A stretch of 64,000 nt of DNA from Takakia lepidozioides (lineage: Eukaryota > Plantae > Bryophyta). The stretch spans positions 248,001 to 312,000 of the forward strand of contig CM060734.1 in the NCBI GenBank assembly GCA_030704615.1. The letters run 5' to 3'. Positions 1 through 64,000 of this stretch are shown here, in pieces. The notes under the pieces are model-generated. The model saw only the letters and a list, made by a program, of their open reading frames with translations, did no database searches and was not told the DNA's origin. The position numbers were made by a program, and so were the translations under genes. How positions within the stretch are numbered: position 1 is the stretch's first letter; each line of letters begins with the position of its first letter.

Positions 1-580
1 CGGCGCCGAATTTCCATCCGAGGCCGTTCGGATGAAGTCGTCTCGTGGGGAGAGGACGACACCTGCCCGACAGAGAACATCCCCCGGATGGAAAAACGGC
101 GCCGAATTTCCATCCGAGGCCGTTCGGATGAAGTCGTCTCGGGGGGAGAGGCCGACACCTGGCCAACAGAAAACATCCCCCGGATGAAAAAAACGGCGCC
201 GAATTTCCATCCGAGGCCGTTCGGATGAAGTCGTCTCGGGGGGAGAGGCGGACACCTGGCCGATAGAGAATATCCCCCGGATGGAAAAACGGCGCCGAAT
301 TTCCATTCGAGGCCCGTCGGATGAAGTCGTCTCGTGGGGAGAGGCCGACACCTGGCCGACAGAGAACATCCCCCGGATGGAATAACGGCGCCGAATTTCA
401 GGACGAGGCCCGTCGGATGAAGTTGTCTCGGGGGGAGAGGCCGACATCTAGCCGACAGAGAACATCCCTCGAATGGAAAAACGACACCGTATTTCCATCC
501 AAGGCCGCACGGATGGAGTCGTCTCGGGGGGAGTGGCTGAAAGAGATCATCTGCAGGATGGAAAAACAGTGCCGAATATC
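1..580 (+). repeat. 96-bp tandem repeat (~6 units, continues upstream of window)
   Basis: Unit start CGGCGCCGAATTTCC (or variant) recurs at 1, 97, 194, 290, 386, 482. Confidence 0.95.
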
Positions 581-900
581 CATCAACCAACGCCCGTATC
601 GACCCTTCATCAACAATTTTGATTCATTTTTCGCGTTTTTTTGTCTAATCAGTCACTCAACTTAGAGTTTTTCGCCTGCGGTCCACTTTTTGGCACGTTA
701 TGCCCACCAATGTCGTCCGGTAGAGACAAATTCGGTGTCGGATTTCCATCCATGAGGTGGACCGATTTACTTGCAGGATGGAAATTCGGTGCCGATTTTC
801 CATCCTGCAGCCCTCCGGTTTACCTGCAGGATGGAAATTCGGCGCCGGTTTTCCATCCTGCAGCGCTCCGGTTTACCTGCAGGATGGAAATTCGGTGCCG

Positions 901-1250
901 GAATATGTGCCATCCGCCCCAGGGACTTAGCCATTTTTGGACCCTGTACTGGAAAAATGGCACCATTTTTCCAGTACAGGGTCCAAAAATGGCTAAGTCC
1001 CAGAAATAACTGGGCCCGGAACTGGGAAAATGGCGCCGAATTTCCAGAATATGTGCCATCCGCCCCAGGGACTTAGCCATTTTCGGACCCTGTACTGGAA
1101 AAATGGCGTCATTTTTCCAGTACAGGGTCCGAAAATGGCCAAGTCCCAGAACTGACTGGGCCCGGAACTGGAAAAATGGCGCCGAATTTCCAAACTGTGC
1201 CAGCCACCCCCGGGGCTTAGCCATCCGCCCCATGGCCGGAAACAGGAAAT
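901..1250 (+). repeat. 146-bp tandem repeat (~2.3 units), each with a ~39-bp stem hairpin
   Basis: GAATATGTGCC at 901 and 1047. GGGACTTAGCCATTTTTGGACCCTGTACTGGAAAAA pairs with TTTTTCCAGTACAGGGTCCAAAAATGGCTAAGTCCC. Confidence 0.9.
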
Positions 1251-1861
1251 TCGGCGTCATTTTTCTAGGGGCTTCACAACTAATTTTCATGCGCTACATA
1301 CGGCAACTTACATCCTGGAAATGTAGGGACTACAATGGCCACGGATCAAAGAAAGGCAACGCGTATGTACCTGTACAGAATGCTCGTTGCCGCTTTGTCG
1401 CCGTTCGGCTGGTCGGCATTGCCGCATTGCCGCCCGTAGTACAAAGGCTTCAGTTTGCGACGCGGTCTCGATGTGGGGTTCTCTCAAGAGAGCCACGCCC
1501 TTCTCCACGCGGCATACGTCCAAGTAAAAGAAAAAATCTCCCGCAGAATGCGTGCGTACATGCCTCGAATGGAACTTCAACCACCCGTCACATCAGGTGT
1601 TGAAGGCGTATCCGGGAAGCAAGCGCGGTATCCGTGTGGAACGTCCGGTTCAAAACAGACGGCAGAGGACATTTAATGCGGAACTGCGCCCTTAAATGTA
1701 GGTATGGAGGTCGCCCACAGGCGCCACCTGGCCCACCCTCCCCCCGAGACTTCATCAACAGCCCGCTGGATGGAAAAAAATGACGCCGAATTTCCATTCA
1801 GCGGATGAATGTGGCACCGTGGCCCTCCCTCCGCCCGAGACGTTCTCATCCAGAAGCAGCC

Positions 1862-2160
1862 GGATGGAAAACTGGCGCCGAATTTCCATCCTGCAGGTAA
1901 ACCGGAGCGCTGCAGGATGGAAAACCGGCACCGAATTTCCATCCTGCAGGTAAACCGGAGCGCTGCAGGATGGAAAACCGGCACCGAATTTCCATCCTGC
2001 AGGTAAACCGGAGCGCTGCAGGATGGAAAACCGGCGCCGAATTTCCATCCTGCAGGCAAGCGGGAGCGCGGCCGGATGGAAAACCGGTGCCGAATTTCCA
2101 TCCTACAGGTAAACCGCAGGGCTACAGGATGGAAAACCGGCGCCGAATTTCCATCCTGCA
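1862..2160 (+). repeat. 53-bp hairpin tandem repeat (~6 units; inverted copies at 770-900)
   Basis: GGATGGAAAA at 1862, 1915, 1968, 2021 and onward. Each unit contains TGCAGGATGGAAA...TTTCCATCCTGCA. Confidence 0.93.
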
Positions 2161-2349
2161 AGTAAATCGGTCCACCTCATGGATGGAAATCCGGCACCGA
2201 ATTTGTCTCTACCGGACGACATTGGTAGGCATAACGTGCCAAAAAGTGGACCGCAGGCGAAAAACTCTAAGTTGAGTGACTGATTAGACAAAAAAACGCG
2301 AAAAACGAATCAAAATTGTTGATGAAGGGTCGATACGGGCGTCTGTTGA

Positions 2350-3193
2350 TGGATATTCGGCGCCATTTTTCCATCCTGCAGCTGATCTCTTTTGGCCACT
2401 CCCCCCTGAGACGACTCCATCCGTGCGGCCTTGGATGGAAATACGGCGCCGTTTTTCCATTCGAGGGATGTTCTCTGTCGGCTAGATGTCGGCCTCTCCC
2501 CCCGAGACGACTTCATCTGACGGGCCTCGTCCTGAAATTCGGCGCCGTTTTTCCATCCGAGGGATGTTATCTGTCGGCCAGGTGTCAGCCTCTCCCCCCG
2601 AGACGACTTCATCCGACGGGCCTCGAATGGAAATTCGGCGCCGTTTTTCCATCCGGGGGATGTTCTCTCTCGGCCAGGTGTCCGCCTCTCCCCCCGAGAC
2701 GACTTCATCCGAACGGCCTCGGATGGAAATTCGGCGCCGTTTTTCCATCCGGGGGATGTTCTCTGTCGGCCAGGTGTCGGCCTCTCCCCCCGAGACGACT
2801 TCATCCGAACGGCCTCGGATGGAAATTCGGCGCCGTTTTTCCATCCGGGGGATGTTCTCTGCCGGGCAAGTGTCGTCCTCTCCCCATGAGACGACTTCAT
2901 CCGAATGGCCTCGGATGGAAATTCGGCGCCGTTTTTCCATCCGAGGGATATTCTCTGTCGGCCAGGTGTCGGCCTCTCCCCCCAAGACGACTTCATCCGA
3001 TGGGCCTCGTATGGAAATTCGGCGCCGTTTTTCCATGCGATGGATGTTCTCTGTCGGCTAGGTATCGGCCTCTCCCCCCGAGACCACTTCATCCGAACAG
3101 CCTCGGATGGAAATTTGGCGTCGTTTTTCCATCCGAGGGATGTTCTCTGTCGGCCAGGTGTCGGCCTGTCCCCCTGAGACGACTTCATCCGAC
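2350..3193 (-). repeat. 96-bp tandem repeat (~9 units), inverted relative to 1-580
   Basis: 32-aa periodicity in the ORF track. Units are reverse complements of those at 1-580. Confidence 0.95.
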
Positions 3194-4760
3194 ACGTTGG
3201 TTCCCATTGTCACAAATTGACGAGGGGTAACTCGTGGGAGGCTGCCCATGAGGCAGAGCAGCTCGTTCAGGAGGAGGTTAAGTTGAGACCTGGTGCCAAA
3301 CCCAAACAGATACAGCTGCAGGCCGCCCATAAGATGGCATTGGCCAGAATTATGTCAGAAGACGGCTCCGACAGAGTTCCTCTCGATGAGAAGGAAATGG
3401 AGGCATTGCTGGAGTCGGTGTTCCACGTCTGTTCACCGAATGTCCGAAACCACATTGTCTCCTGCAAACAGGGAATTGGGCGTGGTTCGGATATGCACTC
3501 CATTCTGGAGGTGAAGCGACGATGTGGATATGACTACATTCATGGAAGTAGATTTCCAGGACAAGGGACTGAGGCAGATCGTTGTTTCGTATTCAAAATG
3601 TCAACGTGTGGGCCTGGCAGCGGCGTCGAACTGGTCCACCGGATGACGAGTGGGGACTTATCAAACAGTTGGGTCATGTTTGACCATATCAAGCGAATTA
3701 CAAATCACCAGTGGGTGACAATGGGTGCACATGTCTACGACACCCACTGCAGGATGCTAATGACAATTGTTATTTGTGAGATGAAAGGAGAGGACACACA
3801 ATCGGAGATGCTTCTTTGGCAGGGAATAAACAAACAGATGGCCAGGGCAGGATTTCCCCCTCCCAATTTTAGTGGTTTCATGGCGGACAACGCACAAGCA
3901 AATTGGACTGTCATCCGAAGGGTGTACGGGGAAGACCCCAATGTTCCGATGAAAAGCAAGGAGAGATCTTGTGGGTTCCATTTTCTGCAGAGCTTGTCGC
4001 AGTACACAACCAGGCTCGTGGCGCCAGATTTCAGAGAGGAGCACCGTTCCATGTGTCTTGCGTGGAAGTGTGCTCCCACCTTGGATGATGCAGAGACACA
4101 GTTTGCATGTATACGGACTTGGTGGACAACGTCAGGTGCTGTAAAGAAATCAGACGAGGGAGCAATGGTCAGTTGGCTAGCATGGTGGCATTATCGTTTC
4201 CTCCAGTTCGGCGATTATATGCGGGAGGTGAGTTGGACAAATCTGCGTCCTGTTGAATATTATGCTAGCTACTCATTATTTGTAATTTGCTTGTAACCTG
4301 AACATGTGCATGTGCAGGAAATGTGTCTCGACTCCGACACCGACATGCCGACAACAAACATGGCCGAATCAGTACATTCTTCCTGGCGTGCCTCCTCTGC
4401 GGCGCATCTGGTGGACATCCTCACTGCCACAACGGAGGACATTGTCAGGTCAATTATGCAGCAATGCAGGTACAACGAGTTCTTGAAAGAGAAACAGTGG
4501 GGCTTGGGGCCGGACAGGCAGGAAATGCTGATGCAGACTGCCTCCAGATCGAAGAATCCTCGCAAGTGGGTGGCAGCCTTGCGAGAGGGCCTTCGGGGCA
4601 CGCCATTGCTTCGAAGTGGCCAACACTTGAAAGGAGATGTTCACACCCGTCCAGTGAGACGAAGACTTGACGAGGCACCTGGCGGAGAAGACGATCCATG
4701 GCGAGCTGACAAGAATATTCGCACGCTCCCTCGTGGTCCCGTGATGTTGCCCGAGGAGGT
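3194..4760 (+). pseudogene. Mutator-like (MULE) DDE transposase core, copy 1, truncated at both ends; intron 4228-4317
   Basis: Motifs VMFDH, FMADN, SCGFH (CxxH) and TTNMAESVHS. A GT..AG intron joins YMRE to EMCLDSD in frame. Colinear with copy 2 but lacks the N-terminus and SWIM domain. Confidence 0.8.
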
Positions 4761-4789
4761 CTCGTCGAGCACCGCAAGTCCGATGTCTG

Positions 4790-5276
4790 AGAAAATGGCG
4801 CCGAATCTCCAGTTACATGGCCCAAGAACTGCCCAACATCTGTGCAATCCCCGGCACCATGTACCGAAATTCGGCGCCACATTTCCAAATTTTGGGCTTA
4901 CACACCTACCATGTTGGGACCTATAGCCGCGAAATTTGGCACCATTTTTCGCCGGAGACACCTATTACCGCGAAATACGTCGCAACTTTCTCCGGTTGCG
5001 GAACCTATTACCGCGAAATTCGGCGCCATTTTTGCAGATGTCGCTCGGAATTCGCATGAGCGGAAGACGAAATATCATGAGCACGGCTCTCAAATCTACA
5101 ATTTTTACTTCAAACAATGAATATTATATTGGTTTTTTGTTTTTTTTCCTGACACATTCCATTAAAAATAATGTTTTTTAATGTTTTTTATTTCCAAAAT
5201 TTGTACTTCTGCTCATGAAAACCGATTGTCTTGCTACTCCGCTCATGCCGCTCATGCTCATGAAATAGCTAACCTC
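4790..5276 (+). mobile_element. Right subterminal region and terminus of MULE-like copy 1
   Basis: GCTCATG repeats ending GCTCATGAAATAGCTAACCTC, matching the copy 2 terminus. Abuts interrupted F1 ORF sequence at 5277. Confidence 0.8.
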
Positions 5277-5595
5277 TAAGGGGGGACGAGGATTCTGATA
5301 CTACTGTTTCTTCAGATGACTCTTTTGACATGGCAGAGGACTATGCACTTCAGATGGCAGAGAAGAAACGACGGGGATCTCCTATGCCTGAGAGGTTACC
5401 TTGTTATGAGCCAAAGGAGGGTCAGACATTTCCAGGTAGTACTCAATCATCTCCATCAGCCAGTGACAGGACTCGAGCTCGCCCACGGAGTCCTTCACGA
5501 GACTCTCACCGATAGAAGGGTGCTCGCTCACAAATGTTTGCTCATCCCAAACAGTAAACCGTGAGGACACGACTTTTTGAGAGGGGGAGGGGTAA
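5277..5595 (+). mobile_element. F1 Ty3/gypsy: 3' end of extra ORF plus PPT
   Basis: RGDEDSDTTVSS...QMAEKKRRGSPMPERL matches 52850-53128. GAGGGGGAGGGGTAA precedes the LTR. Confidence 0.88.
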
Positions 5596-6597
5596 TGTTA
5601 GAGGGCTGCTTGGGACTTAGACGCTTTTATGGGTTCTGTGGGGTACCTTTAATTTTTGCGCAGACTGAGACCAACAGGAGCCTTAGGGGTGGCAGGAGCA
5701 GGCTTTAGGGGGGTTAGACAGCTCGTCACAGTCTATCACAATCACACACAGCTTTACACAGCTCGACACAGCTTCGCACAGCCAGTCACAGCCCGACACA
5801 GCTTCACACAGCCAGTCACAACCCGACACAGCTTTACACAGCCCGTCACAGTCTATCACAGCCAGATACAGTCTGACACAGCCCGACACAGCTTTGCACA
5901 GCCAGTCACAGCCCGACACAGCTTTACACAGCCAGTCACAGCTCGGCACAACTTGACACAGCCTGTCACAGTACATGGGGAACAGTTATCATTGACAGGG
6001 AACAACTGTGTGGGAACGACATCTGCAGAGGGAACGTGTTACTTCAGGGGTGACGGTTAGTTAGTTAGGTGGTTAGAACAATTTGCGGGTAGATTAGACA
6101 GAGTGGCAACAAGAAGGGGATCACTTCTTGAGGAGGGAGACTTGTTCAGGAGAGGAGGAGACGTAACGGAGAGCGGAAACAGTGAAGAGGAGATGATGAC
6201 TTGATTAAGACTTAATTCATGCAAGCTGTAAAATTATAAAGTAGGGTAGATTAGGGACACCATGGCATAGGCATGATACATGATTAATCTTAATCCGATA
6301 CTGAATCGATACAAACATACTGTGTAGAGAGACATGAGAGAAGTTGTGGAATGAATGCATGATTAATTGGAACTTAGTAGATACTGAAGCAATCTGATGC
6401 TTCAGTATACACGGTAAGGTAAATTGATAACATGAAGGCAAGAAAGAATACAAATAGGAAGCACAACCATGATTCACTAGCTGCAAGTCATGACTGATTG
6501 TTCTGAACGGGCTAAGTGCTTAGAGATATCCAACTCTTCTATCTTGGAGTTTCCACCTCGGATAGCGAAGGGATGGGTGAGTAAAAGCCGCTCGACA
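5596..6597 (+). mobile_element. F1 3' LTR (1002 bp) with internal CACAG minisatellite
   Basis: TGTTAGAGG...GCTCGACA; homologous to 28147-29147 (-) and 53167-54131 (+). Confidence 0.92.
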
Positions 6598-6600
6598 GGG

Positions 6601-9600
6601 GGGTGGGAAAAATTAGAGACTCAATTACCACTGTTCATAGCAGGAAACCATTGTTCAGCATGCTAAAAAGTGCCATTCATGACATGCCATGTCATTCAAT
6701 TTGTATTTTTTGGTCAGCTTACATACCAAGGCATAACCAACCATCCTAATTTATTGTTGGCCCAAAACCTAGTATAGTTTTGGGTTCTTTGTATCATTGG
6801 ACATACCAAAGTGACTGAGCAGTAAGTATCCATGTCCAAATAAAGATCCATTGATCACTGTTCATGGCTGGAAATGTCTGTTTGTCTTAAAGAAGCCATT
6901 TATGATCATAGAAGGCTTAAGAACAAAATAAGAGCATTTCTTTACATAAAGAACATCACCAAAGTAGGGTTACGGACTGATATTTGGCAGCTTATACAAC
7001 AGGGTATAATCAGCTGCCCTATTTTGCACATCAAGTCAGTTATTGACACCATGTTTTTTGCCCCATGATCTGTTTTAGATCTGGGGCTGGTGTGTAATTT
7101 CAATGACAGGGTAGAGTAATATTCCCACCTCTTATTCCATGCCCCAAGACCAAGTTCTATGTCCGGGGTAGGGAAATCATTACCATAACAGGCTGTAATC
7201 AGATTTACATGCCATGCAATCATCCATAGGAAACACAAAGAATCTGAATTGCTCATCCCATCCGGCCTGCAGGTTACTTTGGTATTATTTATCCTAAAGC
7301 AACTTGAATACAATGCCTGAATCATTCTCTTCACATCTACCAATGTCTTACCATTTTGGAAAATAGGTAAACATTCAAGGGCATATAACCAAGGACCAGA
7401 TTTGGCCACAAAAGATCCGTCCATATCAGTTTGGCGTGGTATCAAGTGTCCTAAAGTAACCAGCTTCTAAAAGAGGCCAAGTTTCCAATGCTTGTACATT
7501 CAAGAACACTGTTTGGTCATGAAAACAGGTGTGCCCTACATTGTAGCATGTTACCATATCTCTTTAAAGCCATCAGCTTGTCATATCATTGCTCCATTGT
7601 CACATCAGTATGCCATAGGGAACAAGAGATAGTCGCCCTAATGATTGATTGTCCACCATACTAGGTTAAACATAGGAGCCATCAAGATCAAAGGAAAGAG
7701 GAAGAAAGGATTGTTCTCCCCCAAAGATACAGATGGCGTCGCTTCTTCAACTCGATTCCAATCAACTTCAAGCTTTCAAATCCATGTTAAGTGAGGACCC
7801 TCACCTGGTCCCATCACACGCAATCAGAAACAGTCAAGTTAGAGACGATGTGGAACCCTAGGTGAATCGCAGGTCTCACGCTTGTTATCGTTGCACAACA
7901 TGCAATACAAAGCAGGGGCAGAAAAGAAATAGAGCATATGCAAGCCAATACCTTGATGGCTCATGGAAAAGAGGCCTGTGCCATAGCTCTCGAGACCAGC
8001 AAACAAGAATGCACAACAAAATGTACAAAGCATGCACAAAGAAAGTGAATCGCCCAAACTTAAAGAGTTCAGACACTTCCCTGAGGCCTTAAGATCGCCG
8101 CTTGTATCTTAATGATCGATGAAGGTCACAGCAAGCAACCACAGCACATGTAGATTGCCCACCAAGCATTAGAGGAACATATATTGATAACCTTTTGTCA
8201 TGCTCAGACCAAGGTGTTAGTAAATCAAACATAAAACTGAAAACAGAAGGGAGATTGGTTGATAATGTGTACAAGAACCACCAAGTACACTGGTCTAAAT
8301 CAGAGAGGGAAGATACTTATGTCTCGTCGAGACATGGACAAAGACCTGACAAGGTCATTGTAAAATTAACGACGAATCAGCCTCATTATCAATCATTCTT
8401 CATTCACAAGTCAGCTTTATGACAAATCCCAGACTTCAAAGTCAATGAAGTCTCTGGGTGGGAAAAATTAGAGACTCAATTACCACTGTTCATAGCAGGA
8501 AACCGTTGTTCAACATGCTAAAAAGTGCCATTCATGACATGCCATGTCATTCGGTCTGTATTTTTTCGTCAGCTTACATACCAAGGCATAACCAACCATC
8601 CTAATTTATTGTTGGCCCAAGAACTAGTATAGTTTTGGGTTCTTTGTATCATTGGACATACCAAAGTGACTGAGCAGTAAGTATCCATGTCCAAATAAAG
8701 ATCCATTGATCACTGTTCATGGCTGGAAATGTCTGTTGGTCTTAAAGAAGCCATTTATGATCGTAGAAGGCGTAAGAACAAAATAAGAGCATTTCTTTAC
8801 ATAGAGAACATCACCAAAGCAGGGTTACGGACTGAATATTTGGCAGCTTATACAACGGGGTGTAATCAGCTGCCCTATTTCGCACATCAAGTCACTTATT
8901 GACACCATGTTTTTTGCCCCATGATCTGTTTTAGATCTGGGGCTGGTGTGTAATTTCAATGGTAGGGTAGAGTAATATTCCCACCTCTTATTCCATGCCC
9001 CAAGACCAAGTTCTATGTATGGGGTAGGGAAATCATTACCATAACAGGCTGTAATCAGATTTACATGCCATGCAATCATCCATAGGAAACACAAAGAATC
9101 TGAATTGCTCATCCCATCGGGCCTGCAGGTTACTTTGGTACTATTTATCCTAAAGCAACTTGAATACAATGCCTGAATCATTCTCTTCACATCTACCAAT
9201 GTCTTACCGTTTTGGAAAATAGGTAAACATTCGAGGGCATATAACCAAGGACCGGATTTGGCCACGAAAGATCCATCCATATCAGTTTGGCATGGTATCA
9301 AGTGTCCTAAAGTAACCAGCTTCTAAAAGAGGCTAAGTTTCCAATGCTTGTACATTCAAGAACACTGTCTGGTCATGAAAACAGGTCTGCCCTACATTGT
9401 AGCATGTTACCAGATCTCTTTAAAGCCATCAGCTTGTCATATCGTTGCTCCATTGTCACATCAGTATGCCATAGGGAACAAGAGATAGTCGCCCTAATGA
9501 TTGTCATAAAGTAACAATCGGGAAATCTTATATCAGACTTTTAGTGTTTACCCACCCCTTGTTTTGGGTGTACAAAACCAAAGGGGGCAGGTATTGGGAC

Positions 9601-11275
9601 TTAGGTGATGAAGTCTGGCAGGGGTTTACCGCCTGGTTATATTCAGACAAAACATCTACCAGCAGCACATCATAATTGGGTATTTTTTTTATGGTGCTAT
9701 AAAGAGCAAAGCCATAACCAGGAGAAACATGGAAACATTTGAGCCAAAGAAATGGAACTCATTCTTATCATGAGGTATCTAAATCTGACATAAGGCATCG
9801 GCTACAGGGGACCGGCAAACAAGAGTAATGTGCATTGACCGGATCATGTATAAGGTGTACACGTCTACTCCAGCAAGCTGTCTTACCAAGGCCTAGCTCA
9901 AAATTTCAGCATTCAGAAGCCCTATAGATGTTCTATGCTTATCTCAGGTACCTTCAAGGATGCCTTACTCTCCATGACCAATTAGCCAACATATTTTTGC
10001 TGGAGAAGATCTTACCTTATGAAGGACTTGCGTGCTCCACACCATGGTCATGGCGGGAGAGGAGGCTGATATCTCATGGCTTTGGCCTTCCCATTGCCTT
10101 GGGTTCATCACTTCGATCAGGAACATATATTGATAACCTTTTGTCATGCTCAGACCAAGGTGTTAGTAAATCAAACATAAAACTGAAAACAGAAGGGAGA
10201 TTGGTTGATAATGTGTACAAGAACCACCAAGTACACTGGTCTACATCAGAGAGGGAAGATACTTATGTCTCGTCGAGACATGGACAAAGACCTGACAAGG
10301 TCATTGTAAAATTAACGACGAATCAGCCTCATTATCAACCATTCTTCATTCACAAGTCAGCTTTATGACAAATCCCAGACTTCAAAGTCAATGAAGTCTC
10401 TGGGTGGGAAAAATTAGAGACTCAATTACCACTGTTCATAGCAGGAAACCGTTGTTCAGCATGCTAAAAAGTGCCGTTCATGACATGCCATGTCATTCGG
10501 TCTGTATTTTTTCGTCAGCTTACATACCAAGGCATAACCAACCATCCTAATTTATTGTTGGCCCAAGAACTAGTATAGTTTTGGGTTCTTTGTATCATTG
10601 GACATACCAAAGTGACTGAGCAGTAAGTATCCATGTCCAAATAAAGATCCATTGATCACTGTTCATGGCTGGAAATGTCTGTTGGTCTTAAAGAAGCCAT
10701 TTATGATCGTAGAAGGCGTAAGAACAAAATAAGAGCATTTCTTTACATAGAGAACATCACCAAAGCAGGGTTACGGACTGAATATTTGGCAGCTTATACA
10801 ACGGGGTGTAATCAGCTGCCCTATTTCGCACATCAAGTCACTTATTGACACCATGTTTTTTGCCCCATGATCTGTTTTAGATCTGGGGCTGGTGTGTAAT
10901 TTCAATGGTAGGGTAGAGTAATATTCCCACCTCTTATTCCATGCCCCAAGACCAAGTTCTATGTATGGGGTAGGGAAATCATTACCATAACAGGCTGTAA
11001 TCAGATTTACATGCCATGCAATCATCCATAGGAAACACAAAGAATCTGAATTGCTCATCCCATCGGGCCTGCAGGTTACTTTGGTACTATTTATCCTAAA
11101 GCAACTTGAATACAATGCCTGAATCATTCTCTTCACATCTACCAATGTCTTACCGTTTTGGAAAATAGGTAAACATTCGAGGGCATATAACCAAGGACCG
11201 GATTTGGCCACGAAAGATCCATCCATATCAGTTTGGCATGGTATCAAGTGTCCTAAAGTAACCAGCTTCTAAAAG
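6601..11275 (+). repeat. Tandem macro-repeat, units of 1855 and 1946 bp, third unit runs into the gap
   Basis: GGGTGGGAAAAATTAGAGACTC at 6601, 8456, 10402. The ~1-kb blocks are near-identical; the middle module differs between units 1 and 2. Confidence 0.93.
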
Positions 11276-11775
11276 NNNNNNNNNNNNNNNNNNNNNNNNN
11301 NNNNNNNNNNNNNNNNNNNNNNNNNNNNNNNNNNNNNNNNNNNNNNNNNNNNNNNNNNNNNNNNNNNNNNNNNNNNNNNNNNNNNNNNNNNNNNNNNNNN
11401 NNNNNNNNNNNNNNNNNNNNNNNNNNNNNNNNNNNNNNNNNNNNNNNNNNNNNNNNNNNNNNNNNNNNNNNNNNNNNNNNNNNNNNNNNNNNNNNNNNNN
11501 NNNNNNNNNNNNNNNNNNNNNNNNNNNNNNNNNNNNNNNNNNNNNNNNNNNNNNNNNNNNNNNNNNNNNNNNNNNNNNNNNNNNNNNNNNNNNNNNNNNN
11601 NNNNNNNNNNNNNNNNNNNNNNNNNNNNNNNNNNNNNNNNNNNNNNNNNNNNNNNNNNNNNNNNNNNNNNNNNNNNNNNNNNNNNNNNNNNNNNNNNNNN
11701 NNNNNNNNNNNNNNNNNNNNNNNNNNNNNNNNNNNNNNNNNNNNNNNNNNNNNNNNNNNNNNNNNNNNNNNNNNN
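11276..11775. other. Assembly gap (500 N)
   Basis: Run of N. Confidence 1.
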
Positions 11776-11989
11776 GTCAAGACCCTCCATAGCTCTGTGT
11801 GGACGTATTCGACATTTCCGACGAGGAAGATGATTGCATTGAGGTACCCATGTCCTCCCACACGGCGTTCAAATCCGGCATGGACTCTCTGTAGGTGCTA
11901 CGCATGTGCCCTCGAGCATAACTCCAAACCCGGTCCATTGTCAGCTCCTACGACAAAATCACCTCGATGGTTCTCGCTCCGAGATTGGC

Positions 11990-14900
11990 TGCTCTCGACT
12001 ATGCCAAATTCCAGTCAGAGAAGGTAACTTTTCTGCCTCCCGAAGTCGATGGCAATGTCATCTTAGTTTACACATGTTTCTTCGTCAAAGAAAAAGCCTC
12101 CGGGATGTTAACAGACATGGATCGAAAGCACATGACGGACACCCTGGTGTGTGACGAAGACCAGTAGCACGAAAATTGCTGATGGTGTTCGTGTACGATA
12201 TGTCCTCTGTGCGGGGAAGCTGAGGTGCCTCAATCCACCTTGCTTCCACTTTCTCTCCAAAGGAGGGGGAGAAAGAAACGAGACGGATTGGACTGGCACA
12301 ACGCATCATTCCATCATTGTCTCCAGCCAAGCTCCTGGGGTTCTTTCAAGTGTGCACATTGCAAAAGAACCACCGACGTGCATGTCCATGTGCAGAGCCA
12401 AGCAATATTACGTAATCCATTTGCTCCCGGACTTGCTAGAGCTTGCATACACGTTGGGGTCCACTGCCACCCCTTGGCGAGAGGCAACATGGTGAGGCTG
12501 TGCAGGAAAGCACACGACATCATAAAAGAGAGGTGAAAATTGAGCCCCGGAGCCAACCAAAGCAGATTCAGCTGAAGGCAGCCCACAAGATTGCTCTTGG
12601 CAAAATCATGTCTGAAGATGGTTCCGACCGAGAGCCCCTTGACCGAAGACGAGATGCGTGACCTTGGAGTCCGTCTCGCACGTTTTGTAGTCCGAATGTG
12701 AGGGAATCACATCGTATCTTGCAAGCAGGAGTCGGCAGGGGTCGGACATGTACTCAATCCTGGAGGTGAAACGAAGACTGGATATGACTACATCCAAGGT
12801 AGCAGGTTTCCAGGGCAAGGCAGCGAATCCGATCGTTGTTACATTTTCAAAAATGTCGACGTGTGGGCCTGGGAGTGTAGTCGACTTGGTCACTCGCATG
12901 ACAACTGGAAACTTGTCGAATGCTTGGGTGATGTTTGATCACATCAAGCGAATTACAAACCATCAGTGGGTGTGACTATGGGTGCGCATGTGTTTATGAC
13001 TATCACTCCAAGAGGCTCATGACGATTGCAATCTGCGAGATGAAGGGGAGGACACACAGTCCGAGATGGCATCTTGTGGGAGGGCATAAACGAGCAGATG
13101 GCAAGGGCGGGATTGCCAGAGCCCAATTTCAGGGATTCATGGCAGACAACGCTCAGGCCAAACGGGCGGCGGGGCAGCGGTGCGGCGTGTGTACGGTGAG
13201 GACCCCAATGTTCCAATGGAGGGGAAAGAGAGATCCTGTGGATTCCATTGGATGCAGAGTCTATCCCACTACACTACCAAATTTGTTGCTAGCTCATTCC
13301 AGCGCTGAACACCGTGTCCTTTGTACGGCGTGGAAGGATGCACCCACATTTGATGACGCGGAGGTTAAGTTTGCTATTCATCGAGGCTGGTGGAACACGT
13401 CAGGTGCAGTGGAGACAACCAATCGGGAGCATGCACAGCTGGTTGGGGTGGTGGCATTTTCGGTATCGACAATTCGGACAGTACATGCGGGAGGTAGGCT
13501 GCTGTCAATTTCGTTCATTGTCTTTCTGTTACGGACATTTCGATTGGTCCCTCACCGTTGTTTGTGTCCTTCTAGGAGCGGTGCTTGGATTCCGACACGG
13601 ACATGCCGAACACGAATATGGCAGAATCGGTCCACTCCTCCTGGCGAGCGTCTTCTGCCGCACATCTGGTGGACGTAGTGACGGCCACAACGGAGGACAT
13701 CGACAGAGCAATCATGCAGCAAGCCACGTACTACAAGTTCCTGAGCGGCAAACAATGGGGCTTGGACCGGCCGGACAGGGAGGAATTGTTGGTACGAACA
13801 GCTTCGAGGTCCAAGAATCCAGTGAAATGGGCGACAGCATTGCGAGAGAAGATCAAAGGGACGCCTCTGCACCGCAGAGGTGAACACCTAGAGGGGGACG
13901 TCCGGACTCGCCCTGTCAGGCGGAGGATTGAGAGGAACCCGGGTGCGAAGAGGATTCCTGGAGATCCGACAGGAACATCGGACAGCACCTCGAGGTCCCG
14001 TCATGTTGCCGCAACAATGTGTCTTCCAGCAGTGGAAGCCCAAGAAATTTCCAGATCGCCGTCGCCTTCAACCGGGGATTTCGTGCAACAAATTCCCACC
14101 GCTCCCTTGCCCCACATTCCGCCCGCTGTTATGCAGTATGGCCAAGCCATTGTGGAGACGACTGTGTCTGCCTCACAGTGGAGAATTGCTCGCACAAAGC
14201 CGTCGTTTCGAGGAAGGTGTTCCGCAATTCGTGTGGATACACGGCAACGTTGTTTAGAGATGATAAGAGGAATCCAGATGGGGCTGTCCCTGCTCCTACT
14301 TTTACAGGAAGATTTGTCCATGCAAAGTTTGCGGAGGCGACAACCACCCAGTTCTGGTTCTGCAGGCACGACATTATGACTTGCGTGTATGGAAAGCCCA
14401 AGTACGGCATACAGCAATGCCAGAGGCTCCCCCGGTGTGGCCGGTGGAACCAGGCTGCGATCTGAGTCAGGTTGAGGCCGACGCCCTTACCGCCGCAGGA
14501 TTTCGGATTGGTGCAGCGCACTGACGTGCCCAGACAACCATTTCCGCTTCCACAGCCTCCACCACCGACCCCTGTGAGAGCAAGAACAATGGGACACGAC
14601 AGCTCTAAGCATCCTACACACCGTTGGGGGAAACCGAAGAGGCGGCGACCTCTCCTCAAAAGTGAACGAGACAAGGATGGGGAATGCACTTCGGATGAAC
14701 TGTACAATCCAGAGCTCGACAGAAGTGCCCCCACCAGGATTCGGGCGTGTGTATCAGATGGCCACGGCGGGCTCAGCTGTTCGCAATGAGGTGTACACCA
14801 TCACCATTTCAGAATTACCCACCTGCAATTGCACCGACTTCCAGATCATGGCGAACAAGGGGGCATCATACTGCCCTTGCAAGCATTTGTACTACGTGTA

Positions 14901-15009
14901 CCTAAAGAGACTCCGTTGTAATTCCACAACTCATCACTTCATACATGCACCAGGGTTGAGCCCCCAGGAGGTTCACACTCTTCTGAATATGGATCCAGGG
15001 GACCAGTGA
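11990..15009 (+). pseudogene. MULE-like transposase, copy 2: Cys/His-rich N-terminal domain, DDE core, C-terminal SWIM finger; frameshifted; intron 13494-13575
   Basis: Motifs RACIHVGVHCHP, VMFDHIKR, FMADN, NTNMAESVHS and SWIM CNCTDF...CPCKH. Intron at the same position as in copy 1. Confidence 0.82.
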
Positions 15010-15589
15010 GCTTGGCTTGCGGTCCACATACAATGGTACGCCCATCCTTTTCGGATAGTAGAACTGTACTGCTGCCAGTACCTCAGACTCTGGCCACACA
15101 AAGGTCCGACATATGTCTTGCCTACCAGTAACCTGTTTTGATCGAACTAAGATATTACTATATCGTTCACTTGTTTCCACGTGCATGTATTTTAGTATGT
15201 TGGAGGGTTCATGTTTTCTGCTTTCCGAAAACTTGCTCTCCTCATTCGACCTCCGACAAGGAAATGCGGCGCCGAATTTCCAAGTATCGTCGTAGGTACC
15301 CCCAGAGGCGGCCTTCGCCAACACCAAACCGCTCCGAAATTTCGCACGTGCGAACCCTAATGCGGCACCCTATTTCCCAGTTCAGTTGCAAACCTTTCCC
15401 GCCGAATACCCGAAGAAGACAGAATTGTGAAGTACTGCAGACTGTATTGGTGCAGACTCCATTGGTTCAATCGCGGCAAAAGGGTCAGCTTCATTCCAAT
15501 GTTAAGGCATGTAAAACCGCGGAATACTCTATACAGGCCAGTATGCGACGTCCTTTTGCAGTGGTATACTGGATTTCCCGTTGCACGGT

Positions 15590-15856
15590 CACTTATTTCC
15601 ATGAGCGGATCTATAAACCATGAGCGGACTTGTTACTGACGACATATCTTCGCCGCATTACATGATCTGGAACGTCCAAAAACGCAAGGTCAAATAAAAA
15701 ACTATTATTTAATACTTGTTTAATCTGCCGCATTTCCAAATTTGGAGGAGTCCGCTCATGAAATCCGCGTATCTTAGACTTCGGCTCACCGCTCATGCGG
15801 CTCATGCGGCTCATGGCTCATGGCTCATGGTTTCTGCTCATGAAATAGTAAACCTC
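15590..15856 (+). mobile_element. Right terminus of MULE-like copy 2
   Basis: GCTCATG repeats ending GCTCATGAAATAGTAAACCTC. Interrupts the F2 3' LTR. Confidence 0.82.
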
Positions 15857-16176
15857 CCCGTGACCAGGTAGTGTACATCCATCACTACCCGGTATGTCCC
15901 GTTGTGACCCTTGCTGTCTGGCCCTCGTAGCATAGCCGTTATCATTTATCCCCCCCCCCCCCCCCCCCCCTTTTTGAAAATTGTGTCCGCACAATTTCGT
16001 CAGTTCCTATGCTTGTTGTATCTCTTGGGGATGTAGGGGGGGAAGGCTGCCTTCGCGGAGGGGGTAGAAGTGCGTCCCAGGATAGTCTGCGTGGTGGCAG
16101 CTTCTGTTCATGTTGTCGTCCTGTCTGGTTGATCCTCTGGTTCATGAGTGGGCCAGTTTCGTCATCAGGTGTTCTG

Positions 16177-18819
16177 CTACTCCGTCCCCACGTACCATGT
16201 CGTTTTGGTGGTCAAAGTTTCTCGGTAGGTTTGCAGCTCCTCCTTGGTCCAGGGTATAATGTGTTTAGTTGCCCTGCTGCCCATTAACCAGTTAACAGCT
16301 TGGATCCCTGTTCTCTGAAAGGGTGGTCTCTGTCCAAGACCAATGGTGAAAAGTGGTCCTTCGCCTGGCGCCATGCTTCAGCATACAGTGGTCTGTTCAT
16401 ATATTGAAGTGCCTGCGACTCTCTCTGGTGGCTGGAATTTGGGTAATTCCCAGTGAGTATCTTTTCCAATACCCTCATAGCGCTGCCAGCTTCCCTCATT
16501 GTCACGAACATCCGGTACAAGTAACTGCCAATATAAAAAACTTGGCAGCCCATTACAAGTCTACTGCCGGGGTAGGATTAATCTTCACTTGCCCCACTGC
16601 TCACATGTAAGCTACCAGCTCCTTGTATTCCAGGGGAGCCTGGCGCCAGAATTCAACCAATTCTGCCCCTGACCATGTCTCTTCCCTAGCCGGTGGCCTC
16701 ATCCTGTATCTCAGAGGGATAAGAGTTTGATTGAGCAGATGCAATTGAACCAATGATCTGTAGGGGGTTAAGGTTTTGAAGACCTTCTCCAGTATTTCTG
16801 GGATTTGGTGGGTTGGGACTATCATCATTTTAAAGTATTTCTCTGAATACTTTAGCCACTCCCCATCCTGCTTGCATGGCATGATTTGATCTTCGTCCAT
16901 GAGCTCATCTTGTTCTGGAATTGGTGGCAGGAATTCCTCGTGACTGTCTGTCACCAACTTCACCAATTGACATTTCATCTGCCTCACCATTGCCCTGTTG
17001 AGTTTCTTCATCTCTAGTTCACTCCCTTCATTCAACCAGGTTCTGGCTAAGGCTGCTTGTTTCCGTTGGCTGCATCCAGCCTGCTTGCAATGTCAGCTTC
17101 TTCAGCTGCTGCTTCATTCTTGTTCATTGCCCATGACAATGTCTCTTTCTGTGGTGGCGGTAAACAGCCTGCTCTAAGTATTTTCCCTTTCTTTCAGCAG
17201 TGTAGTGTTGCTTGTGATCTCTGGCAGTCCTCAGCTGCCCCTGGAGTGTCTCCACCTGCTGCTTAAGCGTCTGCACCTGTCCTGTGAGTGTTTCCACCTC
17301 TGTCTCTGTTTTCCGAGACCGCTCTCGCTCTGCATCGAGGTCGGCTTGGACATGGCATCTTTTGTCTCTCTGTCTTTCCCACTTCTGCTCTCATTCATCT
17401 CTGCGTTGTGTCAAAGTGTTGTATTGGCGAAGTAAGGTCGTCTTTTGATCTTCCAATGCTGCAATTGTAACCTCGTGGTTACAGACTGTTCTTGTTGTCG
17501 CAAATTCTCTCTGGTGTTTCTCTTTGATGTGGTCTAAGATCATGCTCAGGTTCTCCGGGCTGATGTAATCCTTGGCCCTGTCCATACAAGCTGTCACTTG
17601 ACCCAATGCTTGTATTGCCTGCAGAATTACATTCTGTGACGTTTCTTCCAACCCTGTGTCCCATGTTGTTGTATCCAGAACTTATTGTGTTAGTAGTAAT
17701 TCCAAATTGGAATTATTGTCTTGCTGCTACTGATTCTGTGCCTCTTGCACCACCTGTTGTTGTTGCTGACTGGATGCTTCTTGCACCATCTGCTGTTGTT
17801 GCTGACTGGGTGCCTCTTGAACCATTTGCTGTTGCTGCGCCACTATGTCTCCCTCCTCTGTTCCTGGTTGTGTGGCCTCTGTGGTGGTGCTGCTTGCTGG
17901 GCTTCGGTATTACCATGGCTAGTTCCATGGGTGTTGCTTCATTGGTCTGTGGTTGGTTCCCTCCTTCTGGCTATTGATTCTCCCCTTCTCTCTGTACTGT
18001 GGAATCAGCCGTCAAGTTGATGATGTCCTCTGCTGCTGCACTTGTGGTTGCTTCGTTGATCCGGGCTCTCTTTGCAAGTCCGCCCTCTTCTTCTTCTTGA
18101 CCTGGTGCCGTCTCACTCCCTTCTTCCTCCATCGTATCTACCTATTGCATAATCCCCAACGTTGCTTGCTCTTCGGGTGTTAGGTGTACAGTGTGTCGAA
18201 TCATTTGGAGTAACAAGAGAGTAGCCATATTAACAGTCGTTTCCTTCTTCTTCTTTGTCAACCGGGTCAATTCTTGGGTTAACTTCTTCAATAAGAAGCT
18301 TGCCCAATTCACGATTTGCCCATTGAGGCAAACCATCACTTGATCGATTAGTTCCTTGGTACAGTACCTGTGGTTTTGCCTGAGGCAAAGCAACGTGCTA
18401 AGTACCGGGGCTATCTTCCTAAAGCCGGGGCTTTTGCTGTGGCTGCAGGTGTAGCCCTGATCTGCTTGGTTGAGATTCTCAAACAAATCTGTAAGTACAA
18501 ACCTTGGAGGTTTGCCGCTGTGCGCCGGTACGTCCAGACTGGGAAGGTGAAACACTTCCGCCAAATACTTCTCCGTCAGCAGAATGTAGGTGTCGCGGAC
18601 ATTTATGCTCCAAGTGCTGGTGTTGTAATTCTCCAAGAACTCCCTGCACAGCTCGTCGTGCTTAAGGTTCCAGTCCAGCGTGGTGATGAAGTATCGCAGG
18701 CCAAGACTGTCCAACGTCTCCTGTGTCTCTGTGTCCTACTCAATCTTCCGCAACGCCGGGCTGATTTTGAAATTCACTTGCACATAAGAACTTGGTGCCT
18801 TCCGCTTTGTGCCTGCCAT
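16177..18819 (-). pseudogene. F2 3' extra ORF (PMD/Transposase_32-like N-terminus, coiled coil, unknown C-terminal domain)
   Basis: LCREFLENY...LAEVFHLP...VNWASFL. Homologous to the F1 ORF at 49579-53128. Contains stops and frameshifts. Confidence 0.65.
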
Positions 18820-19739
18820 TTCTCTTAGTCTTGCGGTTGCTGTAAGGAATTGGAGCACCAATTCTTGTATCACGAGCAGTATGAAGCACACTGGAAGTTG
18901 TGTATACAACAATTTCCAGTTTGTGGAAGAGAAGGTGAGGAGTTCGCTTCTGGGTTTAAGTAGGAGTTCTCTTCTGTAGGCTTCTCCTCTAACTTCTCTT
19001 GAGGTTCTCGTGGAGGTAATTATGTCTTGCTGGTTGCCTAGGTTTAAAGCGCGGTTAGCTTTAATTGCTGGGCCCAGGCTTACCAAAAGCATTTAGCTTC
19101 TGGTAACGGTTTTGAGAAAACTTCATCCCTTTTGTGCCTAATTTTCTTCCGTTGCTGTTTTCTTCGTGGTTTGTTTTGGATCGAATTGATGGTCGTTGAT
19201 GATTGTCCGGTTTCGGTCAGTTTATGTTCATCCGTCTTGGATGCGTTCATCCACTTTGGTACGTGGTCTGTTTTTAGATGGGCGGCGTGTGCGCAGTACT
19301 TGCAGCTTTGTTTAATGGCTTTGCCCTTATCATCCGCCGTCTTTTGGCAATCCGTTGGATTGCGCCGTTGTTCTGCCTCCTTGTTATGATCGATGGCTAG
19401 TGGTGTATGATTACCACGGTCGGTGGGGTGATCTGAAGCGTACATCTCGGAGTTTAACACAAGCAGTGACTCGTTGGCTGCTTCGTATTCGTTCACGATT
19501 CTGTAGGGCATCTGTGCTGGCCACGGTTCACCATACGGTATAACGGGGTGGTGTAATGTTGTCCTCCAGGAATGGTGGTCTAGCCGTCGTGGTGCCCTGA
19601 ATTCGTGTTGCCACCTGCTTAGTACATGCCGATTCACCGTGTCGTGATGAATGTAGTATGCACTGGCGGTTTCACGCTCCTCATCTTCAGTTTGATCTTC
19701 CTCGTTGGCGTATAAGTCATGTATAAGGGCTTTCTCATG

Positions 19740-22700
19740 TATTTCTTGGTAGCCTTTTAACTTGTTAATATTAATTCGTCCCACGAATTCTTGTTCCAAG
19801 GTCTGTAAATCAACAGTTCCATGTCATGTACCCTTTTGATTTGAAAGGTCCCATCCATGGCATTTTCAATTTTCCGCCCAGTTTGATCTTCGTGATTTTT
19901 GGTAACCCCACAAACAATGTCCCCGTCCTGGAAAGATTTCTCTTTCCCTTTGGATATTCTTTTTTCTTCGTTGTTCTTGAATTCGTGCCATGTTATCTGC
20001 GGCGTCTGCCCGAACTCCTTCCAGGTGGAATAACTCATATTCCCTAACTCGTAGAGATTCTTCTAAAACCCATCGTTCATGAGTTCCGGTTCGTAGTGTG
20101 GGTATCATACATTCAATGGGTAATAGTGCCTCTGCTCCATACACCAGTAGAAATGGTGTATGTTTTGTGGTCACCTTGTGATGTCCTGAATGCCCATAGT
20201 GTTGTGTTCAATTTGGTGTCCCAATCTGTACGATTGGCATTTACTATCTTGGTTAAGATAGTGCATAATATCTTGTGGGTAGATTCGGCCTGGCCATTTC
20301 CTTGGGGATAGTAAGCAGTACTCTTGTGATGTACGATCATAAACTCCTCCGTCAAGCATTTTATGGCATCATTTATAAAATGTGATCCCTGATCACTGAC
20401 GAATTCCAGTGGGCAACCAAATCGTGTGATGATGTTTTCATATAAGAATTTGGCTATCGATCTGGCAGTGTTGTCTCTTAGTGCCTTGGCCTCTACCCAT
20501 TTGGTAGTGTAGTCAGTGGCTGTGAGGATGTATTGGTTCTGTGTGTACCTTGCTGGAGGTTTAATGGGCCCCACAAAGTCTAGCCCCCATCGCTGAAATG
20601 GTTCTGTTGGTAGTATTGGGTGCATAGTACCCTTCCCAGTTCGTTCTACTGGTCCCATCCTTTGGCAAACATCACACTGTTGACAGTGTTCATAAGTGTC
20701 TCCAAATACAGTAGGCCACCAGTAACCTGCTAATAATATCTTCTTTGCTGCCAGGTCTGAACTGAAGTGTCCTCCTGCAATTCCTTCGTGTAGTTCTTGC
20801 ATACTGTTTTGGCTTGCTCTTTGTTTACACATCTTCTCATTATGGAGTCAATTCCTCTTTTGTACAGAATCCCTTTGATTACTGTGTATGGCTTGCTTTT
20901 CATTGAAAGCTTTCTCATGTCATCTTTGGTGTAGTCTTCAGGAAATTTTCCTGTGTTCAGATAGTATTTGATTGGCCATTGCCAATCATCTTGATCTTGA
21001 TTCTGAAAGTCTTCTGATTCTTCCTTGGTAACTGTATACGCTCCAATACTGATATTGGCCAATTCTTGATTGTTTGTTTCTTCGTTTTCCTTGTCATCTT
21101 CTTCTTCTGGATCTGGCTCTTCCTCAATAATAGGTCCTTCATCAAGAGGTTCATCTTCATCTGATGAGTCCTCTTCTTCATCAGTGTCATCCATGAGTTT
21201 AAGAGCATCTGGAAGGTCATAGTCTCCTTGAAACATTCCCAGAGCGTCTATAGGATCTATCTCTTCATCTGGTGGGTTGAACAGCAAACAGAAATGCGTC
21301 GGGAAGTTGATCCTCTAACCCGTGGCTGGTTCTCCTCTAGTAATCCTTGACAGATGATCTGATGTAACATGTAATCTCCCTGGTTTATGAACAACTTCAA
21401 AATCATACTCATGAAGAAGTAATAACCATCGAGCAACCCTGCCACTAGCTAGTGGTCGATTTGCTAAATGAACTAGAGCCTGATGATCAACAATAAACTT
21501 AAAGCGATTGCCAAGTAAATAATGCCAAAACTTTTGAACAGCATAAATCATTTCCAATGCTTCCCTTTCTGTGGTGCTATAGTTCTGCTCGGCTGCTGTC
21601 AACAATCTGCTTGCATAATAGATTGGTGAATCTATTGTGCCTGTCACATTCTGAGCTAAAACTGCTCCCAAAGCAGTGCCCGATGCATCATTGTGTACAT
21701 GAAATGGTAAATCCCATCTTGGATTTATCAGAATTGGTGCTACCGTGAGTGCCCTTTTTAGTGAATCGAATGATTCCTGGCAAGCTGGAGACCATCGGTA
21801 TTCGACATCTTGCTTCAGCAGTCTATAGACTGGTGTTGCTCTGTGAGCATATTTGTCAATGTACCTTCTGTAATAGCTCGTCTGTCCCAGAAATCTCTTA
21901 AGTTTCTTGGGATTTTCTGGTGGTGGTATTTTCTAGATAACCTCCACTTTCTTTGGATCCACCAGAATTCCATGTTGGCACACAATGTGTCCCAACAATA
22001 ATCCTTAATTCACACAAAATGTACATTTTTCCGGATTGAGACTTACTCCATTGTTTCTGCAGGCTTGTAGGCAAAGTTTTAACTGTGCCAAGTTTTGGAT
22101 TTCTGTCCGAAGACACTGAAATCATCCAAAAATACCTGCATAAAATTGTTGAGATAATTCTTGAATATCTCAGATATTGCTCGCTGAAATGTAGCTGGTG
22201 CGTTGCAAAGTCCAAATGGCATGATTTTGTAAGCATAGGCTCCCCATTCAGTGATGAATGCGGTCTTTTCTCGGTCTTCTTCTGCCATCTGCACCTGATT
22301 GTACCTACTAAACCCATCCATGAATGAGTACATCTCATGTCCGGCCACTGTGTCCAACACTATTTCGGTGAAAGGTAGTGGAAATGGGTCTTTCTTGGTT
22401 CCTACATTTAACTTGCGGTAGTCCACACATACTCGTAGTTTTCCATTTTTCTTGGGTACTATCACAATGGGCGATAACCATTGTGGTGTCTCTACTGGGT
22501 ATATGAATCCTGCATCCAGTAATTTCTTGATTTCTTCCCAAACTTTAGCTGCATAGTTGGGGTTCATTCTGTAACGGTTCTGACGAATTGGTTTTGTGTC
22601 AACTTCCAATTCAATTCGGTGCTGACAGATATTAGAAGGTATACCCTTCAAATCTTTGTAGTTCCAGGCAAATACATCCTTGTATTCAGCGAATAATGCA

Positions 22701-23520
22701 GTAGCTTCTTGTAGAAATGATTCTTCAAGACCTGCACTTACTCGTATTATCTGTGGTTCTTCCACTGTTCCCAGATTCACTTGAATCAATTGAGTTTCTT
22801 CCGTTACTGTCCATCCTGCAATCTCTTGTCCGATGGTTGCAATCTTGGCAGGTACTTCACTGATTTTAATGTCCTCTTCCCTTTCTTGATAGAAACGGGC
22901 AGGGTGTTGAGGTGTGTCCATAGCTTCTTCCTTCGGATCTTCCGTTCTCGAAGTATTTGGTTCTCCTTGGGTGTTCACCATGTGACATCCCACTGTTGTG
23001 GTATGCTTGACCACTAATTGCCCAATAGGTTCCAATTGTGGATGTGCTGCATATATTGTGGCTTCTTCTTCAACTGATAGTCCACTGGACCAATCATACT
23101 CTTCCACTATGCAAGGTCATTTCTCTCGTGGAATGGTACCTCGTTGCTTCGTAGTGATGGTGACTTGTTCTGATCCCTTTTTGATCGTGAGAGTCTGACT
23201 TCCCCAATCATGGTGTGATTGGGCTTGTGTTAACCATGGTCGGCCAAGTAGTAGCGAATATCCTTCTACCACATCCTCTATTCTGAGAATGGTTACTGAT
23301 ACTTCGTATACCAGTCCTACTACTTCCATTGCGAGTCGTCTGATGATACCCAATGGTTGCACTTTTTGTTGATCAGCCATTCGTACCGTGAATGGCGCAG
23401 GTTCCATGTGTCCCAATCCTAGTGACTTCTTCATCTTCTCTGTCATGATATTCACTCCGGATCCTCCATCGATGAGTACATCTGTTACCAGCTTCCGTCC
23501 AATACGTACTTGTATTGCGG
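19740..23520 (-). pseudogene. pol: F2 pol: aspartic protease, RT, RNase H, integrase
   Basis: IDGGSGVNI; LRVCVDYRKLN; MPFGLCNAPATFQ; FLDD; NYSTTEREAL; H-H-C-C zinc motif; WGLDF; SDQGSHF; NGQAES. Confidence 0.95.
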
Positions 23521-24876
23521 GTATTGCTTCGTCGTAGTCTAGAGTTTGTCATATAGTTGTGGGTTTAATCGTATAAACTTCTGGTGTTGGTTTTTGTTTT
23601 GGTGTGGGGGTCAATGCCTCGATTGCCCGAAATAAAGTTTTCTTGCAGTGTGGAGCAATTTTTAACAATTGTCCAATGGTAATCTGGGTCTTGGTCTGGC
23701 AAATTACTTCCGCCAATTCTGTTTCCGTAGTTGCATTCATGGTCTTCATCGTTGGTCTGATTTGATTGTCTGGAGTTGGCTGTCCAGAAGGTATATGGGT
23801 TCCCTCTTGCATTTGAGCTATGGCTTTACTTACCTCCCTGTGTAAGCTTTTAATGAATCTTTAAAAGCTTTGAGTGCAGTCCTGGTTATCCTTTCTGGAG
23901 AAGTAGTTTCACTTCTTTCACCTTCTTCACTCAAAATATTCTCAAATTTTTCTTCTAATATTTCAGCAAAGCCTCGATTTGGACTTGTTACCGTAGAAGG
24001 TCCTTCAGATCTTTCTTGTGGTAGCCATTCATCAAGTGCATTACTGGCAACTTCTTCTGGTGTAGTGTTCCCACTTCCCACCGATCCGATTTCCTGATTT
24101 TTTGGTTTATCACTATCAATTTGTCTTGATGTCTCACCTTGAATAATATTCTAGTTTTGTAATTCTGGAAACTAATCTCTTAATCGAGCCTCCCTTTCTG
24201 CAACATATTTCTCTATTCGTTCAGCTCTGTCTTGCTTAGTTTTTTCTTTAATTTCCTCATTCATTCCCACATCATATGCAGAATTCCTTTTCAGCACCCT
24301 TTAATCATTCTTGGAATGTCAGTAAAGAAAATTTATAGTGGTCTCTACCCTTTCTCCAAGATTTACCCTATCTTGCCAGAATCCGTATTACGACTTAATT
24401 TTCCCTTTTACTGATTGATCACCAATCTTTTAATGGGCACAATAATACCATCTGTCTTTCTCAGTGTATCTGACTTGCAACAAGTCTTTGGGTATCCTAC
24501 TCCACTGCTTCTATGATCATGTGACAATATTCATAATTTGAACATCTTTATCTGAAAATATAACTAGTATAACAAACTTTTCTGATTGGGATTAGAGTAA
24601 TCAATAAAGCTAGACGGGACAACCATTCTTCACTTCTGATTCTACATTCCCAAGGTGCTCGTGTAATACGGATCACTCCTCCCTTCAATCCCCATTTGTC
24701 ATCTTCTTTCGCAATTGAAAGAAATATCTTCTGTTGTATTGCTATTGGTAAGCCATGAAATTTTTCTAGGAATGTTTTTCATTCCTTTGCTTCCGTTGAC
24801 TCGTTCTTTTGTGATTTCAAGAAATCACTGAGTAACCATCCTTCCTTGAGTACACTTGAACTCAACATACCGTTAG

Positions 24877-24894
24877 TCTCCAGTATGGTCGCCA
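24877..24894 (-). promoter_or_regulatory. F2 primer-binding site (TGGCGACCATACTGG, tRNA-Arg-like)
   Basis: Lies directly after the LTR end ...TAACA TT on the minus strand. The tRNA identity is inferred. Confidence 0.75.
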
Positions 24895-24896
24895 AA

Positions 24897-25774
24897 TGTT
24901 AACTGCTGGTTTATGACTTAGACAAAACAGGCTATCAGCACTACTGCCCATTTCCTAAGACATGCAACAGAGGTTGTCCGACGGTATGCTTTCATAAACG
25001 ATTACGGAGTAATCGTTTTAAGGATAGCTAAACCATGAACATCGTATGAATTCATCTTCATGCATGCTGCTTAATCCTATTGATTAAGCTCAACTTACAG
25101 TCTCTTTGGCATGAAAGATCTTAGTCGAAAAGACTGAAGTCGGTTCATTCATACAACAAATGATAGTCAAGGCAAAACAAGAACTATCATGAGATGATAC
25201 ACATTCTCACCATCTCACGTTCTCTCATAATGCACATTCTCTTCATCTCACGTTCACTCTACACAAAGATACCTCGAATAGCATGGCTTTACTTCAGAGT
25301 TCGTCATATCATCACAGAAGTACACATTGAATCACTCTGAGTCCTTGAATACACACTGATCACTGATACTCATATTGTTTTCCCTCTAAGTTGCGTGCAG
25401 CCTTTTTATACTATGCTCGAAAGAGCCGTTACAGTCTGCGGTCGTTAATGACCGTTTGCCTAATTGCCTACGCAACCTAAAAGGTTTGCTAAAAAGGTGG
25501 CTCGTTGCAGTGGTCGTGAACCATAGTGGTAAACGGTCCACTACTCCCTCTATTGGTTAAAGCCGATGCTAACGTGGCCGTGTGATATCGTGGTTCACGG
25601 CCCACGGTCACTACACTACCCACTACTACTCCCGTGGTAATGTACCCTTGTTCCGCCATTTGCTAAGTACCGCGTACTTAGCCATTTCTGCCCGTGACCA
25701 GGTAGTGTACATCCATCACTACCCGGTATGTCCCGTTGTGACCCTTGCTGTCTGGCGTAGCATAGCCGTTATCA
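24897..25774 (-). mobile_element. F2 5' LTR (878 bp)
   Basis: TG...CA ends with TGTTAAC/GTTATCA terminal inverted repeats; adjacent to the PBS. Confidence 0.9.
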
Positions 25775-28146
25775 TCTCCTCCCCAACCTTCTGTGCATAG
25801 TTGGGATTCATTATGTACCTTGCCTGTTTAATTGGTACTGATCCTGGTTCCAGTTCAATCTTATGTTGGCAGATCTCAGGTGGTATCCCTTTCAAATCTT
25901 CATAGCTCCAAGAAAATATATCTTTGTATATGATAAACAGGCTCTTAGCTTCCTCAAAGAATTTTGGCTCCAAGTCAACCCCAACTTTTACCATTCTTGG
26001 TTCCTCCTCAGTTCCCACATTCACTTCTCTCACCTGCTCTTCAGCTGTGATTGTCCATCCAGCCACTACGTCATCCTGTAAACTCACAGTGGTTGGTTCC
26101 TCTAGGATTTCTATTTCTCCCTCTCTTTCCTCATAGAAATGTGGTGGGTAACTACTTGTTTCCCCCTCAATTGGTGTTGCTGTTACTGCACCACAACAAT
26201 ACCTTTAAAGCAACTCAGGCCTCCCAGTTGCATTTCTACAACCTGCTCCCACTCTGGGTGTGCAGCAAACAGTGTAGCTTCCTGCTCCTCATCAAGCCCT
26301 CCCCTCCAGTCATACTCTCTGACTCCACGATGTCTCCGTGTAGCAGGTAGCCTACGAGATTTCTTAGTGGTGATCTATATCTTATGCTTCCCATCATGCA
26401 CAGTCAGTAACTGGGAATTCCAATCATGGAATACCCTGGCATGTTTCGGCCATGGTCGACCCAGCAATAAGGAGTAAGCTTCCATGACATCATCCATTTT
26501 CAACACAGTCACTGTGATCTTAAAGATCATCTTCTGAATCTGACGTATCTTTACTCCTCTTATCAAGCCTAATGGCTGTACACTCATTTGATCTGCCATT
26601 GTTACTATGAATGGGGCTGGTTTCATGTTACTCAGACCAAGCTTCTGCCTTAATTGGTCTGTCATAATATTCACTCCTGAGCCTCCATCTATCAGTACAT
26701 CAGTCAAGTCCGTGCTTCCAATTCTCAATTGGATTACTAGCCTGGAATCATCAAAGTCCATGACTGTTTCTCGCCCTTCAGGCTTCACATTATAACTTGT
26801 CACCCTACTATTCAGGTTTGTGTTCTGTGTTATATGAGCAGTACTTGCAGTACCCCCAGCTCCAGTTGCACTACTTCCCACACTCCCTGTCCCCCCAGAG
26901 CCAGATCCAAGCTGCCCGCTTGATCCCCCTGAGCTGACACCTTTGTTGGCCTGTGATCCAAGTGCTCCACTTGATCCATGTCCAACAGGTTGGGATGTCC
27001 TGGTTGTAGTCTCAACCTCAACTGTTGGGTCTACTTCTTCATACTCTTCATCTTCCAAATTCTTCTCTCTGTTTTCATCTTCCAAGTTCTTCTCTTGGAT
27101 TTCTTCTTCCTCACTCATATAACTCAACTGAAGTGGTGTTGGAGAGTCTGAACTCTCCGTTGGCTCTGCCACATCTTCCTCTCCTTCTTTATCTTGTATT
27201 TCAGAAACTGGAGTTCCTGCTCTTGGTGTTCCATACCAACTCTGATCAAAGATTTCTGTAAAATCTTTAACCCAGGGATGTACCTCAGATCTTTCCCCTC
27301 GTGGTTGATCTTCTTCCTGTACCAAATCCCTTAATCTTTCTTGTAAAGAATAAGAAGGAGTGGCATCCAACTCTGGTTCTTCCGGTATGGGTGATGTACT
27401 CTCTGGCCTTAATAGTGTGAGAGGTCCAGATGATTCCCCTATGTCTATTCCTCTCTCCCAGAGATATGGATAATTAGCTTTCAAATAACTTTCTCTTTTT
27501 GCTGAATATCTGTGTCTAGCTTCCCTTTCATCACTCATGTCCCATGTCTTTCATATCTTTAATGAGGCAATAACCAAAACTCTCTTCTGTAGTATCTCTC
27601 GTATATGCCTGGATTTCTTTCAAGCTTTAATGCACCCTTGGCTATACTAGAAGGCTCCGTTACCATATAACCATATGGCAAGCACGTCTGAAAAAGCTGT
27701 TCTTGGTGTAAGTTTGATCCACATGATATCCTTAGGAATCCAATTCTTTACCAGTACAATTTCTTCATGCATATGAGTAAAAACATTCACCTTCCATTCT
27801 CCCAGCTTTCAAACTCCACTCGTTTAATGGATAGCAATGCTATCACATAAACCAGTGTTGGTAACCAACTTGCTCTCCCTCTACAGGCCACTTGATAGAT
27901 CTTTATCACTCCTTTCTCCAGACCCCACTCTGGATCAGCATCATGCACTCTCTTAAGAATGTTTTCCTTGCAACCGTCTGGCAATTCCAAGAACCTCTGA
28001 AAGAATTGTTTGGACAATCTTTCTTTCTTAGTTTCACAAGGAATTTGATTCACATCAAATTCCTTGATTCTCCATCCACCATGATCCCACCAGATGTCTG
28101 TCACATCTGGTTGTTCTTGACTCAGTTCCCCAGCATGGTCGCCAAA
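25775..28146 (-). mobile_element. F1 5' internal region: PBS, atypical ORF1, protease and RT start, cut by the F2 insertion
   Basis: PBS TGGCGACCATGCTGGGGA (~28126-28144); VLIDGGSGVNIM; YSLLLGRPW; DLKGIPPEICQHKIEL...NYAQKV, ending at the F2 LTR. Confidence 0.9.
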
Positions 28147-29147
28147 TGTCGAGCGGCTTTTACTCACCCATCCCTTAGCTATCCGAGGTGGAAACTCCAA
28201 GATAGAAGAGTTGGAAATCTCTAAGCACTCAGCCCGCTCAGAACAATCAGTCGTGACCTACAACTAGTGTATCATGGGGGTGCTTCCTATTTGTATTCCT
28301 TCTCGCATTCATATTAGCAAGTTATCTTATTGTCTATGATTAAGTATCAAATTGCTTCTGCAATCTTCCATGTTCCATCTACCCAAGCATTCATTCCACA
28401 GCTTCACTCAGGTCTCTCTACACAGTATGAGTATGAAATATGTATCAGATTAATATCTATCAAGTATCAGGCCGAAGCCATGGTGTCTCTAATCTGCTCT
28501 ACAGTGCATCTCTACATCTTGCATGAATCAAGCATCATCTCGTCGTATCTCCTCCTCTATGTAATCTCCATCCCTGCGCTTCCAAGATTGTGCTCTCTGC
28601 CTGATCTCCTCCAGTGATGTCCAAGAAGTGCTCCCCCTAAGAAATGACCCTCTCCATGTTGCTACTCTGCCTATTCTCCCTGCAAACTGTTCTAACCGCC
28701 TAACTAACAACTGTCATCCAAGACAGAATTCACGTTCTCTATGCAGATGTCGTTCCCACACAGTCATTCCCTGCCAATGATAACGGTTCCCTGTGAACGT
28801 TGTGACAGGCTGTGCCAAGCTGTGTCGGGCTATGACTGTGCCGAGCTATGACTGGCTGTGTCGGGCTGTGTCTGGCTGTGTCAGACTGTGTCAGGGACTG
28901 TGATAGACTGTGACTGACTGTGATGGGCTGTGATAGGCTGTGTAAGGCTGTGTTAGGCTGTGACAAGCTGTGTCAGGCTGTGAAAGCCCGTGACTGATTG
29001 TGTGAGCCCGCCTACCACCCCTAAGGCTTGTGTCTGTCACCCCTAAGGCCTGTGTTGGTCTGAGCCTACCATCCGTAAGTCTACGCAAAATTAAGGGTAC
29101 CCCACAGAACCCGTAAAACTGTCTAAGTCCCAAATAGCCCTCTAACA
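28147..29147 (-). mobile_element. F1 5' LTR (1001 bp)
   Basis: Reverse-complement homolog of 5596-6597; followed by the PBS. Confidence 0.92.
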
Positions 29148-29203
29148 GGTAATAAGAGAGCAGAGATAGCCGAACCCTCAGAAGATAACCGGGAGCGGCA
29201 GGG

Positions 29204-29245
29204 GGGAGGCGGAGCTCCGCCTCCCATCGCGGGAAAAAAATCTGG
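29204..29245 (+). other. Perfect 22-bp GC palindrome followed by CTGG|T, possible Helitron 3' end
   Basis: GGGAGGCGGAGCTCCGCCTCCC, then 16 nt, then CTRR-T. Confidence 0.35.
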
Positions 29246-30765
29246 TAATTACTCTTATAAGATTCTGGCTTGCCATACTTATCAAGTTAACCACAAGATC
29301 TTATATAACATTGCCAATGTTACATAAAGTCTTGTGGTTTACATGGTAAGTTTGATCATGCCCACTTGAAATCCCCTTAATCATTGTGGTTAATCACCTG
29401 GGATATTAGTAGTGTGTTGTGCCAGACTGGTCATCTTAAACAGGCTAGAAAAATTGGTTAGGACGGAAGACCTGCCGTCGAAGAGAGATGGGAGATCTTC
29501 CGGCAAAGCAACGATGGGAGGTCTCCCGGCAAAACAACGTCGGGAGATCTCCCGTCAATTGACTTCCGCCAGCACACACTTTCAACCCATCATCATTTGA
29601 AGCAAGGATAGAGTATTCAAGAGCAGAGACATACTTCCTGCATGTGCATGGCCATAGTTACAAAGTGATACCCAAGATGTTAGATAACATTGCCAGTGTG
29701 TTAACTAAAGTCTTGTGTATCACTTTGTAAGAATACGGATGCATTCAGAAAAAACCTGCAATGAATGTAGTTAATCACGTGGGTAACAGTAGTGTTTGTG
29801 CCACAGTAGTCTTGCGCAAGGTTTATCAATGGTCAAAAGGATGTTCAATGGACTTCTGCCAACTCACACTTTCAACCCATCATCATTTTAACCACAGACA
29901 ATTCAGGCTTGTGCATGGCCATCTGAATAAAAGTAGTGTACATATGGGGTATACTGTACACCCGGGGTATAATATATGGTCTGGAGTATATATTGAAGTG
30001 TCGAAGTGGTGTGAATGTATGTTGTGTGAAGTGGTGTAACAGTATCGCATAGGGAGAGTGATGGCGTGTCAGTAAAAACAGTTGGGAAGTGTATGCAGGT
30101 GTGTCAACAGATTGGTGATGTAGTATGAGGATGTGTTGTGTGGGAGTGGTGTGAGGTAGTGGGTGATGATATGATGTTGGATTGGATCCAACAGTAAGTA
30201 ACCCCAGATGGGTATATAAAAAAATAGTTATCAAAGAATATGAATTGGAGGTAACAGCCTAGCAACTTCATACTAAAAAAACAGTTAGGCTGTGTGATGA
30301 TAAGAAGAGCATAGTTAGGATGTGTTGTATAGCGGACGCCTGAAGCAAATGGGGGAGCTGGTGGTGTGGGTGTTGAGGTGCTCATCAGAGTGTCAACGCA
30401 TATGTGGTCAAAGGCAGGTGACTTTACTAAACATCTGAGAATCGGTATGGCATCCTTGTTATATGCTATTTCTTCATAGCTGCCGAGTGGGGTCGAGAAC
30501 GTCAATGTTGTTGGTGGTGTGTGAGTACATGGGGGTATGCAGATAAGCCTGCAACCTGCATCAAGAAGTGGGTGAGGAAGATGATATAGTGGTGTTATGA
30601 GATCAAAGGCAATGTTATTTGAGTGCATCCAATGAGAAGGGTGGTGTGGGAATAGTACAACGGCGGGATTTACGTGGCAAACATAGCTGCATATAGTAGT
30701 GCGGATCAGGCCTATACTATCCTGGGGGAGAACAACCGGGTATGTAAAAGAGTGAATTCCATGGA

Positions 30766-33700
30766 CCAAGAGAGAAGACTCCGGCCGAGGCCGGTGTAAC
30801 TAAGAGCCACTTCGCCTTGTGGCTACTGCCCCGTTTCGAGGGTGGGTCCTATATAAATATGACAGGTGTCCAGGGGATACCAAGTAACCGGGGGTATGAG
30901 GTACCTCTGGGTACCCAGGGGTACCGGAGATGGGATGGATTCGAGTTTCCGCTTATTGGTTATGATGGATGTGAGAGAGCGAAGTGTCGTAAGGTGGATG
31001 TCTTTAAAGCAAGTATGGATGGAGGTGGTGGGGATTTAAAATTATCTTGAAGTGTTGAGATACTGTCATTGTGTATGCCCCCTCTGGTGCCTGCGGAGAT
31101 GACGGAGAGTGGGCCCGTGGCCCACCCTCATCGGCGAATAGCAAGGATAAGCGGAGTGTATTTTTGGCGCTTCTTGAGGATGGAGGTGTGCGGGAAGTGG
31201 TCATGGCAGTACGTGAATTTGATGAAGTGTATGATTAGTGGTGGGGTAGGAGTAGAGGGTGGAAGGGCGTTGGTGGGAAGTCCCTGAACTAAGAGGATGT
31301 TCGGGCATAGCCTAGCGGGACATGTGCATGTAGCATGGGGTTGGAAAATACAGGGTAATAGCCAGGATGGTACTGTATGGTCTGGGGGGTCTACCTTGGT
31401 AAGTGCCAGCATTGATGAGTGAGAACCATCTAGTTTCTTTATGTCGTTGTAATAGTTTGTGGATGTGTCATACAGCTTGATTGTGCCTCGCGATACGAAG
31501 GCCATGCAAGACTGGGTGGGGGCATTTATTGAGGATATGTGGCCAAGTGTCAATTACTGCACGTATATGGGAGCAGAGGGGGTAGTGTGGGGATGAAAAA
31601 ATGGTTGGCCAGAAGGTATGCTTACGCTGGTGCCCTATATACTGGGCAAATCTAAGCTTAAGTGTTTGTTTGATTTGTGCGTCGGAAGCGGCTTTAGTGT
31701 GTCAGAAGTGGTTGGACAGTTTATGATGAAGTACTATGGAATGTGTCCATTTTTGGATATGTTGTTTGGTGTGACTGAGAGATGTAGCGGCTTGTTTGTT
31801 GGCTTCTTTAGAGAGAGTAGAGCGGAGGTTACGAATAGGTTTAGGACGTTCGGGGGGCTTGGAATTGGATGTATTAGCCAGAAAGGGTGCATATGTGTAG
31901 TGTGGATGGGGTCTGTGGGGGGTTCTACTGGGGGTTTGGAGGCCCCTAGTTGGGCAAGGAGGTCAGCCTCCTCGTTCCCGTTGATTCCGGTATGTGAGCG
32001 TACTTTAAGAAATTGAATGGGTTGGTTGATTGAGATGGCTAAAGTGATGATTGCTGAGATCTGGGTGGTGATGGTGGGAGGATGGGCTGGCTATGTGGTT
32101 TCGCAGGAGAAATAGCAAAGTTAAGTTGTCTGTAAAAATGTAGTATGGTGAGGGGAATGCGTGTAGCTGGGAGAGGGCTTCGTAGATGGCCATAAGTTCG
32201 GCACGTAGTATGGTTGCGGGGCTCGGAAGTCAGTGGGCTGTACCAGTGTTAGTGGCCGCGTGGTAGACTCCATATATTCCGGCGCAGGAGCCAGCTTGGG
32301 AGCGATCTGTGTAGTGTGCATGTGCTGAGGGGTATTTTAAAGAGGTAGGGCCTAGATGAATTGGAGGTGCTCCAACATAGGTGATATTGAGTGACGGGAT
32401 GGGGCGGGGAGGGGTCGGAATCCATGTTTTGTTTGTTTTTGGTTTGTATGGGGATCGAGATGGGGTGTATAAAGGTGGCGTTGGAAAGGATGTGATAGCC
32501 ATGACAGTAAAAGTTTAAGGTGGGTAGAGAAGTCTATAGGTATATAGGTGTGGGAAGCGTTGTGGACTAACAAGATTAGGGTTAGAGTGGGTTCTTTGTG
32601 CCGTAGGTATTTAGGGAAGGGTGGGTTGCGTATGTATCAAAGTTGTTTGGGTTCAATGGCCACCAAAGGAGTAACGTCAAGAGGGAGTGGTAGAAGGGGG
32701 TGGTGATGGTCAGGCATTTTTTGTTGAGTTAGGATGATGATGGTTGAGGTGGAAGGGCAGGAGTGTGTAGCCTGGCGGGCCCATTGAAGGGCCTCGTGTG
32801 CAAGTGGCCCTGTGGGCGGGTGAGCGAGGCCTCCTCCTGTCCATGTGTGCTGGGTAGCGGTTCCTAAAGCATCGAATATACGGTCACGTGGATGTGGGCT
32901 GTTGTATGTGGAGAGCTCCATGGGGCAGGTTAGTGGGCTGGACTAATATGAATGAGTCAACTGAAATGAGGCGATGAGGAGTTTGAGGATGTCTGAGGGG
33001 AGGGTAGTATGGGAGTAGGCTTGCGCCTGTTTGTTGAGGTTACGAGGCTTCTTAGTAGGGGTATCGCAGGTAGGTATCGGTTAAGAAGCCAGCTGACCTC
33101 TGTGGCAAAGTCTTGTTTTGGAGGCTGTAGCTGGCTATTCTGTGTGTCAGAGGTGGAATATTTATACCAAAACCAGGCAAGCCGGACATTGGGAATGGAT
33201 CCGGAAAAACTACCGTTGATTGTGTAAATGTTGGATTGTGAGGTGTTGGGGCATATTAATGGGTGGCCGGGCATAATATCTTTGTCTGGGTTGCATTCGG
33301 TGATGTGTATTTGTATATTAGGAGTGGCTAGTGGTTGGCCGATGTAGCGGGTGTTAGTGGGTTGGGTTTGCGAGACATGATGTTGGTGGGTGTGCCTTAC
33401 ATAGGTGGTGTTTGTGGTTTTGTGGAATCTGATGAGGAGAGTGCGGTTATGAACCGGGTCGCAGTCGTCATGTGATCCAAAGAGGTCGTCTTCAATTTGC
33501 CATGTGTTATCTTTTGCTGGGAATCCCTCCCATTTACACAAATAGTATGTATCAACACATATCGCTCCGAAGGTGTCAAGTGATGTTTGGGTTTTGATGC
33601 CGAGGATAGCTTCAATGACGAAGGCCTTGGGGTGGTCTGGGTCTGGTAGGTGGGGGTACGGTGGAGGAGTGGGCGACAATTGGGATATAGGGGGTGATTG

Positions 33701-35510
33701 TTGATGTGTGTTAGGTGATGTCGGTGACATACAGGGAGGTGCGGTGAGGGGGGGTGGGAGGGGGGGGGGGGGGGGGGGGGGTATAGACTGGGGGGTTTTG
33801 AGATGCTTTAAGTAGTTGTAGTGTTGATGGGGCTGGTGCTGTTCTGAATTCCGGGAGGAGGTCTTGGATATTGTGCGGGTAGAGCTTGCATGGCATATCA
33901 CATTGTAAGGTGCAGGATGCAGATGGGTGGCAAAAGATGAGACGCAGATGGAGTAGGTAGCGGCGTGTCTTAATCGTGGCCCGTGAGTGTTTTAAGGTGA
34001 ATTGACTTGAGGTTAGGAGCCGGTGTCCATCCGCAGTGGTGAGTTGGGCAAGGTTAGTGATATGTCGAGCTTTGAAGTAGGCGAGGATGTGTTTTTTCTG
34101 TTTAGGATGCGAGTTTTCAAATTGTGAGGAAGAGGGGCTATTGTTCCATGCGCGTTCAAGTGGTGATATAGAGGTGGGATAGCCAGGAAGATCAGTTTGG
34201 ATGCTTATTTTCATTTGGCGCAGGAGACAGAGGGTGCGGGCGGTGGGTGAGTGGAGGCAAGATTGGGGGTGGGGTGGGGAGGGAGTATAGCCCGTTGTAT
34301 TTGGAGGCAAGGTGCTTGAGTAGTCCTTGGAAAATGAGCCCTAGACGACCCGGGTCGTTGAGGGCTTCTAGGAGTTGTGTACCAAGAGTGCGGGCATATG
34401 AGATAATAAGAGGAGTGGATCCTATGCCATAATTGTCTTGGGGGAGCTGAGTGAGGACGTTGAGGGTACTGGTAGGTAATCCACATATACGTTTGGTGAG
34501 TTGGATAATATTTTTGTCCAATTGTCTAATGTCAGGCAGGGGAAAGGGGGGTGCATGAAAGGCGTATTGGATTTGTGGATGGAGGATTTGTTGGATGATA
34601 GCTAGGTTGGGACGAATGGAAATGGGGGATTTGAGAAGGGCTAGGCTCTTGTTGTTTAGTTTAGAAAGAGTTGTTTGCTTTTGGATGTTCTGGAGGTAAG
34701 CGATGGGACTAGTTGGATGCCTAGGTATGTGTAGGGTTCATCTGGACCTAAGAATGGAAAAGGTTTTTGTTGGTAACGGATGTGGAGCTTGCAGTGGGAG
34801 GCGATCGTAGATTTAGTGAATTTGCTGTTATGTGTGGCTGCAGTGACCGCACATTTGTGAAGACTCAGTTCCATGCCTGACCATTGATTAAAGCGGGAGA
34901 GTTTATCGACCTTGCGGTTGAGATGTTGTGGCTTGTGTGCTAGGATAGCGAGGTCGTCTGCGTAAGCGGCTGCGGATATTTTGTTTGTAGACATTTTGTA
35001 TTGGTATCCTAAGTTGCCTCGGGCGAGCCATCTTAGTAATGGTTCAAGGAAGATAATAAAGAGATAGAGGCTCAGCGTGTCCCCTTGGATGGTGCCGCGT
35101 AGGATGGGAATTGGGGGGGTGGAGCCATAGTAGGAACCAGAATATTTTGTGGTGTTGTTGGTATAGATGTTACCGATGAGTTGGATGGCGTCGGTGGGGT
35201 AACCTAGATCTGACATGATGGCCAATAATCTAGGGTGGTCCAGAGAGCCGAAGGCGTTTTTGAAGTTGATATAGAGGAGGTAGATGTCTTGTTTGGTAAG
35301 CTTAGCATCTTCTAGGGCGGGGATAACGTATTGTATCGGACGGATTGTGCTTCGTGTGGCCCGGAATCCTTCTTGGGGGTCGCTTAAAATCTGGTGTTGT
35401 TCTCCGTAATTAGACAACATCCTTGTTAGGGTACTGGTGAATAATTTATATAGTGTTGGCGAGGGCTATTGGTCTGTAATTACTTAGAGCTGTTGGGTCA
35501 TCTTTTTTGA
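30766..35510 (-). mobile_element. Non-LTR retrotransposon copy 1 (Dualen/RandI-like): RT, chromodomain, PCIF1-like fold, RNase H, CCHC, RLE, 3' UTR; degenerate
   Basis: NYRPIAL, QEGFR, GTIQGDTLS, YADD; YLCKWEGF...NTW; SSPL...D.IF.ALG...AHPP; AELMAI...IFTD...GNEEAD; DTWPHILNKC...RHN; P(D>N)ILL...F.YCHD...KY.PL. Confidence 0.88.
34656..35510 (-). pseudogene. Non-LTR reverse transcriptase domain
   Basis: Canonical non-LTR RT motifs including YADD and YTYLG. Confidence 0.95.
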
Positions 35511-36709
35511 ACATGCCGTACGGGACACTTGGCCTCATATCCTTAGCAAATGTCCCCACCCAGTTATACATGGCCTTCGTATTGCTAGACATAACCAAGC
35601 CGTATGGCACATCCACAAACTACTCCAACGGCATAAGGAAACAAGATGATTCTCACTCATCAATGCAGGCACATACCAAGGCAGACCCCTAGATCATACA
35701 GTACCCACCTGGCTACTACCGTGCGCCTGCCATCCCCACGTTACCTGCACATGTCCTGCCAGACTTTGCCCTGATATTCTATTAGTCCAAGGACTCCCCA
35801 TAAATGTCTCCCCACCCTCTACTCCATCCCCATCACTCACCATCCACTTCATTGAATTTACATACTGTCATGACCGCTTCCCACACACCTCCATCCTTGA
35901 AAAACGTCAAAAGTACGCCCCGCTTATCCTCGGCTGGGCCACCGGCCCACTCTCCGTCATCTCCGCCGGCACCAGAGGTGGCATCCACAATGACAGCATT
36001 TCAACACTACAAGATAACTTCAAGCTCCCCACCACTTCCATTCATACATGCTTTAAGGACATCCACCTCACTACACTTCACTCCCTTACAGCTATCATAA
36101 CTAACAAACAGAAACTCAAAACCACCACATCCTTCGTACCTCAGGGTACCCCTGGGTACCCACGGGTACCCTAGGCACCCAAAGTACCTCATACCCCCGG
36201 TTACTAGGTGTCTCATAGACACTTGTCATCTTTTACAGGGCCCACCTCCGAAAGGGGGTAGTAGCCATAAGGCGAAGTGGCTCTTAGTTACGCCGGCTTC
36301 CGGAGTCTTCTCTCTCTCTCTTGGACATATGTGAACCCACCCTGAGGATATTATACATGAAATCTGGCTACAAGCTTCTGACTCATACACACCCACGGTC
36401 AATAACTGCTTGCACCCTAACCTACACCAACACAACTGTTTATGTAAAGTAAAACACTACCCATGGCACGATCTTGATGGCTTCTCACTTGAAAAGCGAG
36501 GCCGACCCAAAGACCACATCATTAACTTCTTTACCCAAGACCTATTCTACTCATGCCTAAAAGCTCTTTCTAAATCAAAAGTCACGGGCCCAGATCTAAT
36601 CCCCAACGCCATCCTACAAGCACTTCTCTCCTCTTAATTTTTTTTCAACTTTGCTACCTATTTCAACATATCCCACTCTCTTGGAAACATAGCCGAACCA
36701 TTCTATTTT
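35511..36709 (+). mobile_element. Inverted block 1: copy 2 3' part (CCHC end, RLE, 3' UTR to 36324) followed by copy 1 pre-RT region
   Basis: RLCPDILLVQG...IEFTYCHD; 3' UTR homologous to 30766-30900; KVTGPDLIPNAIL. Confidence 0.85.
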
Positions 36710-36890
36710 AGGGAGCAGTGAGGGGATGGAAACTGGGTAGGCCAGAAGGTATGTTTACGTTGGTGCCCCATATATTGGGCATATCTAGATTTGAGCGTTT
36801 GTCGGATTTGTGTGTCAGATGCGGCTTTGGTATTCCAAAAGTGATTGGACAATTTGTGGTGAAGTGTAGTGGAGTGTGTCCATTTTTGGA
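36710..36890 (-). mobile_element. LINE copy 2 segment between RNase H and CCHC
   Basis: Homologous to 31580-31760. Confidence 0.85.
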
Positions 36891-38501
36891 CAACTCGCAG
36901 ACGCCCGTTATGTCAGCCAACCCTTAGACACACCTAGAATCCAAATACATACCACAGAGTGCAACGCAGACAAAGATATTATGCATGGCCCCCTTATATG
37001 CCCCAAACCTCTACTATCCGATATCTACACACTTAATGGCAGCTTCGCCGGTTCCATTTCCAATATACGACTCACATGGCTCTGGTACAAATACTCCACC
37101 TCCACCACACATACCAACCTGCACCCGCCGAAACAAGACTTTGCCACGGAGATCACTTGGCTTCTCAATTGCTATATTAGCGATACCCCCACTAAGAAGC
37201 CGCGTACCCTCAGCAAACTATCTCAAGCCTGCTCCCATGTCACCCTCCCACACGACATACTAAAATTCCTCATCACCTCACTTAAACTAACGCACTCTTA
37301 TTATTCCAGCCCACTTACCTACCCCATGGAGCTCTCTTCATACGATAGCCCCCATCCCCAGGACTGTATATTTGGCGCATTAGGAGCCGCTACCGAGCAC
37401 ACATGGGCAGGAGGCGGCCTGGCCCACCCACCCGCAGGGCCTCTCGCTCACGAAGCCCTTCAATGGGCTAGGCATTCTCTACACTCCTCTCCCTCCACCT
37501 CCACCATTCTCATCCTAACCCAACAACAAACCCCTGAGCACAAACACCCCCTACTCCAATATCCTCCTGGTGTCACTCCATTAGTGGCCATTGAACCCAA
37601 ACAACTTCGATACGCACACAATTTACCCTTCCCAAAATATCTGCACCACAAAGAACCTACCCTCACAATCATCTTACTTATCCACAATGCCTCTTATACC
37701 CATGTACCTCCAGACTTCCTCGACAACCTCAAACTCCTCCTGACCGGCACTCGTGGCATGATGCTCACATCCCTCCCCCCCCCCCACCCATACACAACCC
37801 ACCCTATAGACCAAAACCACACAAAAACTGGACTCAGACCCCTCCTTGTCCCCTCTTCCAATCAATACCGCCCTAGTTAATGCACCCCCGATTCACATAG
37901 GCCCTATTACCCCTAAATATCCCCCAGCACACGCCCACTACACAGATGGCTCCCACTCCGGCGTCTATGCCGGCTATGGGGTATACCACGCCGCCACTAA
38001 CAAGGGAATCGCCCACCGGCTCCCAGGGCCGGCGACCATATTACATGCTGAACTTATGGCCATCTGCGAAGTCCTCTCTCAACTTAACACATTCCCTTCA
38101 CCATATTACATTTTCATAGACAGCCTAAACTCACTTTTCCTCCTACGTAACCACATTGCATGCCCATCCTCCCACCTCCACCATCCGGACCGTAATCTCA
38201 TCTCCGTAATCATAGCCCTCGCTATCCAATCAACAAACCCATTCAATTCCATAAAGTCAGATCACATACTGGAATCACCGGGAACGAGGAGGCTGACCTC
38301 CTTGCCCAACTGGGGGCTTCCCAACCCCCAATAGAACCTCCCGCAGACCCCATCCACATTGCACACACGTACCTTTTCTGGCTAATACACCCAATCCCAA
38401 GCCCTCCTGACCCTAAACCTATCCGTAACCTCCGATCTACACTATCTAAGGAAGCCAACAAACAAGCCACTGCATCTCTCAGTCGCACCAAACAATACAT
38501 C
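36891..38501 (+). pseudogene. Inverted block 2: LINE copy 2 PCIF1-like domain (37245-37690) and RNase H (37930-38320)
   Basis: LPHDILKFL...YYSSPLT...YDSPHPQDCIFGALG...GLAHPP; YTDGS, AELMAI, IFIDS, SHTGITGNEEAD. Confidence 0.85.
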
Positions 38502-39383
38502 GGTTTGTGAGGTGTGTTGTTGATGAGTGTGTGCTAGATAGTTGGTGTTAGTTGTTTTGTGAAAGTTTATGAGGAGTGTATGGTTATGTGCTGGGTCACA
38601 ATCATCATGCGATCCAAATAGGTCGTCTTCTATTTGCCAGGTGTTATCTTCTGCGGGAAATACCTCCCATTTACATAAGTAATAGGTGTCAATGTAGGTT
38701 GCGCCGTGGGGGTCGAGTGATGTTTGGGTTTTAATGCCAAGGATAGCCTCTATGACATAGGCTTCGGGGTGATCTGGGTCCGGAGGGTGGTGGCGAGTTT
38801 GTGGAGTGGTGGTTATTGTGGGGCTAGGGCGGGGTGTTTGTTGAGGTGTATTGGGTGGGGTGGTAGGTATGGCGGGAGGTATGGTGGGGGAGGGGGTGTG
38901 CGGGGAGGGGGTGTGCACGGAGGTGTGTGCTGGTGTATGAAGAGAGGCTTGAAGGAGTTGTAATATTGATGGGGCTGGGGCAGTTCTGAATTATGGGAGA
39001 AGATCTTGTTTGTTGTGTGGGTAGAGTGTGCAGGGGAGGTCGCATGTTAAGGTGCAGGAGGGAGATGGGTGGCAGAAAAGGGAGCGGAGGTGTAGTAAGT
39101 ATCGACGAGTTTTGATCGTGGCCCTGGAGTGCTTTAAGGTAAATTGGCATGGGGTTAAGAGTCGATTGCCGCTGGCTGTGGTGAGTTGGACCAGGTTAGT
39201 AATATGGCGGGCTTTAAAGTAAGCAAGGACATGGTTCTTTTGTTTAGGGTGTGAGACTTCAAATTGTGAAGAAAAGGGGCTGTTACGCCATGCGAGTGCA
39301 AGTGGGGATATAGAGGTGGGGTGTCCAGGGAGATCGGTATGAACGCTTATCTTCGTTTGGCGCAGGATGAGATGTAGGGCAAA
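38502..39383 (-). pseudogene. LINE copy 2 post-RT region and chromodomain (38560-38765)
   Basis: AYVIEAILG...YYLCKWEVFPAEDNTWQIEDDL; homologous to 33380-34225. Confidence 0.87.
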
Positions 39384-39900
39384 CGTCGCGCACCTCACTT
39401 CGGTAAGCTCCCCTTCACGTCATAGTTACTTGCTTTGATGCGCGCGCCTAACTCCCAAACTGGCCGCCGGGCCAACTCGGAGCTTCGGCTGCTCACCGGG
39501 ACATAATGGTCCCCTTTTGCTCCTCCACAAGACCCTCGCTCACTTTGGGCCTAGTGGAAATTCCCTTTGGTTGTTGGCAGACTGGAACAGCTCCCCACAC
39601 CTTGGTCACTTTCCGGCTCGCACGCTTACTCACTAGGTTTTGGTCACAACGGGCTTGCACCGTTCTCGGGGTTACTACTCCCTACATGTACTTCTGTGAC
39701 TGTCCGCGGGGGTTTCACAAACAACATCGTCCTTTTATGGCAAACTACCACGAAGACCCTTGACTCCCGGTGATGAGTCGCGGTGAGTCTTGGCCCACCC
39801 ACCACGGCCCCAATGGACCTTGATGAGTCCCAAGACTCCCCACGACTCCCACCACAAGGTCTCCGCCCCATGGTGAGTCCTCTGCCACCCCCACTAAGAC
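39384..39900 (-). mobile_element. Partial chromovirus LTR in inverted orientation
   Basis: Diverged reverse complement of ~40110-40630. Confidence 0.88.
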
Positions 39901-40685
39901 TGTCGCGGCCCTTTGCCTTGAGGGCAGGGGGTCGGGACACACGAGGGGCTGCCCTTGTGGTGGGGGCAGCGGCAGCGATAGGTATGGGGGGGCTGAAGCA
40001 CCCTTGAGTGCCCAAGGCACTCAGGGAAGCGGAGGCGCTCATTAGGTGGAGCCCCGCACACCGGGTTGCGGTGGGGGTGGCTCCACAAGGGGTGGTGGTA
40101 GCTTAGCGGGACTTAGTGGGGGTGGCATAGGACTCACCATGGGGGCGGAGACCTCGTGGTGGGAGTCGTGGGGAGTCTTGGGACTCATCACGGTCCATAG
40201 GGGCCGTGGTGAGTGGGCCAAGACTCACCGCGACTCATCACCGGGAGTCGAGGGTTTTCGTGGTGGTTCGCCATAAAATGGCATGGCTGGTTGTGAAACC
40301 CCCGCAGACAGCTACAGAAGTATATATAAGGGGAGTAGTGACCCCGAGAACGGTGCAAGCCCGTTGGTGACCAAAAACTAGTGAGTAAGCGACCGAGCCG
40401 GAAAGCGACCAAAGAGTGGGGAGCTGTTCCGGACTACCATCTACCAAAAGGGAATTCGCCTAGTCCCAAATAGGTGGAGGGTTTAGTGGGAAGCAAAGGG
40501 GGACCGTTATGTCCCGGTGAGCAGCCGAAGCTCCAAGTTGGCCCGGGCGGCCAGGTTGGGAGTCAGGCGCGCGCATCAAAGCGAGTAACTATGACTTGAA
40601 GGGGAGCTTACCGAAGTGAGGTGCGCGACACTTTGTATCAGAGCTTAGAGTTCAGTACGCGATCGTCCTTGGGATTGGCCTCATC

Positions 40686-41770
40686 ATGGGGTCGGGCAAG
40701 CCAAAGCGAAAGCGGAACGGCCCAAAAGATGATGATCCTGGTGAGTCCGATGGGGGCGACGTGTCACCGAAGCGGCTGTTTGAGGAAGCGACGCAAGTTT
40801 CTGAAAGCGAGGCCGCTCAAGAGCGGGAGGAATCCGAGGAGTCGGAGCCCGAGGAATCCGTGAGAGCTCCGACCGACCAACAGATGCCTCCCATGCCGGC
40901 AGCCTTTTGGGAAGGGTTGTTGGCGCAGTTTGGCGGGACGTTGAAAGACGTGTTGAAGGCGGCTAATGCCACTTCCACTAAGACAAAGTTTAAGGTGAAG
41001 CCTAAGGAACCCGGCACCTTCGAGGGCGTCCGAAATCGGAAGGCACTCAACACCTGGCTCCTGGAGCTAGAGCATTACTTCCGGGCGGCCAAGTTGAGTG
41101 ACGAGGATCGGGTGGAAGTGGCTCCCACCTATTTGAGGGGCTATGCTCAACAATGGTGGCAGAAACGCCTTCACGACCGAGGCCCAAGCCCAGAAACCTT
41201 GAACTGGAGTGGGATCAAGGAATTGATGAAGAGACAGTTTGTGCCCCTCAACGCGTCATGGCTTGCTTGGGACAAGATGAGGAATTTGAAGCAAACAGAT
41301 GACATTCGGGGGTATGTCCAGGCTTTCAATGTGCTGTTGCTCAAAGTCGCGGACATGGCAGAACCAAAATGGTCTTCAACTTTGTGGCGGGACTGGCCCC
41401 ATGGGCCAGGCGGAAGTTGGAAGAGAAGCCACCCAAGACTTTGAACGAGGCAATTGAGAGGGCTGAATGTTTCTCGGATGTCCCTAGGGGTGAGAGACAA
41501 GGCCGTACGGAGCTGAACCACAAGAAGACCCGGCGGGAAGGTGACTCCTCCTGACCGGAAAAGAAGTGGGATAGGCCACGCGGCGACAATGGCACGTGGA
41601 AATCAAAGGGAGGGCCTTCACACGTCAAGGCGGCACCCGGTGCTTCGAAAGGAAAAGCGGGTGGAGCGGCTTATGGCGGACAGAAGGCGACCTTTGATGG
41701 AGTGTGTTTCAATTGCGGGGAGCCCGGGCACATGGCCAAGAAGTGCACAAAACCTCGACAATTGAACATG
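40686..41770 (+). pseudogene. gag: Chromovirus gag with CCHC knuckle (frameshifted)
   Basis: PGTFEG...WLLELEHYF...YLRGYAQQWW...LKQ; CFNCGEPGHMAKKC. Confidence 0.9.
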
Positions 41771-41899
41771 ACTCGGGCAACCACGGAGCTGTCGGAAGAT
41801 ACCATCAGTCGCTTGGTGGAAGCGGTGGTCGCCAGGACTTGCAAGGTAGGCAACTATTCTTGTGAGTTGTATCAGGAAACTGGCGCCCAGCGTAAAGGG

Positions 41900-44800
41900 A
41901 GTCAATTATTGTTCGTGGATGGGATAATATCCGGAACTAACGTGTCGTTGTGGGTGGACACAGGAGCGTCGCACTCCTTCATGACGCCGGCGGCAGCGCG
42001 AAAGTTGGGACTCCCGACAAGTGACGTGGGGGCCTCTATTGAGGTGCGTTCTGCCAAAGGAAAACCACAGTTGGCGACAAGGTTGGCGTTTGATGTTCCT
42101 CTTCAACTGGGGAGTTGGGAGGGACGTGAGAACTTCACCATCTGCGAGATCGATGGAGTGGATCTCATTTTGGGGATGACCTTTTTGAGCAAATCCGGAG
42201 CGGTCATAGATGGCCGCAAGAGAGTAGTCACGCTGCCATGTGGGAATGGTGGCGAGGTTTTACGAGTGTCGGAAATGCCCAAATCCGTGGGAGGGCGAAT
42301 AAACCTTCTGTCAGCAAAGGAGTGGGCCGTGGAGGAGGCACACGAGCCCCAATTTTGCTTTACATTAGAGAAGTGAAAGGAGAAGGCGATGGGGAGCCGA
42401 GCCCAGATTGGATCAATGGGATTTTGGAGAAATACCAGGATGTGATGCCGGAGGATTTACGAAGCGGCTTGCCACCGCGAAGAGGAGTTGACCACAAGAT
42501 TGAGGTGATACCGGGATCGGAACCGCCTGCCAAGGCGCCCTACCGGTTGATCCACAGAGAGTTGGTCGAGCTGAAGACTCAGCTCAAGGATCTAATGTCA
42601 AAGGGGTACATCCGGCCGAGTAAGTCACCTTACGGAGCCCCGGTGCTATTTGCAGATAAAAAGGATGGGACTCTGCGGATGTGTGTCGATTACAGGGCTC
42701 TGAATAAGGTGACTATCAAAAACCGGTACCCTTTGCCAAGGATCGACGACCTTTTCGATCGGTTGGCAGGAGCGAAGTATTTCAGCCGGATCGATCTTGC
42801 GCTCCGGCTATCATCAAATTCGAGTGGCGGAAGGAGATGAGGAGAAGACCGCGTGCAGGACAAGGTATGGTTCATATGAGTTCTTGGTGATGCCTTTTGG
42901 GCTCACCAATGCACCAGCGACATTTAGCACGCTGATGAACAGCCTTTTACAGGAGTGGTTGGATGACTTTGTGATCGTGTACATCGACGACATCTTGGTG
43001 TATTCGAAAACAAAGGAGGAGCACCTGGAGCACCTCAAAAGGGTGTTCCAGAAATTGCGAGAAGGGAAGCTGTATGCCGAAGCTTCAAAGTGCGAATTCG
43101 GGGTCACAAAAGTGGAGTTCCTGGGGCATGTGATTACACAGGATGGGATCAAAATGGATGACAGAAAGGTGAGGGCGATCTTGGACTGGGAGCCTCCGAC
43201 TTCGGTCCCGGGAGTGCGATCCTTCCTAGGACTCGCCTCCTATTACCGGAAGTATGTGAGAAATTTTGCCAAGATTGCGGGGCCGCTGTCAGACCTTCTG
43301 TGTAAATCTAAAGTCTGGGCATGGAACACCTTTTGTGGCCAAGCTTTTGCTGAATTGAAGCAGCGGATGGCGGAAGCTCCAGTCTTGAAAATCCCGGAGT
43401 TCGATCGTCCGTTCGAGATACATACAGATGCGTCGGACTTCGCGATTGGGGGTGTACTGATGCAAGATGGACGTCCAGTGGCTTACGAAAGTAAGAAACT
43501 GAATGAAGTGGAGCGACGGTGGCCGACGCACGAGAAAGAGATGAAGGTGGTGGTGCATTGTCTTGAGCTTTGGCGCCACTATGTTGGTTCCAACCCAGTG
43601 AAGGTGTTCACGGACAATGTCACGGTGAAGTATTTTGCCACGCAGCCCAAGTTGTCCCCAAAACAACTTAGGTGGCAAGATACTTTGGCGGTGTTCGACG
43701 TGGATATCCAGTACAAACCGGGACGAGACAACGTGGTGGCCGATGCTTTAAGTAGAAAGCAGCAGCTCTTGTTGGTGTACAAGGGCGAGACGGCGCTCCA
43801 AAGGAAGATCCGGAAGGCTTGCCGGAAGGATGAGCTGGCAAAGTCCGTGATGCAGGACTTGAGGAAGGGGGGTAAATCGCAGTCCCACTTGCAAAATGGA
43901 CTGCTCCGGTATAAGCAAAAACGTCTCTACGTGCCGAAGGGAGGGATCAGAGATAGTCTCTTGAGAGAATGTCATGATAGCCCGCTTGCGGGCCACGGCG
44001 GAGCCAAGCGCACTACGGCACTCTTGAAGAAAGAGTATTTCTGGCCCAAACTGAGGCAGGAAGCAGAGGAGTATGTCAAGACATGCACCACATGCCAACA
44101 AAACCGGAGCGAGTACAAAAAGCAAGCGGGGCTGTTACAACCTTTGCCAATTCCAGAAGGGACTTGGGAAAGCGTCTCGATGGATTTCATGACTGCTATG
44201 CCGCTGTCAAAAGGATTCGATGCAATCATGGTGGTGGTGGATAGGTTCAGTAAAATGGGCCATTTCATCCCCACCAAGGAGACGGCAACGGCGCAGGAGA
44301 CAGGGCGACTTTACTTCGCCCACGTCTTAAAACATCATGGAGTCCCGAAGGATATTGTCTCGGACCGCGATCCAAAGTTTACGAGTAAATTTTGGAGGGC
44401 ACTTTGGAAGAAGATGGGGACGAGGCTGAAGATGAGCACCGCCTTCCGACCTACGACCGACGGCCAAACAGAAAGGGTGAATTCCGTAGTGAAGCAGATC
44501 TTGCTGAATTACGTGTCGGCAGACCAAACAGACTGGGTGGAACACTTAGACACGGCAGAGTTCTGTTATAATAACACAGAACACTCCGCAACGGGAGTTT
44601 CCCCTTTCGTATTGGTCTATGGAAAAGCACCTCTGGTGCCGACAAGTTGGGCCGCCCAGGACGTTGAGGAACCGGCAGTAGCGGCGGTACTGGAAGAACG
44701 CGAGCGTTTGTTGAAGCTCGCAAAGTACAATATTGCCAAAGCTAGGAAACGGTATGAAAGGCAGGCGAATCGGAAGCGGAGGGAAGTGAAGTTTGAGGCA

Positions 44801-45247
44801 GGCACAGAGGTCTGGTTGAACATCAAGAATTTCCGACTACCTCCGGAAGTGAGTCCGAAGTTCGTACCTCCGTATGCGGGACCCTTTCGCATTCGGAAGG
44901 TTATGAATGAGGATGTGTATGAATTGGAGCTGCCGGCAAACAGCAAGGTGCACCCAGTATTCCATGTCTCCCTTTTGAAGCCTTACTTCAAAGATGAAGC
45001 GCGTCCGAATCGGCATCAAGTGTTGCGTCCGCCACCTATGCTTGTTGGATCATGAAAATGAACCGAGTACGAGGTGGAGGCAATACTTTAGTCGAGGAGG
45101 TTCAGGAACCGAGAAACGGAGTATCTCGTCAAATGGAAGGGCTATCATCATGTGGAGGCATCTTGGGTGCGTGCCTCAGAAATGGGAAACGCATCCGAGG
45201 CGGTTGCAGCTTTCGAAGGGCGACCTCAAAAGCGGAAGAAGCGTTGA
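41900..45247 (+). pseudogene. pol: Chromovirus pol: PR, RT, RNase H, integrase, chromodomain (a few frameshifts)
   Basis: VDTGASHSF; YIDD; TDASD; [16 protein letters not shown]; GPF; YEVEAIL...YLVKWKGY...ASW. Confidence 0.95.
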
Positions 45248-46558
45248 TGGGGACATCAACCTTGGAGCGTGGGGGAGGAAATGCATGCTTAGCCCGGCTA
45301 AGCTAGCTTAGGAATCCAATTGCAAAAACTTGTATTGTACAAAACGTGCTATAAATGAAATGGATTCCAAATGTTGTGCGTCCTATTTTGTTTGGAATGG
45401 TGATGCATGGTATGGTTGGCTAGTGTGTAGAATGCATGCTAGCTTATAAAAGTGGGAGAGGTAAATTGGGTTAATCGTGTGTTTGCGTAGTGCCGAAATC
45501 GGGTGACCCCCATCCAAGGGGCAAGGAAACTTGCGCCTTCTTTGGGAGTTCACGTGCTAGTGCGCACCTGGCGCGTGCGCGTACTATAATTGTGCTACCG
45601 AGGGGGTTGCCTTGTAGTGCGGGCTAACGCGGAAGCTACGTGCTTCCGTTCACGTACTATAATCGTGTAGCCTCGGGACGAAGTCGTAGTGCGGCTTCGG
45701 CGTGTTCCCGTACCTCAGGCCAGCATTCCAAGGCGGACCCAATTGTAGTGATTGGGGCGCACGGTTGGTTCAAGGTTATCTTCCTAGTCAAAGAGGGTTC
45801 CAAGGAACCCTTGCTCAAGGTGATGCCAAAAGCGGCATCATGAGCGGTCGCAAGCAATGTTGTTGCAGTAAGGCGATTCGATCCTCGGGGAGGATCGTTC
45901 CTTGGCCTTGAAGTAGGCCAAGAAGAGTGCACTGGGAGGAGCTGGAGAGGCTCCACCCTTGGCCGGGACTTGGAGGAAGTCGGCCGAACTAGCTAGTGGA
46001 GAGTAGAGTCAAGTGTGGGGTTTGGTTCTTTGCCATGGGACGCCATGGTACGGAAACAAACTCCTTGATGTGGGACGCCACAACTTGGATGTTCGTTTCT
46101 ACAAAATGGACAAGTCGATGAGGAGATCGACTCCCTGTTGGTAGGGGTGTGTGTCGCGGCCCTTTGCCTTGAGGGCAGGGGGTTGGGACACACGAGGGGC
46201 TGCCCCTGTGGTGGGGGCAGCGGCAGCGATAGGTATGGGGGGGCTGAAGCACCCTTGAGTGCCCAAGGCACTCAGGGAAGCGGAGGCGCTCACTAGATGA
46301 AGCCCCGCACACCGGGTTGTGGTGGGGGTGGCTCCACAAGGGGTGGTGGTAGCTTAGCGGGACTTAGTGGGGGTGGCATAGGACTCACCATGGGGGCAGA
46401 GACCTCGTGGTGGGAGTCGTGGGGAGTCTTGGGACTCATCACGGTCCATAGGGGCCGTGGTGAGTGGGCCAAGACTCACCGCGACTCATCACCGGGAGTC
46501 GAGGGTTTTTGTGGTGGTTCGCCATAAAATGGCATGGCTGGTTGTGAAACCCCCGCAG

Positions 46559-49000
46559 CGGCAGTGGCATTTGTGCTGGGAAGTCTCTCTCCCTCCCTTC
46601 TATTGCCTTGCGAGTTTGCCTGCTTTGCTTCATTGCTCATGTGCTTTGTGGAGGCGACTTGCCGCGGGTGGTGATGGCACATAACCCTCTTCCCCAATCG
46701 CTTAAGGTGCCTTTGGAGTTTAGGGATCCTTGTGTTCTTATCTTCTTCTCTTGCTTTTGAGATTCTTAGTTGACATCGATGACAAGTGTGAGGGTCTGTG
46801 ATTCACCCGGGGTTCCACAATCCTCACTAATCCGTTGATTTTGTGGGGGCTTGTGATGGGACCAGGTGAGGATCCTCACTTACTTTGAAATTTCTTGAGC
46901 ATGCAGTTGGGGATATGGGCTGAGGAGACCTATAAGTTATCGCGCCTTGAAGTGGCTGCTGCCTGCAGCCCCAAATTCAACCCGACTGCTCCTGGTTTGG
47001 CATGCTACAGCCTATGTTTTGGCTTTTGTTGTTCTGTCGTCAATGGGGCAGCTCCACCTGTCTGGTCTGTCTCTTGAGGCCTGCATACAGACCATACCAT
47101 GTCTTTTGATCCTTGACAACAGGGCCTGTGGATTAATGAGCTAGGTTGTAATTTCTTTGGGCCATAGAGGATCTGGTTTTATGGGGGCTGCCTCGGCGGG
47201 TTTGGGACTCTAAGGACGTGGTGGCCTTGAATGTTATGGCGGCAGCCTGATAAGGCACCGACCTGCTCGTTTTCGGGCCTGTTTTTGGTGTGTGATGGAT
47301 CATAGTGAGGTGTTCTTTGCAAGCTTTAACATGGACCTCTTGAAGGATGAGGATGGTAAGCTGTAATGGAATCCTACCTATAGTTTTGGCCTTGTCATGA
47401 CATCAGGTCTATGACCTGCAATCTGAGTTTTTTATGTGCCAAAGAGGCTGGATCTCGGTCGTTCAAGTTGCTTGTGTGTACAAGTCTTGAAGTTGCAATT
47501 TGACAAGCTGAATTCACATTCCCTTGACACCTTGTATGATTACATGTCTCGGGGTGAGTACAAATGGTATGGAATCTATTTCATCATGCCCAAGTAGGAG
47601 TGCTTGGAGGCATGTTTTGATTCCAGGCTGGTCCTTATGCCTTGCTTGATGCATGATAAGGTAGGCTACTGCTAATTATTTTGTCATACCCAAGATGTTT
47701 GCTTGAAGGGCATGTCTTGAATCTGTAATATTGTAGGCTGGTTTCACATACCCAAGATGTTTTGCTCTATGCATGTCTTGTTGTAATTGTGATGCCAAGA
47801 AAGGGTATGACAGGCTGCAGCAATCTGTTTTTTCAGAACACAAGATGCTTGCTTATACGCTTGTCTTGTTGTCATGACCTGTACATGAACAAACCCTGCC
47901 CTCCCACCCTGTTTTATCAAGAATGATTAGGTGATGTCAATTCATGGGAAGCTATGACAAGAATGGAAATGTTAGATGGTGCCCTGTTTTGGGCTGTTTA
48001 TGTCTTTAATTGACAATGACCCTAGTAGGATCTTGTCCATGTCTTGACATGACGTGAATATCTTCCCACTCTTCCTTTTCCAGTGTACTTGGTGGTTCTT
48101 GTACACACCATCTACCACTTTCCTTTTTGGTTATTTCTTCATCATGTTGATATACTAATATGGTTTGTTTCTGGCCTGGCAGAAGGTCCCTCCATGACAA
48201 AGATATGGAGCAATGACCTTCATAAGGTATGTCCTCCAGCAAAAACTTGTTGGTGAATTTGGGCACGCAGGTCTTTGAGATAAACATAGTGCTTTTGAGG
48301 TTTATCTTCATACCGATATATTGAGCTAGGCCCAGGTAAAACCACCTGCAGGAGTATGTGTACACCTTCTACATGATCCGGTCAATGCACACTACTCGTA
48401 TTAGATGGTTTCTTGTAGCTGATGCCTTGTATCAGTTTTAGATACTCTTTGGCTCACATGCTTTCATACCTCTCTACAAGTGGCTTTGCTCTATGTAGCA
48501 CCACTAAATAAATATGCATATGTAATATGCTATGTGCTTATCATACCTTTGGAAAAATTGGCTTTAAAACCAGGATGGTGTATAGATGGGCAGCAGGTTG
48601 CTACCATCCTACCTAACACTTGTTTGTGATCCATGACAACAGAATCTTGTTTCTTGACGATAAAATCCGTCAGGGTAGAAAGGTGTTTTTTATTGTTTTT
48701 CATCCACGGATGAAAAATCAGGCCAAAAAAACCCTATGTTGTCTCTCCCGCTGTCAAAAGCACGAGATGTGCTTCTGAGCTCGCGGCGAGAGTGTTATGG
48801 CGGACGTGCTTTGGTGGCTGCCCCTTTTGTGGTGTCGTACCCGTGTTGGGCGAGCGTCTGGGGATACGCGAAGGCGGCGCCTTGTCTCTCTAGCAGCGGG
48901 AAACACTGCTGTGAATGCAGTGGCATCTTGCCAGTGGCATTTGTGCTGGGAAGTCTCTCTCCCTCCCTTCTATTGCCTTGCGAGTTTGCCTGCTTTGCTT
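46559..49000 (-). repeat. Diverged, inverted ~2.37-kb relative of the macro-repeat
   Basis: ~69-bp direct repeat at 46562 and 48932. 46780-46890 matches 7780-7885 and 48005-48490 matches 9700-10320, both in reverse. Confidence 0.75.
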
Positions 49001-49051
49001 TGTTAACCGCTGGTTTATGACTTAGACAAAACAGGCTATCAGCACTACTGC
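49001..49051 (-). mobile_element. 51-bp terminal fragment of the F2 LTR
   Basis: One mismatch to 24897-24947. Confidence 0.9.
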
Positions 49052-49578
49052 AAAGAGGACAAGAACGGCCGTCAAAAGGGATGAAAGGCGGGCCCATTAA
49101 TGAGTACGGAAAAAGGGAAACGGAACGAACGGCAAGTACAGAAAAGCGGAATTCTTGTCACATGTGTGATCCTAGTGGACTATCCAACAAGGAAAGTCCA
49201 CTAAAGAAGATAAAATCTAAAATCCAGTCACAGCGGATACAGCCAATAGAAAACCAGATAAAGGATCAAGAAAATGGAGGGAAATTGAGCGCAAGAGGCG
49301 GCGTCGTTCTGAGTAACGGGCGTCTCGACAGGACAGACCATCAATGCTATACCTTGGAAACTATGGAGGAACTAACAGACTATACGCTCGCAATATTACT
49401 TACGCAGTGGCATAGACACGAAAGGACAGAGCGGAGCTTTTCTCTTGAGCGATGCTTGCAAGCCCCGCAGGCTTACAAGAAATTACCCATAGCTTTCTGC
49501 GGCAACCATACGTTTATGCTTTGTGCACTACAGGCATTCCTACAGTTGTTACAGCCAAAACAGTCCGGTGAGTCTAAA

Positions 49579-52500
49579 ATGAAGAGAGTGAGAGGCATGG
49601 AGGAAATCAGGGTGAAGAGCACCACGATTCTGCAGAAACAAACAATTGCTACCCCACAGGCGATACAGATACTGGAGGAGCTGAGATTGCAAGGATTGCA
49701 AAGCCTAGATTGGACACTACACCATAGACAGTACATGTTACAATTTTTGCAGAACTTTGAGCCAAGGACAGGAACAACAACGGTGAAGGGAGTTGAATTA
49801 ATGATTACTCCCCTATACCTCCAGCAATTGTTTCGATTGCCAGCAGGTCAGGTGCATGTGGAGCAACATAGGGCAAGACTGCAAATAGAGGACTTATTCC
49901 AAGAAGGGAGTTTCTTTAAAACTCAGGGTTATGCTTGTACCAAAGCTGTGTACCCAGGGTTAAAAGAGGTAGGCCAGGTATTGAACGTTCTGATTGCCAT
50001 GAAACAGAACCAACAGTATTTGAGCAGATCCTTCACGGAGGAAATACTCAAAGGCCTGAAGGGACGAGAGGTACAATGGGCGGACATAATGTACAACGCA
50101 CTGGTAGAGGAGATGAAAAGATTACAAGGTACTACCGCAAAGTCTCCTATAATAGTGTCTGGCCCAATCATTGCTCAAATAATCCTTGATTCTGGCATAC
50201 TTAATGCGCAAGAAAGAAAGGAAATGGGAGTGTTTGAGCCAGCAACAACTGCAATGGAAGAGCAAGGCTCTTCACACAGTGAGGGTGGACTAGCAGGGCA
50301 ACCTGAGACTAAGAAGCAGAGACGGGGAAAGACTGTGGTGGCGAATCCACTGGCTTCACGGATTCCGCATGATAATGTTTCCCAAGCTCATGGCCAGGAA
50401 GGGGCACAGCAGCACAGAAAAATGCTATTACTGGAAGCAGGACCTTCAGAGAGGGAGGAGGAAGTTACTTCTGCATCACAACCATCACAGCCACTTGAAC
50501 GACTTGTCACAAGGTCACAAGTTATCCATGCAGCTCAACCAGAAATAATTGATTTGGAAAGTGAAGGGTTAGATATTCCAACTACAGAACAGATAGTGGC
50601 AGAAATAGAGAAGGGGGACCTTCTCTATGAATATTCTGGTCTGGTCAAGGAGACAGAAATCCCAGAGGTGCAACAGTTGCCCAAGGGAAATCCTGAGGTG
50701 CATATAATACACACACCTGTGTCGGAGGTACCACAGGCGGAAGGTCATGACACTGTAGCACCGGTGATAGATGAAGTAGTTCAGGAAGAAAATCCGGTGG
50801 GACAATGGCCTGAATGGTTAGTGAGACATCACACTGTTGAAGATCAGGAGGAACAGCAGCAACCTCACCATGATGACCCTCAACAGGCAATGCTGATGAG
50901 TTCCATAGGCAGGACACTTAATTTGTTGGGGACTTATGTCAAATCCCATGTTCCAATTACCCAATTGACAGCCTTGAAAGAGGAACTCAGGAAGGAGTTT
51001 GAGGCTCGACTTGCCACTGAGTGTGCAAACAAGGTCGATGAAGAGGTCACTCTCAAGATGAAGCACGACTTGGGAAATACAGAAATGGCTTTGCAATTGG
51101 CCAAGCAACAATTGATTGAGGCAGGCCTCGCGCAAGACCAGTTGCACGAAGCACATAAGCAATAGCTATACGAAATGCAGGTGCAGCATGAAAGCAAGTT
51201 GCAAGAACTGAATGCACTACATACGGAGTTGCAGACAGTGCATAACAGGATGGCGATACAATGTGCTACATTTACAACTATGCTTGACCAATCTACAAAA
51301 GAAATAAACAGTCAAGCGGAAAAATGTACGAAGGCAGAAGAAGAGAATGTTGAGCAAATGAAGCTCATTGTCGATATGAAGAATACAATCTGTCGCAATG
51401 AAGATACTTTCAAGCAATACAGGCAGATTGAAGCTGATCAAGAGAAGCACATCGTGGAGTTGCAACAAACCATCATGGCCAATAGAAATGAAATCGCGGT
51501 CAATAACAAGGCTTGGAAGGAAGCCAATAATCTACTTGCTGCTTATGCGCAATTGGTTGAACCTCAGGCGAAGCGCATGGAGGCTTTACAACAGCAGTTG
51601 GAATTGTACAAGCTAAGAGAGGAGCAAACTCTCAGGGGAACCACAAGCAACTTGGTGGATAACAGCCTTATGCAGGTCTGGTTAGCACAAGGGCCAGTAG
51701 AGGGCAAAGCACCACGGAAGCTCACCCAAAGCGAGATGAATGAGCTCAGGTTGCAGGTGCAGAACATTGCCACAACTACTATAGACAATGTCTATAGTAG
51801 GATAGCAGAGTTACAAGAGGATGTAGACGGACTCCAGACTCAAGTGGAAGACCTCACTTCAAACATCGACCAAAGAGTCTGTATCCCTCAGGAACAGCTA
51901 ATGGCTTCTTATTTACAAGCCAGAACTTTGGCTTTTCAGTCTTCACAGGAGGTGCAGGAGATGCCAATGATACAAGAGCCAGTACCACCACCACCACAAC
52001 AAGTCACTGTACCAGTAGCTGAACTTGTGGTTACTACAACCACACCACAGCCACCACAGCAGGAGGTATGGGGCAATGCCGCTTTTAACCCACCTAAAAC
52101 TCCAGCTGCAAGGGAGTACAGTAGGGCTATGATTATGCCCTTCAACCAAATTCCCATAATGTTGGATTTGGCTTGGAAAGAATTTAGTCCTCCGCAGTCA
52201 TTCGCACATTACTACCAAATCATGCGTATTTGGCTGCCAGTGGCAACTAGGACTAAAGTTCTTCCGAACAATCGACATATTGAAGATCATCACTTTGCAC
52301 AATACTGGCACGAGGCAGGTACCATGTTGAGGGAACTGATTGCTTTCCAGGTTGTACATGGACTCATTTATACCAAGACCAAGGAGATAGCAAGTATTGT
52401 CATGGGGCGGGTTATACTACGCTGCTTGTTTTCTGGTACGTTACCACATTGAGCAACAAAAGATGCAAACACGTTTTCTGAGTTATTCCAGTGGAGATCA

Positions 52501-53128
52501 TTGGGTATTACCTTCGGTGCCACCTCATATGTACCTATATGACCCAAAAGTTATGATGCAAAAGGATTCTCAAATTCGTTCATGGTTTCAAGCGGCCTGC
52601 AACCATTTGTCAACACAGAAATTCGGCATTGATGACATTTTCTATAAGGGACATGTGGCATGGAAGTACTTGCACGCTGCACCAGTAATTGGTACCCCAC
52701 TCACCTGGACAGACAAGGAGCTCAGTGTCTACACCAATTTTGCTGTTCAGCGGTTACACCAAGTTGTAAAATACAAACTTCCAGACATGGTAGGACAGCA
52801 TTGTATGCCCCAGATGATTCCACAAAAAGTTCGAAAATTAAAACACCTGAGAGGCGATGAGGATTCTGATACAACTGTTTCTTCACCGAATTCTTTTGAC
52901 ATGGGAGAAGACTATGCAGTTCAGATGGCAGAGAAGAAGCGAAGGGGATCTCCTATGCCGGAAAGGTTACCTCGATATCAGCCTCCAGAGGGCCTCACTT
53001 ATCCAGGTAATGATCAACCATCTCCGTCAACCAGAGACAGACCTCGGGCTCGTACACACAGTCCGCCACGAAACTCTCAACGTCAAGAAGGTGCTCACTC
53101 ACAAAGGTTTGCTAGTCGAAATCAGTAA
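49579..53128 (+). pseudogene. F1 3' extra ORF (~1180 codons, one stop at ~51163 and one frameshift at ~52430)
   Basis: Three consecutive ORFs; homologous to the F2 extra ORF at both ends; lies directly before the PPT and LTR. Confidence 0.78.
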
Positions 53129-53166
53129 ACCGTGAGGACACGGCTTTTTGAGGGGGGAAGGGGTAA

Positions 53167-54131
53167 TGTTAGAGGACTGTCGGGGACTTAGACACTTATA
53201 CGGGATCTGTAGGGTACCCTTAATTTTTGCACAGACTGAGACCAACAGGAGCCTTAGGGGTGACAGCAGCGCACTGTAGAGGGGGGTTACACAGCCCGTC
53301 ACAGCCAACACAGCCAACACAGCCCGTCACAGTCGTCACAGCCAACAGCCAACACAGCCCGTCACAGTCGTCACAGCAGACACAGCCGACACAGCCCGGC
53401 ACAGCCACACAGCCAGTCACAACCCGACACAGCCAAACACAGTCGCACAGCCAGTCACAGCCCGTCACAGTTTCACACAGCCAGTCACAGCTTGACACAG
53501 CTGTCACGATCATAGGGAACGAAGAGTATGACAGGGAATGACTGTGGGGAACAACACCTGCGAAGGGAACATGTTAGTTCACAGACGACGGTTAGTGAGG
53601 GAAACAGTTAGAACCGCGGATAGGAAGATAAAGGGAGAAACGGGGAATTGAGGGAGATCATTCGGAGGAGGACTTCTTGGTGATAGAGGAGAGGGGATCG
53701 GGCAGAGATGAAGAACGGAAGTGAAGATAGAGAGATGATGAATAGATGCTTGATATATGCAAGGCTGTAATGATATTGTAGAGGAGATTAGAGACACAAT
53801 GGCTTCGGCCTGATACCTGATAAATCATAATCGGATACTTTTACGATACAAACACACTGTGTAGAGAGATCTGAGTGAAGCTGTGGAATGAATGGATGAG
53901 TTGATGGAATCCAATAGATTGATAAAGCAAACTGATACTTAATTATCAATGGTAAGATAGTTAACATGAATACCAAAAGGGAAACAAATAGGAAACACCC
54001 CCATGATACACTAGCTGTAGGTCATGACTGATTGTTCTACGCGGGCTGAGTACTTAGAGATTTCCAACTCTTCAATCTTGGAGTTTCCGCCTCGAATAGC
54101 GAAGGGATGGGTGAGTAAAAGCCGCGCGACA
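53167..54131 (+). mobile_element. F1 3' LTR (965 bp)
   Basis: PPT GAGGGGGGAAGGGGTAA, then TGTTAGAGG...GCGCGACA. Confidence 0.92.
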
Positions 54132-55227
54132 TGCCCCAAGACCAAGTTCTATGTCTGGGGTAGGGAAATCATTACCATAACAGGCTGTAATCAGATTTAC
54201 ATGCCATGCAATCATCCATAGGAAACACAAAGAATCTGAATTGCTCATCCCATCGGGCCTGCAGGTTACTTTGGTACTATTTATCCTAAAGCAACTTGAA
54301 TACAATGCCTGAATCATTCTCTTCACATCTACCAATGTCTTACCGTTTTGGAAAATAGGTAAACATTCGAGGGCATATAACCAAGGACCGGATTGGCCAC
54401 GAAAGATCCATCCATATCAGTTTGGCATGGTATCAAGTGTCCTAAAGTAACCAGCTTCTAAAAGAGGCTAAGTTTCCAATGCTTGTACATTCAAGAACAC
54501 TGTCTGGTCATGAAAACAGGTCTGCCCTACATTGTAGCATGTTACCAGATCTCTTTAAAGCCATCAGCTTGTCATATCGTCGCTCCATTGTCACATCAGT
54601 ATGCCATAGGGAACAAGAGATAGTCGCCCTAATGATTGTCATAAAGTAACAATCGGGAAATCTTATATCAGACTTTTAGTGTTTACCCACCCTTGTTTTG
54701 GGTGTACAAAACCAAAGGGGGCAGGTATTGGGACTTAGGTGATGAAGTCTGGCAGGGTTTACCGCCTGGTTATATTCAGACAAAACATCTACCAGCAGCA
54801 CATCATAATTGGGTATTTTTTTTATGGTGCTATAAAGAGCAAAGCCATAACCAGGAGAAACATGGAAACATTTGAGCCAAAGAAATGGAACTCATTCTTA
54901 TCATGAGGTATCTAAATCTGACATAAGGCATCGGCTACAGGGGACCGGCAAACAAGAGTAATGTGCATTGACCGGATCATGTATAAGGTGTACACGTCTA
55001 CTCCAGCAAGCTGTCTTACCAAGGCCTAGCTCAAAATTTCAGCATTCAGAAGCCCTATAGATGTTCTATGCTTATCTCAGGTACCTTCAAGGATGCCTTA
55101 CTCTCCATGACCAATTAGCCAACATATTTTTGCTGGAGAAGATCTTACCTTATGAAGGACTTGCTTGCTCCACACCATGGTCATGGCGGGAGAGGAGGCT
55201 GATATCTCATGGCTTTGGCCTTCCCAT
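54132..55227 (+). repeat. Partial macro-repeat unit
   Basis: Near-identical to 8995-10095. Confidence 0.93.
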
Positions 55228-58200
55228 TGTCAAGTTATTTTACCACTAGTGTGAAACTAGCTAGGAAATAGCTAGCTTTTACATATTGACATTTGGGATT
55301 GGCCCAAGTGTCAATCCAGGGGTCAAGGCAGATTTAGGCCCTGGAGTGGTTATCTTCACGGCAAGCGCGGGAGGCTCATCTTTCTCGAGTTGAGCCTCAC
55401 CGCGCCTAGCTATGGCGCCGTAGTGTGGATTCCCCATGGCGTGGGGTGCACTTGGCTTGACTTGTATTTGAGTGATGAGGTTATATATGCCTGAGTTTAT
55501 GCTTCAGCTTTGTGAGCTCGCATGAGCTTGTGCTTGTATTCTTCCTCTTTATCACTCGAGAAAGATGAGCTCGTATCTATGAGTGCTAGATACGAGTTAG
55601 TTGTAGCACTTGTGGTTTTTGCTTGAGAATGAGAGAAACCAAGTTGTTATGCAAGGAGCACCGTGGAGCTCTTGGTTGTTAGAAGCAGAGGCGATGTGGG
55701 TTACGAGGTGGTAAACCTTGGCATTCGATCTTCAGCTTCAGAGATGAAAGCACCATACTGTAGGTAATTCCAGAGCACCTTGATGGTTTCAGATTGTGTA
55801 CATGCATGAGCAAGCACGATTGGGAAGAGGACCAGTCAAGAGCAGGTTATAGTGGCTTTGGTGGCAAAGCTGAGAACTGGACTTGGGAATGCGAGCTGTC
55901 ATTGTGTGAAGGATTGCAAGACCAAGCGAAAGGGCTGATTTGGCTTGGGGCAAATCAGTGCACTTTGTGGAGTATGTGAGATTGGGTTTCAATCTCGAGC
56001 TTCAGCATTGAGAGGGCTCTTGTCATGGCGAGAGCAGGGCTGGAACAGGAGCTAAGAGGTGCGGCAAGGCCATGGAATGTGCACCTAGGGTTACAGAGCT
56101 TGGAAGAAGAGCTCTTGCACCACAAGAGAAGTGTCTTGTGGCTGGAAATGTAAGCCTTAGGGTTTCAGGAGCTTGGCAAAGGCTATGGAGTGCTTAGTCT
56201 TGTCTTAGAGAGCATCAAGGAGCCAAGGAGCCAAGATAGGGGGCTGATATCTCTTGTGTGAAGAGGTTGCATGTGTGGAGCATGTATTCAGCTCATTGAA
56301 GCTTCCATCTTCAAGCTTGGAGGGCAAGCAAGGAAGAGGGAAGGGCTGACTTCCCTTATGTGAGGGCAATGCATGTGTGGAGCATGCTATCAGCCTGGTG
56401 AAGGCTTGCACTTTCAGGTGTGGGAGTGCAAGAAAGGAAGGAAGGGCTGGTTTCCCTGTAGGGCATGTGGAGCATGCTTTCAGCATGCTGAAGCTTGTAT
56501 TTTCAGGTTGTGGGTGCAAGAAATGAAGCAAAGGAGCTGATTCTTTTATGGTGAGAGTGGGGCATGTGTGGAGCATGCCTTCAGCCCATTGAGGCTCTTG
56601 TTTTCAAGCTTTAGAGAGCTAGAACGGAAGGTCTAGGGCTGGTTTCCACTTGGAGTGAAAGAAAAGCACTTGTAGGGCATATGTGAGTTGGGGTTTCAAC
56701 TTCAAGCTTGAAGGGAGCGCAACTCTTGAAGCAGCAGGTGTAGGGGGCTGGAAGAGGCTCTAAGACAGATGCTATGGCCAAGGAGAGTGCTTGAATGAGT
56801 GCTCACAAGGGCTGGGAACCAGCAGGACTTGGTTGTTTTGCCATTGAGTTTAGTGGCGTGTTTGGGTAGGCTAAGTGAGAAAGAAGGCTTGGTTTGTGGC
56901 AACCACCTCATGGCTTAGGGCTACTATGGTGGTGTGTGGGAGCTGAAAGAGCAAGGATACCTTGCTGATTTCCTCACAGCCACCATAGCTCGGTGGAAAG
57001 AAGCCTAGAGTCCAAGAGACACAAACCCTAGCTTGGCGTGGCTAAACCCCTTGGAGAAATGGCTAACTGCCAGAGCGGCCATGTGGGGCTGTGGCAAGCT
57101 GTGGCAAGCTGTGACGGGCTGTGACGGGCTGTGTCAGGCTGTGGCGAGCTGTGACGGGCTGTGACGGGCTGTGGCAAGCTGTGACAGGCTGTGATGGGCT
57201 GTGACAGGCTGTGCCCTGTGCCCTGTGGGGCTGTGACGGGCTGTGTCAGGCTGTGACAGGCTGTGCCCAGTGGCCTTTTGGGGCTGTGACGGGCTGTGCG
57301 GGGGGTGATAGGCTGTGCCCTGAGGCCTGTGGCTGTGACGGGCTGTGACAGGCTGTGCCCATGGCCTTTGGGCTGTGATGGGCTGTGAGGGGCTGTGACA
57401 GGCCGTGCCTGAGGCCTTTGAGGCTGTGATGGGCTGTGACAGTTGTGCCATGTGGGGCTGTGACGGGCTGTGTCAGGCTGTGACAGGCCGTGCCTGAGGC
57501 CTTTGAGGCTGTGACGGGCTGTGAGGGGCTGTGACAGGCCGTGCCCATGGCCTTTGGGGCTGTGACGGGCTGTGAGGGGTTGTGACAGGCCGCGCCTGAG
57601 GCCTTTGGGGGTGACGGGCTCTGAGGGGCTGTGACAGGCCGTGCCTGAGGCCTTTGGGGCTGTGATGGGCTGTGACAGGCAGTGCCTGAGGCCTTTGAGG
57701 CTGTGACGGGCTGTGAGGGGCTGTGACAGGCCGTGCCCCATGGCCTTTGGGCTGTGACGGGCTGTGAGGGGCTGTGACAGGCCGTGCCTGAGGCCTTTGG
57801 GGCTGTGACGGGCTGTGAGGGGCTGTGACAGGCCGCGCCTGAGGCCTTTGGGGCTGTGACGGGCTGTGAGGGCTGTGACAGGCCATGCCTGAGGCCTTTG
57901 GTGTGATGGGCTGTGACAGGCCGTGCCTGAGGCCTTTGAGGGCTGTGACGGGCTGTGACGGGCTGTGACACGCCTGCCCATGGCCTTTGGGGCTGTGAGG
58001 GGCTGTGACAGGCCGCCCTGAGGCCTTGGGGCTGTGACGGGCTGTGACGGGCTGTGACAGGTTGTGCCTGAGGCCTTTGAGGCTGTGACGAGCTGTGAGG
58101 GGCTGTGACAGGCTGTGCCCAGTGGCCTGTGGGACTGTGACGGCTGTGACCAGTGAGCTGTGTGGGCCTGTGCTGGTCTGTGGTGGCCCGTGTTGACCTG

Positions 58201-58374
58201 TGGATGGCCTGTGCTGACTTGTGGAGGCACTGTTGGACTAAGGACTGGCATGTGGTCTGGAAGGCCGAATTTTGAAGCTCGTGGAGGGCGGTTTGAAAGT
58301 ATCTCATGATATTCCCATGGTCATTCAGGTGTAGGCTATGTTAGGAACTTAGTATTCCAAACCAAGCCGCAACA
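55228..58374 (+). mobile_element. Putative long LTR/5' region of a third LTR family (E)
   Basis: Begins TG where the macro-repeat breaks and ends AAGCCGCAACA just before gag. Boundaries are uncertain. Confidence 0.4.
57080..58150 (+). repeat. GGCTGTGAC(G/A) ~10-bp minisatellite with ~50-bp higher-order units
   Basis: Directly visible repeat; reverse complement of the CACAG repeat in F1 LTRs. Confidence 0.95.
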
Positions 58375-58640
58375 GGTCTCTCTACCCCCGGTTACCTTGT
58401 GGAGAGGGGGTTAGGGACATGTTCATGACCGGTTGAGTGTCAACACGGAGGGTGCCACTAGTTGCTGGGGACAGTGCCGTTCGAGCACTAGCGATACTAG
58501 TGGGTACACGAGACGAGGTGTGCGGTTTAGGCCACCTTCACCTCCTGTGTCTTCCACGGAAGGTTCTGATTCGGATTGTGAATCAGGAGGGCTCATACAG
58601 GCGGTGGCAAGTTGTTTTCTTTGCCATTATTGTGGACACA

Positions 58641-60202
58641 ATGGAGGAGATGTATGGAGCTACCAAGGGGCCACGAAGGTACTCTGGGGCGGTGGGCACC
58701 ATTGAGTTGGATGATTTTATCCAAGAGTTGATAGTTGGTGTGATTTGCAGCAAATGCGCAATCCACAACTATTTACGCCGTTCATGGCATGGAAAGGGCT
58801 GTTTCAGCACCTTGAGGGGCCGCCTATGGATGATTACCATGAGTTCAGGCGGGGCATGAGGTTGAGATCGAGGAGTGGAGGATGTACTAGTCACCGACTA
58901 TGTCTCCATCACTAGGGGCACTAGAGCCACAAGGGCAGTGGCTACACCTGCCGCTGCACCGGCAGCTTCAGCAAGCAGCAGTGGGACTGGTGGTACAGTA
59001 GCTACGACGTCCACCCAAGCCACTACCGCACCATCACCAAGCACTAGCACCCGTGCCTGCCTTCAACCCTGTTGTGGAGTTCTTCGAAGAGTTGAGAGGA
59101 ACTACCAAGGGGTGAGGACAGAGAAGTTGCGGAGCTTGCAAGAGTTCCAACGAACCGACCGAGAGCTTGAGAGAGGCTTTCACTCGCATGAGGCGCTTGA
59201 TAAATGTAACCCAAGGGGTTACGGAAGCTCAGGCAGTCCAATTCTGGTATGGGATATTGGACAAGGAGCTGAGGAGAAGTGTGCGGGATGCAACTCTCCT
59301 ACAAGCGGCCCAACCCACCTTAGCAAATGTGTTTTTGCTGCAGAGCGGATAGAGCTCAACATGGTGGAGGAACGAGTGGTCATGGTGGGATTTGCTAAGG
59401 AGACACCACGGGGTAGTGGTGCTTCCTAGCCAACCACTACCTCAACGTGCTCAAGGGCAACAAGGGGCTCAGGTGAAGCTCAGGAAGGGCAGAGAGGACC
59501 TCAAATGCAGGGTCTCTCCCTTCATTTGCTGGCCAACAACAACGGCGGATGTGGTGTGCTGGACATGTGGAGGACCCCATGTCAAGAAGGATTGCCCAGA
59601 GGGAGGCAAAGGGTCGGCACATGCACAGCCTGCACAGTTGCAGTGTGGGCATTGTGGCAAGCACGGGCATGGAGAGGCCCAGTGTTATAGTTTGCCATCC
59701 TGAGTTGCGCCCAGGCCAGTTCCAGGGAACAATGGTGGCCGGGGGCGAGGTGGAGCAGCCCAGAGAGGACGAGGTGGCCAGCCACGAGGTGCAGGCCAAG
59801 GGCAAGCTCAACGTGGCCAAGGACGCCGCGGAGGTCAGGGTGTTGACCAAGGCATGGCCAACCGGCTTCAGCAGCTAGAGCAGAGGCTCGCTGCCATGGC
59901 TACAGCTCAGGTGGTACCGGCTCTAAGGCCGGATGGTCCACCTCCTGCTCCTGAGGGAGGAGATATGGGAGGCATGGGATTCATGTGTGGAGCAGCACTA
60001 CCACTAGTGCAGGTGGAGTCTGCTGCAGCCGTGACTCGAGGACCAGCACGAGTTCCTGAGCCACGAGGTGCAGAGGTGGAGTTGGATCCACAAGCGTGGG
60101 GAGGCAAGCCGTCAGGCTAGGCTTCCTCAGTCATTCACATTGGCGGAGACAGTGTCGACGCCACCCCATTGCACCTAGTTCTCACCCGGACTATTACCGA
60201 GG
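58641..60202 (+). pseudogene. gag: Gag-like ORF with two zinc knuckles (family E), frameshifted
   Basis: ELDDFIQE...; ESLREAFTRM-like motif; CWTCGGPHVKKDC; CGHCGKHGHGEAQC. Confidence 0.75.
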
Positions 60203-60702
60203 NNNNNNNNNNNNNNNNNNNNNNNNNNNNNNNNNNNNNNNNNNNNNNNNNNNNNNNNNNNNNNNNNNNNNNNNNNNNNNNNNNNNNNNNNNNNNNNNNN
60301 NNNNNNNNNNNNNNNNNNNNNNNNNNNNNNNNNNNNNNNNNNNNNNNNNNNNNNNNNNNNNNNNNNNNNNNNNNNNNNNNNNNNNNNNNNNNNNNNNNNN
60401 NNNNNNNNNNNNNNNNNNNNNNNNNNNNNNNNNNNNNNNNNNNNNNNNNNNNNNNNNNNNNNNNNNNNNNNNNNNNNNNNNNNNNNNNNNNNNNNNNNNN
60501 NNNNNNNNNNNNNNNNNNNNNNNNNNNNNNNNNNNNNNNNNNNNNNNNNNNNNNNNNNNNNNNNNNNNNNNNNNNNNNNNNNNNNNNNNNNNNNNNNNNN
60601 NNNNNNNNNNNNNNNNNNNNNNNNNNNNNNNNNNNNNNNNNNNNNNNNNNNNNNNNNNNNNNNNNNNNNNNNNNNNNNNNNNNNNNNNNNNNNNNNNNNN
60701 NN
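60203..60702. other. Assembly gap (500 N)
   Basis: Run of N. Confidence 1.
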
Positions 60703-61585
60703 GCCTTGTCTGTCTACTTGGCTTCCCCCTTTTGTGGATCAAAATCGCATATCGCTCCTCTTGCCTCATGAGCACGCGTTGCTTCTGCTCAGTGACAGCA
60801 GCTGTCAGAGTCTACATGCAATGGTCCCCGCCAAATGCGGCCCACACATGAAGCCCATACCAATCTGGTCTTCCCTAGGCATAGGAGGTTGTGCAGGTGG
60901 GGCTTGAACCTCAGGCCTTGGAGCTGGCGCAACATGTGCTTAGTGGCCATGGTAGCAAGACGTTGCTCTAGCTGGGCAAGCCTATCCACCATGCCTTGGT
61001 CATGACCTTGACATTGTGCTCCCTGGTTTTGGTTACGACCTTTACCGCGACATCTGCCGCCTCCTCCTTACCTCTCTGGACTACTTGCCTTGTCCCTCGA
61101 CCACATTGTTCCCTTGAATTGACCTGGCTGTAGCTCATGATGCAAGTCATAACAATGGGCCTCATCATCCCACACTTGCACAAATGCCCACACTGTAGTT
61201 TTGTAGGTTGTGCCTCTTCCGGCCCTTTGCCTCTCTCACGGGCAATCTCTCTTAACATTGGGTCCTCCACAGCATCCCAACATGTCACACCCACTGTGTT
61301 GGCCTGAGAATGAAGGAAATGACCTCTGCAATTGAGATCCTCTCTGTCTTTTCCTGGGCTTCGTTTGGGCCCCCTTGTTGCCTTGAGCACATTGGGATAG
61401 TGGTTGTTGTTGGCTAGGAGCCCCGCTTCGTTGTGTCTCCTTACCAAACCCCACCATGACCACTCGCTCCTCCTCCACCATATTGAGCTCTATCTGCTCT
61501 GCAGCAAAACACGTTTGTTAAGGTGGGTTGGTCCACTTGTAGGAGAGTTGCATCCCGCACCCTTCTCCTCAGCTCCTTGTCCACC
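60703..61585 (-). pseudogene. gag: Diverged inverted fragment of family E gag
   Basis: DKELRRRVRDATLLQ...RLAQLEQRLATMAT, matching ~59260-60100. Confidence 0.8.
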
Positions 61586-62300
61586 TCGCATCGGAGCCCC
61601 CCGGGAAAGGTGTGCGGGTAACAAGATTCACATGCATGGAGGCCTACTGAAGACAAGCCGTATCAACGTTGCTGGAAAGATACATAATGGGAGAAGCCAG
61701 TGAAATTTAAAAACTTCAGGGTCTCATCCGTACTGGATGAACACCTAATGAAAAATGTGGCTTGATGTGTTTTGCAATAGGGTACCCATGTTTCCATGGA
61801 AATAGAATATGAAGGACCGACATAGGGTTCCTACCAATGTTGGGGGGGCATTACTTTTTTAATACCAGCCAGATCCTGCTATTGAAATATTTTTACTTTT
61901 CAATACTGGCCAGTTCCATAGTATTAGAATACTCACAAAATTTTTGATATCATCTGCCTGTTGTTCTCATAGATTGTGGATTTTGAATTTGCCGACAGTT
62001 ATCAACCAATGTTATTCCAGTTGTGATACCAGCCGGTTACCAAATGATTTGATTTACGTTAGTAATTTAAAGTGGTAGCCTGAGTACGGGCCGATTTATA
62101 AGTAAATATACCTGGTTTCCCAAAGAAAAATGAAATATTGCAAAAGCCCTTTGCATTACCTATGCATATTTTATCAAATCAAGTGCATTTAGTTAGGAAC
62201 ACTGGTTGAAGTCTCATTGTCCAACATGGCCGAATCTTCTCATCCTTTGTCTTTGTGTTTGGAAAAAAAAAAAAAAAAAAAACTTTTGACCAAGGAGAGA

Positions 62301-62810
62301 TGTCGCTTACCTCACTTCGGTAAACTCCCTTTCATGTCATAGTTATTTACTTTGGTGCGCACGCCTAACTCCCAAACTGGCCGTCGGGCTAACTTGGAGC
62401 TTCGGCGGCTCACCAGGATATAACGGTCCCCCCTTTACTCTCCCTCACGCACCCTCTACTACGCGTGCCGAGTAGAAATTCCCTTTGATGTATGCAAATC
62501 CGGAGGAGCTCCCCAGACTTTAGTCGTTTTCCGACTTGTTTGTTTGCTTCACTAGCTTTTGGTCGCTTAATGGGCTTACTCTGTTCTTGGGCTTGCTACT
62601 CCCTATATATACTTCTGTAGGTATCGGAGGGGGTCTCACAATGAGCTCAAATCTTTTTTGGTGAACCTCAACTCCCTGTGATGAATCGTGGTGAGCCTTG
62701 GCCCACCCCACACGGCTCAATGGACCGTGGTAAGCCCCAAGACTCCCCACGACTCCCACCACAATGCCTCAGCCCCATGGTGAGTCTTATGTCACCTACA
62801 CTACAACTCC
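62301..62810 (-). mobile_element. Diverged chromovirus-family LTR fragment
   Basis: TGTCGC.TACCTCACTTCGGTAA... homologous to 39384-39900. Confidence 0.82.
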
Positions 62811-63381
62811 CTATGCTACGACCACCCCACTCGGAGCCCCCACCTTAGTAGCTCTTCTTTATTACCCTCTCGCCAGAACCGCGTCAAAGCCCTCCCGATC
62901 AGCTCCGCTATACTAGTTACACAGGGGCGGTCATCCCCTGGCATCCTAATGCTCTCTATCAGCGCTACGACGTACCCTAGTGCCCCTAATGCTTGGAAGC
63001 CAACAGTCATGCTCCTCCCTGGTGTAGTGCACAAGAACGAGGCTAACTTGGTCAAGCTGGTCCTCGCTCATTCTCCCTTCGAGGCCTATCTATCTTCCTA
63101 TCCGAGTTCTTGCCCTCCGGTGGCTGCGGTATGAAGCCACAACGTAGCGCGTTGGGGGCAAGGACCTACTGCTGAACCATACAGAAGACAAGAAAACCAC
63201 CAACACAACGACACAAAATACACACCGGTCATCCAAAATTCTCCCTTCGTATGTTTTACTAACAAGGCAATCCCCCAATTGGGGTGTGTGGCTGCTATAT
63301 TCTACCAATACAATACGAGTCACAGCCCGATTTCTCTCCAGTGCTGTCTTTTCTTGCTAATCACTATTTCAGCCTGACTAG

Positions 63382-64000
63382 CACTAGAAGAAAAACGCGG
63401 AATAACCACTCTGTTAACCACTCACTTTGAGTGGTAAAAGACTTAAGTAAGCCACTCTGGCCCCAGAGTGATGAAGAACCAGTGCATTAGGACAAGTGAG
63501 TGGTAACAGACATTACGTGGTACCGGTGGTTAAGGACAGTGGTTCAAACCACTCACGTCCGGGTGCACCTGTTAGCTGACATGTCGCAGTGGTAAATTAA
63601 CCACTATGACATGTCAATGACGTGTCACTGAGGTAAACCAACCAGTTATGACGTGTCACAGTGGTACACTGACGTGTCATGGTGGTAAAGTAACCACTTC
63701 CGTTTTGTAGTGGAGACGTGTAAGCCGGTGGTCCGTGGATGATATTGGAGATTATGTCGACACGTGGCGACGCTCTCAGCATGGACACGTGTCGTGTGTC
63801 AGTGCTACGAAATGTGGATGAGTGAAAACTTCAATGACTTCTGAAACCACTTGTTGAATGACCACAAAATTACTCATAGAGTCATTCTATGAAAACTGAG
63901 AATATACAATATCACTCACAGAGTGGTTATGTGAGTGGATGACGTCTCTCAGTAGGTCATTGGAATGATTACCCACAAAGTGGTATGTAAGCTATTTGAG
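63382..64000 (+). mobile_element. CACTA (En/Spm) transposon terminus with subterminal repeats
   Basis: CACTAGAAGAAAA terminal motif followed by many ACCACTC/GAGTGGT direct and inverted repeats. Confidence 0.8.

Follow-up and report, generated by a model that had tools for sequence, protein, structure and literature searches.

A LINE in the genome of Takakia lepidozioides carries a domain that is homologous to the Rossmann-fold methyltransferase part of PCIF1/CAPAM. In our favoured reading, to which we give a probability of roughly 60%, this selected, true PCIF1-homologous domain has lost canonical m6A chemistry and likely acts by binding a ligand, which may aid the RNP of the element. PCIF1/CAPAM (PDB 6IRV-6IS0; PF12237) is a cap-specific mRNA m6Am methyltransferase whose WW domain binds the CTD of RNA polymerase II. 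The likeness had been proposed in a first-pass annotation made from the letters of the sequence, and it was borne out by Pfam, by a family profile searched against PDB, by an AlphaFold model, and by Foldseek and VIA searches.

The window, i.e. the whole 64-kb stretch of DNA that was analysed, holds two dead, diverged, head-to-tail copies (copy A and copy B) of a non-LTR retrotransposon of the Dualen/RandI type. Both copies are 5'-truncated and carry frameshifts and stops, and one of the two, copy B, also carries inversions. Copy A lies on the minus strand. Its 5'-truncated reverse transcriptase (RT; 34656..35420) matched Pfam RVT_1 with an E-value of 1.6e-22 over profile positions 34-195 of 205, and it adjoins the 3' piece of copy B at about 35511. 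An APE and the N-terminus of the RT were not found for this copy within the window. The RT is followed by a chromodomain (33476..33622; Pfam Chromo 30.4 bits against a cut-off of 25.1), the PCIF1-like methyltransferase-fold domain (32502..33130), an RNase H (31955..32421), and a CCHC knuckle with an R2-type restriction-like endonuclease (30925..31760), after which a 3' tail reaches about 30787. The PCIF1-like domain, with HPPT as motif IV, was delimited by tblastn against the copy B ORF and by codon alignment, and was also recovered by tblastn with the relatives P0001, P0002 and P0011. It is broken by one frameshift at about 33060 and two in-frame stops. The RNase H lies in a different frame from the preceding PCIF1-like domain; tblastn located it from its counterpart in copy B and from the relatives P0002, P0011 and P0020. 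The endonuclease, identified by alignment and by tblastn with residues 549-703 of P0002, is degenerate: alignment with relatives showed that PD has become PN and the catalytic E has become K.

Copy B is rearranged. The RT-distal linker and the chromodomain (38613-38759; Pfam Chromo 27.5 bits) are on the minus strand at 38502..39400, as seen from two direct repeats with copy A (74-77%). The adjoining 1.6-kb segment at 36891..38501 is inverted and reads on the plus strand, as indicated by seven inverted repeats and by Pfam matches to PCIF1_WW and RNase_H. It contains an intact PCIF1-like domain with the motif HPPA at about 37125-37745, which belongs to an intact 334-aa ORF (36876-37880, plus), and the RNase H (37852-38331, plus; Pfam RNase_H) follows in a shifted frame. 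The inversion junction at 36890/36891 is spanned by a DNA contig with zero differences. The CCHC-knuckle region (36709..36890, minus) has kept its original orientation, as shown by a direct repeat and by tblastn matches to residues 431-489 of P0002 and 415-475 of P0011. The restriction-like endonuclease region (35524..36162, plus) is also inverted; five inverted repeats reveal it, as does tblastn (45-50% identity to residues 496-710 of P0002 and 484-689 of P0011), and a 3' tail continues beyond it to about 36300. The PCIF1-like domains of the two copies share 66% protein identity (tblastn), and at the nucleotide level the arms 32505-33067 and 37180-37742 show 77% complementarity. The large ORFs elsewhere in the 64-kb window gave no Pfam matches to host genes. 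No RNA evidence of expression was obtained: two presumed-RNA runs matched nothing on the PCIF1-like domain and gave only matches of 46-63 nt, at under 90%, that fell at 36740-36802 on part of an unrelated repeat, a result that speaks neither for nor against expression.

The first-pass annotation had placed the domain on the minus strand in one copy and on the plus strand in the other, and both stretches are present as described. The motifs it quoted (LPHDILKFL, HSYYSSPLT, YDSPHPQDCIFGALG, WAGGGLAHPPAG and TIILLIHN) were located in copy B at about 37245-37690, while the true start of the domain is about 120 nt further upstream than the one it gave. Its statement that the domain sits between a chromodomain and an RNase H holds in copy A, where the order is chromodomain, PCIF1-like domain, RNase H. 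That one polyprotein joins these parts agrees with the layout of copy A and with relatives such as P0001; it does not apply to copy B, whose chromodomain and inverted segment (36891-38501) point in opposite directions.

On its own, the copy B ORF matched Pfam PCIF1_WW (PF12237) with 19.4 bits (E 8.7e-4), below the curated gathering cut-off of 31.1 bits. P0001, a close homologue that combines a chromodomain with PF12237 (24.5 bits), was the single match of a length-windowed homologue search, and an exhaustive search of representative proteins was needed to recover the wider family. This family comprises at least 424 representative proteins at E<=1e-3 (clusters at 50% identity, mostly metagenomic). 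PCIF1_WW was matched by 63 of 100 aligned members at E<=0.01, with a best E-value of 3.2e-18. Of the 25 long members that were scanned whole, seven exceeded the 31.1-bit cut-off. Relatives scoring against PF12237 include P0102 (53.7 bits), P0145 (51.7), P0106 (49.4), P0141 (45.9), P0031 and P0122 (44.5 each). A profile built from three sequences found nothing relevant among the PDB sequences. When the 100-sequence family profile was searched against 177,635 PDB sequences, only PCIF1 was found (6IRX, E 4.3e-7; 6IRV, E 3e-5).

The fold gave the same answer. The AlphaFold model of the copy B domain has a pLDDT of 82.3 and about 215 ordered residues. Using this model, Foldseek returned PCIF1 in each of its six best matches (E 1e-7 to 6e-5, with 1.3e-7 for the best), and PCIF1 entries also filled the top six places in VIA (Z 13.3-14.8, rmsd 3.1-3.6 A over 179-195 residues). 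The best VIA match had a Z of 14.8 at 3.4 A over 193 residues, and the next fold, KsgA, reached a Z of 8.6. In the ESM Atlas, TM values were 0.64-0.66 against PCIF1 clusters and 0.51-0.52 against Dam clusters, and PF12237 clusters made up 27 of 30 matches in the Atlas feature search. The absence of a profile or structure match to Rossmann methyltransferases had been named beforehand as the result that would speak against the idea; PCIF1 was the best match in both kinds of search, and the domain in the window is a true homologue of the PCIF1/CAPAM methyltransferase domain. The two have in common an N-terminal helix with F..L..RY, a strand-loop with S-P-L, a loop with D..FG and the position of motif IV. 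Unlike PCIF1, the LINE domain lacks a WW domain, is much smaller, has HPPA or HPPT for NPPF and is embedded in a retrotransposon polyprotein. No WW domain was detected in the ORFs of the window or in the 26 relatives scanned whole (P0001 and the 25 long members). The 193 aligned residues are spread over residues 188-668 of the PCIF1 chain. Since the model has only about 215 ordered residues, 193 of them aligned, against a PCIF1 core of roughly 480 residues, most of the helical cap-binding part seems to be absent.

Long relatives show the domain in its full setting. They follow the order APE, RT, nothing or a PHD finger or a chromodomain, PCIF1-like domain, RNase H, CCHC and R2-type endonuclease, and in intact relatives a single long ORF holds the whole series. 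This order is the Dualen/RandI layout, and our assignment of the element to that group is one by domain layout rather than by RT phylogeny against reference elements. An N-terminal APE was found in P0149 (Exo_endo_phos, E 3.7e-10), and both copies in the window are truncated at this end. RT and RNase H were found in several relatives, with the PCIF1-like domain fixed between them. At the C-terminus of the relatives the motifs CCHC, RHN, PD and E hardly vary across the alignment, and their C-terminal domain folds like the C-terminus of the R2 protein (Foldseek E 1.5e-8, TMq 0.59-0.63). With an APE at one end and CCHC plus an R2-type endonuclease at the other, these relatives fit the earlier guess of a Dualen/RandI element. 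Of the methyl-lysine reader proposed in the same annotation, the upstream chromodomain is present and its cage keeps F/Y, W and F at three positions, read by eye from the translations, but a reader is not constant across the family.

Dualen/RandI non-LTR retrotransposons were reportedly described by Kojima and Fujiwara in 2005. Our family resembles them in its dual APE and CCHC/RLE endonucleases, its RNase H and its gain of extra chromatin-related domains. It differs in that the accessible parts of the Dualen/RandI descriptions, with Repbase outside the comparison, give no PCIF1-like domain, chromodomain or PHD finger.

Copy B has HPPA as its motif IV and copy A has HPPT, and alignment of the family profile to PCIF1 sets HPP on NPP, so the replacement of NPPF noticed at first reading is genuine. 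A survey of 123 segments, as the first-pass annotation had suggested, showed that H-P-x-x prevails (about 70% of the family) but that a minority retains N-P-E-Y. Because many members of the family were taken from copies in decay, some of the variety in the motif is noise. Upstream of motif IV, the blocks that align with PCIF1 motifs (S-S-P and D..FG) are retained. Conservation is highest at F92 (95%), W123 (93%), G93 and W103 (88% each) and D89 (87%), followed by P72 (83%), S71 and P111 (82% each) and H110 (72%). W103 and W123 are family-specific tryptophans that flank motif IV. A quick IQ-TREE analysis split the family on a branch with 99% support. In the clade of the window, 33 of 40 members have H with a non-aromatic fourth residue, and the other clade contains all N..Y forms and most of the forms with H plus an aromatic residue. 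The tree was midpoint-rooted for drawing only, without a cellular PCIF1 outgroup, and we claim neither an N-to-H nor an H-to-N direction.

To compare the copies at codon level, we aligned the domain cores of copy A and copy B with stops scored as missing. The dN/dS was 0.23, a rough value, given a dS of about 0.9 and an extremely skewed composition. Such a ratio between the copies indicates that the PCIF1-like domain was under selection. Together with the conservation across the family, it shows that the domain belongs integrally to the element and was kept by selection.

It is extremely unlikely that the likeness serves no function in the element and is owed to chance or to a relic in decay. 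The window sequence taken alone stays below the Pfam cut-off (19.4 against 31.1 bits) and both copies are pseudogenes, as this explanation would have it, yet the family has hundreds of members in which the position of the domain is fixed and the motifs are strongly conserved. The family searches, the PDB profile match, the specific fold match and the dN/dS of 0.23 contradict it. We also consider it improbable that the domain is a Dam-like (PF05869) methyltransferase, as known from DIRS and some LTR retrotransposons, that was passed to a LINE. P0141 does match Dam weakly (E 0.0017), Atlas Dam clusters align at the TM values given above, and the placement of the DIRS1 domain in the PCIF1 clade by Iyer et al. 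(PMC4738411) may point to deep relatedness. Against this, a single member of 100 matched Dam (best E 3.1e-4) compared with the 63 that matched PF12237, the PDB profile search retrieved PCIF1 only, and no Dam enzyme was among the top 50 in VIA. In addition, almost all sampled DAMs of a recent survey of Dam-bearing elements carry Asn-Pro-Pro (bioRxiv 10.64898/2026.05.21.726589), whereas H-P-x-x is found here.

The alternative with more in its favour, which we still regard as unlikely, is that the H-P-x-x domain is catalytically active as a methyltransferase of non-canonical chemistry or target, in which His replaces Asn and a conserved Trp provides stacking. Its substrate might be the cap-adjacent adenosine of the element RNA, the cDNA or RNA:DNA hybrid that arises in target-primed reverse transcription, or some other nucleophile. 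His (72%), Pro (82%) and the blocks shared with PCIF1 are kept among members that are only 22-45% identical, and full-length intact ORFs with the H form exist (P0106, HPPF, 2146 aa; P0149, HPPR, 2709 aa). The retention of N-P-E-Y by a minority and the low dN/dS also speak for activity. On the other side, the fourth residue of motif IV is variable and mostly non-aromatic in the clade of the window. To our knowledge, no characterised amino-methyltransferase uses His at the first position of motif IV. METTL14, the inactive partner of METTL3 and a cellular protein of the MT-A70 family with a Rossmann amino-methyltransferase fold, has a motif IV variant, EPPL, that is conserved yet inactive and therefore counts against the active enzyme. 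Changing NPPF to APPA renders PCIF1 itself catalytically inactive (PMC8452764). A more specific version seems to us quite doubtful, namely that the conserved His-Pro and the two tryptophans form a working methyltransferase of new chemistry or target, guided by the chromodomain or PHD finger and acting on its own capped RNA, on RNA:DNA or on cDNA at the integration site. If it were true, a LINE would mark itself epigenetically or epitranscriptomically.

We therefore prefer the ligand-binding reading. The earlier choice between altered chemistry and an inactive pseudo-enzyme appears to be the right framing, and we lean towards inactivity: since the catalytic NPPF signature is missing, a binding module is more likely than a working adenine methylase. 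We infer from the motif that canonical methylation of adenine N6 has been lost in this domain, although, judged from sequence, the conserved His-Pro and the other motif blocks would suit an active site of unusual chemistry as well as a ligand-binding pseudo-enzyme. W103 and W123 might substitute for the lost stacking residue of motif IV. The domain is probably a ligand-binding module for SAM and/or the element RNA or an RNA:DNA intermediate, and together with the chromodomain it may help the RNP to engage its template or chromatin target. The suggestion in the first-pass annotation that the domain might mark or protect the RNA or cDNA of the element found no support in the present results. By analogy only, METTL14 may illustrate such a nucleic-acid-binding scaffold with a conserved non-catalytic motif IV; it belongs to a different family from the LINE domain.

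There is current interest in retrotransposons that bring along epigenetic tools, such as DNMT- or Dam-bearing DIRS and LTR elements and a cryptophyte Dualen with a SET domain, and our family adds LINEs and the PCIF1 lineage to them. Already known is a PCIF1-clade domain, predicted to be inactive, in DIRS1 retrotransposons (Iyer, Zhang and Aravind 2016, PMC4738411). As in DIRS1, a PCIF1-related domain with degenerate catalytic residues lies beside RNase H in a retrotransposon polyprotein, and the same functional guess would apply, i.e. binding template RNA or mimicking PCIF1; unlike the tyrosine-recombinase DIRS elements, ours is an APE/RLE LINE. In DAM-TEs, which are retrotransposons of the LTR and DIRS classes, a Dam-like domain is present, in some of them together with a chromodomain; their survey, which ran hmmsearch for DAM at E<1e-5, reported none in non-LTR elements and detected no heterologous activity (bioRxiv 10.64898/2026.05.21.726589). 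The combination of an adenine-methyltransferase-like domain and a chromatin reader in one retrotransposon is common to both, but the domain family, motif and element class all differ, as the DIRS domains match Dam (PF05869) and, according to the preprint, keep Asn-Pro-Pro, and the LINE family matches PF12237 and has H-P-x-x. In the accessible part of its description, the cryptophyte Dualen-1_GCr contains SET, C48 peptidase, APE, RT, RNase H, CCHC and RLE (PMC5029228). A literature search for Dualen elements with a methyltransferase returned only this SET domain, and one for PCIF1 or PF12237 in LINEs or non-LTR elements, with Repbase and subscription papers outside its scope, found no description of the present architecture.

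The family forms a natural series from a near-canonical N-P-E-Y through H-P-P-F/Y to H-P-x-N/D/T, which makes it testable when a retroelement keeps a writer and when it keeps the binding shell alone. If any H-form were active, it would represent a new catalytic motif for amino-methyltransferases. The short algal and metagenomic proteins that automatic annotation names 'PCIF1 WW domain-containing protein (Fragment)' may be fragments of such LINEs. In the source genome, the family is present in high copy.

One family of non-LTR retrotransposons is represented by two copies between 30.8 and 39.4 kb of the window, with about 77% DNA identity between them. Copy A, on the minus strand, comprises in this order a reverse transcriptase (35420-34656; Pfam RVT_1, E 1.6e-22), a chromodomain (33622-33476; 30.4 bits in Pfam, above the cut-off), a PCIF1-like domain (about 33130-32502), an RNase H (about 32421-31955) and a C-terminal region that extends to about 30925 and is followed by a tail reaching about 30787. 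Copy 2 (39400 to 35511, minus strand) is arranged head-to-tail with copy A, and two of its internal segments are inverted. One of these (36891-38501) carries the PCIF1-like domain and the RNase H on the plus strand, which explains why the intact 334-aa ORF at 36876-37880 is on the plus strand and the chromodomain (38759-38613) on the minus strand. The other occupies 35511-36709, and a short piece in the original orientation (36710-36890) lies between the two. Comparison with copy A gave exact inversion breakpoints, and the 36890/36891 junction was spanned by a short-read DNA contig with zero differences. The inversions could stem from twin-priming-like events or from later rearrangement.

To place the element, we examined its long relatives. 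These encode, in a single ORF, an APE endonuclease (Exo_endo_phos), RVT_1, an optional PHD finger, PF12237 (Pfam PCIF1_WW) and RNase H, as seen in the relatives P0149 (2709 aa, 8.3-kb contig) and P0106 (2146 aa, 8.6-kb contig, with a 281-aa ORF1 upstream). The stretch of about 280 residues that follows the RNase H contains a nearly invariant C-x2-C...H-x4-C knuckle and, after it, R-H-N, P-D and a conserved Glu. When modelled (pLDDT 81.6), this stretch matched the zinc knuckle and restriction-like endonuclease (RLE) of the R2 C-terminus (Foldseek E 1.5e-8 to 1.9e-4, TMq 0.56-0.63), and Foldseek returned no match below 1e-2 besides R2 proteins. Dualen/RandI elements are defined by the presence of APE and RLE together in one protein (PMC4640811, PMC5029228). 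On the domain layout of its long relatives, we therefore assign the family to the Dualen/RandI type.

The PCIF1-like domain, always located just 5' of the RNase H, is the constant part across the family, and the reader domain varies. A chromodomain precedes it in the window copies and in P0001, the sole close homologue of the window ORF (metagenomic, 444 aa, 44% identity); a PHD finger takes its place in P0149 and two further relatives, P0141 and P0146. P0106 has no recognisable reader domain, and neither do ten members in which 150-330 residues precede the PCIF1-like domain. The linker between chromodomain and PCIF1-like domain (about 80-110 residues; 33131-33475, minus; 36891-37124, plus; P0001 residues about 60-135) is conserved among copy A, copy 2 and P0001, with the blocks T-E-C-N-x-D-K-D-I and W-x-W-Y-K-Y and a dN/dS of 0.15; it has no Pfam match.

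The first-pass annotation had proposed that these LINEs encode a PCIF1/CAPAM-like methyltransferase fold, and all the motifs it quoted were found in both copies at the coordinates it gave. PF12237 models the PCIF1 methyltransferase region with a curated cut-off of 31.1 bits. The window ORF alone scored under this value (19.4 bits, E 8.7e-4), and P0001 gave 24.5 bits. Among 1.84 billion representatives searched by profile, 424 proteins scored E<=1e-3, and 129 of these E<=1e-10. PF12237 matched 63 of 100 aligned family segments (best E 3.2e-18) and Dam matched one; several long members exceeded the cut-off with 53.7, 51.7, 49.4, 45.9, 44.5, 41.6 and 39.6 bits. When the 100-sequence family profile was compared with all PDB sequences (E<=10), only zebrafish and human PCIF1/CAPAM were recovered (E 4.3e-7 and 3e-5), with the family A-H-P-P aligned onto PCIF1 A-N-P-P-F. 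The name 'PCIF1 WW domain-containing protein (Fragment)' is found on short algal proteins, where it was given automatically; these proteins may be pieces of LINEs like the present ones.

Structure comparison led to the same protein. The AlphaFold2 model of window 37098-37877 had a mean pLDDT of 82.3 and a pTM of 0.79. Its top six Foldseek matches in the PDB were all PCIF1 (E 1.3e-7 to 5.7e-5), with generic methyltransferases next at about 1e-2. VIA-align placed it on PCIF1 (6IRW; Z 14.8, 3.4 A, 193 residues), the next fold being KsgA (Z 8.6), and against ESM Atlas models TM was 0.64-0.66 for PCIF1 clusters and 0.51-0.52 for Dam clusters. Since sequence profiles and model comparisons both lead to PCIF1, the proposed fold is borne out and homology of the domain to PCIF1/CAPAM is solid.

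Conservation in the family peaks in blocks aligned with the conserved PCIF1 motifs: the S-S-P-L strand-loop (S 82%, P 83%), D..F-G (D 87%, F 95%, G 88%) and A-H-P (A 72%, H 72%, P 82%). A pair of tryptophans specific to the family is conserved at 88% and 93%. Over the domain core, dN/dS between the copies was 0.23 (dS about 0.9), indicating purifying selection in active lineages. At motif IV the window copies have HPPA and HPPT, and the canonical NPPF is absent. Among 123 family segments this motif is mostly H-P-x-x, with a few N-P-E-Y and one H-P-P-F. In a quick maximum-likelihood tree, a branch with an SH-aLRT support of 99% separates the family into two groups. All N..Y forms fall into the first group, together with most H-plus-aromatic forms and the long intact ORFs; the second (40 rows) includes the window and has H with a non-aromatic fourth residue in 33 rows.

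Because the canonical motif is missing, this clade is predominantly non-aromatic at the fourth position, and the NPPF to APPA mutant of PCIF1 is catalytically dead (PMC8452764), we take the window clade to have retained the shell and pocket of the fold and apparently lost canonical adenine-N6 catalysis. It is also conceivable, if rather unlikely, that the conserved His permits unusual chemistry. With canonical catalysis lost, the domain would serve as a module that binds SAM and/or nucleic acid, by analogy with DIRS1 polyproteins, whose PCIF1-clade methyltransferase domains were predicted to be inactive and likewise proposed as binding modules by Iyer, Zhang and Aravind (PMC4738411). According to a 2026 preprint, DIRS and LTR elements can carry Dam-type domains, in some cases along with chromodomains; the screen in that preprint addressed Dam domains (hmmsearch E<1e-5) and reported none in a non-LTR element (bioRxiv 10.64898/2026.05.21.726589). 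A SET domain is present in Dualen elements of cryptophytes (PMC5029228). No link between PCIF1 and LINEs was found in the searchable literature.

Both window copies are dead. Copy A is 5'-truncated; its reading frame shifts near 33060 and at further points downstream, and two in-frame stops lie within the domain. In its endonuclease (31128-31553, minus), P-D is replaced by P-N and the conserved Glu by Lys; both replacements correspond to G-to-A on the coding strand. Copy 2 is likewise truncated and, besides its two inversions, has a frameshift between the domain and the RNase H. About 200 contigs of one DNA run, mostly diverged, matched a 1.8-kb stretch of the window, indicating that the family is high-copy; identical pieces of this stretch were present in a run of another study. 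No RNA evidence for it was found among sequencing-run contigs, including two runs guessed to be RNA. For a short piece at 36740-36802, the DNA run has many matching contigs with very high summed depth, and the two presumed RNA runs have contigs that match it at <90%; this piece is probably a short high-copy repeat of its own, lying inside copy 2.

An extreme excess of C and shortage of G marks the LINE coding strand (30800-39400; about C 38%, A 28%, T 21%, G 12%; GC skew up to 0.5), and the encoded proteins are accordingly made up mainly of Pro, Thr, His and Ser. The metagenomic relatives P0001, P0002 and P0011 have the same bias, so that it is a trait of the lineage rather than decay of the window copies. 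Farther along, two adjacent long ORFs (694 and 425 aa; 49081-52452, plus) had no Pfam match at E<=0.001. Nested inverted repeats (I3, I9 and I12; arms of 87-190 nt, 80-94% complementary) form a palindrome-like set of about 1.2 kb at 39385-40629, between the LINE copy and a Ty3/gypsy-type LTR retrotransposon starting near 40686. The latter (40686-45055, plus) has gag-like and pol ORFs that are long and open, among them a 752-aa ORF that by its translation encodes RT-RNase H-integrase. With this element adjoining the LINE pair and a further RT ORF at 22079-23107 (minus), the neighbourhood is TE-dense.
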